64,000 bases of DNA from positions 29,450,001 through 29,514,000 of the forward strand of contig OZ024754.1 of assembly GCA_964016885.1 (NCBI GenBank). The letters are read 5' to 3'. Below, piece by piece: positions 1 to 64,000 of this stretch. Source of the DNA: Eledone cirrhosa (lineage: Eukaryota). The notes beneath the pieces are model-generated. The model saw nothing but the letters and a program-made list of their open reading frames with translations. It made no database searches and was not told the DNA's origin. The stretch's first letter is position 1; each line of letters starts with the position of its first letter. The position numbers and the translations under genes are program-made.

Positions 1-145
1 GCAAACATCAAGACACTTTTCTTATTGTTTCGCGAGTCTCGATAGCTTGCTGCCATGCAAAAGTACCGAATACTACTAAAGCGAACCATCGTTGTTTCAT
101 AACCTATGCTATAGAAACTATTTCAAATCAAATTTTGAACCAGAC

Positions 146-300
146 AGTATCGGTAGAGGGTGGGACGCCATGAATTACGGCCCTTTCTGATCTGAGTTCA
201 AATCCCGCCGAAGTTAGCTTTGCCTTTCATCCTTACGGGGTCGATAAAATAATGCACTGGAATAATTACTGGCCTTGCGCCAAAAGTAAAAATAATTATT
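146..300 (+). mobile_element. tRNA-derived SINE (octopus OK-like family), 5'-truncated copy
   Basis: B box GAGTTCAAATCC, core ttgcctttcatccttacggggtcgataaaat, 3' end ggccttg(t/c)gccaaaagta..aattatt. About 27 full or partial copies occur in the window. Confidence 0.85.
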
Positions 301-349
301 TACAAGAAAGGTTTAAAGAAAAAAGCTGGATTTTAACCTAATATAACAG

Positions 350-445
350 GTGGCGGCGTGTGGTCTAGTGGTTAGATTGTTATCCATGAAATCAATTGCG
401 GTGCGTTGCGTTCACGAGCAAAACATTTCATTATACATTGCTTTT
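350..445 (+). mobile_element. degenerate second tRNA-SINE family (OR-like) fragment
   Basis: A-box-like tggtctagtggtta head; gagcaaaacatttcattatacattgct resembles the copies at 1420-1690 and 60235-60360. Confidence 0.5.
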
Positions 446-746
446 CATGATAGAACTGAGGTCATTATCATTAAAATTAAAATGCCAAGGAATTTCTTAT
501 AATTTCAACATCGTAGGAGGTCAGTGAAATTTGCATAGGTGTGAGCTGTAAATTTCATACTGTTTGTAATATATACGTCAGAATATGACTGAATTTCTAT
601 ATTTCTAATAAAATAATATACACCTAATTGTCTATGTATAAAGAATAGGAATAAACAGACATTCCTTGATATCTGCAATCTCACATGCTCTTGTTGTTGA
701 GTCATAGATATATTAATTACGTAATTTTCAGTAAAATCTGCCAAAG

Positions 747-783
<37 letters not shown>

Positions 784-964
784 AGATGGAATACCCACCA
801 GTGTAAATTGTCAGATTACAAGACAAGCTATCAGAATGGGCTTCGCTATATGAAAGAAGGCAAACATCTGCTGTTAGAGGCTTTATTTAAACTAATTACT
901 TCGTCATTTAGTCGATATATATGTTTACCATCGTGTAATAGTTATTTAAACATATCCATATATG

Positions 965-1031
<67 letters not shown>

Positions 1032-1191
1032 TCCGGAGTGAACAGACCCACCTGCGCACTTCGTTGAGTGCTCTACCCTGCATACTAAAGTGTCGGTAAC
1101 TAACCAACACATACTCAAATTTATAATTTATATATATGTACACACACACACACATATATATATATATACATACACACCCTCCACCCTTAAC

Positions 1192-1325
1192 GTCCCTTTA
1201 CGATCTGAGTTCAAATCCCCGCCGAGGTTAACTTTGCCTTTCATCCTTACGGGGTCGATAAAATAAAGTACCAGTAATGTACTGGGATAATTGCTGGCCT
1301 TGTGCCAAAAGAAGAAACAATTATT
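1192..1325 (+). mobile_element. SINE (OK-like), partial
   Basis: B box, core and tail match the family consensus. Confidence 0.85.
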
Positions 1326-1419
1326 TGCTTAAGGGTATTATTTTGACATTGTAAACCACTGAAAAATCGTTTCAGTTACAATTATTGCGAATACTACTGC
1401 ATCAAAGTCTTCATGCCGG

Positions 1420-1690
1420 GAATGTTAGCGGAAAGTAGTATCAATTAATGTGGTTCATGTAATTGAGGTGTTGGGTTCGATTCCTCCACTAGGTGATGTT
1501 GTGTGTTCTTGAAAGAAACATTTTGTTTAACGTTGCTCCAGTCAACTCAGCTGTAAATGAATACCGATAGCAGGTGGGAGTTAACCCTGCGATGAGCTGG
1601 AAACTCGTCTCTCTATCTCAGTCCTGTAATGCCAATGAAACAGAGAGAGATTCCGGCCTCATCAGCCACTGGGCTTGGGGCGTGCATTAA
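1420..1690 (+). mobile_element. second tRNA-SINE family (OR-like)
   Basis: B box GGGTTCGATTCC followed by cgttgctccagtcaactcagctg; a reverse-complement homolog lies at 60235-60360. Confidence 0.65.
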
Positions 1691-3194
1691 CCTGTTTCTT
1701 TATTGCTAGGTAGGCATGCTATCGGTCAAGAGAGGAAAAGGTTGACCACGGTTGGCGATTGAACTTAAATGTTGACGTAACTAAATACTGCAAGGCATAA
1801 TGTCGGACGCTCTACCATTTTCTCAACTACCCCATCTTTCACCCAACTGACGTCAGTATCCCTGAAGCTCTGTCAATGTTTTTACTCACCCCACCTTACA
1901 CTAATTATAACAGAGTATTGAGATTCACGTTAGATCGAAGATAATACTTTTAAATATATTTTATCATTCTGAATCCATCTGGATTAATTCTATATATGAG
2001 GGAAACGTTGGACTTCTTTCATGTCTAAGTATATTGTATAAATACCATAAATGTTTTCATTGGTTATGAAAATTCTGTGTTATTTGAAGTCTATCTTTAC
2101 ATGCATCATTACCCTAGAATAAAATTAATGCACGCAGAAATTTGAAATTCTTCTGCTTCTGGACTTCCACATCACGTTTAGAGAAGAATATTTGCGATGA
2201 AGAACGAGCGTTGTGTATTAAGAGAAATTATAAATAGTCGGTAACGTGATAAAATAAAATTTAATAAAATTGAATGTCGTCTTTTCACCACACAAGAAAT
2301 CTAGAAAGACGTTTTTTTTTAACGAAAGTTTTCAATGAAAAAAAAAAGAAAATATAGGAAAATGGTAGCTTTGATTTAATCATTGGCAATGATTTTTAGT
2401 GGAGGTTGAGGGTGGGGCGTATTTTCAAAGCGATTTCTGTTTGAGCATAAAATATCTCGAAATCCTCCAAATTGCGATAGGTTGAGCATTACAAAAAAAA
2501 AATCCCTTTATGTCATTCTTTCATCTTTCGTTTTAATAAATACATCAGTGTCAATTATGCAGAAAATTCCATAAAATATGTTTATTATGGAAATTATACA
2601 TCAAGGAAGTTGATGTCCAATTTAATGTCTTAGATATATATACTTTAAAGAAGTTAACATGCAGTGAAAAGCATATCGAATCGAAATATATCATATTTTA
2701 GAAATGCTTATTTTCCAGATTAGGAAAAGAGAAAGCAATATCATCCAAAAATAATGCTTATCAGAAAGAGTCATTAAGAATAAATGATGTTTTCAATATA
2801 GACCTCATGGTATAAAAAATAATTAATGTTAACGAATAATCATTGTTGCGTTATACAGATGGGATCATACACCTATGGTTCGGCGCATATATACATCATT
2901 GTCAAAAGTTAATAGGAATAATTCTTCTCTTAGGCCATCAGAATCAAATTTTTCATCATTTTATGTCAGATAATCTTTGAAAAATGAACATTAATTCACC
3001 TATATAATCATCTCTAAAACTGTCGTAGTAATATTCATGCAGTGCCTTTGCACCGATGCATATCAAACACTCGCCTGTTTTCTAGTAGTCCTCCTAAAAT
3101 TGTACAACGTTATCTCAGAAAACCTTCAGTTTCATCGCCAAACTGCAGTCCAGAATCCTTCTACCTGCACATATCTAAATTACTGTAATGGGTA

Positions 3195-3400
3195 GTATCA
3201 ACTCCTACGTCACGTGCCGGTTGGTTTTGCTCGTAGAATCTGTCCAACAATTCTTTCCTGACACATTCCTACCATATGCCCTAAGTATCGGAACTGTGAT
3301 CTCACAATTCGGAGAAGTAGTGGGTCTGGAGCGATTCTCTGATCTCCGAGCTTCACACTCTACCGACCATTGATATTCACAACATTCTTCCAATACTCAT
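3195..3400 (-). pseudogene. RTE-clade LINE ORF C-terminal fragment
   Basis: Minus frame reads LLLRIVRSQFRYLGHMVGMCQERIVGQILRAKPTG, matching the RTE motif R-W-GH-RM-R; in-frame stops present. Confidence 0.65.
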
Positions 3401-3988
3401 GGATGAATATATTTACTTCAGACCTGCCAACCTTAAAAAACGCAAACGAGGAACACCATAAAAAAATAACGCCCCAAATTGGGGGAAACGGGGTAAAATT
3501 GAAAGATTTTACATAATGAAAGCTATACCTATTTTCACAAGAGAAGACATCTATCACCAACACCAAAGTGGGAGGGAGACCTCCCTGTCGGACAGGGAGA
3601 GTTAACAGGTATCTTACTGGAATGATAACAAATAACATTAATCGATAGAATTAAAATCTAAATTACTAAGAATGAGTCGATATCCTGAACTAGTGATATC
3701 ACTGACACAGATACGCTATTATTTAAACGGTTATTGAGGTTAATGTATTAAATTAATAGAGTTTCAAGAAAGTTAACCAATATGCAAACAAGAAAGTAGC
3801 ATCCGATATCATGGCTATAATATATCGAGATGATCAATAATGCGATGTTTTCTTGCTTTAACCCTTTCATTATCTTATTTCTAATGATAAACACTGTTTA
3901 TTATCTTAAAATAAGTTTTTAAGTAATCAGGAATTAAAGGGATTTAGTAATATAAGGGATGTTCTCATCACGTTGTTGTTTTGGAGTA

Positions 3989-4158
3989 TACGAGGGTCGG
4001 CTGAAAAGGAAATGTTGCATTCATTGATTTTAACCTTTCTTATTAATAACTGTATTTATTTTTTCAGGGACTATGTTGAAGAATAAACCTCATTTGGTCA
4101 TCCAATGAGAGTATATTGATGAACTTTTCAGATTATGAACCTTTCAACCGAGCCTTGT
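3989..4158. mobile_element. mariner-type MITE, degenerate
   Basis: TA-CGAGGGTCGGCTGAAAAG ... ctttcaaccgagccttgt imperfect TIRs; same family as 39894 and 60735. Confidence 0.65.
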
Positions 4159-4469
4159 CTTAATAAAAAAATAATACTGAAGATTATGGTGGAAGGATCT
4201 TAGATGAACTTAGATGAATATAAACTCTTTAAAATAAACAGTTTTTTTTTACCATAGGACCAGGTAAGGTGACAGCACTCTTTTAATTCCTAACATACGG
4301 AAATCTGCCAAAGATTTCAAACTTCATCAGCGTAATTTTGTTTTATAATTTACTATAACTTCTCATCTTCAGCAAAATATAATCTTGCGACTGTTTAATA
4401 TGACTTGAAAGACGGAAACATTCACAAAACAATGAATTCTAATTTGAACCCGTCCAGAAATTTGGTGAG

Positions 4470-4960
4470 AGGGGCAAAACAATAAATCGACTTTAGTATT
4501 TGATTGTTGCTTATTTTATCGTCCACGAATTAAAGAAGGTAAAGTTGTCCTCGATGGGCTTTGAACTCAGAATGTAAATGGGCGTAAATAAATACAACAA
4601 TTTTAGGAGAATGGAAAGTCGATTACATCGACCCAATGCATTACTTGTACTTTATTTTATCGACCCAGTGCATTGCTGGTACTTTGGCGGAATTTGAACT
4701 CAGAACGTAAAAGAGTGTAAACAAATATGTCAAGGCATTTCGTCCGATACTTTAACGACTCTACCTAGCTTTATAATAATTGTTTCTCCTTTTGGCACAA
4801 GGCCAGCAATTATCCCAGTGCATTACTGGTACTTTATTTTATCGACTCCGTAAGGATGAAAGGCAAAATTAACCTCGGCGGGATTTGAACTCAGATCATA
4901 AAGGGCCATAACTCTATGCTGCAAAGCATGGCGTCCTACCTTCTACTGATACTGCCAATC
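4470..4960 (-). mobile_element. SINE cluster: old remnants plus a full OK-like copy (4775-4960)
   Basis: Reverse-complement matches to the SINE consensus. Confidence 0.8.
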
Positions 4961-7181
4961 CCCAGAACGTAATAATAATGGCTTCTAATTTTAGTCCAAT
5001 CCTAACAATTTAGGGGAAATGAAAGTTGATTATAGCTGAGATTGTCAACAACTTTGTATTTCATTCTACCGAGGTCAATGAATTAAAGTACGAGTCAAGT
5101 ACTGGGATCGATAAATTGACATTACCTTTCCTCTAAATTGTTGGTCTTGCGTCAAACGTAGACAAAATATTCAGAAAATATCGAAAACAAGGTGAATTAC
5201 ATTAAACGATGCTTTCACGTAGCTAGAACTCACGACAATTCAGTCAATCTAGAAAACAAAAGAAGACATTCGCACCTGCATTAAAACTGTTCTATAAATT
5301 ATAAACAACGAATCTTAGTTTTTAAAATTCGTTTTAATCAAAGATGGTAATTTATTTATTAATGAAAGAATGTTGTTAAATGTGTTGGAATTGAAGAGTA
5401 TGTTCACTGTGAACGTTTATTTTAAATTTTGGCTGTATCACTTCTACTATGCCAAAAACACATCAATTCCAGAACATTTGTTTCAGTAGCTACGAGGATA
5501 CACTTCAACACAGATGAGGCAGGTGAAATGTTTAATGAAATATGGCATAACTGACTTTAAAAAATTTATGGAATAGTTTACTGGTTATTAAAATATATGA
5601 TATTTATAAACGACAGTATATCACGAGGGAATATGAGGTCGAAAACCAGCTGATTTCTTTCAGAGAAAGAATTGACCCCTGTACTTGTACTTTATTTATT
5701 GATGTAGAAAGGATAAAAAGCAAAGTTTAGCTCGGAGGGATTTGAACTTCGAGCACATTGAGCCGAAAACAATAGCATTTTTAATCAGTTGCGCCGACGA
5801 GTAATAGAAATAAAACCTGTATCTTATATTAGCTACTAATTATCAATTTTGAGGCATATCGCAATGTATATATGCTTCCAGCGAGTATCTTAATATGTGA
5901 TACAGTTTCAATGTACGACTGACTATTCAACTATCGTTTCAATTCATTTCACTTCAGAAATGTACGAGCATCATGCATTCTATTTTGTCTTTAAATATTA
6001 AAAAAAAGGTCGGTTTTAGTAGAGAAAACGGTAAAATATGAGAATAGATTATTTATATAATTGGATTATGTTAGAAATGTAATGCTTGTGGTATTAAAAC
6101 GCCTTAAACAACCTCTAGTGCTACGATACTAAACTTTATTTTGATGTGTTGCTATTTATCTAATCACTTTCCATCATCATTTTATGTAAGAACCTTTGTA
6201 AAGTTATGTACCAATAACTTGATAATGAGAAAATTAGTTACAAAAACATTGTGGTTTGGTGTGAAAGTAAATTTCTGTCGAACCGAGGTGAGGTTTTGAA
6301 TCGTCGGGGGAAATCAATCGTCTTTGCCTCACTGAGAAAGTCGTTCACTTTTGTGAACGACTTTCTCAGTGTACTTTTATCTCTATTGTGATACAGAGTC
6401 AAACATCATCTATACACTGGATTTGGCTTAATAGACTATATTCCCATGTGTCAAAGCTAGCCACCAACTTTGATATCAACATTCTATACTTAGACATTTT
6501 TATTTTATAATTACTTTAGAATTCTGTTTAATGTTTTGAGTCTAATTGCCTGGCCTAATATTGGACTTTTTTCTCAAGAATATAATTATAGATTAAAACA
6601 GCAACAGTAATTTAAGTATCTTTTGACATTAGAAACCTTAGACTTATAACGTCATATTCATATAGCTATTCATAACATCATACAGTCTTTTTGATATTTG
6701 TATATATGATAGTATTTCTGAATGTGTGTGACTGTTTTTGTAAGATTGCATTTGTGTGTCTCCGTCTGTCTTTATGAGTACGTGCTTTTATCTTTGTGTG
6801 TGTATATGTATATGTCTGTGTGTGTGTGTTTGTTTGCGTATGCGCGTGTTTCCCCCACATTCTTATTAGCACTGATTAATATAAAAGAATGGATCCTTCT
6901 ATTGTTACAGTCAGGCGATCTATCTTACATAAACGACCAAATTAAGTTTGAGACTAGCGAAGATTAAAGGAGCCTTGGCCCAAGACAAACAAAGTTATAC
7001 AAGCACAACATGGACAGAATGGAGCCAATGGTAGATATTTTTGTATAATATGAAATTATTACATTACAGAAATGTCTGTCAGTATATTAGTTTCCTTGTG
7101 TGTTCTAAATATGATTAATGTGATTATTCTCTCATTATAAAAAATGCATGCCCGAGAGCTTGGATATATACATACATACGT

Positions 7182-7236
<55 letters not shown>

Positions 7237-7352
7237 TATATTTATATAATTATGTATATATACTCATATGCACATTATACACATATTCTATTCCAATATC
7301 TGTAAACCACCATCGGCACGCATGCAAACCAATATGTAACATATACCTATAT

Positions 7353-7406
<54 letters not shown>

Positions 7407-7629
7407 TTTAGTACAGCATTAACGAAGCTTTAGTTCGCGGCCAAGCTAACGAATGCAAATTCGGTCTGTAGCATTAGCACTCGGATGGGAAAAAGTACCC
7501 CAGAGTAATAACAATACGTTTAGACAGCTTAGCAAATCAAATATAGCGATCGGCAGTCCAGCCGCATCACTAGAGCAACGAAAATACAGGACTCAGGAAA
7601 AGATTTTATATATATATATATATATATAA

Positions 7630-9040
7630 AACGAAGGAGTTGTGGTAAGGAACCAGATGGACCATAACGTACCAGAGTACTCGATACTTAGGGTAGTAGA
7701 GTGGGTAATAGGAAAAGGTATGTCCTCGACGGCAGAGCTCAAGCCATTTCGACGGCTATTTCTGGACTAAATTAGAATTTTTAGCCTGGTAAATAAATAG
7801 CCGAACTTTTCAAGAGGTACTTCCTTATATGGGAAGATTGTAGTTGTCAAAAGGATTGGTCAAAATTTCTTATAAACACAATTAAGTCTATCATGGCAGT
7901 GGGTGCGAGGTGGGGATGGCTGAACTTGCCTGTAGAGCAATGAGGGAGTGGGTGGGGCCGGTCAAGCGTTGAAAGGGAAATCTATGCAGCAAATTCTAAG
8001 GATTGTGTATGAAAGTAGGCGAAAAGGGTTCTGGAGAAAATAGAGGAGGGATGTTATAGAAAAGTTAAATCAATTGAGATTTGGAAACAATAAAAAAAAT
8101 AAGAGAAAGATATATAAAAATATAAAATTGGTTAGTAAGAAGTGATAAAAAGCAAAGACTGTGGAGTCTAAAACAGCTTCTATATTTATGTTGGTGGTGC
8201 TTTTTCGGCCACTGCTAAGTTGAGAATAAAAGATACTAAATAGGAATTTTTGATGTTATAGAATTGTGTAGTAAAATGTAATACAAAATCTCTGGGGTCT
8301 AACACAGCTGCTATGATTAGTTAGTATTGCATTTTCGGCCAATGCTATCTTTAATTTACTGGCGTGGGGGTACTGAGGCTACAGAGGCCCGATGAGCTGC
8401 CTCGGGATTGGCGAAAGGGGAAAAAAGAAAGAGGAAGAAGATCGGCAGTGGAAGGAAGTGATAGGGGGAGACAGAGGGAAGAATGGAAACTGAGAGGAAA
8501 AGAAAAGAGGTACATCTACCTATGTCAGCTGGGGTTTCCCCTATCTTATTCGGCAAGTGGGATGTTTCATGCCATTGTCTACCCATCCGGGTCGTTAGGG
8601 GGTTTGAGAGCGGGGTAATTCCTACGCAATCGGTGTTTGCATGCCGTTACCAGTTCGTCTTTTTTGTTTAGGAGTTGGTCCTTCGTAAACAGCATTTGTT
8701 ATGTTTGCTCCGAGCATAAGTTACACGGACGGCGTCCTCCCGTGTAGGAGTTAGCTCTGGTCATTAAGCTCCAAGTAAGATTGTATGTTATGTTATTATC
8801 TTGAAGGTCCCAGATGTGGCCCGAAAATTCCACATCTGTGCCATCCGCACCCACTACCATGATAGACTTAATTGTGTTTACAAGAAATGTTGACTAATCC
8901 TCTTGACAACTACAATCTTCCCATATAAGGAAGTACCCCTTGAAAAGTTCGGCTATTTATTTACCAGGCTAAAAATTCTAATTTAGTCCAGAAATAGCCG
9001 TCGAAACGGCTTAAGCTCTGCCGTCGAGGACATACCTTTT

Positions 9041-9044
<4 letters not shown>
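7630..9044. mobile_element. (TA)n-embedded foldback element, PLE pseudo-LTR-like
   Basis: About 200 bp inverted arms (7709-7910 vs 8843-9044) with an extra ~80 bp tail on the left arm; (TA)n on both sides; related copies at 22243-22441 and 62040-62175. Confidence 0.75.
7738..7816 (-). ncRNA. putative hammerhead ribozyme, U3-A8 core variant
   Basis: CTC-TTGAAAA-[CGGCTATTT...AAATAGCCG stem II]-GAAA-TGGC-TT-GAG; the mirror copy at 8937-9015 (+) has a mismatched stem I. Confidence 0.45.
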
Positions 9045-9090
<46 letters not shown>

Positions 9091-9169
9091 CGTATGTATG
9101 TATATATATTCATATGAACATTCTATTCCAATATCTGTAAACATCGGCACACATGCAAACCAATGTGTA

Positions 9170-9246
<77 letters not shown>

Positions 9247-10309
9247 TAGATAGATATATATTCATTTATTTATAAAGCGAGAGAGAGTGAGAAGGGGTGT
9301 TTATGTGAGGTGCTTGAGCAGATATATTCTTTTATAAATGATAACGTGATGTCAAATGTAAAATTAATCTTATTAATAATTGTTAAAATTAATATAGATT
9401 TGCAATAAAGAAATTGCTGTTATATTTACCAATATTTAAATCTATCATAGCATTAATTCGATCATTTTTTTAAAGATATCTGTTTAAGTTTTGAATTATT
9501 TATTCCACATAATCTTAAAGTCGTTCTTTATCTTTCCATTTCACGTTACGATAATTTTATATCATCACTTCAAGGACATTTTGTTCCTCCTGGAGTTTCT
9601 TCGAAATGTTTATTCCGTGATCAAAGCATCAAACCAACCAATAAAACTATGAAAGATTCTGTTCATAGAAAAAAAATGATTTCTTTTCTTTGATTTCTTT
9701 GCTTGTTTAAAAGAACTGTCTATGTATATCTCTGCGTGTCATGAGAATCTACTAAGAGTTGGTGTCAAGAAGAGCATCCGACCGCAAAAAAAAAAAAAAA
9801 AAAATTCAAAAGTTATTTCCAACAGATATATATAGCCTTTTATGAGGATCGCGAATTTAAATTTTCTTTTAGTACGGAGAATGACCTCATAATGTTGCTA
9901 CTTCTGCAGTCGCTCTTTAACAGAATATTCTTTCATCTGAAAAGATTTCTCGTTCTTTTTTTAATTTTTTTTAATTTAAACTGTAACATTTACTTTTCGT
10001 TTTATCTGTATCGATATTCTAATCATTGTTTTTACGCAAATAAACTTTTGTAGACGATGTTTTGCGTTGTCTATCAAATATACACATGTAATTGAACGAC
10101 GAGATTAAATCCTGGAATACTCTTAACGTTCTTATCTAACGATCTTTAGAACTAGATTTAGTCACATCTGTTGATTTAATTATGTAATTTCATTTGTTTA
10201 TCCATGTTGTGCAGTCTTTCAATAAATCAATTTATGGTTTTCGTTCGTTGTTGAACACTTCCTATTGCATAAGTTAAAATAACGATGATGATGATGATGA
10301 TAATAATAA

Positions 10310-10635
10310 TAATTGTTTCTACTATTGGCACAAGGCCAGCAATTACCCAGTACATTACTGGTACTTTATTTTATTGACCCCGTAAGGATGAAAGGCAAAG
10401 TTAACCTCGGTGGGATGATAATAATAATGGTTTCTTATATAGGCACAAGGCCAGCAATTTTGGGGGAGGAGAGAGTCGATTAAATCGATTACAGTGCATC
10501 ACTGGTATTTTATCTATCGACCCCGTTTGGATAAAAGACAAAGTTAACCTCAGTGGTATTTGAACTTAAAACGTAAAGGATCGTAACTCTCTGCTACAAA
10601 GCATGTTGTACGATGCTTCACCTATACTACCAATC
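10310..10635 (-). mobile_element. two SINE copies (partial OK-like, plus a longer older subfamily)
   Basis: Reverse-complement core and tail; the second copy retains a gtcgattaaatcgat insert. Confidence 0.8.
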
Positions 10636-10657
10636 CAGTAATTGAATTAGATGATTG

Positions 10658-11135
10658 TAAAATCTTATGTGACTCCGCAATACAGTTAAATAAAGTATTA
10701 GAACATAATAAGCCAGACGTAACTGTGGGGGACAAAAACTATGTGGGTCTATAATGAACCACTCATACCAATATGACTTAAGAAATGTGAAGAGGAAAAG
10801 GAGAAAAATAACAATCCATTAAGGTATGAGATTGCTCAGTTGTGATAATTGAAGATGGCGAAAGACAGGCCAGTAGTGATAGGTGCCATGGGAATAGAAA
10901 CCCATAAATTTGATTATTGGATGAAGGAAATGGAAATTGAGTGCAACCCTATTGCATTAATCGAGAAAGCTTGTATTCGGGAACAGCGCAAATTGTTTGG
11001 AACACAGAAAATTATGGGCAGATGATGAAGACATATTTAGTGTTATCTATGACCAGTGATCGTGGTCAGCTATCACAAAATATCGGGATTTTTCAACACG
11101 ATATCTGAGAAAGAAAACCCTATAATAATAATATT
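10658..11135 (+). pseudogene. R4/Dong-like (RLE-type) non-LTR retrotransposon 3' fragment
   Basis: Translates KILCDSAIQLNKVLEHNKPDV...PVVIGAMG, matching KILWD..IQTD..RPD..VPVVIGALG; ends in (TAA)n. Confidence 0.7.
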
Positions 11136-11139
11136 AATA

Positions 11140-11530
11140 ATAATTGTTTCTACGTTAGGCACAAGGCCAGAAATTCCCCCAGTGCATTACTGGTACTTTA
11201 TTTTATCGACCCCGTAAGGGATGAAAGGCAAAGTTAACCTCGGCGGGATTTGAACTCAGAATGGCAAAGGCCGTAACTCTATGCGTCAAAGCATGGCGTC
11301 CGACCCTCTCCCGATACTGCCAATCCAACACCCTTATAATATTAATAATAATTGTTTCTACTTTTGGCACAAGGCCATCAATTACCCAGTACATTACTGG
11401 TACTTTATTTTATCGACCCCGTAAGGATGAAAGGCAAAGTTAACCTCGGCGGGATTTGAACTCAGACCGCAAAGGGACGTAACTATGCTGGAAAGCATGG
11501 CGTCCGACGCTCTACCGATACTGCCAATCC
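11140..11530 (-). mobile_element. two tandem OK-like SINEs
   Basis: Two full reverse-complement copies, each followed by the same flank aacacccttataatattaataataat. Confidence 0.9.
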
Positions 11531-11579
11531 AACACCCTTATAATATTAATAATAATATTCATAAAGTATATATATATAT

Positions 11580-12144
<565 letters not shown>

Positions 12145-12149
12145 ATATG

Positions 12150-12778
12150 TGTAACCCATTTGAAACCACGCAGCACGTTTGTTTTCATATTCACACATAT
12201 TTTCCTCCGCTGTGACCCGTCTATTTCGTTCTTACTGCTTCCTCTTTCTCTGTATCTTTACCCTCTCTAACAGTCACTCTCTCTGTTAGCCTCTTCTTCA
12301 CCCTTCACTCACTCACTCTCTGCTACTACCTCTCCTACTTCCACCCGTTTGATCTGTGCGTAACTCTTTTCTCGCACACGCTTGACCAGGCTGGTTGTTC
12401 CTTTTTTCTCTCTTGTCTACGATTTCACAGAACTTATGTTCACCGAATTCAGGAACTAGACTCCTTCTTCCTCCCGTTTGACCTGTGCGGAATTCCTTCC
12501 TTGCTCACATTTTGACTAGGTATGATAGTCTTTATTCTCTCTCGTTCACGATTTCACCGAACTTATATTCATGGAAATCTAGGACTTGACTCTTTCTTCC
12601 TCACTTTTCGTTGTTTTACCATCTTTGTTTGTTTACATTCTCGCCCGTTCCCCCTATTTAAGTGTCCCAACGACTTTCTTTAGCCGTTGCTCGCACCAAC
12701 CGGAGGTATATGGTCTTTAAAACGATGAAATACCAATGATGGTTGGAAGATCACTGATGAAGGACTAACTTTATTCAT
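12150..12778 (+). mobile_element. microsatellite-flanked pyrimidine-rich element with a ~129 bp internal duplication, ending in a truncated CTGATGA
   Basis: cccgtttga(t/c)ctgtgcg at 12344 and 12473; ends cactgatgaaggac...(TA)n. Confidence 0.4.
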
Positions 12779-13454
12779 ATATATATATATATATATATAT
12801 TGATTCCTCTAAATAATTCTACGTATTCTAATATAACGAACGTGTATTGTATTGACTGAATTCTCTATCCTATACTTCAGGGCATTTGTAATCCACATTG
12901 AATATTAAGACTCGAACATACACCAGGTATCACCTGATACCATTCCTTCTCTGCCATCCTCTATATCTATATGTATAACCTTGCATTATCCAGTCGTCGC
13001 TGGTTATTGACCGGTAAGCAAGGGCGTAATATTTACTCTATATACTACCCTGAAAATATATCGTGACTATATATATTACACTAAAACTTTTTCATAAAAG
13101 CCTCCTTCTGTAAATTGTCACCTTCTCTCTATATCACTTACACACACTCTCTCTTTCTCACTCTCCTGTCAATCTCTCTCTCTTTTTCATTCACGCACAC
13201 TCTCTTTCTCTGTTTTAATCTCTCTGTCACTCTCTATCTCTCTCTCATTCACACACACTCTCTCCCTTTTTTAATCTCTATGTGTGTCTTTGTTGAAGAT
13301 ATTTGTTCTATGAATAAATATTTTTCGCGGTTATTTCGAGCATGCATGACCAGCCTGATTGACGCGTGACCTCAGCGCTGACATTTCCATCTGACGGGAT
13401 GGTAGTAGTACGTTATAAGCTTGCGCCCCCACATCAGATGGTCATAAGTAGACT

Positions 13455-13640
13455 TAATAATTGTTTCTACTATTGGCACAAGGCCAGCAATTACTCAGTA
13501 CATTACTGGTACTTTATTTTATCGAACCCGTAAGGATGAAAGGCAAAGTTAACCTCGGCGAGATTTGAACACAGAATGGCAAGGGCTGTAACTCTATGCG
13601 TCAAAGCATGGTGTCCGACACTCTACCGATACTGCCAATC
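13455..13640 (-). mobile_element. OK-like SINE
   Basis: Full reverse-complement match. Confidence 0.9.
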
Positions 13641-13762
13641 CTCCAATCAACACTTGAGGGCGGCCAACAGAGGTAGAAGCTGCTAAATTGTCGGCCGCCC
13701 TCTTGTCTCTGATTTTCAGCACCATGGATTTTATCTGTTATATTCCTTTGTTATATTTTGAA

Positions 13763-13820
13763 TTACCTGATGATGTCACCGGATTCATAGTGAACCCGGC
13801 CATTGAAATGATCATAGTAT
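13763..13820 (+). ncRNA. minimal type I hammerhead ribozyme
   Basis: TAC-CTGATGA-[CCGG.TTCA..TGAA.CCGG stem II]-GAA-ATGATCAT (palindromic stem III)-A-GTA; homolog at 24784. Confidence 0.7.
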
Positions 13821-14016
13821 AATAAACCTTTCAAGGATTTACACCAGTCCAGCCTCCTGTTATTTTATAATAATTAACCCAGTACTCGCACCACCAACTA
13901 CGCACACGAAGACGGGTGAGTTGCATTACATTGAGCGTTCTCCATAATATTACATCGAGGTTGACCATACCATATGGAATGACCAGTTCTATCCAGTGGT
14001 GAACCAACAAACCTAA

Positions 14017-14053
<37 letters not shown>

Positions 14054-14259
14054 AATGCATCTACACACAGATATATATATATATGCATATAAATCTATGT
14101 ATATTTATATATATGCATATATATAATAGTAGAACACTGGTGGATTATATCCGTAGTAGTAGAGCACTCTGTCCATGGGACGAGTTTGGTAGAAGTAATT
14201 CCACAACAGTTAGTTCACCATACCGTTCTCAGTATAGTGAACTAATTGTTGTGGAACTA

Positions 14260-14299
<40 letters not shown>

Positions 14300-14699
14300 G
14301 ATTAAAGTTTAAAAGTTTAAGCTAAGCATTTCTACTTTCACCCTATAGACGATCTTCTGAAAGTGAGAAAAATTAATCTGTAAAGGCAGAAGTATATATG
14401 TAAAAAAACGTTACAACCAAATATTGCCTTTAGAAAACAGGAAGAACTAAGGGCGGTATGTAGAGACATTCTTTTGAGATGGGCGAAAATTGCAAGGATA
14501 ATTACGTCGTTATGCATAGCGTGAAGAACAAATTCTTACTATGGAAGGAATATAACTTTGTTATGAAAAAACCACCTGACTAATATTCTTTTCAAAAAGG
14601 TTTCCAGCGACCATGTATGGGAAATGATGTTAATAAAAATAAAATGATTAAAAAAACCCCCAAAACATGAAGGTATTAATAATAGTAAAAGTAATAGTA

Positions 14700-15247
14700 A
14701 TGTTTTTACTTTTTGCACAAGGCCAGCAATTAAACCAGTGCATAACTGGTACTTTATTCTATCGACCCCGGAAGGATGAAAGGCAAAGTTAACATCGGCG
14801 GGATTTGATTTCAGAACGTAAAGAGCCATAATTCCATGCTGCAAAGCATGGCCTCCGACGCTCTACCAATACTAATGAGAACATTAATAGTAATATTCTA
14901 GGATTCGGGCTCGTGCATAAATATGCGCTGACAGGTGTGGATATATGTGTAAACAAAGATATAGTGTATAAAAAATTATGCACACATGTATACACATATA
15001 CACATGAAATTGTGTGCATGTACACATATATCCGCACGTGTGTTTGCATGTGCGCGTAAGTATGCATACATACGCAGACAAGAGGGTCGGACGCCATGCT
15101 TTCCAGCATAGTTACGTCCCTTTACGATCTGAGTTCAAATCCCGCCGAGGTTGACTTTGCCTTTCATCCTTACGGGGTCGATAAAATAAAGTACCAGTAA
15201 TGCACTGGGTAATTGCTGGCCTTGTGCCTAACGTAGAAACAATTATT
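14700..15247. mobile_element. two OK-like SINEs (14700-14870 minus; 15082-15247 plus)
   Basis: Match to the family consensus. Confidence 0.85.
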
Positions 15248-15254
15248 CAATTAT

Positions 15255-15302
<48 letters not shown>

Positions 15303-15916
15303 GTGTGTGTGTGTGTGTGTGTATGTATATGTGTGCGTGTGTGTGTGTGTGTAAAGTCTATGACTCTCTATATCACACTACGCTTTTTAGAACATATTCA
15401 CTGTACTACATAGAAATATTTGTCTGAATATCTGAATACATATAAATACTTTCTGAATGTCTTTTGAATATTCATATAAGATTATCAAATAATAATAATA
15501 ATAATAATGACTTCTGAAACAGAGATGTCTCCTGACTTGATTGCCTCAAATATTTTATTTATTTGTACTGTTTTATTTTTAATATTCCTTATTGTGTATT
15601 TTCTATTTTGTTACTATTTTTTACTACACCGATGTATGTGAAGTATAGAATTGTATTACTTATATGCTTTCCCAGTTTCTTGGATTGAATTTACATTTAA
15701 TCCATATTGAATTTGCATTTCCTCTGAATGTAATCTTTTCTTATTTTATCTTTTACTATTTTCAGTCGTCATATTGCGGTCATGCTGAAACACTCACTTG
15801 AAGGGATTTAGTCGATCATATTCACCTCGGCGATTTTTTTTATTTTTCAAAAACGGTATTTATTTCATAGATTTTATTTTGGAACCCTAAGATTACGACG
15901 CACACAGCTGCGCATA

Positions 15917-15919
<3 letters not shown>

Positions 15920-15998
<79 letters not shown>

Positions 15999-16050
15999 TA
16001 CATACATACATACATACATACATACATACATACATACATACATACATACA
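15920..16050. repeat. (CA)n then (CATA)n microsatellite
   Basis: Read directly from the sequence. Confidence 0.95.
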
Positions 16051-16599
16051 TGGTGTCTGCCAACTCGTTTTCGAGTACGGCCACTACTTTATATCCATGT
16101 AGGAGAACCCCTACCGATACGCTGAACGTGTGTGACTTTTTAGTCCAGCCAGCGACTTGAAAACTTTGGTACAAACACTACACTTGTGACAATTATTGTA
16201 ACATAGTGCTGGGCCCATGGTACCATGTGACGACAAGTGCAGAGAGATCTCCAGATATAAAACAATGCCTGTGTCGTGAAGCTTTTATAGCGAGCAAAGC
16301 CAGTCCCACTCTCTTAACCAAGATGATATTTACCAAAAAGAAGAACAAGTCAACATCATTGGATACCATCAGGGTTGGAGGTGTTATATCAGAGTTTTCC
16401 TTCTCCTAGAATTCATACATACATGCATACATACATACATACATACATACATACATACATACAAAGGCGTAAAAAGAATTCCAGAGATAGAATTACCTTG
16501 AATAGATTTATTCGTCCCTATATTTCGCATTTCACATCCATCATTGGGGGTAGGGGGGGGGGGGGGGGGGGAGTCCGAAGGTAAATATATATGCCAGGA

Positions 16600-17966
16600 A
16601 GAGAAACTATATGGCCGTTTGTAGCTACCACCCGTGTCCGACTCACATGCACCTCTTTTTTATCTTCTTCTATCTGTGGACTTGGTCTTTGTGTTACTTC
16701 TAATCCCGATGAAGAACCAACGTTCGATACGTCGAACTTTCCTTTTTCCTTTTCCTTTCAAGTGTGAAACTAATAAAGCTATTGATATTATATATCTATA
16801 AGCATCGAGAGTAGAAAGAACGCAACGATAAGGTTCACAGATAGAAGAAAATAAGAAAAGAGGGGGCATCTGAGCGTGTGTATTGTATTTATTTCTACAT
16901 TGTGTGTGTTTGTGTTGTTGGAGTGGCACATATATTGTTCGTGATGTTTAGTATATATGTCTCGATGTATTGATATCGTATGTGTGTGGTTTCTCTGTGT
17001 ATATCAAATAGAAATTAATTATATGAGACAAAACACAACTCGAAAAGGTGAAATAACGAGAGAGAAATTATATAACGACCATAGTAACGTCATAGTAACG
17101 CAGCAATATACGACACTGAGTGAGAATGTGTGTGTGTGTGTGTATATGTGCAGGTGTTTGTGTATGTGAGTATGTATGTGTTTCTACGTGTGTGTTTATG
17201 AGTAAGTGTATTAAGTAAAGGACTGATAAGTGTAACAAATTTGGTACAATGCGATAGAAATATATAAAGTGATTTTTGAAACTTACCAGCCATTTATTAC
17301 ATATCTCACAATAGTTTGTGTTAACTAATGATGTATATGGAATATACCTATGTGTGTGTGTGAGAGAGAGAGAGTGTGTGAGTATTTCCGTGTGGTGTCG
17401 CAATGGTGCATCTGTGTCAGTGTGCACGTGTATGGGACGACGTGCACGTGAGGTGAGGTGGGGAGTGCTGGTTAAAGGAAGAGGGGGTGGAGCATTCAGG
17501 TCATAATGAATAGAGCTTCATATAACTTACTTCTACAGTTTCCGCCTATCAAAAAATGCACTCACCACTCACGGATAAACCAGGACGCTGCAATAGTAGA
17601 CATTTCTAATGTGTGTGGCGGGACGGTTCCTGGAGCAGCATGGCTGTAAAACAGACATCATATCCACAATATCCACACACTCACACATAACTATCTCCAT
17701 TTTTCCTTTCCTTAAAATGCTGTTCTATGGTTGAGACGAAATGTATTTTTCTCTCTTTCTTCTATTTTGGCATAAAAAGGAATATAATCATTGTATTAGA
17801 ATGTTACTGGAAACGATGTGTTACGAATTAATTACCAGACTTTATTTCTCAGGTGGTGACACAAAATAATCCATCGACTAAATCCTCTTAAGGATAAATG
17901 CATTGTTGCCACTAATTACTGAAAACATTTGGAGTTCATAATTGCATAGATGTGTGCATTTACTTG

Positions 17967-18015
<49 letters not shown>

Positions 18016-18316
18016 TATATATATATATATATATGCATATATATATATATATATGCATATATATATGCATATATATATATATATATGCATATATATATGC
18101 ATATATATATATATATATATATGCATATATATATATATGCATATATATATATATATGCATATATATATATATGCATATATAAATATGCATATATATATGT
18201 ATATATATATATCCATACATTCCGCACACACATATATATATGTATGTATATGTATGTATAACTATATATATGCATATATATATATATACATACATTATAT
18301 ATATGTGTATATATAC

Positions 18317-18356
<40 letters not shown>

Positions 18357-18376
18357 AATTATATATATATATATAC

Positions 18377-18445
<69 letters not shown>

Positions 18446-19816
18446 CAAGTAAATGCACACATCTATGCAATTATGAACTCCAAATGTTTTCAGTAATTAG
18501 TGGCAACAATGCATTTATCCTTAAGAGGATTTAGTCGATGGATTATTTTGTGTCACCACCTGAGAAATAAAGTCTGGTAATTAATTCGTAACACATCGTT
18601 TCCAGTAACATTCTAATACAATGATTATATTCCTTTTTATGCCAAAATAGAAGAAAGAGAGAAAAATACATTTCGTCTCAACCATAGAACAGCATTTTAA
18701 GGAAAGGAAAAATGGAGATAGTTATGTGTGAGTGTGTGGATATTGTGGATATGATGTCTGTTTTACAGCCATGCTGCTCCAGGAACCGTCCCGCCACAGG
18801 GCAACATTAGAAATGTCTACTATTGCAGCGTCCTGGTTTATCCGTGAGTGGTGAGTGCATTTTTGATAGGCGGAAACTGTAGAAGTAAGTTATATGAAGC
18901 TCTATTCATTATGACCTGAATGCTCCACCCCTCTTCCTTTAACCAGCACTCCCCACCTCACCTCACGTGCACGTCGTCCCATACACGTGCACACTGACAC
19001 AGATGCACCATTGCGACACCACACGGAAATACTCACACACACTCTCTCTCTCACACACACACACATAGGTATATTCCATATACATCATTAGTTAACACAA
19101 ACTATTGTGAGATATGTAATAAATGGCTGGTAAGTTTCAAAAATCACTTTATATATTTCTATCGCATTGTACCAAATTTTTTACACTTATCAGTCCTTCA
19201 TTTAATACACTTACTCATAAACACACACGTAGAAACACATACATATTCACATACACAAACACCTGCACATATACACACGCACACACACATTCTCACCCAG
19301 TGTCGTATATTGTTGCGTTACTATGACGTTACTATGGTCGTTATATAATTTCTCTCTCGTTATTTCACCTTTTCGAGTTGTGTTTTGTCTCATATAATTA
19401 ATTTCTATTTGATATACACAGAGAAACCACACACATACGATATCAATACATCGAGACATATATACTAAACATCACGAACAATATATGTGCCACTCCAACA
19501 ACACATACACACACAATGTAGAAATAAATACAATACACACGCTCAGATGCCCCCTCTTTTCTTATTTTCTTCTATCTGTGAACCTTGTCGTTGCGTTCTT
19601 TCTACTCTCGATGCTTATAGATATACAATATCAATAGCTTTATTAGTTTCACACTTGAAAGGAAAAGGAAAAAGGAAAGTTCGACGTATCGAACGTTGGT
19701 TCTTCATCGGGATTAGAAGGAACACAAAGACCAAGTCCAAAGATAGAAGAAGATAAAAAAGAGGTGCATGTGAGTCGGACACGGGTGGTAGCTATAAACG
19801 GCCATATAGTTTCTCT
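16600..19816. repeat. large inverted duplication, ~1.37 kb arms, with a (TA)n-rich spacer
   Basis: 16600-17971 is the reverse complement of 18441-19816 with scattered substitutions; mirrored ORFs appear in the track (16660/19487, 16957/19247). Confidence 0.95.
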
Positions 19817-21085
19817 GCATATTTGGGCTTGATTGACGGCCACCCAACACTTTTTCGACTGAGGAACTGCTTCGCCATGCCGAAGGTCGTCTACTTCTCC
19901 CGTCGCTGACCTCGATACTTGTATCCGAGCAGCAGCCGATGAGATATGCAACGTCAAGTTTGACGACATAGGGTGGCAACAGGCCACTTTACCTGTCAAG
20001 TATGGCGGCTTTGGCCTCCGGTCCCCGATCTCACTAGCTTTGCCGGCGTATCTTTCGTCGGTAACCTCGTGCCGCGTCATCGTCAGCAGGGTTCTTCAAA
20101 ACACAACAGAAACCTCTGGGTTCAGAGAACGTGAGGCCGCCTGTGAGACGTGGTACCGGCTGGGACTTAGCCCAGTAGACGTCCCTCCTCTTTTTCTCTC
20201 TGTTGACATCAAGTCCCCCAACGCACTTGGGATGCCATTCTGTGCAGCCTGGCCTCAGATAGGCTCACGCGCCAGCTCGACCAGCACCGCCTTACTTGCT
20301 TTCGTGCGGCCTCCAAACCCCATAGTGGTGCCCGGCTCCATGCCTTGCCCTCCTTCTCCACTGGCACGCAGCTAGACAACCATAGCCTGCGCATCGGCGT
20401 TTCCTTGATGCTGGGCCTCCGGATCTGCCAGCAATTTCGCTGCGGTTCCACCGTGGACTTTTTCGGCCTCCACCCGCTTTCTTGTCGCCACAGTGCCGAG
20501 CGCATTTCACGCCATACTCAACGAGGTCATTAAGCATGGCTTGGACGCTGCAGGCTTCCCTTCCCAGCTCGAGCCTGTGGGGCTGGATCGAGGGGACGGC
20601 AAAAGACCAGATGCCATGATGGTAAACCCCCCGTTCCGCGGTGGCAAACCCCTCGTCTGGGATGCGACTTGCCCCGACACTTTCTGCAGCCGCAACCTCG
20701 TCCAGGCTGCGACTGACCAAGGTTCTGCTGCACGTCGGGCTGAGGGGGCCAAACTCCTGAAATATCGGTCGCTCTACGACAGGTTTGCGGTCGTATCCCT
20801 GGCAGTGGAGACTTCTGGTGTCCTCGGCCCCAGGGCTCCCTCCTTACTCACCACCATAAGCGCTGAGCTGGCCAGCCGTAGGTGTGAGCCCCGCGAGTTG
20901 GAGTGGCTTTTCCAGCGCGTCTCCCTTGCCGTCCTCCGGGGAAACGCCTTCTCCATTCTGTCCGCCGGGGCTGTGAGTGGGCCCCATCGGGTACCGTTGT
21001 AGTTGTTGTATACAGATATTAACTCATCAATCCTTTTTAATGATTATTATTGATGAGCCTATTTTATAATTAGTTGTGGTTAAAT
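19817..21085 (+). pseudogene. CRE-clade non-LTR retrotransposon 3' fragment (RT thumb, CCHC finger, restriction-like endonuclease)
   Basis: QATLPVKYGGFGLR; C..CG....G.H.LSC......RH; LEPVGLDRGDGKRPD..LVWDATCPDT..AVETSG.LG..LFQRVSLAVLRGNA. Frameshifted, GC-rich, ends at a short (TA)n. Confidence 0.85.
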
Positions 21086-21094
21086 ATATATATG

Positions 21095-21303
21095 TAGGGT
21101 GTTTGAAAAACATTGATATCATTTGAGATGTAAATATCCAGAAACTACCAAGTCTGGGACAACAAGATGGACAGGCTTAATGTTGGGCAAGGTAAGAGTT
21201 ATTGTTCAAAACTTGTCAACATTATAACACTAATTCACGATATATATTTTAATATGACAACCTTGGGAACGGGCCATGATATCAATGTTTTTAAAACACC
21301 CTG
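21095..21303. mobile_element. Tc1/mariner-type MITE
   Basis: TIRs agggtgtttgaaaaacattgatatcat / atgatatcaatgtttttaaaacaccct. Confidence 0.7.
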
Positions 21304-21315
21304 TGTATATATATA

Positions 21316-21470
<155 letters not shown>

Positions 21471-21484
21471 TAGATAGATATAGA

Positions 21485-21560
<76 letters not shown>

Positions 21561-21567
<7 letters not shown>

Positions 21568-22019
21568 ATAGAGGTGTAACACACAAGTTATTATATATTG
21601 GTAAACGGAATAGAAAATGCTGACAAATTGTTCACAGTTGAAAAATGGTTTAATTAGGAATAAAAGAGTATTAGTGATTGTATGGGTTAGTATTCAGTTG
21701 TGGTTTTAAGTTTTTAAGTTTTTACCGGTTGCGCATTTCTAAATGCTTTTCAAAAATAATTTTGAGATAGAGTGTCCGTGCTGTTTGCTCTGATCAGAGC
21801 AAACAGCACGGACACTCTATCTCAAAATTATTTTTGAAAAGCATTTAGAAATGCGCAACCGGTAAAAACTTAAAAACTTAAAACCACAACTGAATACTAA
21901 CCCATACAATCACTAATACTCTTTTATTCCTAATTAAACCATTTTTCAACTGTGAACAATTTGTCAGCATTTTCTATTCCGTTTACCAATATATAATAAC
22001 TTGTGTGTTACACCTCTAT

Positions 22020-22026
<7 letters not shown>
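21561..22026. repeat. perfect 466 bp palindrome embedded in (TA)n
   Basis: Centre tga|tca at 21793/21794; 233 bp arms, no spacer. Confidence 0.95.
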
Positions 22027-22101
<75 letters not shown>

Positions 22102-22140
22102 ATATATATATGTATGTATATATATATATGTATGTATATG

Positions 22141-22502
<362 letters not shown>

Positions 22503-22641
22503 GATTTAAACAAGATTCAATGAGTATATCAAAGAATGAGTTTTACAATAGATTGGAAGCACTCTACGTAAAATAATTTTCCACACTTATTAATATTAAA
22601 ATACAAATATTAATAAAATAGATGTTCTTTTGATCAATTAC

Positions 22642-22694
22642 ATTTTATTATACATATTTCGGAGGTACAACAGTACATCCTCATCAGACAAAAT
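22642..22694 (-). ncRNA. minimal type I hammerhead ribozyme
   Basis: ATTTTGT-CTGATGA-GGA.GTAC/GTAC.TCC-GAA-A-TATGTA-TA-ATAAAAT, inside the (TA)n-flanked segment 22497-22748. Confidence 0.75.
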
Positions 22695-22743
22695 ATAATG
22701 ATACATGACATACCCTGAGATGTTAAATGGTTAAGATTTAATC

Positions 22744-22809
<66 letters not shown>

Positions 22810-22926
22810 TATTAAACTTAAGCCAAAATCACGTTTTATGTGGGATTTCAGCTAGACCGACTAAAATAAATTATTTGGTGACACTGTATGGGTAAAACTT
22901 ATTTCATTCGGTCTTGATTATATCCA

Positions 22927-23007
<81 letters not shown>

Positions 23008-23404
23008 AAACATTGTGCGGATGCAATTATGAGTGCATCTTTCCAATAATCCTGAAGGCCATTAAAGGTAGGAATTGATTAGGGAAACTAAAGGTGAAAA
23101 TACTAATCCAACCTCTCTCTCTTTACGAAAGCTTATCTTCATCATTTGTAAATTGGTTATTATATAAAGTTTATACGAGACAGTAAATAATAAAATTCTA
23201 GAAATTATAGTATTTATCCTGCGGCCAGTATCGAGGTAATGAAATGAATTCAAGTATAAATTGAAAACAAGTCTAGAATATAATATTTAAATATCTTTCA
23301 CTCCATTCATTCAATACTCTAACAATGAAATATTAGCTGTTCTTGCAAGGAATCTATTTCTAAAGGTTGATTGAACCAAGCATCGTATATATATATATAT
23401 ATAT

Positions 23405-23961
23405 ATATCATAAAACATGTCTATAGAATCACCAGATAAAATATATACCATACCCTCTCGCAATTAGCATAATTAACCATATAAAAAATCGATTAGACCA
23501 AGCTATAAGAATAAAGGCTTCTATGAAGAAATCTACGACAAATAACCGGAAGCAGCCCTTCGCGCCGGTTGCGACGGAGCATTTATCGAGTATTTCGACA
23601 GCGTGTATGAATCGCTTAGATATACAGTCTATTAAACAGAATTAGGTGTAAAATAAACTAGGAAAAAAGTGAACATATTTAGTAACCTCTACCATGGTTT
23701 CGTCCGTATTTTAAGATATCCGATAGCATCGGACACCTAGAGCACCGGACTCTTCAGGAAGTTACCTCAAATGTAGACAATAAATTTTCCAAAGTGATCG
23801 CGCCAAGAATACATTCAAAAATGGCTAAGAATCGTGACGTAGCAGCGTCAGGTTAGAAAGAATGTGATTAGTTGCTTACTGCTGGTGGCTTTTTGCTAGA
23901 AAGCGCAGTACAATACAGCCAAAATTGCATCTCAACCTAAGGGAGATTATTACATATAAAG

Positions 23962-24021
<60 letters not shown>

Positions 24022-24445
24022 GTGTGTGTGTGTCTTGCAACGGGTCACTTTGTGGCTCAATGAAGAGTTAATAAATTAAATAATCAGAGCTATATATCAT
24101 AAAACATGTCTATAGAATCACCAGATAAAATATATACCGTTTCCTCTCCCAATTACCATAATTAACCATATAAAAAATCGATTAGACCAAGCTATAAGAA
24201 TAAAGGCTTCTATGAAGAAATCTCCGACAAACAACCGAAATCAGCCCTTCGCGCCGGTTGCGACGGAATATTTATCGAGTATTTCGACAGCGTGTATGAA
24301 TCGCTCAGATATACAGTCTATTAAACAGAATTAGGTGTAAAATAAACTAGGAGAAAAGTGAACATATTTAGTGCCCTCTACCATGGTTTCGTCCGTATTT
24401 TAAGATATCCGATAGAATCGGACACCTAGAGCACCGGACTCTTCA
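23405..24445 (-). mobile_element. pair of ~350 bp direct repeats (offset 689 bp) carrying a hammerhead, TA-flanked
   Basis: 23405-23756 matches 24094-24445; the second copy is truncated inside the ribozyme core. Confidence 0.8.
23682..23765 (-). ncRNA. type I hammerhead ribozyme with extended stem II
   Basis: GTAACTTC-CTGAAGA-GTCCG...(GGTGTCCGAT/ATCGGATATC hairpin)...CGGAC-GAA-ACCATGGT-A-GAGGTTAC; 8 bp stem I, palindromic stem III. Confidence 0.85.
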
Positions 24446-24478
24446 TATAAAGATATATATATATACATATATATATGC

Positions 24479-24603
<125 letters not shown>

Positions 24604-24783
24604 TATATATATACACATACACATATGTATATATATATATATATATTTAGGTTTGTTGATTCACCACTAGATAGAATTGGGCGACTGACCGAGGTGAAAG
24701 CAGCTAGTTGGTCAGTCGCCCTATTTGTCTTTGATTTTCAGACTCATGGATTTTATCTGTTATGTTCCTTTGTTATATTTCTA

Positions 24784-24841
24784 ATACCTGATGATATCAC
24801 CGGATTCATACGGAACCCGGTCATTGAAATGAACATAGTAT
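24784..24841 (+). ncRNA. minimal type I hammerhead ribozyme
   Basis: ATAC-CTGATGA-[CCGG..CCGG]-GAA-ATGAACAT-A-GTAT, in the (TA)n-flanked segment 24648-24893. Confidence 0.7.
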
Positions 24842-24889
24842 AATAAACCTTTCAAGGATTTAGACCAGTCCAGCCTCCTGTTATTTTAT

Positions 24890-24947
<58 letters not shown>

Positions 24948-25599
24948 TTTATAGTTATGTATACACTATATACATATATAAACAGGAAAGGTCCGTAATT
25001 TATTACTACCTTATTACAAGTAAGAAAAAATAGCTCAATGTAAATACATATGTTTTACAGAACCGGAATATAAATTACACAATAATCAAAGCTATGTTCA
25101 AATCATTTTATTTCTGACAATCGTTTCTTCCAAACTATCGTTTGTAATCATCGGAGCAGTAGCAATGTTTGTACATATAATTAACCTCCTATTCAACTGA
25201 ACAGTCATATAGATACATGGATATTAATGTTGTCAACAGTTTCGTATTTGCAGAGTGGAATGGATGCGACATAGATTACAAGAGAATTGTACAATAATTA
25301 AAATTTAAAATTTAAAATTTAAAAGGCACAGAGTGGAATGCAACCGACAGAGATTATAAGGGAATAGTATAACAATTAAAGAGGCATTAAGGTAGAAAGT
25401 TACTGGTAAAACGAGGACACTATCAGTACCTATGCAAGCGTAAAGAGAGTGCAGATGCATTATTCATATACAGGAAGGAAACAAGCAATGATATTAGGCA
25501 TATAGAATTTTTTGCAAGGCAAAGGTATCACATAAAATAAGCATATCAGGCAAATGTGTTTTTATATTAAAAGTATGGGTTTATTAAGGTTTCTACCTG

Positions 25600-25873
25600 T
25601 ACGATTTTTAAGGTTCCTATCGTTGTACGTAAAAGGAGAGTAAGATTTTCTGGCCACTGCCATCGCGCCACCTATCAGCCTGTGTCCTCATTAGTGCTTT
25701 GGAAACCACAAGCAGTCACTAATAACAGAGGGTGCAAGCTCTCCTACCCCGATGTCATCTCCAGAGATTCTGGTATTAAAATCCAGGACTTGGCAACGGC
25801 AATGAACCACAGACCTACGTGGAGATCAATTTTTTAGTCCATTTCGGCTGAGACCGCCGGATGATGATGATGA
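25600..25873 (+). pseudogene. RTE-type LINE 3' end
   Basis: RFSGHCHRATYQPVSSLVLWKP...SYPDVISRDSG...LATAMNHRPTWR; (GAT)n tail. Confidence 0.7.
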
Positions 25874-25907
25874 TATATATATATATATATATATACATAT
25901 ATACATA

Positions 25908-26209
25908 CAGGGCGTCCCCCCAAAATGTATACACAACAACATCTTTAAAAAATGCATTAAAATTTATTCTGTTTTATATGCACTATTTAAATTATGTAAG
26001 TGCATAAAGTACCAGTAATGCACTGGGTAATTGCTGGCCTTGTGCCAAAAGTAGAAACAATTATTTAAATTATGTAAACATTTTGGGGTGTTTACACACA
26101 ATTGAATTATGTCTGTAGAACATTTTATTTTTGGGAAAGGTTGTGCATTATAATAAATAGTGCCTGTACAAGCAATCAAAGTGTGTATACATTTTTGTAG
26201 GACACCCTG
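25908..26209. mobile_element. Tc1-like MITE containing a SINE tail fragment
   Basis: TA-CAGGGCGTCC..aaaatgtatacac / gtgtatacatttt..GGACACCCTG-TA. Confidence 0.75.
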
Positions 26210-26889
26210 TATATATAATATAATCTGTTTCTAGAAACGTTGAAGTTATGTCTATTTCATTGAAATTATCTTAGGGTTAAATGCTTCAACGCCCATTGAT
26301 TTTTACTATGAAAATAGTCCAACAAATCGGGCAACCAAGCCCCCTGGGGACGGAAAATGAGAACAGCGTTTCTCGTAGGACACGAACTCACATCTACTTT
26401 ATACCGGAGGATCGTGCTTTGCAAGCGGTACCAAACGGAAAGTTCCCGTTATTTTAAATCTTAATAACTGTAAATGTCAATTGCTACAAATAATTGTTTC
26501 TCTTTTAGGCACAAGGCCAGCAATTACCCAGTGCATTACTGGTACTTTATTTTATCGACCCCGTAAAATAAAGTACCAGTAATGCACTGGGTAATTGCTA
26601 CAAATAATAGCCTTGAAAGACGAGTAAAAACTCGTAAAGACGGAAATAATCGGCAGCCGCTAAACGAATTGAACTTGGTACCTCTCAAGTTCCGGGATAT
26701 TTTAACAGTTGGAATTATTCATTACCAGATGTAAACACGTCTAACCACTCCAGACAATTTAAAATAAACTGTTAATATTATATAAATATTCACAACTTCC
26801 TCGTTATGTGTTTATTGCTCATTTCTTTCGTCTCACACACACACACACCCATACACATACATAGAAATACACACACATAGATACATATA

Positions 26890-28186
<1,297 letters not shown>

Positions 28187-28198
28187 ACCTTATCTTCC

Positions 28199-29609
28199 CA
28201 GGAAAGATTAATCATATTATAAGGTATCTATTTTTGAAGTTCTGGTCAACTTTATTTAGTTACCTACCTAGCTATGTGTGGTTACACACTTGTAAAAATT
28301 ATCTCCTGTGATTATTCAGGTTTATTTATATGTTAATCAATCTCTAGTTATTATAAAATGCTCGGACCTACTCGTTAGAATCTTAGAGCTTATTTTGCGG
28401 GTGATATGGCGCATGTCTTTCTGGCATGACACCCATAATTTTGATTTAGATTAAATTCATTTGATTTATCTTAATTTTGGATATAGATATATAAATACGG
28501 CTCCTTAATTGTAGAGCTAACTCTGTTGAAATGACTCGACTGCTGTTTCTAGTTGTCGATAACCCTTTTCACGCCACTGGGACGAAGCTAGTATGATGTG
28601 TGTATTTCTAGTAGATATAGCACGTGTTGCTGGCCAGTCGCTGATTTGAACTTGAAGTGTAAACACGGATCGCTGGAACTTCTTCCTTGTTGAAAATCCA
28701 AGTATCTGCTTCCGTGGTTTACCATTCGATTAATTGGTGAAATATATTTCTTTAATGGAATATATACAGGGAAGATTAATCATATTATATGGTATCTATT
28801 TTTGAAGTTCTGGTCAACTTTATTTAGTTACCTACCTAGCTATGTGTGGTTACACACTTGTAAAAATTATCTCCTGTGATTATTCATGTTTATTTATGTT
28901 AATCAATTTCTAGTTATTATAAAATGCTCGGACCTACTCGTTAGAATCTTAGAGCTTATTTTGCGGGTGATATGGCGCATGTCTTTCTGGCATGACACCC
29001 ATAATTTTGATTTAGATTAAATTCATTTGATTTATCTTAATTTTGGATATAGATATATAAATACGGCTCCTTAATTGTAGAGCTAACTCTGTTGAAATGA
29101 CTCGACTGCTGTTTCTAGTTGTCGATAACCCTTTTCACGCCACTGGGACGAAGCTAGTATGATGTGTGTATTTCTAGTAGATATAGCACGTGTTGCTGGC
29201 CAGTCGCTGATTTGAACTTGAAGTGTAAACACGGATCGCTGGAACTTCTTCCTTGTTGAAAATCCAAGTATCTGCTTCCGTGGTTTACCATTCGATTAAT
29301 TGGTGAAATATATTTCTTTAATGGAATATATACAGGGAAGATTAATCATATTATATGGTATCTATTTTTGAAGTTCTGGTCAACTTTATTTAGTTACCTA
29401 CCTAGCTATGTGTGGTTACACACTTGTAAAAATTATCTCCTGTGATTATTCATGTTTATTTATGTTAATCAATTTCTAGTTATTATAAAATGCTCGGACC
29501 TACTCGTTAGAATCTTAGAGCTTATTTTGCGGGTGATATGGCGCATGTCTTTCTGGCATGACACCATAATTTTGATTTAGATTAAATTCATTTGATTTAT
29601 CTTAATGTT

Positions 29610-29615
<6 letters not shown>
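28199..29615 (+). repeat. tandem array of ~567 bp units (2.5 copies) between (TA)n tracts
   Basis: Units start at about 28199, 28767 and 29333 and are near-identical; a diverged inverted homolog lies at 40957-41340. Confidence 0.9.
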
Positions 29616-29646
<31 letters not shown>

Positions 29647-30562
29647 AAGCTCTATAGAGGACTCTGTGTGTGTGCAAGGGTAGGTACTTGATATCCATTA
29701 ATATACCCCGAGAAAAGTTACAAAGCTAATATATCTAACGTATGACTTTCTAAAAATCATTATTTGTTGTGATTTCGTTTTCTTTCAAATATTCTGTATT
29801 ATGAAAACATCAAAGTTCCACTTATATAATCCGTTTTGTCTTACTCAACAAACCAAATCCCGTGTATAATCGACTTATTTCCTCAAACAATTATGCCATT
29901 GTTATATATTTATCAAATTGCTAGCTCTTTTCATTTCTGTCCTTCAAACGTTTGCTAAACGCAAGATATTCAAAGCCATGCCAGACAAAAGAGACGTAAA
30001 CGGATGGTCATTGGACCGTATTTCATTCATAACAGAAATTTTAATAAATATATTCATTGCTTGACATTTCCTATATAGAAATACTAGTGCGGTGGCGGTA
30101 CTGGCAATTAGTGAAATAGCATTTGTATAGGTGTGAATGCAGGATGGTTACGACTGCTACGTTTCTTTGTTGGTGTAATTCAGTAAAATGGGTAAAGTCC
30201 GGAAATGAATATGCTTTTGAAATCTCTTCATACCGTACGTTTGCATCTGTAAAACATTGTCAGTTCTACATTCATAGATATGCTGCATATATATGATATT
30301 AAAATCAAATCCTATTGAATAATTGTGGTTCCTTTTTCAAGAACAATCTTAAGTTAATGGTGATAGAATGGAATGTATAGCATTTAGGTGAATCTTTTGT
30401 AATGTTCTCAATTCAATCTATTTAATATCAGCAATCGAAATAACACAAGCAGTAACATTGATATATTTAATCAACTTATGATTAATTTATAATCACAGTC
30501 AGTGCGGTAGAGGTCGTTACCAGAGTAAATTCACCGAGTAAGAGATAAATATATTATTGCAT

Positions 30563-30672
30563 GTCATATATGAGAGGACTGAGACCCTTATCATTATAAC
30601 ACCCAAGAAGCAGTTGTGATACGTCATATATGAGAGGGCTGAGCCCTTCATCATTATAACACCCAGGAAAAG
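30563..30672. repeat. 60 bp tandem duplication
   Basis: gtcatatatgagagg.ctgag.cc.t..tcattataacaccca at 30563 and 30623. Confidence 0.8.
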
Positions 30673-31245
30673 GCAAAAAGGGAGATTATAGAAAGACAAA
30701 CCGAGGGGCGTGGGGTCTATATTATGAGAGTTTTAAAAAGTCCCCGCGTGCTTTGAATATCAATTCAAAGCATATATCTGTGTATTTGTGGGTAGACATA
30801 GACATATATATAATATATATACATATATATATATGTGTGTGTGTTGGTATGTATACATACATAGATATATTGCTTTTTTACTAAAAAGAAAGAAGGATGT
30901 TTGAACATTTTAAGAATATAATTAAAATATATAATACAATAAATATCCCTGAAAGACTTATTAAAAATAGGAAAATTGAAAAATCGGATTGAATTTCAAA
31001 TGAAAATATTTCAAATAAGATTCATCGATTATCATTAAAAAAAAACAATATAACAAACTATATTGAAAAAAGCTGTATACTTTTGTGTTCAATTCTCCAA
31101 TCTCTTTTATAGACATAAAATCATTATTGATGACTTTATTTGTGTTTAGAGATTAAGTCATCATTCCTTCAGGGATCAAATATTTAATATAATACACACA
31201 CAGACACGTATACAAACATAGTATGGGGTGTAAATATATGGATAG

Positions 31246-31937
<692 letters not shown>

Positions 31938-33053
31938 CTGTGTTGTGTCGGTGTATGTAACATAATGTATACATAGGGAATTTTGGATATAATTTTATTG
32001 ATTCTCGGTTCAAAATCTACTAACGACTATTAACAATATATTTCTTTCTATAATACCTTCTTTAGAATATTTTTAATGTTCTTCATATTTCAGCTTATTC
32101 ACGTAACAGATTTTATTTCTATACAATTCCGTAACTCCTTGAACTTATCAGCTGTAATGTAACTATATATCTTTCTCTATTGAATATTTCCGCAATGACG
32201 ACTTATCAACTGTCCTTCATATATTTATATACCGTTATATTGAATTATTTTAAAATTACACAACAAAGAGATAAACACTACTGAATATGGTATGTATGTG
32301 TGTCTGTGTGCACGTATGAATATATATATTTATATATTTTTTCATATATTTTTTATATATCTATTTTTATTTTTATTTACATTTATTCAAGTATTAACGT
32401 TTATTCATTTATTTGTACCTCTATTCTTCTTTCTATCCTACGTTATTTTTACTTATGTTTGTCTCTCCTCTATCTACCATCATCTTCTATATATCTTCCT
32501 CTCTTTATATTTCTATCTATAATAATTTCTCCTTTTCTTCTTCCTCTTTTTCTGTTTATTTTTCCTTCTTCTTCTTTCTCCTTCTTCTCCTGCTTTCTGT
32601 ACTGTATTTATCTCCCTTTCTTCCTCCTTTTCTCTCTATATCTTTATTATTAATATTATTATTGATGATGTAATTTGAATTTGTAAATTTGCAAATTTGC
32701 CGGTTACATATATATTTTTTCAACAGTTTCCGAAGATCTAATAGAGTTAACATCGTATTTGAAATTGAGTTTCACTGCTTTTAGTGTTCAGCAATTTTTA
32801 GACAACTCTATCAGTGAAACAATTGTTAGACTGCAAATAAATCCCCTTTTTTGTACTGTGGCCCATGTTATTCTCCACCTTTTCAATTTTATTACTCCAA
32901 GATAAACTTACATATGAATAATACAAGTGAAATCATAAACTCGTCATCTACGTAAACCTCTTGTTGAGTCAAGCACGCCGTACGCTAAAACAATCCATAA
33001 TAATAAGTATTCACAACCTCTAATTGGATTACCTATAACGATATTTTGTTATC

Positions 33054-34158
<1,105 letters not shown>

Positions 34159-34161
34159 TAC

Positions 34162-34212
<51 letters not shown>

Positions 34213-34447
34213 CACATATATATATAATATATATGTATATGTATATATACGTATATATATATATATATATATATATACATAAGTAGAAGTGGTATTTAAT
34301 TTGTTGGAAGTCCGACAAATATAAAGGTTTATAACTGATTTAGAGCACTCAACAAGTTACTGGAGTAAATATTCATTATCCAGTGAATTTCCAACCGATA
34401 AGGTATGATTTTCATGGGTTTGTCTCTATTTATAAAACAAACTTTGT

Positions 34448-34510
34448 ATTTTATCTGATGAAAGCGTACCAATGTTGTCTTGGTTGCCCTTGAAATATAT
34501 ATAATAAAAT
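34448..34510 (+). ncRNA. minimal type I hammerhead ribozyme
   Basis: ATTTTAT-CTGATGA-AAG..ACCAA/TTGGT..CTT-GAA-ATATATAT-A-ATAAAAT; 7 bp stem I; within the TA-flanked element 34281-34550. Confidence 0.8.
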
Positions 34511-34599
34511 AAATATGGTTTTATAAATATAGTTTCCATTTATTTAATATCATTGTATATATATACATATATATTTATATATATATACATATATATTTG

Positions 34600-34657
<58 letters not shown>

Positions 34658-34663
34658 TATTTG

Positions 34664-34735
<72 letters not shown>

Positions 34736-34763
34736 TATTTATATATATATACATATATATTTG

Positions 34764-34851
<88 letters not shown>

Positions 34852-34886
34852 CACACACACACACACACATACACACATATATATAT

Positions 34887-35007
<121 letters not shown>

Positions 35008-35229
35008 ACATTTATAGTGATTCTATAATGCTTTAAAAAGCCTCAGTATAACACCAATATCACAATATAATAACGTTTACGAAGTGCTCCTTCAAATCAG
35101 AAAAAGGCTGTTTTTCAGTAACTCTATTGCTTTGTTCGCAAAATACTAGAAGAGATTGTATGTAAAGTAATATTTTGGCTTACACCCCACCCACCCTCAC
35201 ACACACATACACACACGCACACGCACATA

Positions 35230-35275
<46 letters not shown>

Positions 35276-35303
35276 TATGTGCGTGTGCGTGTGTGTGTGT
35301 GTG

Positions 35304-35354
<51 letters not shown>

Positions 35355-35465
35355 GTATGTATATACATGCATATATCTCTCTATATATATATAGATATAT
35401 ACAAACATATATGTATATATATATATATACATATATTTTTATAGAGTGAGAGAGAATATGTAAGA

Positions 35466-35544
<79 letters not shown>

Positions 35545-35969
35545 TGAGAGATATTGATACTTGAAATAACAAACAAGAAATAACGTCGTCTTTTTGTCTG
35601 TTACAGCTGAAATAGAGATTCATGAAAATATATCAACAGATCAAAGAAATACCAAATCATTAATATTTAATGTTTGTCTTTGACTGAGTAGCAAAGCGTT
35701 ATTTTGGGTTCTTTTTCATTGAAGTAGTACAGAGAATTAGAGAGAAGTACTGCTGTACATTCTTTTCATGGAAACTTGAACGAAATAACTTATATTCTAT
35801 GATGACTTCATCAATTAATACACACACGCACAAACATATATATATATATATACATATTTATATATATATAAAAGAGTAAAATGTATATCATATATTCATC
35901 AAATTCGCTAAACAAAGCCTGATTTGTGAATCCCTATTTATATACATATATATATGTATGTGTGTATAT

Positions 35970-36591
35970 AATAAATGTAATCTGAGTTTTCCGAATATTA
36001 ATAATAACATTCGAATCGTTTCCAATTATGCAAACAAGCTTCAATTTTATAGCCATGTCAGTAGAATGAACCCTTCATTCTTGCTCTTGTGTTGTCATGC
36101 GAACAGAACTGCAGACACTAATGTTTCTGGGTATCATCCTTCATCAGTACAGTTCACTGTTCACCTGCCAAACTGTCAGAGCTAGTGAAAATATATGCTA
36201 ATTTCAAAAATACACAGTGACTGATCGGCCTGATTTGCATATTAGCAGACTGGCTGATCAGTCAGATCTGCATATTAGCAGATCCACTTATCAGCCAGAT
36301 TTGCATATCAGCAGACTGGCCAGTCACTTTCCTGTATACAAGCGATAATTGGTCGGCTTTGCCAAATTCAAATAAAAAAAAAATTTTTCGCTCGAAAATT
36401 TGGCAGGTGGACAGTGAGCTGTACTAAGGAACCCCAGAAACATTAGTGTCTGCAGTTCTGTTCACATGCCAAAACAAGAGTAAGAATGAAGTGTTCATTC
36501 TACTGACATGGCTATAAAATTGAGACTTGTTTGCATAATTGTAAACAAATCGAATATTATTAATATTCGAAAAACTCAGATTACATTTATT
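35970..36591. mobile_element. foldback element with diverged ~200 bp inverted arms
   Basis: aataaatgtaatctgagtttt...cctgccaaa vs tttggcagg...aaaactcagattacatttatt; the spacer has three ~33 bp repeats with gat(t/c)tgcatat(t/c)agcaga. Confidence 0.85.
36106..36155 (-). ncRNA. type I hammerhead ribozyme, GUC cleavage triplet
   Basis: GAACTGTA-CTGATGA-AGGATGATACCCA-GAA-ACA-TTAG-TGT-C-TGCAGTTC; the mirror arm at ~36416 has a deleted core. Confidence 0.8.
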
Positions 36592-36718
36592 GTATTCAGC
36601 CATGTAGAGCGAAATTTTCTTTTATATATATATATATATATATTAGAAAGTGAGGTTCTTTTACAAAATGAAAAATAACCGAGGTCTCCTACACGAGTGA
36701 AAGTATAAAGAAAAAAAG

Positions 36719-36903
36719 ATGAAATCGAAAATGCAACTGGAGTCTTATTTTAAAAAAATATATATATATTTATTTGGTTCCTTTACCGGTTTCGCAGTTC
36801 TTCTGCTTTTCAAAAGTAGAAGAACTGCGAAACTGGTAAAGGAACCAAATAAATATATATATATATTTTTTAAATAAGACTCCAGTTGCATTTTCGATTT
36901 CAT
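36719..36903. repeat. near-perfect palindrome centred in a U3-A8 hammerhead core
   Basis: Minus strand 36781-36816 reads CTT-TTGAAAA-GCAG-AAGAA-CTGC-GAA-ACCGGT-A-AAG. Confidence 0.8.
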
Positions 36904-36917
36904 ATATATATATATAT

Positions 36918-37064
36918 AAGAGATTATTGAAGTTTGCTTGAAGCATTGTGGAACAATAAGTAAATATCTTTAGGTCGTTTGGAAGCCTCGACAATGCAAA
37001 TGGGTAAATCTCCGGAGATTTACCCATTTGCATTGTCGAGGCTTCCAAACGACCTAAAGATATT

Positions 37065-37067
<3 letters not shown>
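36918..37067. mobile_element. TA-flanked foldback element (108 bp perfect palindrome plus ~40 bp tail)
   Basis: 36960-37067 palindrome centred cc|gg; same family as 58317-58575. Confidence 0.85.
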
Positions 37068-37152
<85 letters not shown>

Positions 37153-37159
<7 letters not shown>

Positions 37160-37381
37160 GGATATATGAGAAGGATGAACACAGATACAAGTATAAATGT
37201 GTTCCAATTGCAAATGACCAAGTTAGCTAGGCTGAAAAATAGTAATTTAAAACAATATGGTTTGCCTGACTCGAATTAAGATAATAAATCAATAAAAATA
37301 ACAAACCTATATCGGGTAATTGGAATTGGAACACATGTATAGTTATATCTGTGTTCATCACTCTCATATATCCAATTATAT
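37153..37381. mobile_element. short foldback/MITE-like element with ~55 bp imperfect inverted arms
   Basis: tataattggatatatgag..gatgaacacagata / tatctgtgttcatc..ctcatatatccaattata. Confidence 0.7.
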
Positions 37382-37395
37382 TATATTATACGGCT

Positions 37396-37583
37396 CGGTG
37401 GATTGGCAGTATCGGTAGAGAGTCGGACACCATGCTTTGAAGCATAGAGTTACGCCCCTTTATGATCTGAGTTCAATTCCCGCCGAGGTTAACTTTGCCT
37501 TTGATCCTTACGGGGTCGATAAAATAAAATAATACTAATGCACTGGGTAATTGCTGGCCTTGTGCCAAAAGTAGAAACAATTA
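37396..37583 (+). mobile_element. OK-like SINE with apparent target-site duplication
   Basis: Full copy; attatattacacggctcgg occurs on both sides (one mismatch). Confidence 0.9.
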
Positions 37584-37662
37584 TATTACACGGCTCGGAA
37601 AGATTCCCTTCTTTGAGCGATTTAATTGTAAAAGATTATTTTGAGCTTTTAACTCAATCTAT

Positions 37663-37710
<48 letters not shown>

Positions 37711-38007
37711 TATATATATATATGTGTATATATATATGTATCTATATATAATGTTTAATATAGAAATGACTTCTACAGGACTAGAAATGTTTCCTTCGAA
37801 TGAAACAATTCTAGTCCTGTACAAGTCATTTCTATATTAAACATTATATATACTCTACTATGTATTGAGTAGCTTACTTACTGTTGTTACCCCCGATTGA
37901 ACCCGGGATACACACACACACAAATATATATATGTGTTTGAATGTGTGTATGTGTGTTTATGTGCGCATGTGTGTGTGTGTGTATCTGTGTGTGTGTGTG
38001 TGTGTGT

Positions 38008-38044
<37 letters not shown>

Positions 38045-38546
38045 TAGTGCATGTATATAATTACTTTGTATGTTTTCCTAATCTCATTCTAGAATTAAAT
38101 TTGTAATGGAAGCGTTACTAAATTTGTAATTCTGAGACATTTCAAATGAAATATGTTTTCATATTCTGTTGATCATATCGTTATCACCGGCGTCTCTTTG
38201 TTTATGTTCCTTGTCTAGAAACCTGTTCTTATAAACTATCTGTCTGAAGTCTTTATAATTAGTTTTTATATTGTTTTTTTTACTCATCTTTTAAACGAAT
38301 GACTAATGTTTGCTATGATTTAGGAATTTATTTTGAATCTGTTTATTTGACTGGAATTTTGTATTTATTTCTATTTTACTTCCACTTCCACCTCGATAGT
38401 TATTCTTATAGAGTTATACTAACACGTCTATAGATAAAGGTAAAACAAAGACAAAACCACTAGAAAGAACTATAATGAGAGTTTGCATATCCTTTTGGAA
38501 AAGTAGTTCTCTAATTTCCAAATTTACACATATTCGGAACACTAAC

Positions 38547-38738
38547 TAATGACGCAAGTGGGACTGCAACATTGATTGTGTCCCTTGTTTGAATCAAAGG
38601 AGATTTGGCTGCTATTTCCTGTAGATCAAGTAAAGCATCTCTAATCAGCCCGTGTATGTCGAATCGATGAACATAATCCCCAATAAAATATATGCCAATC
38701 ACCGAAGACCGTTCACCTGGTTTTCTATTTAGTTTATT
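38547..38738 (-). CDS. possible host-gene exon, product unknown
   Basis: 192 nt open frame NKLNRKPGERSSVIGIYFIGDYVHRFDIHGLIRDALLDLQEIAAKSPLIQTRDTINVAVPLASL, bounded by tag| and |gttagt, phase 0-0; no recognisable homology. Confidence 0.3.
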
Positions 38739-38807
38739 CTAGATATTTCAAAAATATGCTTTGTCGGTCATCTTTGAAAAATTGAATATATTCGCTAGAA
38801 CCAAATA

Positions 38808-38985
38808 ATGATGATGGTGATGATGATGAGAAGGAGGGGGAGGAGTGGAAGAGGAGGAAAAAGATGATGATGATGAGGAGGAGGAGGAGGAGAAGCAGAA
38901 TAATGAGGATGATGATGATGATTATTATGAGGAAGAGGAGGGGGAGGACGGCGACGACGAAGATGACGATTATGATGATGATGTT
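38808..38985. repeat. (GAT)/(GAG) trinucleotide low-complexity tract
   Basis: Read directly from the sequence. Confidence 0.85.
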
Positions 38986-39893
38986 AATCTGAAGCTTATG
39001 GAATGATTTTTTTTTTATAAAACTGTACCCATCACTAAGAAGATCAACTGAATTACTGACCTCCTTAAGTAGATTCTTTCTTTGCAGGATTAAGATTCTA
39101 TTGACCTAATTCTTTATTTTTAAATATTCTATTTTAACGAATAGAATAATTTCCCATAATGTTTACTTCTTAACCTAATTTTCAAAACCGTTATCGTGTT
39201 ATTTCTACTAATTCTGAAAAATATATTTGTTTGATTTCCGATTTACTTAATCTCAAAATTTTACTTCAGAAGCTAAATCATAAATATATTAAATGGACTG
39301 TAAAGATTTTCAAATAAACAATGAATAGTCTTAGATAAGGAATGCCATAGTCTTTCTATATTGGATGAATGCATCACAAAGCCTTATCAAATAATTCAAT
39401 AGAATTCACACCGTAGACAACAGCAAAAAACTTTTAGGATTATTAAATTCTCTACCGACATCTCACAGCAATTGAAACAATGCCACAGTCTATCAAACTT
39501 CAGAACAATGCTACAGCCAGTGTTATAAAATAACCGCAGGGTACCGTCCAACAGACCTTAAATCTGTGTTATCACTGTAGTATGAAAGACGCTATAAAAC
39601 AACCACACGACACGGTTTATCAGAACTCGCAACACTGTTACTATTGTAATATAAAAGATGCCGTCTTTTACGGAGGTATATGGATTCATAACTGTTGCAC
39701 GGCTTTTAGAAACACAACGCAAATACCAACACGCTTCGAAAGAGCTGTTTGTGCATAGAGGAACAAATTCACAGAGACTTTCCAAAGAGCCATCTTGTCT
39801 GACAAGTTTCAAGCTTTCTTTGTCCGTCCGTTAGCACAAACACCCCTAGTTTCTGTCACTGCCAGATGTACAGTGATTGCCCCTTTGGAAACT

Positions 39894-40120
39894 TACGAGG
39901 GTCGGTTGAAAGATTCATAGGCTGACCAATACACTCTCAAGGAATGTGACTAAATGAGGTTTAATTTTCAATATAGTACCCCTTGCGGTCCACACACTTC
40001 TTCCCTCAGTGTTTACAGTGCTTGGATCCCATTGGTGTAGAAACTTTAATCCTGTTGCTCAAAAAGTCCTCAAAAGCAGATATGACGTCATCATCACTGG
40101 TACTGTTCGGTAGCCAACCA
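39894..40120 (+). mobile_element. mariner-type element, left-end fragment
   Basis: TA-CGAGGGTCGGTTGAAAG.TTCATAGGCTGACC, as at 60735. Confidence 0.6.
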
Positions 40121-40583
40121 ATACACTGCAGATTTCATCTGGTTGCGATGTAAGATAAATTACTCCGTCCAGTAATTTTGCTAATGCTTATATTTCCATT
40201 TTCTACTACGATTTGTAATTCACAACTTTTAAACAAACATAAATTCTATTAAATTCAAGATTAATTAGAATCGATAATCTAATTGTCCAAGTTTATTGCA
40301 AATATTAGTTTAATCCACACAACTTGCAAAATATTACATTAAAATATTAATACATACATACACATGCAAATACACACACACAAACACACGCATACACACA
40401 TACACACACATACTCACTCTCTCTCTCACACACACGCATATATATATATGTGTGTGTGTGTATATGTGTGTGTATGTGTATGAGTGTGTGTGTGTATGTG
40501 TGTGTAGTGATTCAGTAGTTTTGTGGTTTACTAAATAAGCTACCAATATCAGCACTCAGTGCTATAGCAGAGTGTATAGATTA

Positions 40584-40938
40584 AGAAGAAGAAAACGAGG
40601 TTTCACATTGAGGTTTTTATTGATTAAGCTCAGTTACAAACGTTTCACAGATAGGTGGCGCAGAATCCATGTTACTGTTATTCACTACAGCCTCAATCTT
40701 CTCATCAGAATTATTAATCAAGCAAAAGGAGAATCTTATCAGAGGTCTTAGATTTGCTTGATTAAGAAGTCTGATGTGATTCTGGTTTTGCTGCTTGATT
40801 AACAAGTCTGATAAGCTGATCGGGGCTGGAGTTGAGTCTATAACATAATAAGGATGTTGAGTCAACTATCTGTGAAACGTTCATAACTAGGTTTAATCAA
40901 TAAAAACTTCAATCTGGAACCTGGTTTTGTTCTTCTTT
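40584..40938. mobile_element. old foldback element with a degenerate hammerhead
   Basis: Inverted arms gtttttattgattaa..aaacgtttcacagatag / ctatctgtgaaacg..ttaatcaataaaaac; minus strand 40632-40712 reads CTGATGA...GAAA-CGTTTG-TA-ACT. Confidence 0.6.
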
Positions 40939-40956
40939 ATATATATATATATATAT

Positions 40957-41340
40957 ATAATAACTAGAGATTGATTAACATATAAAAATACATGAATAAT
41001 CACAGGAGATAATTTAAGCTTGCGTGTAACCGCGCATAGCTAGTTTAGGCAATATTTACCTTTAAGAGTGATTAACTTTCCTTGTATATATCCCATTAAA
41101 GAAATATATTTCACCAATTAATCAGATGGTAAGTCACGGAAAGTGGATATTATTAGATTGTCAACAAGGAAATAGATAATTATCCAGCTATTCGAGCTTA
41201 CAGAGCGAGATCAAATCTTCAACTATCCGTTACCACGTGTTGCGTCCACACAAGATAGCGGTTTCGTTTCAGTGGCGTGAAAAGGTATTCGACAACTAGA
41301 AATAGCAGTCATTTAATTCATTTATCTTAATTTTTGACTT
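40957..41340 (-). mobile_element. diverged, permuted copy of the 567 bp tandem unit, TA-flanked
   Basis: Reverse-complement similarity that runs across the unit junction of the 28199-29615 array. Confidence 0.7.
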
Positions 41341-41369
<29 letters not shown>

Positions 41370-41374
<5 letters not shown>

Positions 41375-42005
41375 AGATAAGCAGAACAAGTAAAATTCAA
41401 CCAATTTTTCAAAATAAATCAAAATTAATTTACAATTAAAATTAATCAAAATTAAAAAATATAATATAAATATTTACCTATTCAAATGGCCCTTACTGTA
41501 CAGTTTCATGTTGCAAAACATTAGATATCACATGGATATTAATGGAAAAGCAAAGATCATCGGAGAAGCATTTTCCTTTCCTAGGGTTAAAAACCCCAGG
41601 AACGATAAAATATATGACCTCACTCCAACTAATACAGGTCTAAAAGGCCGTGAAAGTGACCCATAAGTACGTTGGTGTATAGTGAAGGCGGGAAATCGTA
41701 GACTTGTTGTCTATGTTGGCTACCAAAAAAAATTTTTAGCAGCTAGATAGAACGACAGAATTTTTTCTCTACATAATTGGAGAATAATGGAAAGGAAAGG
41801 AAAATGCTTCTCTGATGATCTTTTCTTTTCCATTAATATCTATGTGATATCTAATGTTTTGCAATGAGAAACTGTACAGTAAGGGCCATTTGAATAGGTA
41901 AATATTTATATTATATTTTTTAATTTTGATTAATTTTAATTGTAAATTAATTTTGATTTATTTTGAAAAATTGGTTGAATTTTACTTGTTCTGCTTATCT
42001 TGATA
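41370..42005. mobile_element. foldback element with ~210 bp arms, each carrying a long-stem-II hammerhead
   Basis: 41370-41581 vs ~41794-42005. Plus strand 41806-41886 reads GCTTCT-CTGATGA-...CATTA.ATATC/GATAT.TAATG...-GAA-ACTGTACAGT-A-AGGGC. Confidence 0.8.
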
Positions 42006-42242
42006 TTAAGTTCTGGTATATCAAATTATTACCATAGAACCACGTTAAATCATAGACACCCTATGCATTTCTGGGAGTACATTGTACCCTCAGATATATT
42101 AACCTTATATATATATATATATATGACATATGATTATGTATAAGATTGATTTAATTGTCATCTATATATATAGATCTATAAATATAATTATGGATTTTCT
42201 TAGATATATACATATATGTATTGTAATAACATAAGTGGCACG

Positions 42243-42680
42243 CTGAGGTTAACTTTGCCTTTCATCCTTATGGGGTCGATAAAATAAAGTAGCAGTAATA
42301 CACTGGGTAATTGCTGGCCTTGTGCCAAAAGTAGAAACAATTATTTATATTCTCAGTAGGGCGGTGGATTGGCAGTATCAGTAGAGGGTCGGACGCCATG
42401 CTTTCCAGCATAGTTACGTCCCTTTACGATCTGAGTTCAAATCCCGCCGGGGTTGACTTTGCCTTTCATCCTTATGGGGTCGATAAAATAAAGTACCAGT
42501 AATGCACTGGGTAATTGCTGGCCTTGTGCCTAAAGTAGAAACAATTATTTATATTCTGAGTTCAAATCCCACCGAGGTTAACTTTGCCTTTCATCCTTAC
42601 GGGGTAGATAAAATAAAGTACCAGTAATGCACTGGGATAATTGCTGGCCTTGTGCCAAAAGTAGAAAAAAAAATTATTTA
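42243..42680 (+). mobile_element. three tandem OK-like SINE copies (partial, full, partial)
   Basis: Repeated core and tail. Confidence 0.9.
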
Positions 42681-43196
42681 TATTCCTTGACATAATATGC
42701 TTACATTATAGGCCCCTATAATAAATTCTTAAAATAATATAACTTTTATTATAATTAATCTGAGTTCCTCCCCTTTGTTTGTTTATTTACTTATGTAAAT
42801 GCAACCCTAAATATATATAACATATACCTTTATATATTCGTAACATTAGAACATAACATATATATATCGATCTATATACATATATATAAGCGTATGTATA
42901 TATTTGTGTATGTATATCTGTATATATATATATGTATATCGCCCTTTAATAAAATATAACCATCTAACGGTTTTTTTCTCTGACCAATCTAATTGCACTA
43001 TTTTAAAAAACATTTCAAGAGTTTATTTTAACTGTCTTTATTACTTATTTATTACTTATTTATTTGTTTATATTTCCCAATAACTTTACATCCTAGGAAA
43101 TTCTGAGATTTTGAATCACATACCCATTTTGAATTGATCGCAGATCGCATGCTGTCTCTTTTACGAGTATGTCACATTTTATACATCAAATATTGT

Positions 43197-43254
43197 ATTT
43201 TGTCTGAAGGAGGTATACTATAACTTAGTATCCCTGAAATATATATAACGAAAT
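43197..43254 (+). ncRNA. degenerate hammerhead motif (A9 to G)
   Basis: ATTTTGT-CTGAAGG-AGG.ATACTA/TAGTAT.CCT-GAA-ATATATAT-A-ACGAAAT. Confidence 0.55.
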
Positions 43255-44327
43255 AAATTGTGATATATATTCCATTTATTACTATTATATATATATATAT
43301 ATGTTTGAACGCATGTATGTATGTAAGTGTGTGTGTGTATGTGCGCGCGTGCGTATTTCTCTGTCTATGTTTATGATCGACAGAATTAAATCGATTAAAA
43401 CCCCTAAAGACAGCACCCCACCATGATCACATTCTAATGAGTGAAACTAGTAAAGACTAAAAGAAGAAAATAATACATATTTACATAATTAATATGCATA
43501 GATTATCTATGTACCTGAATATATGCACGTAAAATATGCTTATCTATCGCTTATCTTATTAAGTCATTGTATGAATAGCATTGACTTCCGTCTTCATCGT
43601 AATATTTTTGCAAGCGAATTTTCTGGAAACGTTGTTGCAACAGAATATATACCCATGGGAAACTTTCTTCCATTTCTGAAGCTAATAAATTATTCAGAAA
43701 TTATGCTTTAGCACATTCAACATAGTCGACTTTGATTTCTATATTTCTAACTTCAGATCAGCTAGACAGGTGAGAATGACTTTACAATCATTCTATGTGA
43801 AATATTATCACGTTGACTGAAAATTAATCAACACAGCCACCTTATTATAAAGGTTAATCTTACATGTATAATTGAGATGATAATTATACTAAAGCTATAA
43901 ATATACTTTGATATTAGGAGATGATGATACTGATTCTACTAGTGCTGTTGTTGCTGCTGCTGATGATGATGGTGATAATGATAGGTCTTCTGTCAGTTAC
44001 AACGATGAGCCTTCAGTCCTTCCAACATCTGAACGCTCCACTTCTGAAATAACGTGTAATTGGTTGAGAATTCCACAGACACGTGTACACTCAACGTAAT
44101 TCCTGGACAGAATCAAGAGACACACTATATAACAAATGGTTCCGTCTAGGTAGATCCAATGACTATGATAAAACCCCTTTCTCAGGATCTCACCCATTGC
44201 TATCAAACCTGGAACCATTTGATTACAAAACTATAATAAAGCATCCTATATTTTTAACTAACTATATATCGACTTTACCGCGAAACAAAATACTGAGAGA
44301 CAACGAAGCGGCCTCGGTACACTAAAT

Positions 44328-44520
44328 GATAATTGTTTCAACATTTGGCACACGGCCAGCAATTATCCCAGTGTATTACTGGTGCTTTATTTCATCGACC
44401 CCGTAAGGATGAAAGGCAAAAATTAATCCCGGCGGGATTTGAACTCAGACCATAAAGGGCCGTAACTCTTTGCTGCAAAGCATGGCCTCAGACCCTCTAC
44501 CGATGCTGTCAATCCACCAC
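44328..44520 (-). mobile_element. OK-like SINE
   Basis: Reverse-complement match. Confidence 0.85.
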
Positions 44521-44810
44521 CCATAAATGATAATGTAGTTCTACATACACTTTGTCTGTGAAAGAAAAAAGTATAAAGTAAGAAGGTGACTTCACTGAAT
44601 ATGATCATAAGTTTACATCATCACGATTTCCATGAGTTACACGACAATAACAACATATTACGAAGAATTAATTTATGTTTTGTGATGTATGTATGTAGAT
44701 TCGTGTCGCCATCTAAATTAACAATTTTAATGAGGCGTGCTCAATAAAGTTAGCCGTCCTTTACCTATATCTATATCTATTTATATATATGTGTGTGTAC
44801 GTGCGTTTTT

Positions 44811-44855
<45 letters not shown>

Positions 44856-45460
44856 CATGCGTTTCTGTGTGTTTGTCTGTGTGTGTGTGTGTGTGTGCAC
44901 GCGTTTCTGTGTGTTTGTCTGTGTGTGTGTGTATCACTACACTTAAATGTTTGCTATGAAGTAATCGTTTATATAAAACATTAAAACACTTAACTGAAAT
45001 ATTTTAGTCATTCGCTATTAAATTCTCTCTCTCATTGAAAATAATCAAGTAGTAAGATTTGTTTTAATTATGCACTTTTAAAAACTCAATTTTGCGTTGT
45101 TTTATCAAAAAAATAACTTTCAACTGTTAAGTGGTTTATGTTTCACATATAGTGTATAGCTTCATAGAGTATAGTAGAAGAAATATAGGAAGTGTGTATG
45201 TATATATATATAAGTATATATGTATGTAAGTATATATATACATATATCGTTTCTGAATTTGTTTAGCAAGATTCTTTATCTGAAATCGTGTGTTGAAACC
45301 GATATTGTTATACTTTGGGAGGGTCATGTTGCCAATAAGAAACACACGCACCAGTTGCTTTCACTTCAATTTAATTTATTATATATTTATAAATTTACAA
45401 ATTTATAAATTTCTGGTTGGTTGGTTGGTTCCACAACCAGATAGTTGTTTATATATATAT

Positions 45461-45505
45461 AGTCATAGTTCTTTCGTCACACACTCTGTGACCTCTTCAG
45501 TGACT
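45461..45505 (-). ncRNA. minimal type I hammerhead ribozyme in a PLE pseudo-LTR
   Basis: AGTCA-CTGAAGA-G-GTCACA-GAGTG-TGTGAC-GAA-AGAACT-A-TGACT. Confidence 0.9.
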
Positions 45506-45810
45506 GGGGATTTCTTTCTTCGTTCCTGTGCCTTTCCTTTCTTCTATCCTACGCCATTTTGTTTGTGTGTGGGTTGCGTGCTCCGTTTGCGCATGCGTCA
45601 CATCCGGGTGTCTGTGTGTGTTTGTGTTCATTTTTCTATTTTTCTATTTATATTTTTCTATTTGTTTGTTTATTTATTTATTTATTGTTGGTTGGTTGTT
45701 TGTTCTATGTGTGTGTGTGTTTTCATTTTGTCTTGTGTGTGTTTTCATTTTGTGTGTGTTTTCAATTGTAAGTTGTTTGTTCTATGTGTGTGTGTGTTTT
45801 CATTTTGTCC

Positions 45811-46254
45811 TTAATTGTAAGTTGTGATGTTGCTGTTCCACTCATGTTTTCTATTTAATTTTGGTTTTAATTCTTTTATGCTTACTGCCTCTGTAATTTG
45901 CCTAAACATTGCGTCTTTCTTGTGTGTGGATTCTATTTTTATTTCTATGCTCTCTAATTTACCCCTGTGTTCTATCTTAGCATGTTGGTAGAGTACAGAT
46001 GATTCTTTATTATCTTGGAGGTCTCGCCAGTGTTCATTTATTCGTTCCCCTATACTACGAGCTGTCTCACCTATGTACACTATATTTTTGTTTCTACATT
46101 GTCCTTCAGTACATCTTATGCTATACACTACATTTCTAGTTTTACAGTTAATATGGGGGCTTATTTTACAGGTTATACATTTCTTATCTATACATGAGGG
46201 TCTTTGGAACGGGTATGTCTTGCTAATGAGTGTTTTTACGGAGGTACCAGGTCT
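45811..46254 (-). CDS. 5'-truncated PLE ORF: Cys-rich linker and GIY-YIG endonuclease
   Basis: Uninterrupted frame RPGTSVKTLISKTYPFQRPSCIDKKCITCKISPHINCKTRNVVYSIRCTEGQCRNKNIVYIGETARSIGERINEH...LYQH...RQITEAVSIKELKPKLN. Confidence 0.9.
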   Translation of the reverse strand, partial: RPGTSVKTLISKTYPFQRPSCIDKKCITCKISPHINCKTRNVVYSIRCTEGQCRNKNIVYIGETARSIGERINEHWRDLQDNKESSVLYQHAKIEHRGKLESIEIKIESTHKKDAMFRQITEAVSIKELKPKLNRKHEWNSNITTYN

Positions 46255-46802
46255 AACGGAGATTCATTCGGTCTCCTAGTTAGAATTTAGTCTACGACTT
46301 CTGCTATACCATTTACGTGGTTTTGTCTTTGCGTGCTATTGTTCTCCACACTCCACATATGACGTATTATCTTCGTTTTTTTCGTTCATTGCCAGAGAAC
46401 GTCTCTATGCACCACCTAATAGAACATTAGTCTACGACCTCTTTTATACCATAAACGTGGTTCTGTCTTTGCGCGTAATTGTTTTTCACCGCTCCTATTA
46501 ATGACGTATCTTATTCGTTTTATCCCGTTCTTAGCCAGCGAACGTTACTACGAACCAAAGTACCGTCTTCCTGTCTTCCTCCGGTTGCAACGTTTTTTGA
46601 AATATCCAGTTCTGCGTTTACAGATTGACTTTGTTAGTTTCAGAAGATCCCGTTAATGGTGAAAGCAGCGATTCTTTGCTTAAACTTTAATCTGTTATTT
46701 TAATAAATATTTGCTCTACGGTTCTTATATATTTGATATATATTTATCCTTATCGAGCCCTCTTTGGATTTTAGTCTTCAAATTTATTATTATTACTATA
46801 AA

Positions 46803-46989
46803 GGGCGGTGGATTGGCAGTATCGGTAGAGGGTCGGACGCCATGCTTTCCAGCATAGTTCCGTCCCTTTACGATCTGAGTTCAAATCCCGCCGAGGTTGA
46901 CTTTGCCTTTCATCCTTACGGGGTCGATAAAATAAAGTACCAGTAATACACTGGATAATTGCTGGCCTTGTGCCTAAAGTAGAAACAAT

Positions 46990-46992
<3 letters not shown>
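46803..46992 (+). mobile_element. OK-like SINE, full length
   Basis: A box TGGCAGTATCGG, B box GAGTTCAAATCC, core and tail; attactata on both sides. Confidence 0.9.
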
Positions 46993-47081
<89 letters not shown>

Positions 47082-47122
47082 TTACAAACAACAATCAAAG
47101 AGTGTTTAGAACATTTAATCAT

Positions 47123-47166
47123 TTACGAACGTTTCATCCTACCTCAAGGCTGAATCATCAGCGTAA
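47123..47166 (-). ncRNA. minimal type I hammerhead ribozyme
   Basis: TTACG-CTGATGA-TTCAGCCTTGAGGTAGGAT-GAA-ACGT-T-CGTAA; the element starts right after a (TA)/(TG) tract. Confidence 0.75.
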
Positions 47167-47537
47167 TATAAGAAAGGTTAAAACACAAATATAATATCAG
47201 AAGTTTGTCATAAGAACATTTTGAGGATACATAATATGGGAAGTAAGCATATGTATCAACATTTATATAAGAAAAGATAGCTAAGGTAGAAGAAGCATAT
47301 GAAAGATATGAGCATATAAATGTAATAAAATAAAATTAGGTGCAGCTAAAAGCGTTAAAAATTAAAAAAATTAAAATTCATAAGCATTACAAAAGTTTAT
47401 AACATTAATAAGGGCGGGTGTGCAGTTCAAATATAAGACTTAAGAATATAAGAATATAAAAATACATCTCCAAAATATATTTTGATAAACATTTCGACTG
47501 CGTCATTCAGTCATAAAGATAAAGTATTATTTTTCAA

Positions 47538-48105
47538 TCGAGGTTAACTTTGCCTTTCATCTTTACGGGGTCGATAAAATAAAGTACCAGTAATGTACTG
47601 GGTAATTGCTGGCCTTGTGCCTAAAGTAGAAACAATTATTTTTCAAAGGTAATAATTGTTTCTACTTTAGGCACAAGGCCAGCAAATTACCCAGTACATT
47701 ACTGGTACTTTATTTTATCGACCCCGTAAGGATGAAAGACAAAGTTAACCTCGACGGGATTTGAACTCAGACCGTAAAGGGACGTAACTATGGTGGAAAG
47801 CATGGCGTCCGACCCTCTACCGATACTGCCAATCCACAGGCAATAATGTCGAATGAGTGTAGTCAGCAAAATAAAAATAAAATATAGGTTAAAGTGTTAT
47901 TATTATTAATCAAAGGGCGGTGGATTGGCAGTATCGGAAGAGAGTCGGACGCCATGCTTTCCAGCATAGTTACGTCCCTTTACGGTCTGAGTTCAAATCC
48001 TGTCGAGGTTAACTTTGCCTTTCATTCTTACGGCGTCGAAAAAATAAAGTACCAGTAATGTACTGGGTAATTGCTGGCCTTGTGCCAAAAGTAGAAACAA
48101 TTATT
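47538..48105. mobile_element. three OK-like SINEs in alternating orientation (+ partial, -, +)
   Basis: 47538-47640, 47650-47837 and 47914-48105. Confidence 0.9.
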
Positions 48106-48899
48106 AATCAAACTATTTAGGAATTAATGTTGAATAAATATAATCAGCAAAGAAAATCCAATATAGAATAAGTGTTATCATCGGAAAATATACTAAGCAT
48201 AAATATATATATACAGGCAATATAGACTAAAACTATATAAGAGAATACTTTAATTTTTAGGGTTGTTTTAATTGACTGAAGACTTTTGTTATTTTAACTT
48301 TTCATCTTTCCTGCAATTCCTTTACCATTTGCCTCTACAACAATATTCAATTTAATAACTTTGAATAAGATAGCAAAAATAGCTGGGAAGATGGAATTAA
48401 CTTCTATATTACAAAGATTCATTAGAAGCAACAAAGCTGTTGTTATTGTTGTTGTTGTTGGTGGTGGTGGTAGTAGTGGTGGTGGTAGTCGTGGCGGTGC
48501 TGCTGTTATTGTTGTTGTTGTACAATAATTCGTGCCAATGGGTACCATGGGTTTTGATTTGCAGACTGTTCATTCCCAGCTAAACCCATATTCTTTTATA
48601 GATTTGGAACAAAAATATCTTTGACAAAGGAATCACAAAATATACTGGGTAAAATGCCAGTAGGAAAATGGTTATGAAGCATTAGATTGTTTTTTAAATG
48701 ATTAAACAATTTGTTCATCTATAATTGATATATTAAACATCTTATGTATTAAAATATGCATTTTAATTACTATTATTATCATTGTTCAAATCCGGCCGAG
48801 GTTAACTTTGCCTTTCATCCTTACGGGTTCGATAAAATAAAGTACCAGTAATACACTGGGGTAATTTCTGGCCTTGTGCCAAAAGTAGAAACAATTATG

Positions 48900-51800
48900 T
48901 ATTGGCAGTATCGGTAGAGGGTGGGACGCCATGCTTTGACGCATAGAGTTACGACCCTTGCCATTCTGTGTTCAGATCCCACCGAGGTTAACTTTGCCTT
49001 TCATCCTTACGGGGTCGATAAAATAAAGTCCCAGTAAAGCACTGGGTAATTGCTGTCCTTGTGCCAAAAGCAGAAACAATTATTATCATTATTATTTTGC
49101 AGATTGTCACTGCATTACCAAGTGCAGCACAGTGAGCCTTGGGTATGTGCAGTGTGCTTTATGGTGTATTGAGAGTACTCTTCATAATATGTGTGCGGTG
49201 CTTGATAATGCTATTAATTGTATGTTGTGTATGAGATTGTATGCTGGGATTTTGGACTTTGGTCATGTATCAGTTTGTGTGTTTTTTATCATAACCAGAG
49301 CACCTATAATTATAGGTATTGCTTCTGTCTTCATCGTCTACATTTGTCGATTCACCTTCTACAAAATTTTATACTCATGTTTTCTACTACTCCATATATT
49401 TCCATATTTCTTGTTATCCATGAGAGTGTTATCATATCATATGGTTTACAATAAGCAAACCATGCCATGCTCAGATTTGTGTGCCTCCTTTTGTCAATTA
49501 ATAGCTGATCTTTTGTTCCCCGGCTCCACTTTCAACACCTTTACTATTCAGTTGGTAGCAGCCTACTTTTTTCTAGATATCCATAGAATTCACCAGCCAA
49601 AAGATGTCAGTAGTTTCCTCATTAGTGGAAGATATGTTACTAGTCGAAGATTGGATAGTGTTATGCTTTTTAATTTCTTTGACACATAGCAATGTCTTTC
49701 CCTTTGTCTGCGAACTTGGAACTAAGCTTTTCTACAAGCACACATCCAGCTGTTGTGTTATCCTTTCATAGTGCCTTCTCAGCTTCTTCATCCAATATCA
49801 TTAAATACCATTAGCTTCTGGTTACTTCGAATTTGGTATTTTTCTTATCTGCAATTTTTTATATTTTCTGTAATTATTTGTATGTTGCCTTGAACTTCCA
49901 CATTTCTTAACCTATCTCGGATTTCCTGTAGCCAATCCACTCACGATTATCATTAATATTCTATAGATTGATCCCAAATCCCAGCCATCCCTCCTAAAAG
50001 CTTGGATTTCTTTGACCTCAGGTATCGATATTTGGTATTTGCCAGTCTAATTCCTCAAACAACTTTCTCTGATTAGCTTCAAATAAACTCTTCAGCCTGA
50101 TCTGCTTTATTCTACTGTCGTATCTCTACAAGCTTGCCTTGATCGTTACTGCTCCTTGCTTCAATTCTTCCAATACCACATCATACATTTTATATTTTAT
50201 TCTTTATGTTCTTTCCAGCCATATTTTTTGTGATTTCATTCCATAATTCCTTTTATGGTTTTCAATCTATCAATTTGTCTCAACTTCCTTAACAAATTCG
50301 TTAACGCCAATATGGTTCTTTTCGTTATGTTTGTTCCCTTCTTCTGTATCCAACATTCTCTGCGAAAACATTTCCGGTAACCTTGTTAATCTTGTTAGCG
50401 TCAGTTATATTTACTTTACGCCTCTCTTCTTATCTGAGATTGAGAGGTGTTTCACCCTGACCTTCTATATCATATTGACACGTCTTCCTTACTATTTCTT
50501 ATTGATCATCATCATCATATCATTGTAATATAGTCCTTTCCACTAATTCTTCTTCTTCTTCTTCTTCTTCTTCTTCTTCTTCTTCTTCTTCTTCTTCTTC
50601 TTCTTCTTCTTCTTCTTCTTCTTCTTCTTCTTCTTCTTCTTCTTCTTCTTCTTCTTCTTCTTCTTCTTCTTCTTCTTCTTCTTCTTCTTCTACCATAGTA
50701 TTGCTATAATGTTTATGAACCATGCCTAAATAAAGCACCGGTCAGATTTTTGAGGGGTTTTAATCAATTAACTCTCCGGCAAAGATTTGTGTGCCAGATT
50801 TGTGTGCCTCCTTTTGTCAATTAATAGCTGATCTTTTGTTCCCCGGCTCCACTTTCGACACCTTTTCTATTCAGTTGGTAGCAGCCTACTTTTTTCTAGA
50901 TATCCATAGAATTCACCAGCCAAAAGATGTCAGTAGTTTCCTCATTAGTGGAAGACATGTTATTAGTCGAAGATTGGATAGTGTTATGCTTTTTAATTTC
51001 CTTGACACATAGCAATGTCTTTCCCTTTTGTCTCCGAACTTGGAACTAAGCTTTTCTACAAGCACACATCCAGCTGTTGTGTTATCCTTTCATAGAGCCT
51101 TCTCAGCTTCTTCATCCAATATCATTAAATACCATTAGCTTCTGGTTACTTCGAATTTCATTGTAATATAGTCCTTTCCACTAATTCTTCTTCTTCTTCT
51201 TCTTCTTCTTCTTCTTCTTCTTCTTCTTCTTCTTCTTCTTCTTCTTCTTCTTCTTCTTCTTCTTCTTCTTCTTCTTCTTCTTTCTTCTTCTTCTTCTTCT
51301 TCTTCTTCTTCTTCTTCTTCTTCTTCTTCTTCTTCTTCTTCTACCATAGTATTGCTATAATGTTTATGAACCATGCCTAAATAAAGCACCGGTCAGATTT
51401 TTGAGGGGTTTTAATCAATTAACTCTCCGGCAAAGCCCTAAAATTGCAGACCTTGTGCCTAAAGTAGAAATCATTATTCGATACCGAAAAATAGCAAAAA
51501 TATAACACAATATAGTAAAACTCAGAAGACAAAAGACTGCGGTGAAACCAGGATAAATAGTAGGGATGTACAAAGCTGGAATGTGTGTCCCACTTATATT
51601 ATTATTGGCAATGGATTGACAGTATCGGTAGAGGGTCGGAAGCCATGCTTTGACGCATAGAGTTACGACCCTTGCCATTCTGTGTTCAAGTCCCGCCGAG
51701 GTTAACTTTACCTTTCATCCTTACGGGGTCGATAAAATAAAGTCCCAGTAAAGCACTGGGTAATTGCTGTCCTTGTGCCAAAAGCAGAAACAATTATTAT

Positions 51801-54800
51801 CATTATTATTTTGCAGATTGTCACTGCATTACCAAGTGCAGCACAGTGAGCCTTGGGTATGTGCAGTGTGCTTTATGGTGTATTGAGAGTACTCTTCATA
51901 ATATGTGTGCGGTGCTTGATAATGCTATTAATTGTATGTTGTGTATGAGATTGTATGCTGGGATTTTGGACTTTGGTCATGTATCTGTTTGTGTGTTTTT
52001 TATCATAACCAGAGCACCTATTATTATAGGTATTGCTTCTGTCTTCATCGTCTACATTTGTCGATTCACCTTCTACAAAATGTTATACTCATGTTTTCTA
52101 CTACTCCATATATTTCCATATTTCTTGTTATCCATGAGAGTGTTATCATATGGTTTACAATAAGCAAACCATGCCATGCTCAGATTTGCGTGCCTCCTTT
52201 TGTCAATTAATAGCTGATCTTTTGTTCCCCGGCTCCACTTTCAACACCTTTTCTATTCAGTTGGTAGCAGCCTACTTTTTTCTAGATATCCATAGAATTC
52301 ACCAGCCAAAAGATGTCAGTAGTTTCCTCATTAGTGGAAGACATGTTATTAGTCGAAGATTGGATAGTGTTATGCTTTTTAATTTCTTTGACACATAGCA
52401 ATGTCTTTCCTTTTGTCTCCGAACTTGGAACTAAGCTTTTCTACAAGCACACATCCAGCTGTTGTGTTATCCTTTCATAGAGCCTTCTCAGCTTCTTCAT
52501 CGAATATCATTAAATACCATTAGCTTCTGGTTACTTCGAATTTGGTATTTTTCTTATCTGCAATTTTTTATATTTTCTGTAATTATTTGTATGTTGCCTT
52601 GAACTTCCACATTTCTTAACCTATCTCGGATTTCCTGTAGCCAATCCACTCACGATTATCATTAATATTCTATAGATTGATCCCAAATCCCAGCCATCCC
52701 TCCTAAAAGCTTGGATTTCTTTGACCTCAGGTATCGATATTTGGTATTTACCAGTCTAATTCCTCAAACAACTTTCTCTGATTAGCTTCAAACAAACTCT
52801 TCAGCCTGAACTGCTTTATTCTACTGTCGTATCTCTACAAGCTTGCCTTGATCGTTACTGCTCCTTGCTTCAATTCTTCCAATACCACATCATATATTTT
52901 ATATTTTATTCATTATGTTCTTTCCAGCCATATTTTTTTGTGATTTCATTCCATAATTCCTTTTATGGTTTTCAATCTATCAATTTGTCTCAACTCCCTT
53001 AACAAATTCGTTAACGCCAATATGGTTCTTTTCGTTATGTTTGTTCCCTTCTTCTGTATCCAACATTCTCTGCGAAAACATTTCCGGTAACCTTGTTAAT
53101 CTTGTTAGCGTCAGTTATATTTACTTTACGCCTCTCTTCTTATCTGAGATTGAGAGGTGTTTCACCCTGGCCTTCTATATCATATTGACACGTCTTCCTT
53201 ACTATTTCTTATTGATCATCATCATATCATTGTAATATAGTCCTTTCCACTAATTCTTCTTCTTCTTCTTCTTCTTCTTCTTCTTCTTCTTCTTCTTCTT
53301 CTTCTTCTTCTTCTTCTTCTTCTTCTTCTTCTTCTTCTTCTTCTTCTTCTTCTTCTTCTTCTTCTTCTTCTTCTTCTTCTTCTTCTTCTTCTTCCATAGT
53401 ATTGCTATAATGTTTATGAACCATGCCTAAATAAAGCACCGGTCAGATTTTTGAGGGGTTTTAATCAATTAACTCTCCGGCAAAGCCCTAAAATTGCAGA
53501 CCTTGTGCCTAAAGTAGAAATCATTATTCGATACCGAAAAATAGCAAAAATATAACACAATATAGTAAAACTCAGAAGACAAAAGACTGCGGTGAAACCA
53601 GGATAAATAGTAGGGATGTACAAAGCTGGAATGTGTGTCCCACTTATATTATTATTGGCAATGGATTGACAGTATCGGTAGAGGTGTCGGAAGCCATGCT
53701 TTGACGCATAGAGTTACGGCCCTTTCCATTCTGAGTTCAAGTCCCGCCGAGGTTAACTTTGCCTTTCATCCTTACGGGGTCGATAAAATAAAGTCCCAGT
53801 AAAGCACTGGGTAATTGCTGTCCTTGTGCCAAAAGCAGAAACAATTATTATCATTATTATTTTGCAGATTGTCACTGCATTACCAAGTGCAGCACAGTGA
53901 GCCTTGGGTATGTGCAGTGTGCTTTATGGTGTATTGAGAGTACTCTTCATAATATGTGTGCGGTGCTTGATAATGCTATTAATTGTATGTTGTGTATGAG
54001 ATTGTATGCTGGGATTTTGGACTTTGGTCATGTATCAGTTTGTATGTTTTTTATCATAACCAGAGCACCTATAATTATAGGTATTGCTTCTGTCTTCATC
54101 GTCTACATTTGTCGATTCACCTTCTACAAAATGTTATACTCATGTTTTCTACTACTCCATATATTTCCATATTTCTTGTTATCCATGAGAGTGTTATCAT
54201 ATCATATGGTTTACAATAAGCAAACCATGCCATGCTCAGATTTGCGTGCCTCCTTTTGTCAATTAATAGCTGATCTTTTGTTCCCCGGCTCCACTTTCGA
54301 CACCTTTTCTATTCAGTTGGTAGCAGCCTACTTTTTTCTAGATATCCATAGAATTCACCAGCCAAAAGATGTCAGTAGTTTCCTCATTAGTGGAAGACAT
54401 GTTATTAGTCGAAGATTGGATAGTGTTATGCTTTTTAATTTCTTTGACACATAGCAATGTCTTTCCTTTTGTCTCCGAACTTGGAACTAAGCTTTTCTAC
54501 AAGCACACATCCAGCTGTTGTGTTATCCTTTCATAGAGCCTTCTCAGCTTCTTCATCGAATATCATTAAATACCATTAGCTTCTGGTTACTTCGAATTTG
54601 GTATTTTTCTTATCTGCAATTTTTTATATTTTCTGTAATTATTTGTATGTTGCCTTGAACTTCCACATTTCTTAACCTATCTCGGATTTCCTGTAGCCAA
54701 TCCACTCACGATTATCATTAATATTCTATAGATTGATCCCAAATCCCGCCATCCCTCCTAAAAGCTTGGATTTCTTTGACCTCAGGTATCGATATTTGGT

Positions 54801-56555
54801 ATTTGCCAGTCTAATTCCTCAAACAACTTTCTCTGATTAGCTTCAAACAAACTCTTCAGCCTGAACTGCTTTATTCTACTGTCGTATCTCTAAAAGCTTG
54901 CCTTGATCGTTACTGCTCCTTGCTTCAATTCTTCCAATACCACATCATACATTTTATATTTTATTCTTTATGTTCTTTCCAGCCATATTTTTTGTGATTT
55001 CATTCCATAATTCCTTTTATGGTTTTCAATCTATCAATTTGTCTCAACTCCCTTAACAAATTCGTTAACGCCAATATGGTTCTTTTCGTTATGTTTGTTC
55101 CCTTCTTCTGTATCCAACATTCTCTGCGAAGTCATTTCCGGTAACCTTGTTAATCTTGTTAGCGTCAGTTATATTTACTTTACGCCTCTCTTCTTATCTG
55201 AGATTGAGAGGTGTTTCACCCTGGCCTTCTATATCATATTGACACTTCTTCCTTACTATTTCTTATTGATCATCATCATATCATTGTAATATACTCCTTT
55301 CCACTAATTCTTCTTCTTCTTCTTCTTCTTCTTCTTCTTCTTCTTCTTCTTCTTCTTCTTCTTCTTCTTCTTCTTCTTCTTCTTCTTCTTCTTCTTCTTC
55401 TTCTTCTTCTTCTTCTTCTTCTTCTTCTTCTTCTTCTTCTTCTTCTTCTTCTTCTTCTTCTTCTTCTTCTTCTTCTACCATAGTATTGCTATAATGTTTA
55501 TGAACCATGCCTAAATAAAGCACCGGTCAGATTTTGGAGGGGTTTTAATCAATTAACTCTCCGGCAAAGATTTGTGTGCCAGATTTGTGTGCCTCCTTTT
55601 GTCAATTAATAGCTGATCTTTTGTTCCCCGGCTCCACTTTCGACACCTTTTCTATTCAGTTGGTAGCAGCCTACTTTTTTCTAGATATCCATAGAATTCA
55701 CCAGCCAAAAGATGTCAGTAGTTTCCTCATTAGTGGAAGACATGTTATTAGTCGAAGATTGGATAGTGTTATGCTTTTTAATTTCCTTGACACATAGCAA
55801 TGTCTTTCCCTTTTGTCTCCGAACTTGGAACTAAGCTTTTCTACAAGCACACATCCAGCTGTTGTGTTATCCTTTCATAGAGCCTTCTCAGCTTCTTCAT
55901 CCAATATCATTAAATACCATTAGCTTCTGGTTACTTCGAATTTCATTGTAATATAGTCCTTTCCACTAATTCTTCTTCTTCTTCTTCTTCTTCTTCTTCT
56001 TCTTCTTCTTCTTCTTCTTCTTCTTCTTCTTCTTCTTCTTCTTCTTCTTCTTCTTCTTCTTCTTCTTCTTCTTCTTCTTCTTCTTCTTCTTCTTCTTCTT
56101 CCATAGTATTGCTATAATGTTTATAAACCATGCCTAAATAAAGCACCGGTCAGATTTTGGAGCGGTTTTAATTAATTAACTCTCCGGCAAAGCCCTAAAA
56201 TTGCAGACCTTGTGCCTAAAGTAGAAATCATTATTCGATACCGAAAAATAGCAAAAATATAACACAATATAGTAAAACTCAGAAGACAAAAGACTGCGGT
56301 GAAACCAGGATAAATAGTAGGGATGTACAAAGCTGGAATGTGTATCCCACTTATATTGTTATTGGCAATGGATTGACAGTATCGGTAGAGGGTCGGAAGC
56401 CATGCTTTGACGCATAGAGTTACGGCCCTTTCCATTCTGAGTTCAAAACCCACCGAGGTTAACATTGCCTCATCCTTACGGGGTCGATCAAATAAAGTAC
56501 CAGTTATCTACTGGTTAATTGCTGGCCTTGTGCCAAAAGTAGAAACAATTATTAT
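48900..56555. repeat. higher-order tandem segmental array bounded by SINEs
   Basis: Three near-identical copies of SINE + LINE fragment + (TTC)n block, two with an extra internal ~650 bp duplication; repeated ORFs appear in the track. Confidence 0.95.
49090..50520 (-). pseudogene. R4/Dong-like LINE 3' fragment (copies also at ~51800-53225 and ~53850-55280)
   Basis: Minus frames give IPIIIGAL and IALSSTAHIL*RVLS, then an (AAT)n tail; many stops. Confidence 0.7.
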
Positions 56556-58170
56556 TGGTAGTTGCATTTGTTATGCCCAAACTGACTGTTTGAGTAACAT
56601 TAAAATTTATCATAATAGTATTTATCTAGCATTGTAATGAAATTATATTTCATAATTTAAGCCTTTTCATACCACACAATTTTAAAGAGTTTAATTTATC
56701 TGAAACCTTTCCTTATAATTTTATGAAAGAATCTTTGTTAAGTTTCTTCTAACACGAGATAAAGAATTGAAATACCATTTATTTTATAAAATCTCTTCAA
56801 ATTGTTAATTATTTTGAAAATATCTGAATACCACAGACAGTGGATATGATTAGAAATGTGGCAACGGAAGTGTTTATTAATATCATTTCTGAAGAAAGAC
56901 ATCATTTTTACTAATTCTGTTTCTGAATTCAATCTCTGTGTATTTCCATTCTCGTTCATATGTGAGAAGCATTATGCATCAACACGAAAGATTTCTGCTT
57001 CGATAAGTCTTCGACTCGTTTATCAAATCCAAATGTTACCGTTACTCGAATCAAATTATTTTTTTCCTGACTAATATATCGAAAAAGCTTCCAACTTGGA
57101 TAATAATTAGATTTTAAATAAATGCTTTGTACAATTCTCATTGCTTCTATAGCTCTACAGCTTTCCAGTAAATACATTTTACTTCTGTCATTACTTATGT
57201 AGCACTAATGTTCTACTAATTATTTTTAGATGTCTCATAACTTGTATACTACTGCAGCTGTCTAATCAATACGTTTTAGTTCTGCCATTGCTTTTACAGT
57301 ACTTCAGCTTTACTAAATACCACTAGTTCTGTCATTGGCTATATAACACTGCAGTTGTACTCATTACTTTTACCGTCATGGTTTATGACACACTGTGAAA
57401 TATATGGTTATGACTGCTGTGGGAAAGTCGGTCTTACTTTTGAAAAAAGGAGTCCAAATTTCAAAATTACATGAAATTTAAAGTAAAAATATAAACCACT
57501 GTTTAGTCTTATTTTTCTTACTTTATTCTTGTATACCTAACTTACATTGTAATGGCTTTCCCACAACAGCCATAACGGAATACTTTCAGTTGTTTGTCGT
57601 TACTATCTGTCATCTTACTTTTGTCAGCGGTTTCTACACATTTAGAATATTAAATCAAGATTAAAGTAATTGAATATTATCTAGAAAACTGAAATCATTA
57701 CTGGATTGGCCAAATCTATAAAAGATCAGAACCAGCTATAATATCACACGTATTCTAATTTTCAGAGAAAATTTTAATGGCTTTCATATTTCTATGACAT
57801 TATAATGGCGGAAATGCCACACAAATAGGTGAACTAATATTTATTAAGACATCTTTAGCGACTGTGAATCCTGAATCACTGGACCAATAAACTATAAACC
57901 AATCTAAAACTTCTATTTATTAATCAAAATGTCTCTACTGATTTAGATATTGGGAGATAACTTGTGAAACTTTTTAATTCATACATTTACAGTGACTAAA
58001 GAGTTGAATATTCGGAGAAAGATATACTACATAATAAAATTACTTTTATATGTCCTACCTCTGTACTCATGATATATTTATATTGCAATTAAACCATCAG
58101 GAATTAAGCGTATTGTACAGACTGATAATTTACACGTTCACACACACACATATATATGTACATATATATA

Positions 58171-58850
<680 letters not shown>

Positions 58851-59008
58851 CTATATATATATATATATATATATGTAGATAAATCTACCAAAAGTTTACG
58901 GTAGTGTCCAATCCGTATGAAGAACTCAATGTAATCCGGATATCATGGAAAGAAGAGATGCATTCAAAAATCACTTTCGGTGAAAGATAAACGGAATACA
59001 GAGTCAAG

Positions 59009-59422
59009 ATAAAATGTTAAAAAAAAAATAATGAATAAAACAATGAAACAGTTCCTTATATTAAACAAAAAAAGTTCATTATTTAACGATCGTTTCTAGG
59101 ACATATATGTGTTAGAATTGGCATGCATATTCAACAGATCTATGTACAAAATTATACAAAATTATACAAACTATCAAATATAATATACATACCAACACAT
59201 ACATATGCCGTCTTCAGAAATTTCTGAAGACGGCATATGTATGTGTTGGTATGTATATTATATTTGATAGTTTGTATAATTTTGTATAATTTTGTACATA
59301 GATCTGTTGAATATGCATGCCAATTCTAACACATATATGTCCTAGAAACGATCGTTAAATAATGAACTTTTTTTGTTTAATATAAGGAACTGTTTCATTG
59401 TTTTATTCATTATTTTTTTTTA

Positions 59423-59431
<9 letters not shown>
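59009..59431. repeat. essentially perfect ~420 bp palindrome; each arm carries a long-stem-II hammerhead
   Basis: Centre cagaaa|tttctg at 59220/59221. Plus strand 59220-59360 reads ATTT-CTGAAGA-[~114 nt hairpin]-GAA-ACGATCGT-T-AAAT. Confidence 0.9.
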
Positions 59432-59502
<71 letters not shown>

Positions 59503-59550
59503 CAACATGTTGTAGGACAGAACAAAGGAGAGACACAACATAGCAACCTA

Positions 59551-59593
59551 GTCACTGAGGAGGTCACAGAATGTGTGAGGGAAAATCTTTGAC
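59551..59593 (+). ncRNA. hammerhead motif in a solo PLE pseudo-LTR relative
   Basis: GTCA-CTGAGGA-GGTCACA..TGTGAGG-GAA-AATCT-T-TGAC; flanks resemble the reverse complement of 45310-45510. Confidence 0.65.
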
Positions 59594-59695
59594 AAAATAT
59601 AAACAACCATTCAGTTATCGAACCAACCAACCAACCAACAGAAAATGTATAATAAATTGAAGTAAAAATCAACAGTATAACCCTCCCAAAGTATA

Positions 59696-59788
<93 letters not shown>

Positions 59789-60234
59789 CATAAGTCGCTG
59801 GAATGTTGAATAGAATACATTTTGGTATTCATTCCAGCTCCCTGTGCTCTGAATTCAAATCCTTCTGAGGCCTAAGTTTGACTTTTCTTCCTTCAATCAA
59901 TTTAGTCCTTTCGTATTCAAGAAACAAAATACCGACTCTGTACTAGAGACAACACTTCCCTTTCGTTGCCTCGTTTTCATACCAACCCGCCTAACAAAAT
60001 GATCCATTTTAAAGATTCCCATTTCAAACCTTTCAATATAATCTAATACAAGAACGGTTTGTTACATTATACTACAAATAGCATCTTAATAATGAAATAA
60101 TAATTTGAGTTAATCCCTACAAGATTTTAATTAATTAATTATTATTGAATGTATTTCATCAGACATATAATCAATAAAATGTTAGGTTCTGATGTCTCAG
60201 GAAGATTTAGTATGAATTACAGTTACAACTCGTT

Positions 60235-60360
60235 TTTCTCAGCTGAGTGGACTGGAGCAACGTGAAATAAAGTGTCTTGCTCAAGGACATAACGCGCAGC
60301 CGAGAATCGAATTTATAATCTTACTATCATGAGCTGAATGCCCTAACCTCTAGTCCCCGT
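60235..60360 (-). mobile_element. second tRNA-SINE family (OR-like)
   Basis: cagctgagtggactggagcaacgtgaaataaagtgtcttgctcaagg, followed by a reversed tRNA head. Confidence 0.7.
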
Positions 60361-60736
60361 GTCTTTACACACACATACACTCATGTATATATATATTCAC
60401 TCTGTAGTAGAGAGTCTTCAATTAATAAATGATTATTGTATCTACGGAAAATGTATTCCAAGGAAATAAATTACAAATTATTGACTAAATGCCAACAGGA
60501 ATAACTCTGAAATTTAATGTTTAATATAATCATAAGTTTGAAGAAGTAGATGGGAGCGACAATAATTCAAAAGTGAGGGCATTTCATATCTTAGAATTTA
60601 CATCACTCTTCAATAACCTGGTGGATATTTATCCCGAATATTACATGTAAAACTGTCATTTTCAATTACGCCTATACTTCAAATCCTTCTCACCACAGTG
60701 CTTATACTAAGGCTATTCTATTAAATTATTTATCTA

Positions 60737-60924
60737 CGAGGGTCAGCTGAAAAGTTCATAGACCGGCCAGAATGCTCTCATAGAGGTTTATTTTTCAACA
60801 TTTTCCCTGGAAAGACACAAAGAAGTTATTAATAAAAAAAGATTTGAAATTAATAAATGCCATATTTCACAGATCTAGCATCACTCCTTCATAGTAGCCC
60901 TATGAACTTTTCAACCGACCCTCG
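60737..60924. mobile_element. mariner-type MITE with TA target-site duplication
   Basis: TA-CGAGGGTCAGCTGAAAAGTTCATAG ... CTATGAACTTTTCAACCGACCCTCG-TA. Confidence 0.85.
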
Positions 60925-61604
60925 TAAACTGGCCTCTCTAATTCTTCAGCGACAAAACTATTTAAATCGAAGCGTTTCAAGGCATTTATTAAAGATTTTG
61001 TTTTTCATAAAATGTTTTTCTATTTGTTGATTAAAATACCTGTTCAAGTATGCAAATCTCATTTTCTGCACTGCTTCAGTAAATATATCAAAGAAAATAG
61101 TTTTGGAAAATTTTATTTTATTTCCAAAGAGCTTATTAAGTTTAATTAGAATCAATTGTAATTATAACGCGTAAGTTGTGACCTGTCACCCATGATATTG
61201 AATAACTATTTTTCTGTGTATTTTTTACTTTTTCATAATTTATAACAAACTTCTCTACATAAGATAATCCCACTGTAATCTTCAAGCATATAACAATTGC
61301 TAGAGAGGAAATAATATTTTCTAGTGTGAAAACATGAAATATTTCCTGAAGATTTTAGTTAATTTCAGATGTTTGTTTTGCATGGTAGCATCCATTAATG
61401 TTGATTACAGGTCGCTTGAAGTTGGAACCCCGTTAATTAAGGTGGGTGGCTCTTGCAGCGGGCGTCTGTCTCCATTCTTCACGGTTATGCTTTTGCCGTT
61501 CTGTTCGCAGGGCACGGATGGGGGACAGCTCTAACTGGGGTGTTGCGAGTGGTGTCCTTCCCCATCCCATTCTTGCGTCACTTGATCTTTCATTTTTTAT
61601 CATT

Positions 61605-61730
61605 TTCTTCTTCTTCTTCTTCTTCTTCTTCTTCTTCTTCTTCTTCTTCTTCTTCTTCTTCTTCTTCTTCTTCTTCTTCTTCTTCTTCTTCTTCTTCTTC
61701 TTCTTCTTCTTCTTCTTCTTCTTCTTCTTC
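61605..61730. repeat. (TTC)n microsatellite
   Basis: Read directly from the sequence. Confidence 0.95.
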
Positions 61731-62039
61731 CTTTTCTGTCTCCTTTAGTAGTGTTTTCTATTTATTAAATACTGCTCAATTATTTTTATATAAGGTCAAT
61801 GGCCTTACATGACCTTGTGAGATCTTTTATATTGAATAAATCATATAACATGTCTCTGATGCATTTGAAGCTATAATATCACTATTTATCAAAGGTCAGA
61901 CATTGCGAAGGTATTAACGGGTATGTTACGGGAATTATAAGATTAATCCTCTACCGCATCAAGCAGACGATAACCGTCTGTCTCTGTTGCATTAAATATA
62001 TCAGATATACAATTGTGTATACATGAGGAATTGTAGCAT

Positions 62040-62175
62040 GATAGCTGTCGAAACGGCTTGAGCTCTGTCGTCGGGGTTCTGACTCTTTTCCTATTACCCA
62101 CTCTACTACCCAAAGTATCGAGTACTCTGGTGCGTTATGGTCCACCTCGTTCCTTACCACACTTCCTTCGTTATA
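62040..62175 (-). mobile_element. single-arm copy of the 7630/22243 family
   Basis: gtcgaaacggcttgagctc...ccttaccacacttccttcgtta(TA)n. Confidence 0.8.
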
Positions 62176-63179
62176 TATATAAATGCGTATAAATATTGAA
62201 GCCATGTCATCAACTGTACTTTATAGAAAATTGATCACACTAGATTCAATCTCACGGTCAATATAATTATTGGTATTAAGCTGATTATCTGTTGTATGTC
62301 ATATTTATCTTCCTTGCATTGCATGTTTAGTTGTCATATTTCAAAACCTTGGTGATTAAATGTTGTTTCTGAAATAATTTTGTTAAATGTACACTGTTAT
62401 AATTTAGTAGTTCTGTCAATGAAATCATTTCATATTAATCGATCTCACACAACTGTAGATCTTCAGAAGATATAGGGCAATATATCATATCTTGTGTTGG
62501 CCATCATTCAAAATTCGTTTCCCGTGTCCATCAAATTTATGGTTGGTTTTGTTTTGTAGACGTTTATATAGGGAGAATACTTTCCAAGTAATGATAACCC
62601 ATATTTAATTATAGTTGGGTGATTTTATAATTCATTTTCTAAACGTAGATCGCTGATATGATCAAATTAGTTTAAGCAGAGTGAAAACTCTGTAAAATGT
62701 AAGCTGGTAAATTGCTCGTCAATTACAATATCAGGGAACTATTATAATATTCTAACAGAACATACACTTAGATAGGGAGATGCAAAATAGGGATAATTTC
62801 TATACAGCCATTGTAGGGTAGTACCATAAAGCCTGTGTATTTGTGTAATCATTTTTCCACCATATTTGCGGATATACAGAAAGAGATAATGTCTTTTCCG
62901 ACCACAATGCAACAGCAGAGCAGCATCATGGAGGATATATCCATCCACTGTGCCCGAGAATTAATTACGTACTTAAGGAATCGTGTAAAATAAAACATAG
63001 AATGGAATGCAATCTGTTCATGTATGTTCTAAGAATATTAGAGATGAATGTGAAAGATGATTACAACTGGCAAGTGGATTCTTACTGAACAGTTGACATG
63101 TTCTAGAAGAGTTTACTCGGTCAATCTCGGACCAGATGCAACCCGAAACCAATGATTCAGCTGTGACATTCGTATGAAA

Positions 63180-63760
63180 CGTGAATGTGAAGAAGTAGGG
63201 TGGATCCAGAACTTGCTTGGACTATAAGAGGTTTGGACAATATCGTCTGATCTCCCAGATTTGTGTAAGAATTATTCGGAGTTCATCTGCAAGAAAAGAC
63301 AATTGCTGCTGTCCTGTGGTCAGAAGCAGGCATCATAGTCTACGGAGTTTAGCTGACAGTCCATATGAGAGTTGTGTAGATGAACAGCATGAGTGTAAGA
63401 TGAATAAGTATGAAGACATTACCAAGGAGGGGGGTATCAATGCTTAATAAAGACAGTGGAAGTTGGTGTATGTGGATTTGTCACAACTCCGACGTGTGAC
63501 CCTCTAGGTTAGCTTGAAATCAAAGATTAGAGAAGAACAGCATCAATCAAACACTTGTAAGAGAAGGCTGAGAAAAAGCTCAATGTAGTTTTGGTGAAGG
63601 AGGAATGGTAACTGGAGTTAAGATAAGATACATCAGGCCACACACGTTGTTTACTGTTTAAGCGGATATGAAGTGTTAATTCTACCAATGGTCATCGTGG
63701 CCGTGTGGTGTAAACCAGAAGTATGGACAAGAAGATCATCAGAAGGTCCCGGGTTCATAA
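63180..63760 (+). pseudogene. possible highly degraded RTE-like RT remnant
   Basis: Scattered RT-like peptides (VRIIRS, YESCV, VYVDL, KIREEQ) in a GC-richer block. Confidence 0.3.
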
Positions 63761-64000
63761 ACCGCTGGAGAAGAAAAACAGCAGGAGGACACATAGGATT
63801 CATGATCTGGGTGGGTCCGGCTCCCTTAAAATGTCAGGAGTAATCAAAGTCTGAATTACTTGCTTTGTGGGAAGTCTTCCTCTGAATATCCTCCTATCGT
63901 GCATTTGCCATGTCACGAGTTGCCGCCCAATATGTAGACCGTTCTTCTGAAGATGTTTTTCATATATATTTAATTCTCTCTCTCCCTATATATATATATA

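What the first reader, a model, noticed from the sequence alone, without database searches (positions are those of the whole stretch)
45250..46254. Candidate autonomous partner: intact-frame PLE GIY-YIG endonuclease followed by a perfect hammerhead
Seen: a 147-codon stop-free frame with a Cys-rich linker (C..KKC..C...NC) and a GIY-YIG domain (NVVY.I.C...YIGET.R...R..EH). About 300 nt downstream on the same strand is a fully paired hammerhead (45461-45505), and the element ends near a TA tract. A diverged solo copy of the terminal repeat lies at 59500-59700 between microsatellites. Inference: this is a relatively young PLE family whose endonuclease may nick (TA)n DNA, which would explain the insertion pattern across the window.
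Basis: partly seen in the sequence, partly recalled or inferred. Interest (0 to 1): 0.75.

Follow-up and report, generated by a model that had tools for sequence, protein, structure and literature searches.

The report
Truncated arm of TA-targeting Penelope retrotransposon
This 1-kb piece is a broken-off tail end of a very young, very abundant Penelope-like jumping gene that inserts into TA repeats; its back-to-back insertions almost always pair two different fixed ends, which likely means both sides of one DNA cut copy the same RNA, and its enzyme carries a long extra segment that may mark an unnamed lineage.

Summary
The frame, hammerhead and TA-flanked end are real. The copy is not autonomous: it is the last ~1.0 kb of a 4,313-nt Penelope-like element (PLE), with no start codon or RT. 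The family is autonomous and young (7 fetched copies with open 1,263-1,283-aa RT+GIY-YIG frames; ~0.35% divergence; over 20,000 exact TA-joined ends). Ends fall at two sites, +26 and +86 of the next ORF start, both ending AATAT. Head-to-head insertions carry one of each in 72 of 74 and, independently, 50 of 51 pairs, with ~12-bp target duplications and shared alleles: most likely twin priming on one RNA. The scan noted this two-armed pattern before on other DNA of this genome, and a one-sided tail is published. The hammerhead is an ordinary minimal PLE type, not 'perfect'. The 59500 copy belongs to an older sister subfamily. The family does not explain the window's other TA insertions, and no non-autonomous partner was found. 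The less expected point: the RT has a ~70-aa insertion at the telomerase IFD position, shared by a broad lineage that groups apart from Neptune-, Nematis- and Hydra-type RTs (motif-assigned references only).

The parts
45811..46254 (-). C-terminal 147 codons plus stop of the PLE ORF: end of RT thumb linker, Cx4CxxCx7C Zn-linker, GIY-YIG endonuclease with CCHH; 5'-truncated at unit nt 3409
   Evidence: 99% identical to aa 1137-1283 of natural copy L031
45328..45810 (-). 3' UTR / pseudo-LTR (also the 5' UTR of the next tandem unit)
   Evidence: same stretch lies before the ATG in tandem copies
45461..45505 (-). Minimal type I hammerhead: stem I 5 bp, CUGAAGA + unpaired G, stem II 6 bp, GAAA, stem III of 1-2 bp; predicted cut between 45466 and 45465
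   Evidence: type described in PMC4209133 (passages)
45242..45327 (-). Start of the next ORF (ATG at 45327) carried as terminus: passes the +26 site (45302) and ends at the +86 site; the 60 nt between are the PLE 'tail'; last 5-6 nt are shared with the TA flank
45190..45247 (.). TA-rich target tract at the 3' end
46257..46796 (+). 3' arm of a different, Hydra-type PLE family ('B') joined head-to-head to the 5' break by 1-2 extra bases; ends at B's long terminus
46636..46686 (+). Hammerhead-like motif of family B with core CAGAAGA (A at position 4)
   Evidence: 43 of 43 motif matches carry CAGAAGA
59502..59696 (+). Short terminal piece (pLTR with decayed hammerhead, ending at the +26 site before (TA)n) of an older sister subfamily

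Best explanation
The feature is a 5'-truncated, non-coding tail-end copy of a young, autonomous Penelope-like retrotransposon family whose RT-endonuclease protein likely cuts TA-rich DNA on both strands and likely uses both cut ends to prime reverse transcription at two fixed sites of its own RNA. [quoted passage not shown] (2, inferred) An RNA that runs through the hammerhead into the next ORF start is bound by the protein, probably as a dimer. (3, inferred from 12-13-bp duplications) Two staggered nicks leave 3' overhangs ending in AT repeats. (4, shown as a pattern; order and chemistry inferred) One end primes at +86 and the other at +26, each at an AAUAU that can pair with the primer. (5, inferred) Both cDNAs usually stop early and are joined head-to-head; when one aborts, a single arm is joined to flank, often with loss of flank. 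The window copy is such a single +86 arm whose 5' end was joined inside an older Hydra-type PLE. The hammerhead is carried along but does not set insertion ends.
For: Copies 97-99% identical, 37,742 first-look candidates. Seven open full ORFs among 119 loci. Model pLDDT 90.9; ranks 1-6 of the PDB search are telomerases. 214 of 228 arm ends at +26/+86; 183 of 214 abut AT alternation vs 8.1% background. Exact genome counts 9,304 (+26) and 9,426+1,856 (+86). One end of each type in 72 of 74 scorable pairs (p 3e-19) and 50 of 51 in an unselected 52.5-Mb stretch. Neither type is regularly the longer arm (31 vs 25). Arms share subfamily alleles at 224 of 227 comparisons vs 165 expected and stop within 12 nt of each other in 16 of 72 pairs vs 1.0 by permutation. 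Duplications of 12-13 bp in non-microsatellite targets L087, L107, L102, L115, L128. Only 2 of 232 arms stop near the hammerhead cut site and 16 run through a whole unit. In vitro a Poseidon PLE cuts and extends both strands and starts at two internal sites (PMC11167929, main text read).
Against: All mechanism is read from junctions; no enzyme or RNA data. Three pairs break the rule (two 26/26, one 86/86); 10 of 84 pairs were unscorable (7 broken, 3 at locus edge). 31 of 214 ends lack a clean TA tract, so the target is AT-rich DNA with a (TA)n preference, not strictly (TA)n. Duplication length cannot be read in pure TA, and includes bases shared with the element; two pairs (L119, L124) gave only 5-7 bp. 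56 of 72 pairs do not share a 5' stop, so one RNA molecule is not shown for most. In PAc the start sites had no homology to the cut DNA and did not differ by strand, unlike the AATAT ends here. The 119 loci came from the 150 best hits and favour long, young arms.
Confidence: 0.75

Rival explanations
1. Single TPRT plus fold-back or self-priming: one primed cDNA folds back and is copied, and the short end is made when the endonuclease or repair resolves the hairpin at +26 (tail as a resolution product, as proposed in PMC8557442 and PMC3846280).
For: Explains shared alleles and near-identical 5' stops in 16 of 72 pairs; junction overlaps of 1-8 nt are common.
Against: Fold-back predicts that the first-primed end type is always the longer arm; observed 31 vs 25. 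Single arms end at either site (31 vs 22). Two start sites were seen directly in vitro for PAc.
Confidence: 0.2
2. The window locus is one hybrid event: this family's RNP primed one end and a Hydra-type RNP primed the other end of the same break.
For: The two arms are head-to-head, joined by 1-2 bases, and each ends at a canonical terminus next to TA; both families follow the long/short rule.
Against: Both arms have the long end; no 12-bp duplication links the outer flanks (by eye); B arm looks older (about 5 near-private changes in 534 nt vs 1 in 751; Fisher p 0.09, unequal sampling); no other A-B head-to-head junction among 40 long single arms, while 22 of 40 lack (TA)5 within 15 nt of the 5' junction and several join other repeats.
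Confidence: 0.2
3. One reading: this element is the autonomous partner that drives the window's (TA)n hammerhead insertions.
For: The family is autonomous, abundant and TA-biased.
Against: This copy has no RT; the other hammerhead repeats (11911, 22657, 34455, 47132) share no detectable sequence with its ends; the genome holds several other EN+ PLE types, Hydra-, Neptune- and Nematis-like, any of which could be the helper.
Confidence: 0.1

Closest known systems
Nematis-clade EN+ PLEs (Craig et al. 2021, PMC8557442, Figs S2 and S7 as text)
   Same: C-terminal GIY-YIG with CCHH; short linker Cx4CxxCx7C with the same spacing as Nematis_C4; hammerhead in pLTR
   Different: RT motifs DKS and LRKDHK instead of DKG/DKR and LYKTHK; motif A to B spacing 131 vs 58-63 aa; separate long branch from motif-assigned Nematis-type RTs
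Hydra-clade PLEs (same paper, section 11)
   Same: (TA)n targeting, DKT/S, KDHK, a KLRW motif like RWK, hammerhead, C-terminal EN
   Different: Has CCHH and CxxC linker, lacks CxCx5C and C-terminal CxxC/CxH; 4.3 kb vs under 3 kb; long A-B insertion; ordinary GxxIG motif B and YVDD
Neptune-clade PLEs
   Same: CX2-5CxxC linker, CCHH, microsatellite bias
   Different: Linker spacer 7 aa vs about 25; no LPKIHK/DKG; separate branch from four Neptune-type families of the same genome. Neptune is paraphyletic in the paper, so nesting is not excluded
Naiad/Chlamys PLEs and TERT (IFD bearers)
   Same: Insertion between RT motifs 3(A) and 4(B); spacing 126-144 aa is in the TERT range (about 113-152, counted by eye from Fig. 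S1)
   Different: EN is C-terminal; canonical hammerhead present; Naiad insertion is only about 20 aa; homology of the insert to IFD untested
Poseidon PAc of Anolis (Frangieh et al. 2024, PMC11167929)
   Same: Two RT start sites inside the ORF start defining the tail; both strands cut; AT-rich targets; hammerhead not needed for insertion
   Different: Tail 60 nt (published 30-40); start sites end in AATAT that can pair with the TA primer; strict one-of-each pairing per insertion not reported there

Membership tests
EN+ Penelope-like elements | Single ORF with telomerase-like RT and GIY-YIG EN | tested here: met
   (family level; the window copy has EN only)
EN+ Penelope-like elements | Partial tandems (pLTR), inverted 5'-truncated arms, one-sided tail | tested here: met
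EN+ Penelope-like elements | Hammerhead motif in pLTR | tested here: met
   cleavage activity not testable
EN+ Penelope-like elements | Endonuclease nicking and RT activity | not testable with these tools
   catalytic motifs present; no assay
Nematis | Short CX2-5CxxC linker and CCHH EN at C terminus | tested here: met
Nematis | No insertion between RT3(A) and RT4(B); DKG-type and KTHK motifs | tested here: not met
   spacing 131 vs 58-63; DKS, KDHK
Nematis | RT phylogeny with named Nematis families | tested here: inconclusive
   one search used motif-assigned stand-ins only; deep nodes unresolved
Neptune | Long Zn-linker (about 25-aa spacer), DKG, LPKIHK, no IFD | tested here: not met
Neptune | RT phylogeny with named Neptune/Coprina families | tested here: inconclusive
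   apart from four in-genome Neptune-type RTs; no named or Coprina rows
Hydra | CCHH absent, CxCx5C linker, C-terminal CxxC/CxH | tested here: not met
   contrast family B
Hydra | (TA)n insertion, DKT-like motif, RWK-like motif | tested here: met
Naiad | N-terminal EN, CxC motif, no canonical hammerhead | tested here: not met
Penelope/Poseidon | No Cys linker between RT and EN | tested here: not met
TERT IFD | Insert has the fold and position of the telomerase IFD | tested here: inconclusive
   position and length match; confident mostly helical model; Foldseek gives whole-chain scores only

The most novel reading that the evidence does not exclude
The family is a hyper-abundant, probably still active member of an unnamed, widespread PLE clade that joins a telomerase-length insertion in the RT fingers to a C-terminal Nematis-like endonuclease and Hydra-like RT motifs, and its 20,000+ junctions show that PLE integration is an obligate asymmetric twin-priming reaction: two RT sites start 60 nt apart on one RNA from the two ends of a ~12-nt staggered cut.
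Probability: 0.4. Interest if true: 0.7.

Novelty: new variant of a known kind. Interest (0 to 1): 0.5.

Why it matters
PLEs are the sister group of telomerase and their integration steps are still largely unproven. A family with 99%-identical copies, natural full-length ORFs, fixed start sites and a countable one-of-each end rule makes the dimer/twin-priming model directly testable. If the lineage is indeed unnamed, the published statement that C-terminal-EN PLEs lack an IFD-position insertion needs revising, and 322 protein clusters at E<=1e-30 would gain a class. The 1-kb window copy itself is an ordinary dead fragment.

Full report
1. Observation. The minus strand holds a 150-aa stop-to-stop frame at 45811-46263 with a GIY-YIG match above the Pfam cut-off. 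Motifs map as CIDKKCITC 46194-46168, VVYSIRC 46131-46111, YIGET 46077-46063, ERINEH 46047-46030. A type I hammerhead lies at 45505-45461. It is not fully paired: one G is unpaired after CUGAAGA, and stem III is 2 bp on a 2-nt loop, which ViennaRNA forbids in a monomer; the homoduplex of that segment is weak (+1.4 kcal/mol). [quoted passage not shown] The pLTR at 59502-59696 is real (74%) but belongs to an older sister subfamily.

2. What it is. A protein search of the own 3.0-Gb genome gave 37,742 first-look candidates; the 150 scored were 97-100% identical. I fetched 119 loci of 4-10 kb around these hits (100 of 104 listed places plus 19 chosen for long frames or tandems). Seven carry an open Met-to-stop ORF of 1,263-1,283 aa. 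The unit is 4,313 nt from ATG to ATG. The ORF has a basic/helical N-terminus, an Asn/Thr/His-rich spacer of variable length (compare N-rich inserts in rotifer Penelopes, PMC3846280, passages), RT, thumb, Cys linker and EN. An AlphaFold model of the last 739 aa (pLDDT 90.9) ranks telomerases first to sixth in the PDB (E 7e-9 to 1e-6, TM about 0.35). Median divergence of 180 arms from the commonest base is 0.35%; the window copy differs at 7 of 751 sites, 6 of them shared with other copies. The window copy begins at unit nt 3409 and has no RT. The closest named protein is 69% identical, from Octopus vulgaris, so the host is probably an octopod; a recent O. vulgaris annotation lists 31 recently active Penelope-like families without clade detail (PMC13282606, passages).

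3. Ends and targets. Of 228 arm ends away from locus edges, 214 lie at +26 or +86 of the next ORF start (112 and 102); both sites end in AATAT; 183 of 214 are followed by at least 16 of 20 AT-alternating bases, against 8.1% of window positions. Exact 42-nt junction patterns occur 9,304 times (+26) and 9,426 plus 1,856 times (+86), with 385 copies reading on into the ORF and 0 for reversed controls. Of 84 head-to-head pairs, 72 have one end of each type, 2 are 26/26, 7 are broken and 3 are cut by the locus edge. In the first 52.5 Mb of contig C1, 216 listed exact ends form 51 tail-out pairs, 50 of them 26/86. Where the target is not pure TA, 12-13-bp duplications are visible (modal values 12 and 13 among 36 listed pairs; clear in L087, L107, L102, L115, L128; 5-7 in L119, L124). 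The arms of a pair share alleles (224 of 227 vs 165 expected; divergence 0.38% within vs 0.74% between). In 16 of 72 pairs both arms stop within 12 nt of each other (permutation mean 1.0, maximum 6 in 5,000). Either type can be the longer arm (31 vs 25). Only 2 of 232 arms stop near the hammerhead cut and 16 span more than one unit.

4. Mechanism. I commit to asymmetric twin priming (about 0.65 for this step; above 0.95 that the feature is a truncated EN+ PLE). Shown: domain content, fixed ends, pairing rule, duplications, allele sharing. Inferred: both-strand cutting with 3' overhangs, primer pairing with AAUAU, dimer, same RNA. Frangieh et al. 2024 (PMC11167929, parts 1-2 of 4 read) showed for a Poseidon PLE both-strand cutting and extension, two internal start sites that define the tail, and no need for hammerhead cleavage. 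Craig et al. 2021 (PMC8557442; abstract, sections 3, 6, 11, 12, 15, part of 13, supplement parts 1, 2, 54, 57, 59) note a 30-40-bp tail often at one end only. So the architecture is known; the strict count, 60-nt tail and primer microhomology are refinements. I found the pairing before consulting the scan's notes; one search then showed that the scan had reported two-armed insertions with two fixed ends for hammerhead repeats and PLEs elsewhere in this genome. Fold-back is the main rival and is disfavoured by the lack of a longer-arm bias.

5. The 5' neighbour. 46257-46796 (+) is the end of a second young family, B (3,167 candidates), whose ORF has the Hydra hallmarks RWR, DKT, CxCx5C, CxxC and CxH. 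B also pairs long and short ends (14 long/short rows, one a duplicate, 1 long/long, 1 unclear; tail about 89 nt). The head-to-head join could be a two-family hybrid event, but both ends are long, no duplication links the flanks, B looks older, and no second case was seen among 40 long single arms. I favour two events with loss of flank (0.8).

6. Window pattern. Only 45242 and 59696 carry ends of this family or its sister among about 37 TA clusters. Hydra-type pieces lie at 8582-8830, 14312-14418 and 46257-46796; other hammerhead repeats at 11911, 22657, 34455 and 47132 show no sequence link. The genome also has Neptune-type and Nematis-type families. The 'partner' claim is unsupported.

7. 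Lineage. Homologs (62 hits, 24-79% identity, mostly unnamed ENA proteins; 322 clusters at E<=1e-30) share DKS/T, KDHK, RPVC and a short Cys linker. Motif A to B spacing is 126-138 aa in this group against 58-63 in in-genome Neptune-type, Nematis-type and Hydra-type RTs (3 mis-parsed rows set aside), and 126-144 in all 55 of 150 representatives that span both motifs. The ~70-aa insert has conserved residues (E.GL, CP.R, G..P, R...W; 59 of 59 rows filled). In an RT tree the group is one side of a long branch (100/100), apart from the three stand-in groups; deeper forks are open. Craig et al. state that canonical PLEs lack the IFD, apart from sporadic Coprina cases. My searches found no description of such a group, but no named references were in the tree and Repbase, Dfam and Arkhipova 2006 were not available; it may be filed already as generic Penelope, Neptune or Nematis. 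I put an unnamed major lineage at about 0.5. Li et al. 2026 (10.64898/2026.07.22.740005, part 1 of 5) and Perreault et al. 2011 (PMC3088659, passages) were read for context only; the bioRxiv supplement was not seen.

8. Verdict. Ordinary dead fragment of an unusually informative family. New variant of a known kind; interest 0.5.

Noticed in passing
window 46636-46686 (+); L181 and other family B loci: Hydra-type family B carries a hammerhead-like motif with core CAGAAGA (A in place of the conserved U4) in 43 of 43 matches; a standard CUGANGA scan misses it. Activity unknown; the passages read from PMC3088659 mention U4C, not U4A.
   Followed up: partly
window 46257-46796 (+) and L179-L198: Family B, a young Hydra-type PLE with ~1-kb 3' UTR containing a duplicated 130-nt segment, follows the same long/short end rule with an ~89-nt tail.
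   Followed up: partly
window 46254/46257: Head-to-head junction between arms of two distantly related PLE families; possible but unlikely hybrid integration.
   Followed up: partly
window 46802-46991: Abundant ~190-nt SINE-like repeat (about 25 copies in the window) sits at B's terminus with an apparent ~9-bp duplication that includes B's last bases, so it came after B.
   Followed up: partly
window 11860-12040, 34282-34555, 22500-22760, 47076-47480: Other hammerhead-bearing repeats next to TA tracts (11911 and 34455 are one family, often in inverted pairs); helper element not identified.
   Followed up: partly
window 8582-8830 (-), 14312-14418: Hydra-type EN fragment and an older relative of family B's end.
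   Followed up: no
window 48897-56555: Tandem segmental repeats of about 2.0-2.7 kb (96-98% identical), each with a SINE and long (TTC)n tracts and a 220-codon open frame.
   Followed up: no
window 59085-59427, 47603-47688, 41369-42006: Long near-perfect palindromes or inverted repeats in AT-rich DNA, including a SINE pair head to head.
   Followed up: no
window 19649-21002 and 32939-33813: Fragments resembling non-LTR retrotransposon frames (a restriction-like endonuclease end; a CR1/L2-like RT end); labels recalled, not tested.
   Followed up: no
L088, L139: Single arms whose 5' flank holds an inverted copy of the 3' flank, suggesting rearrangement during insertion.
   Followed up: no
L229, L231, L232, L237, L239: The genome also holds several Neptune-type and one Nematis-type PLE family with long open frames.
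   Followed up: partly
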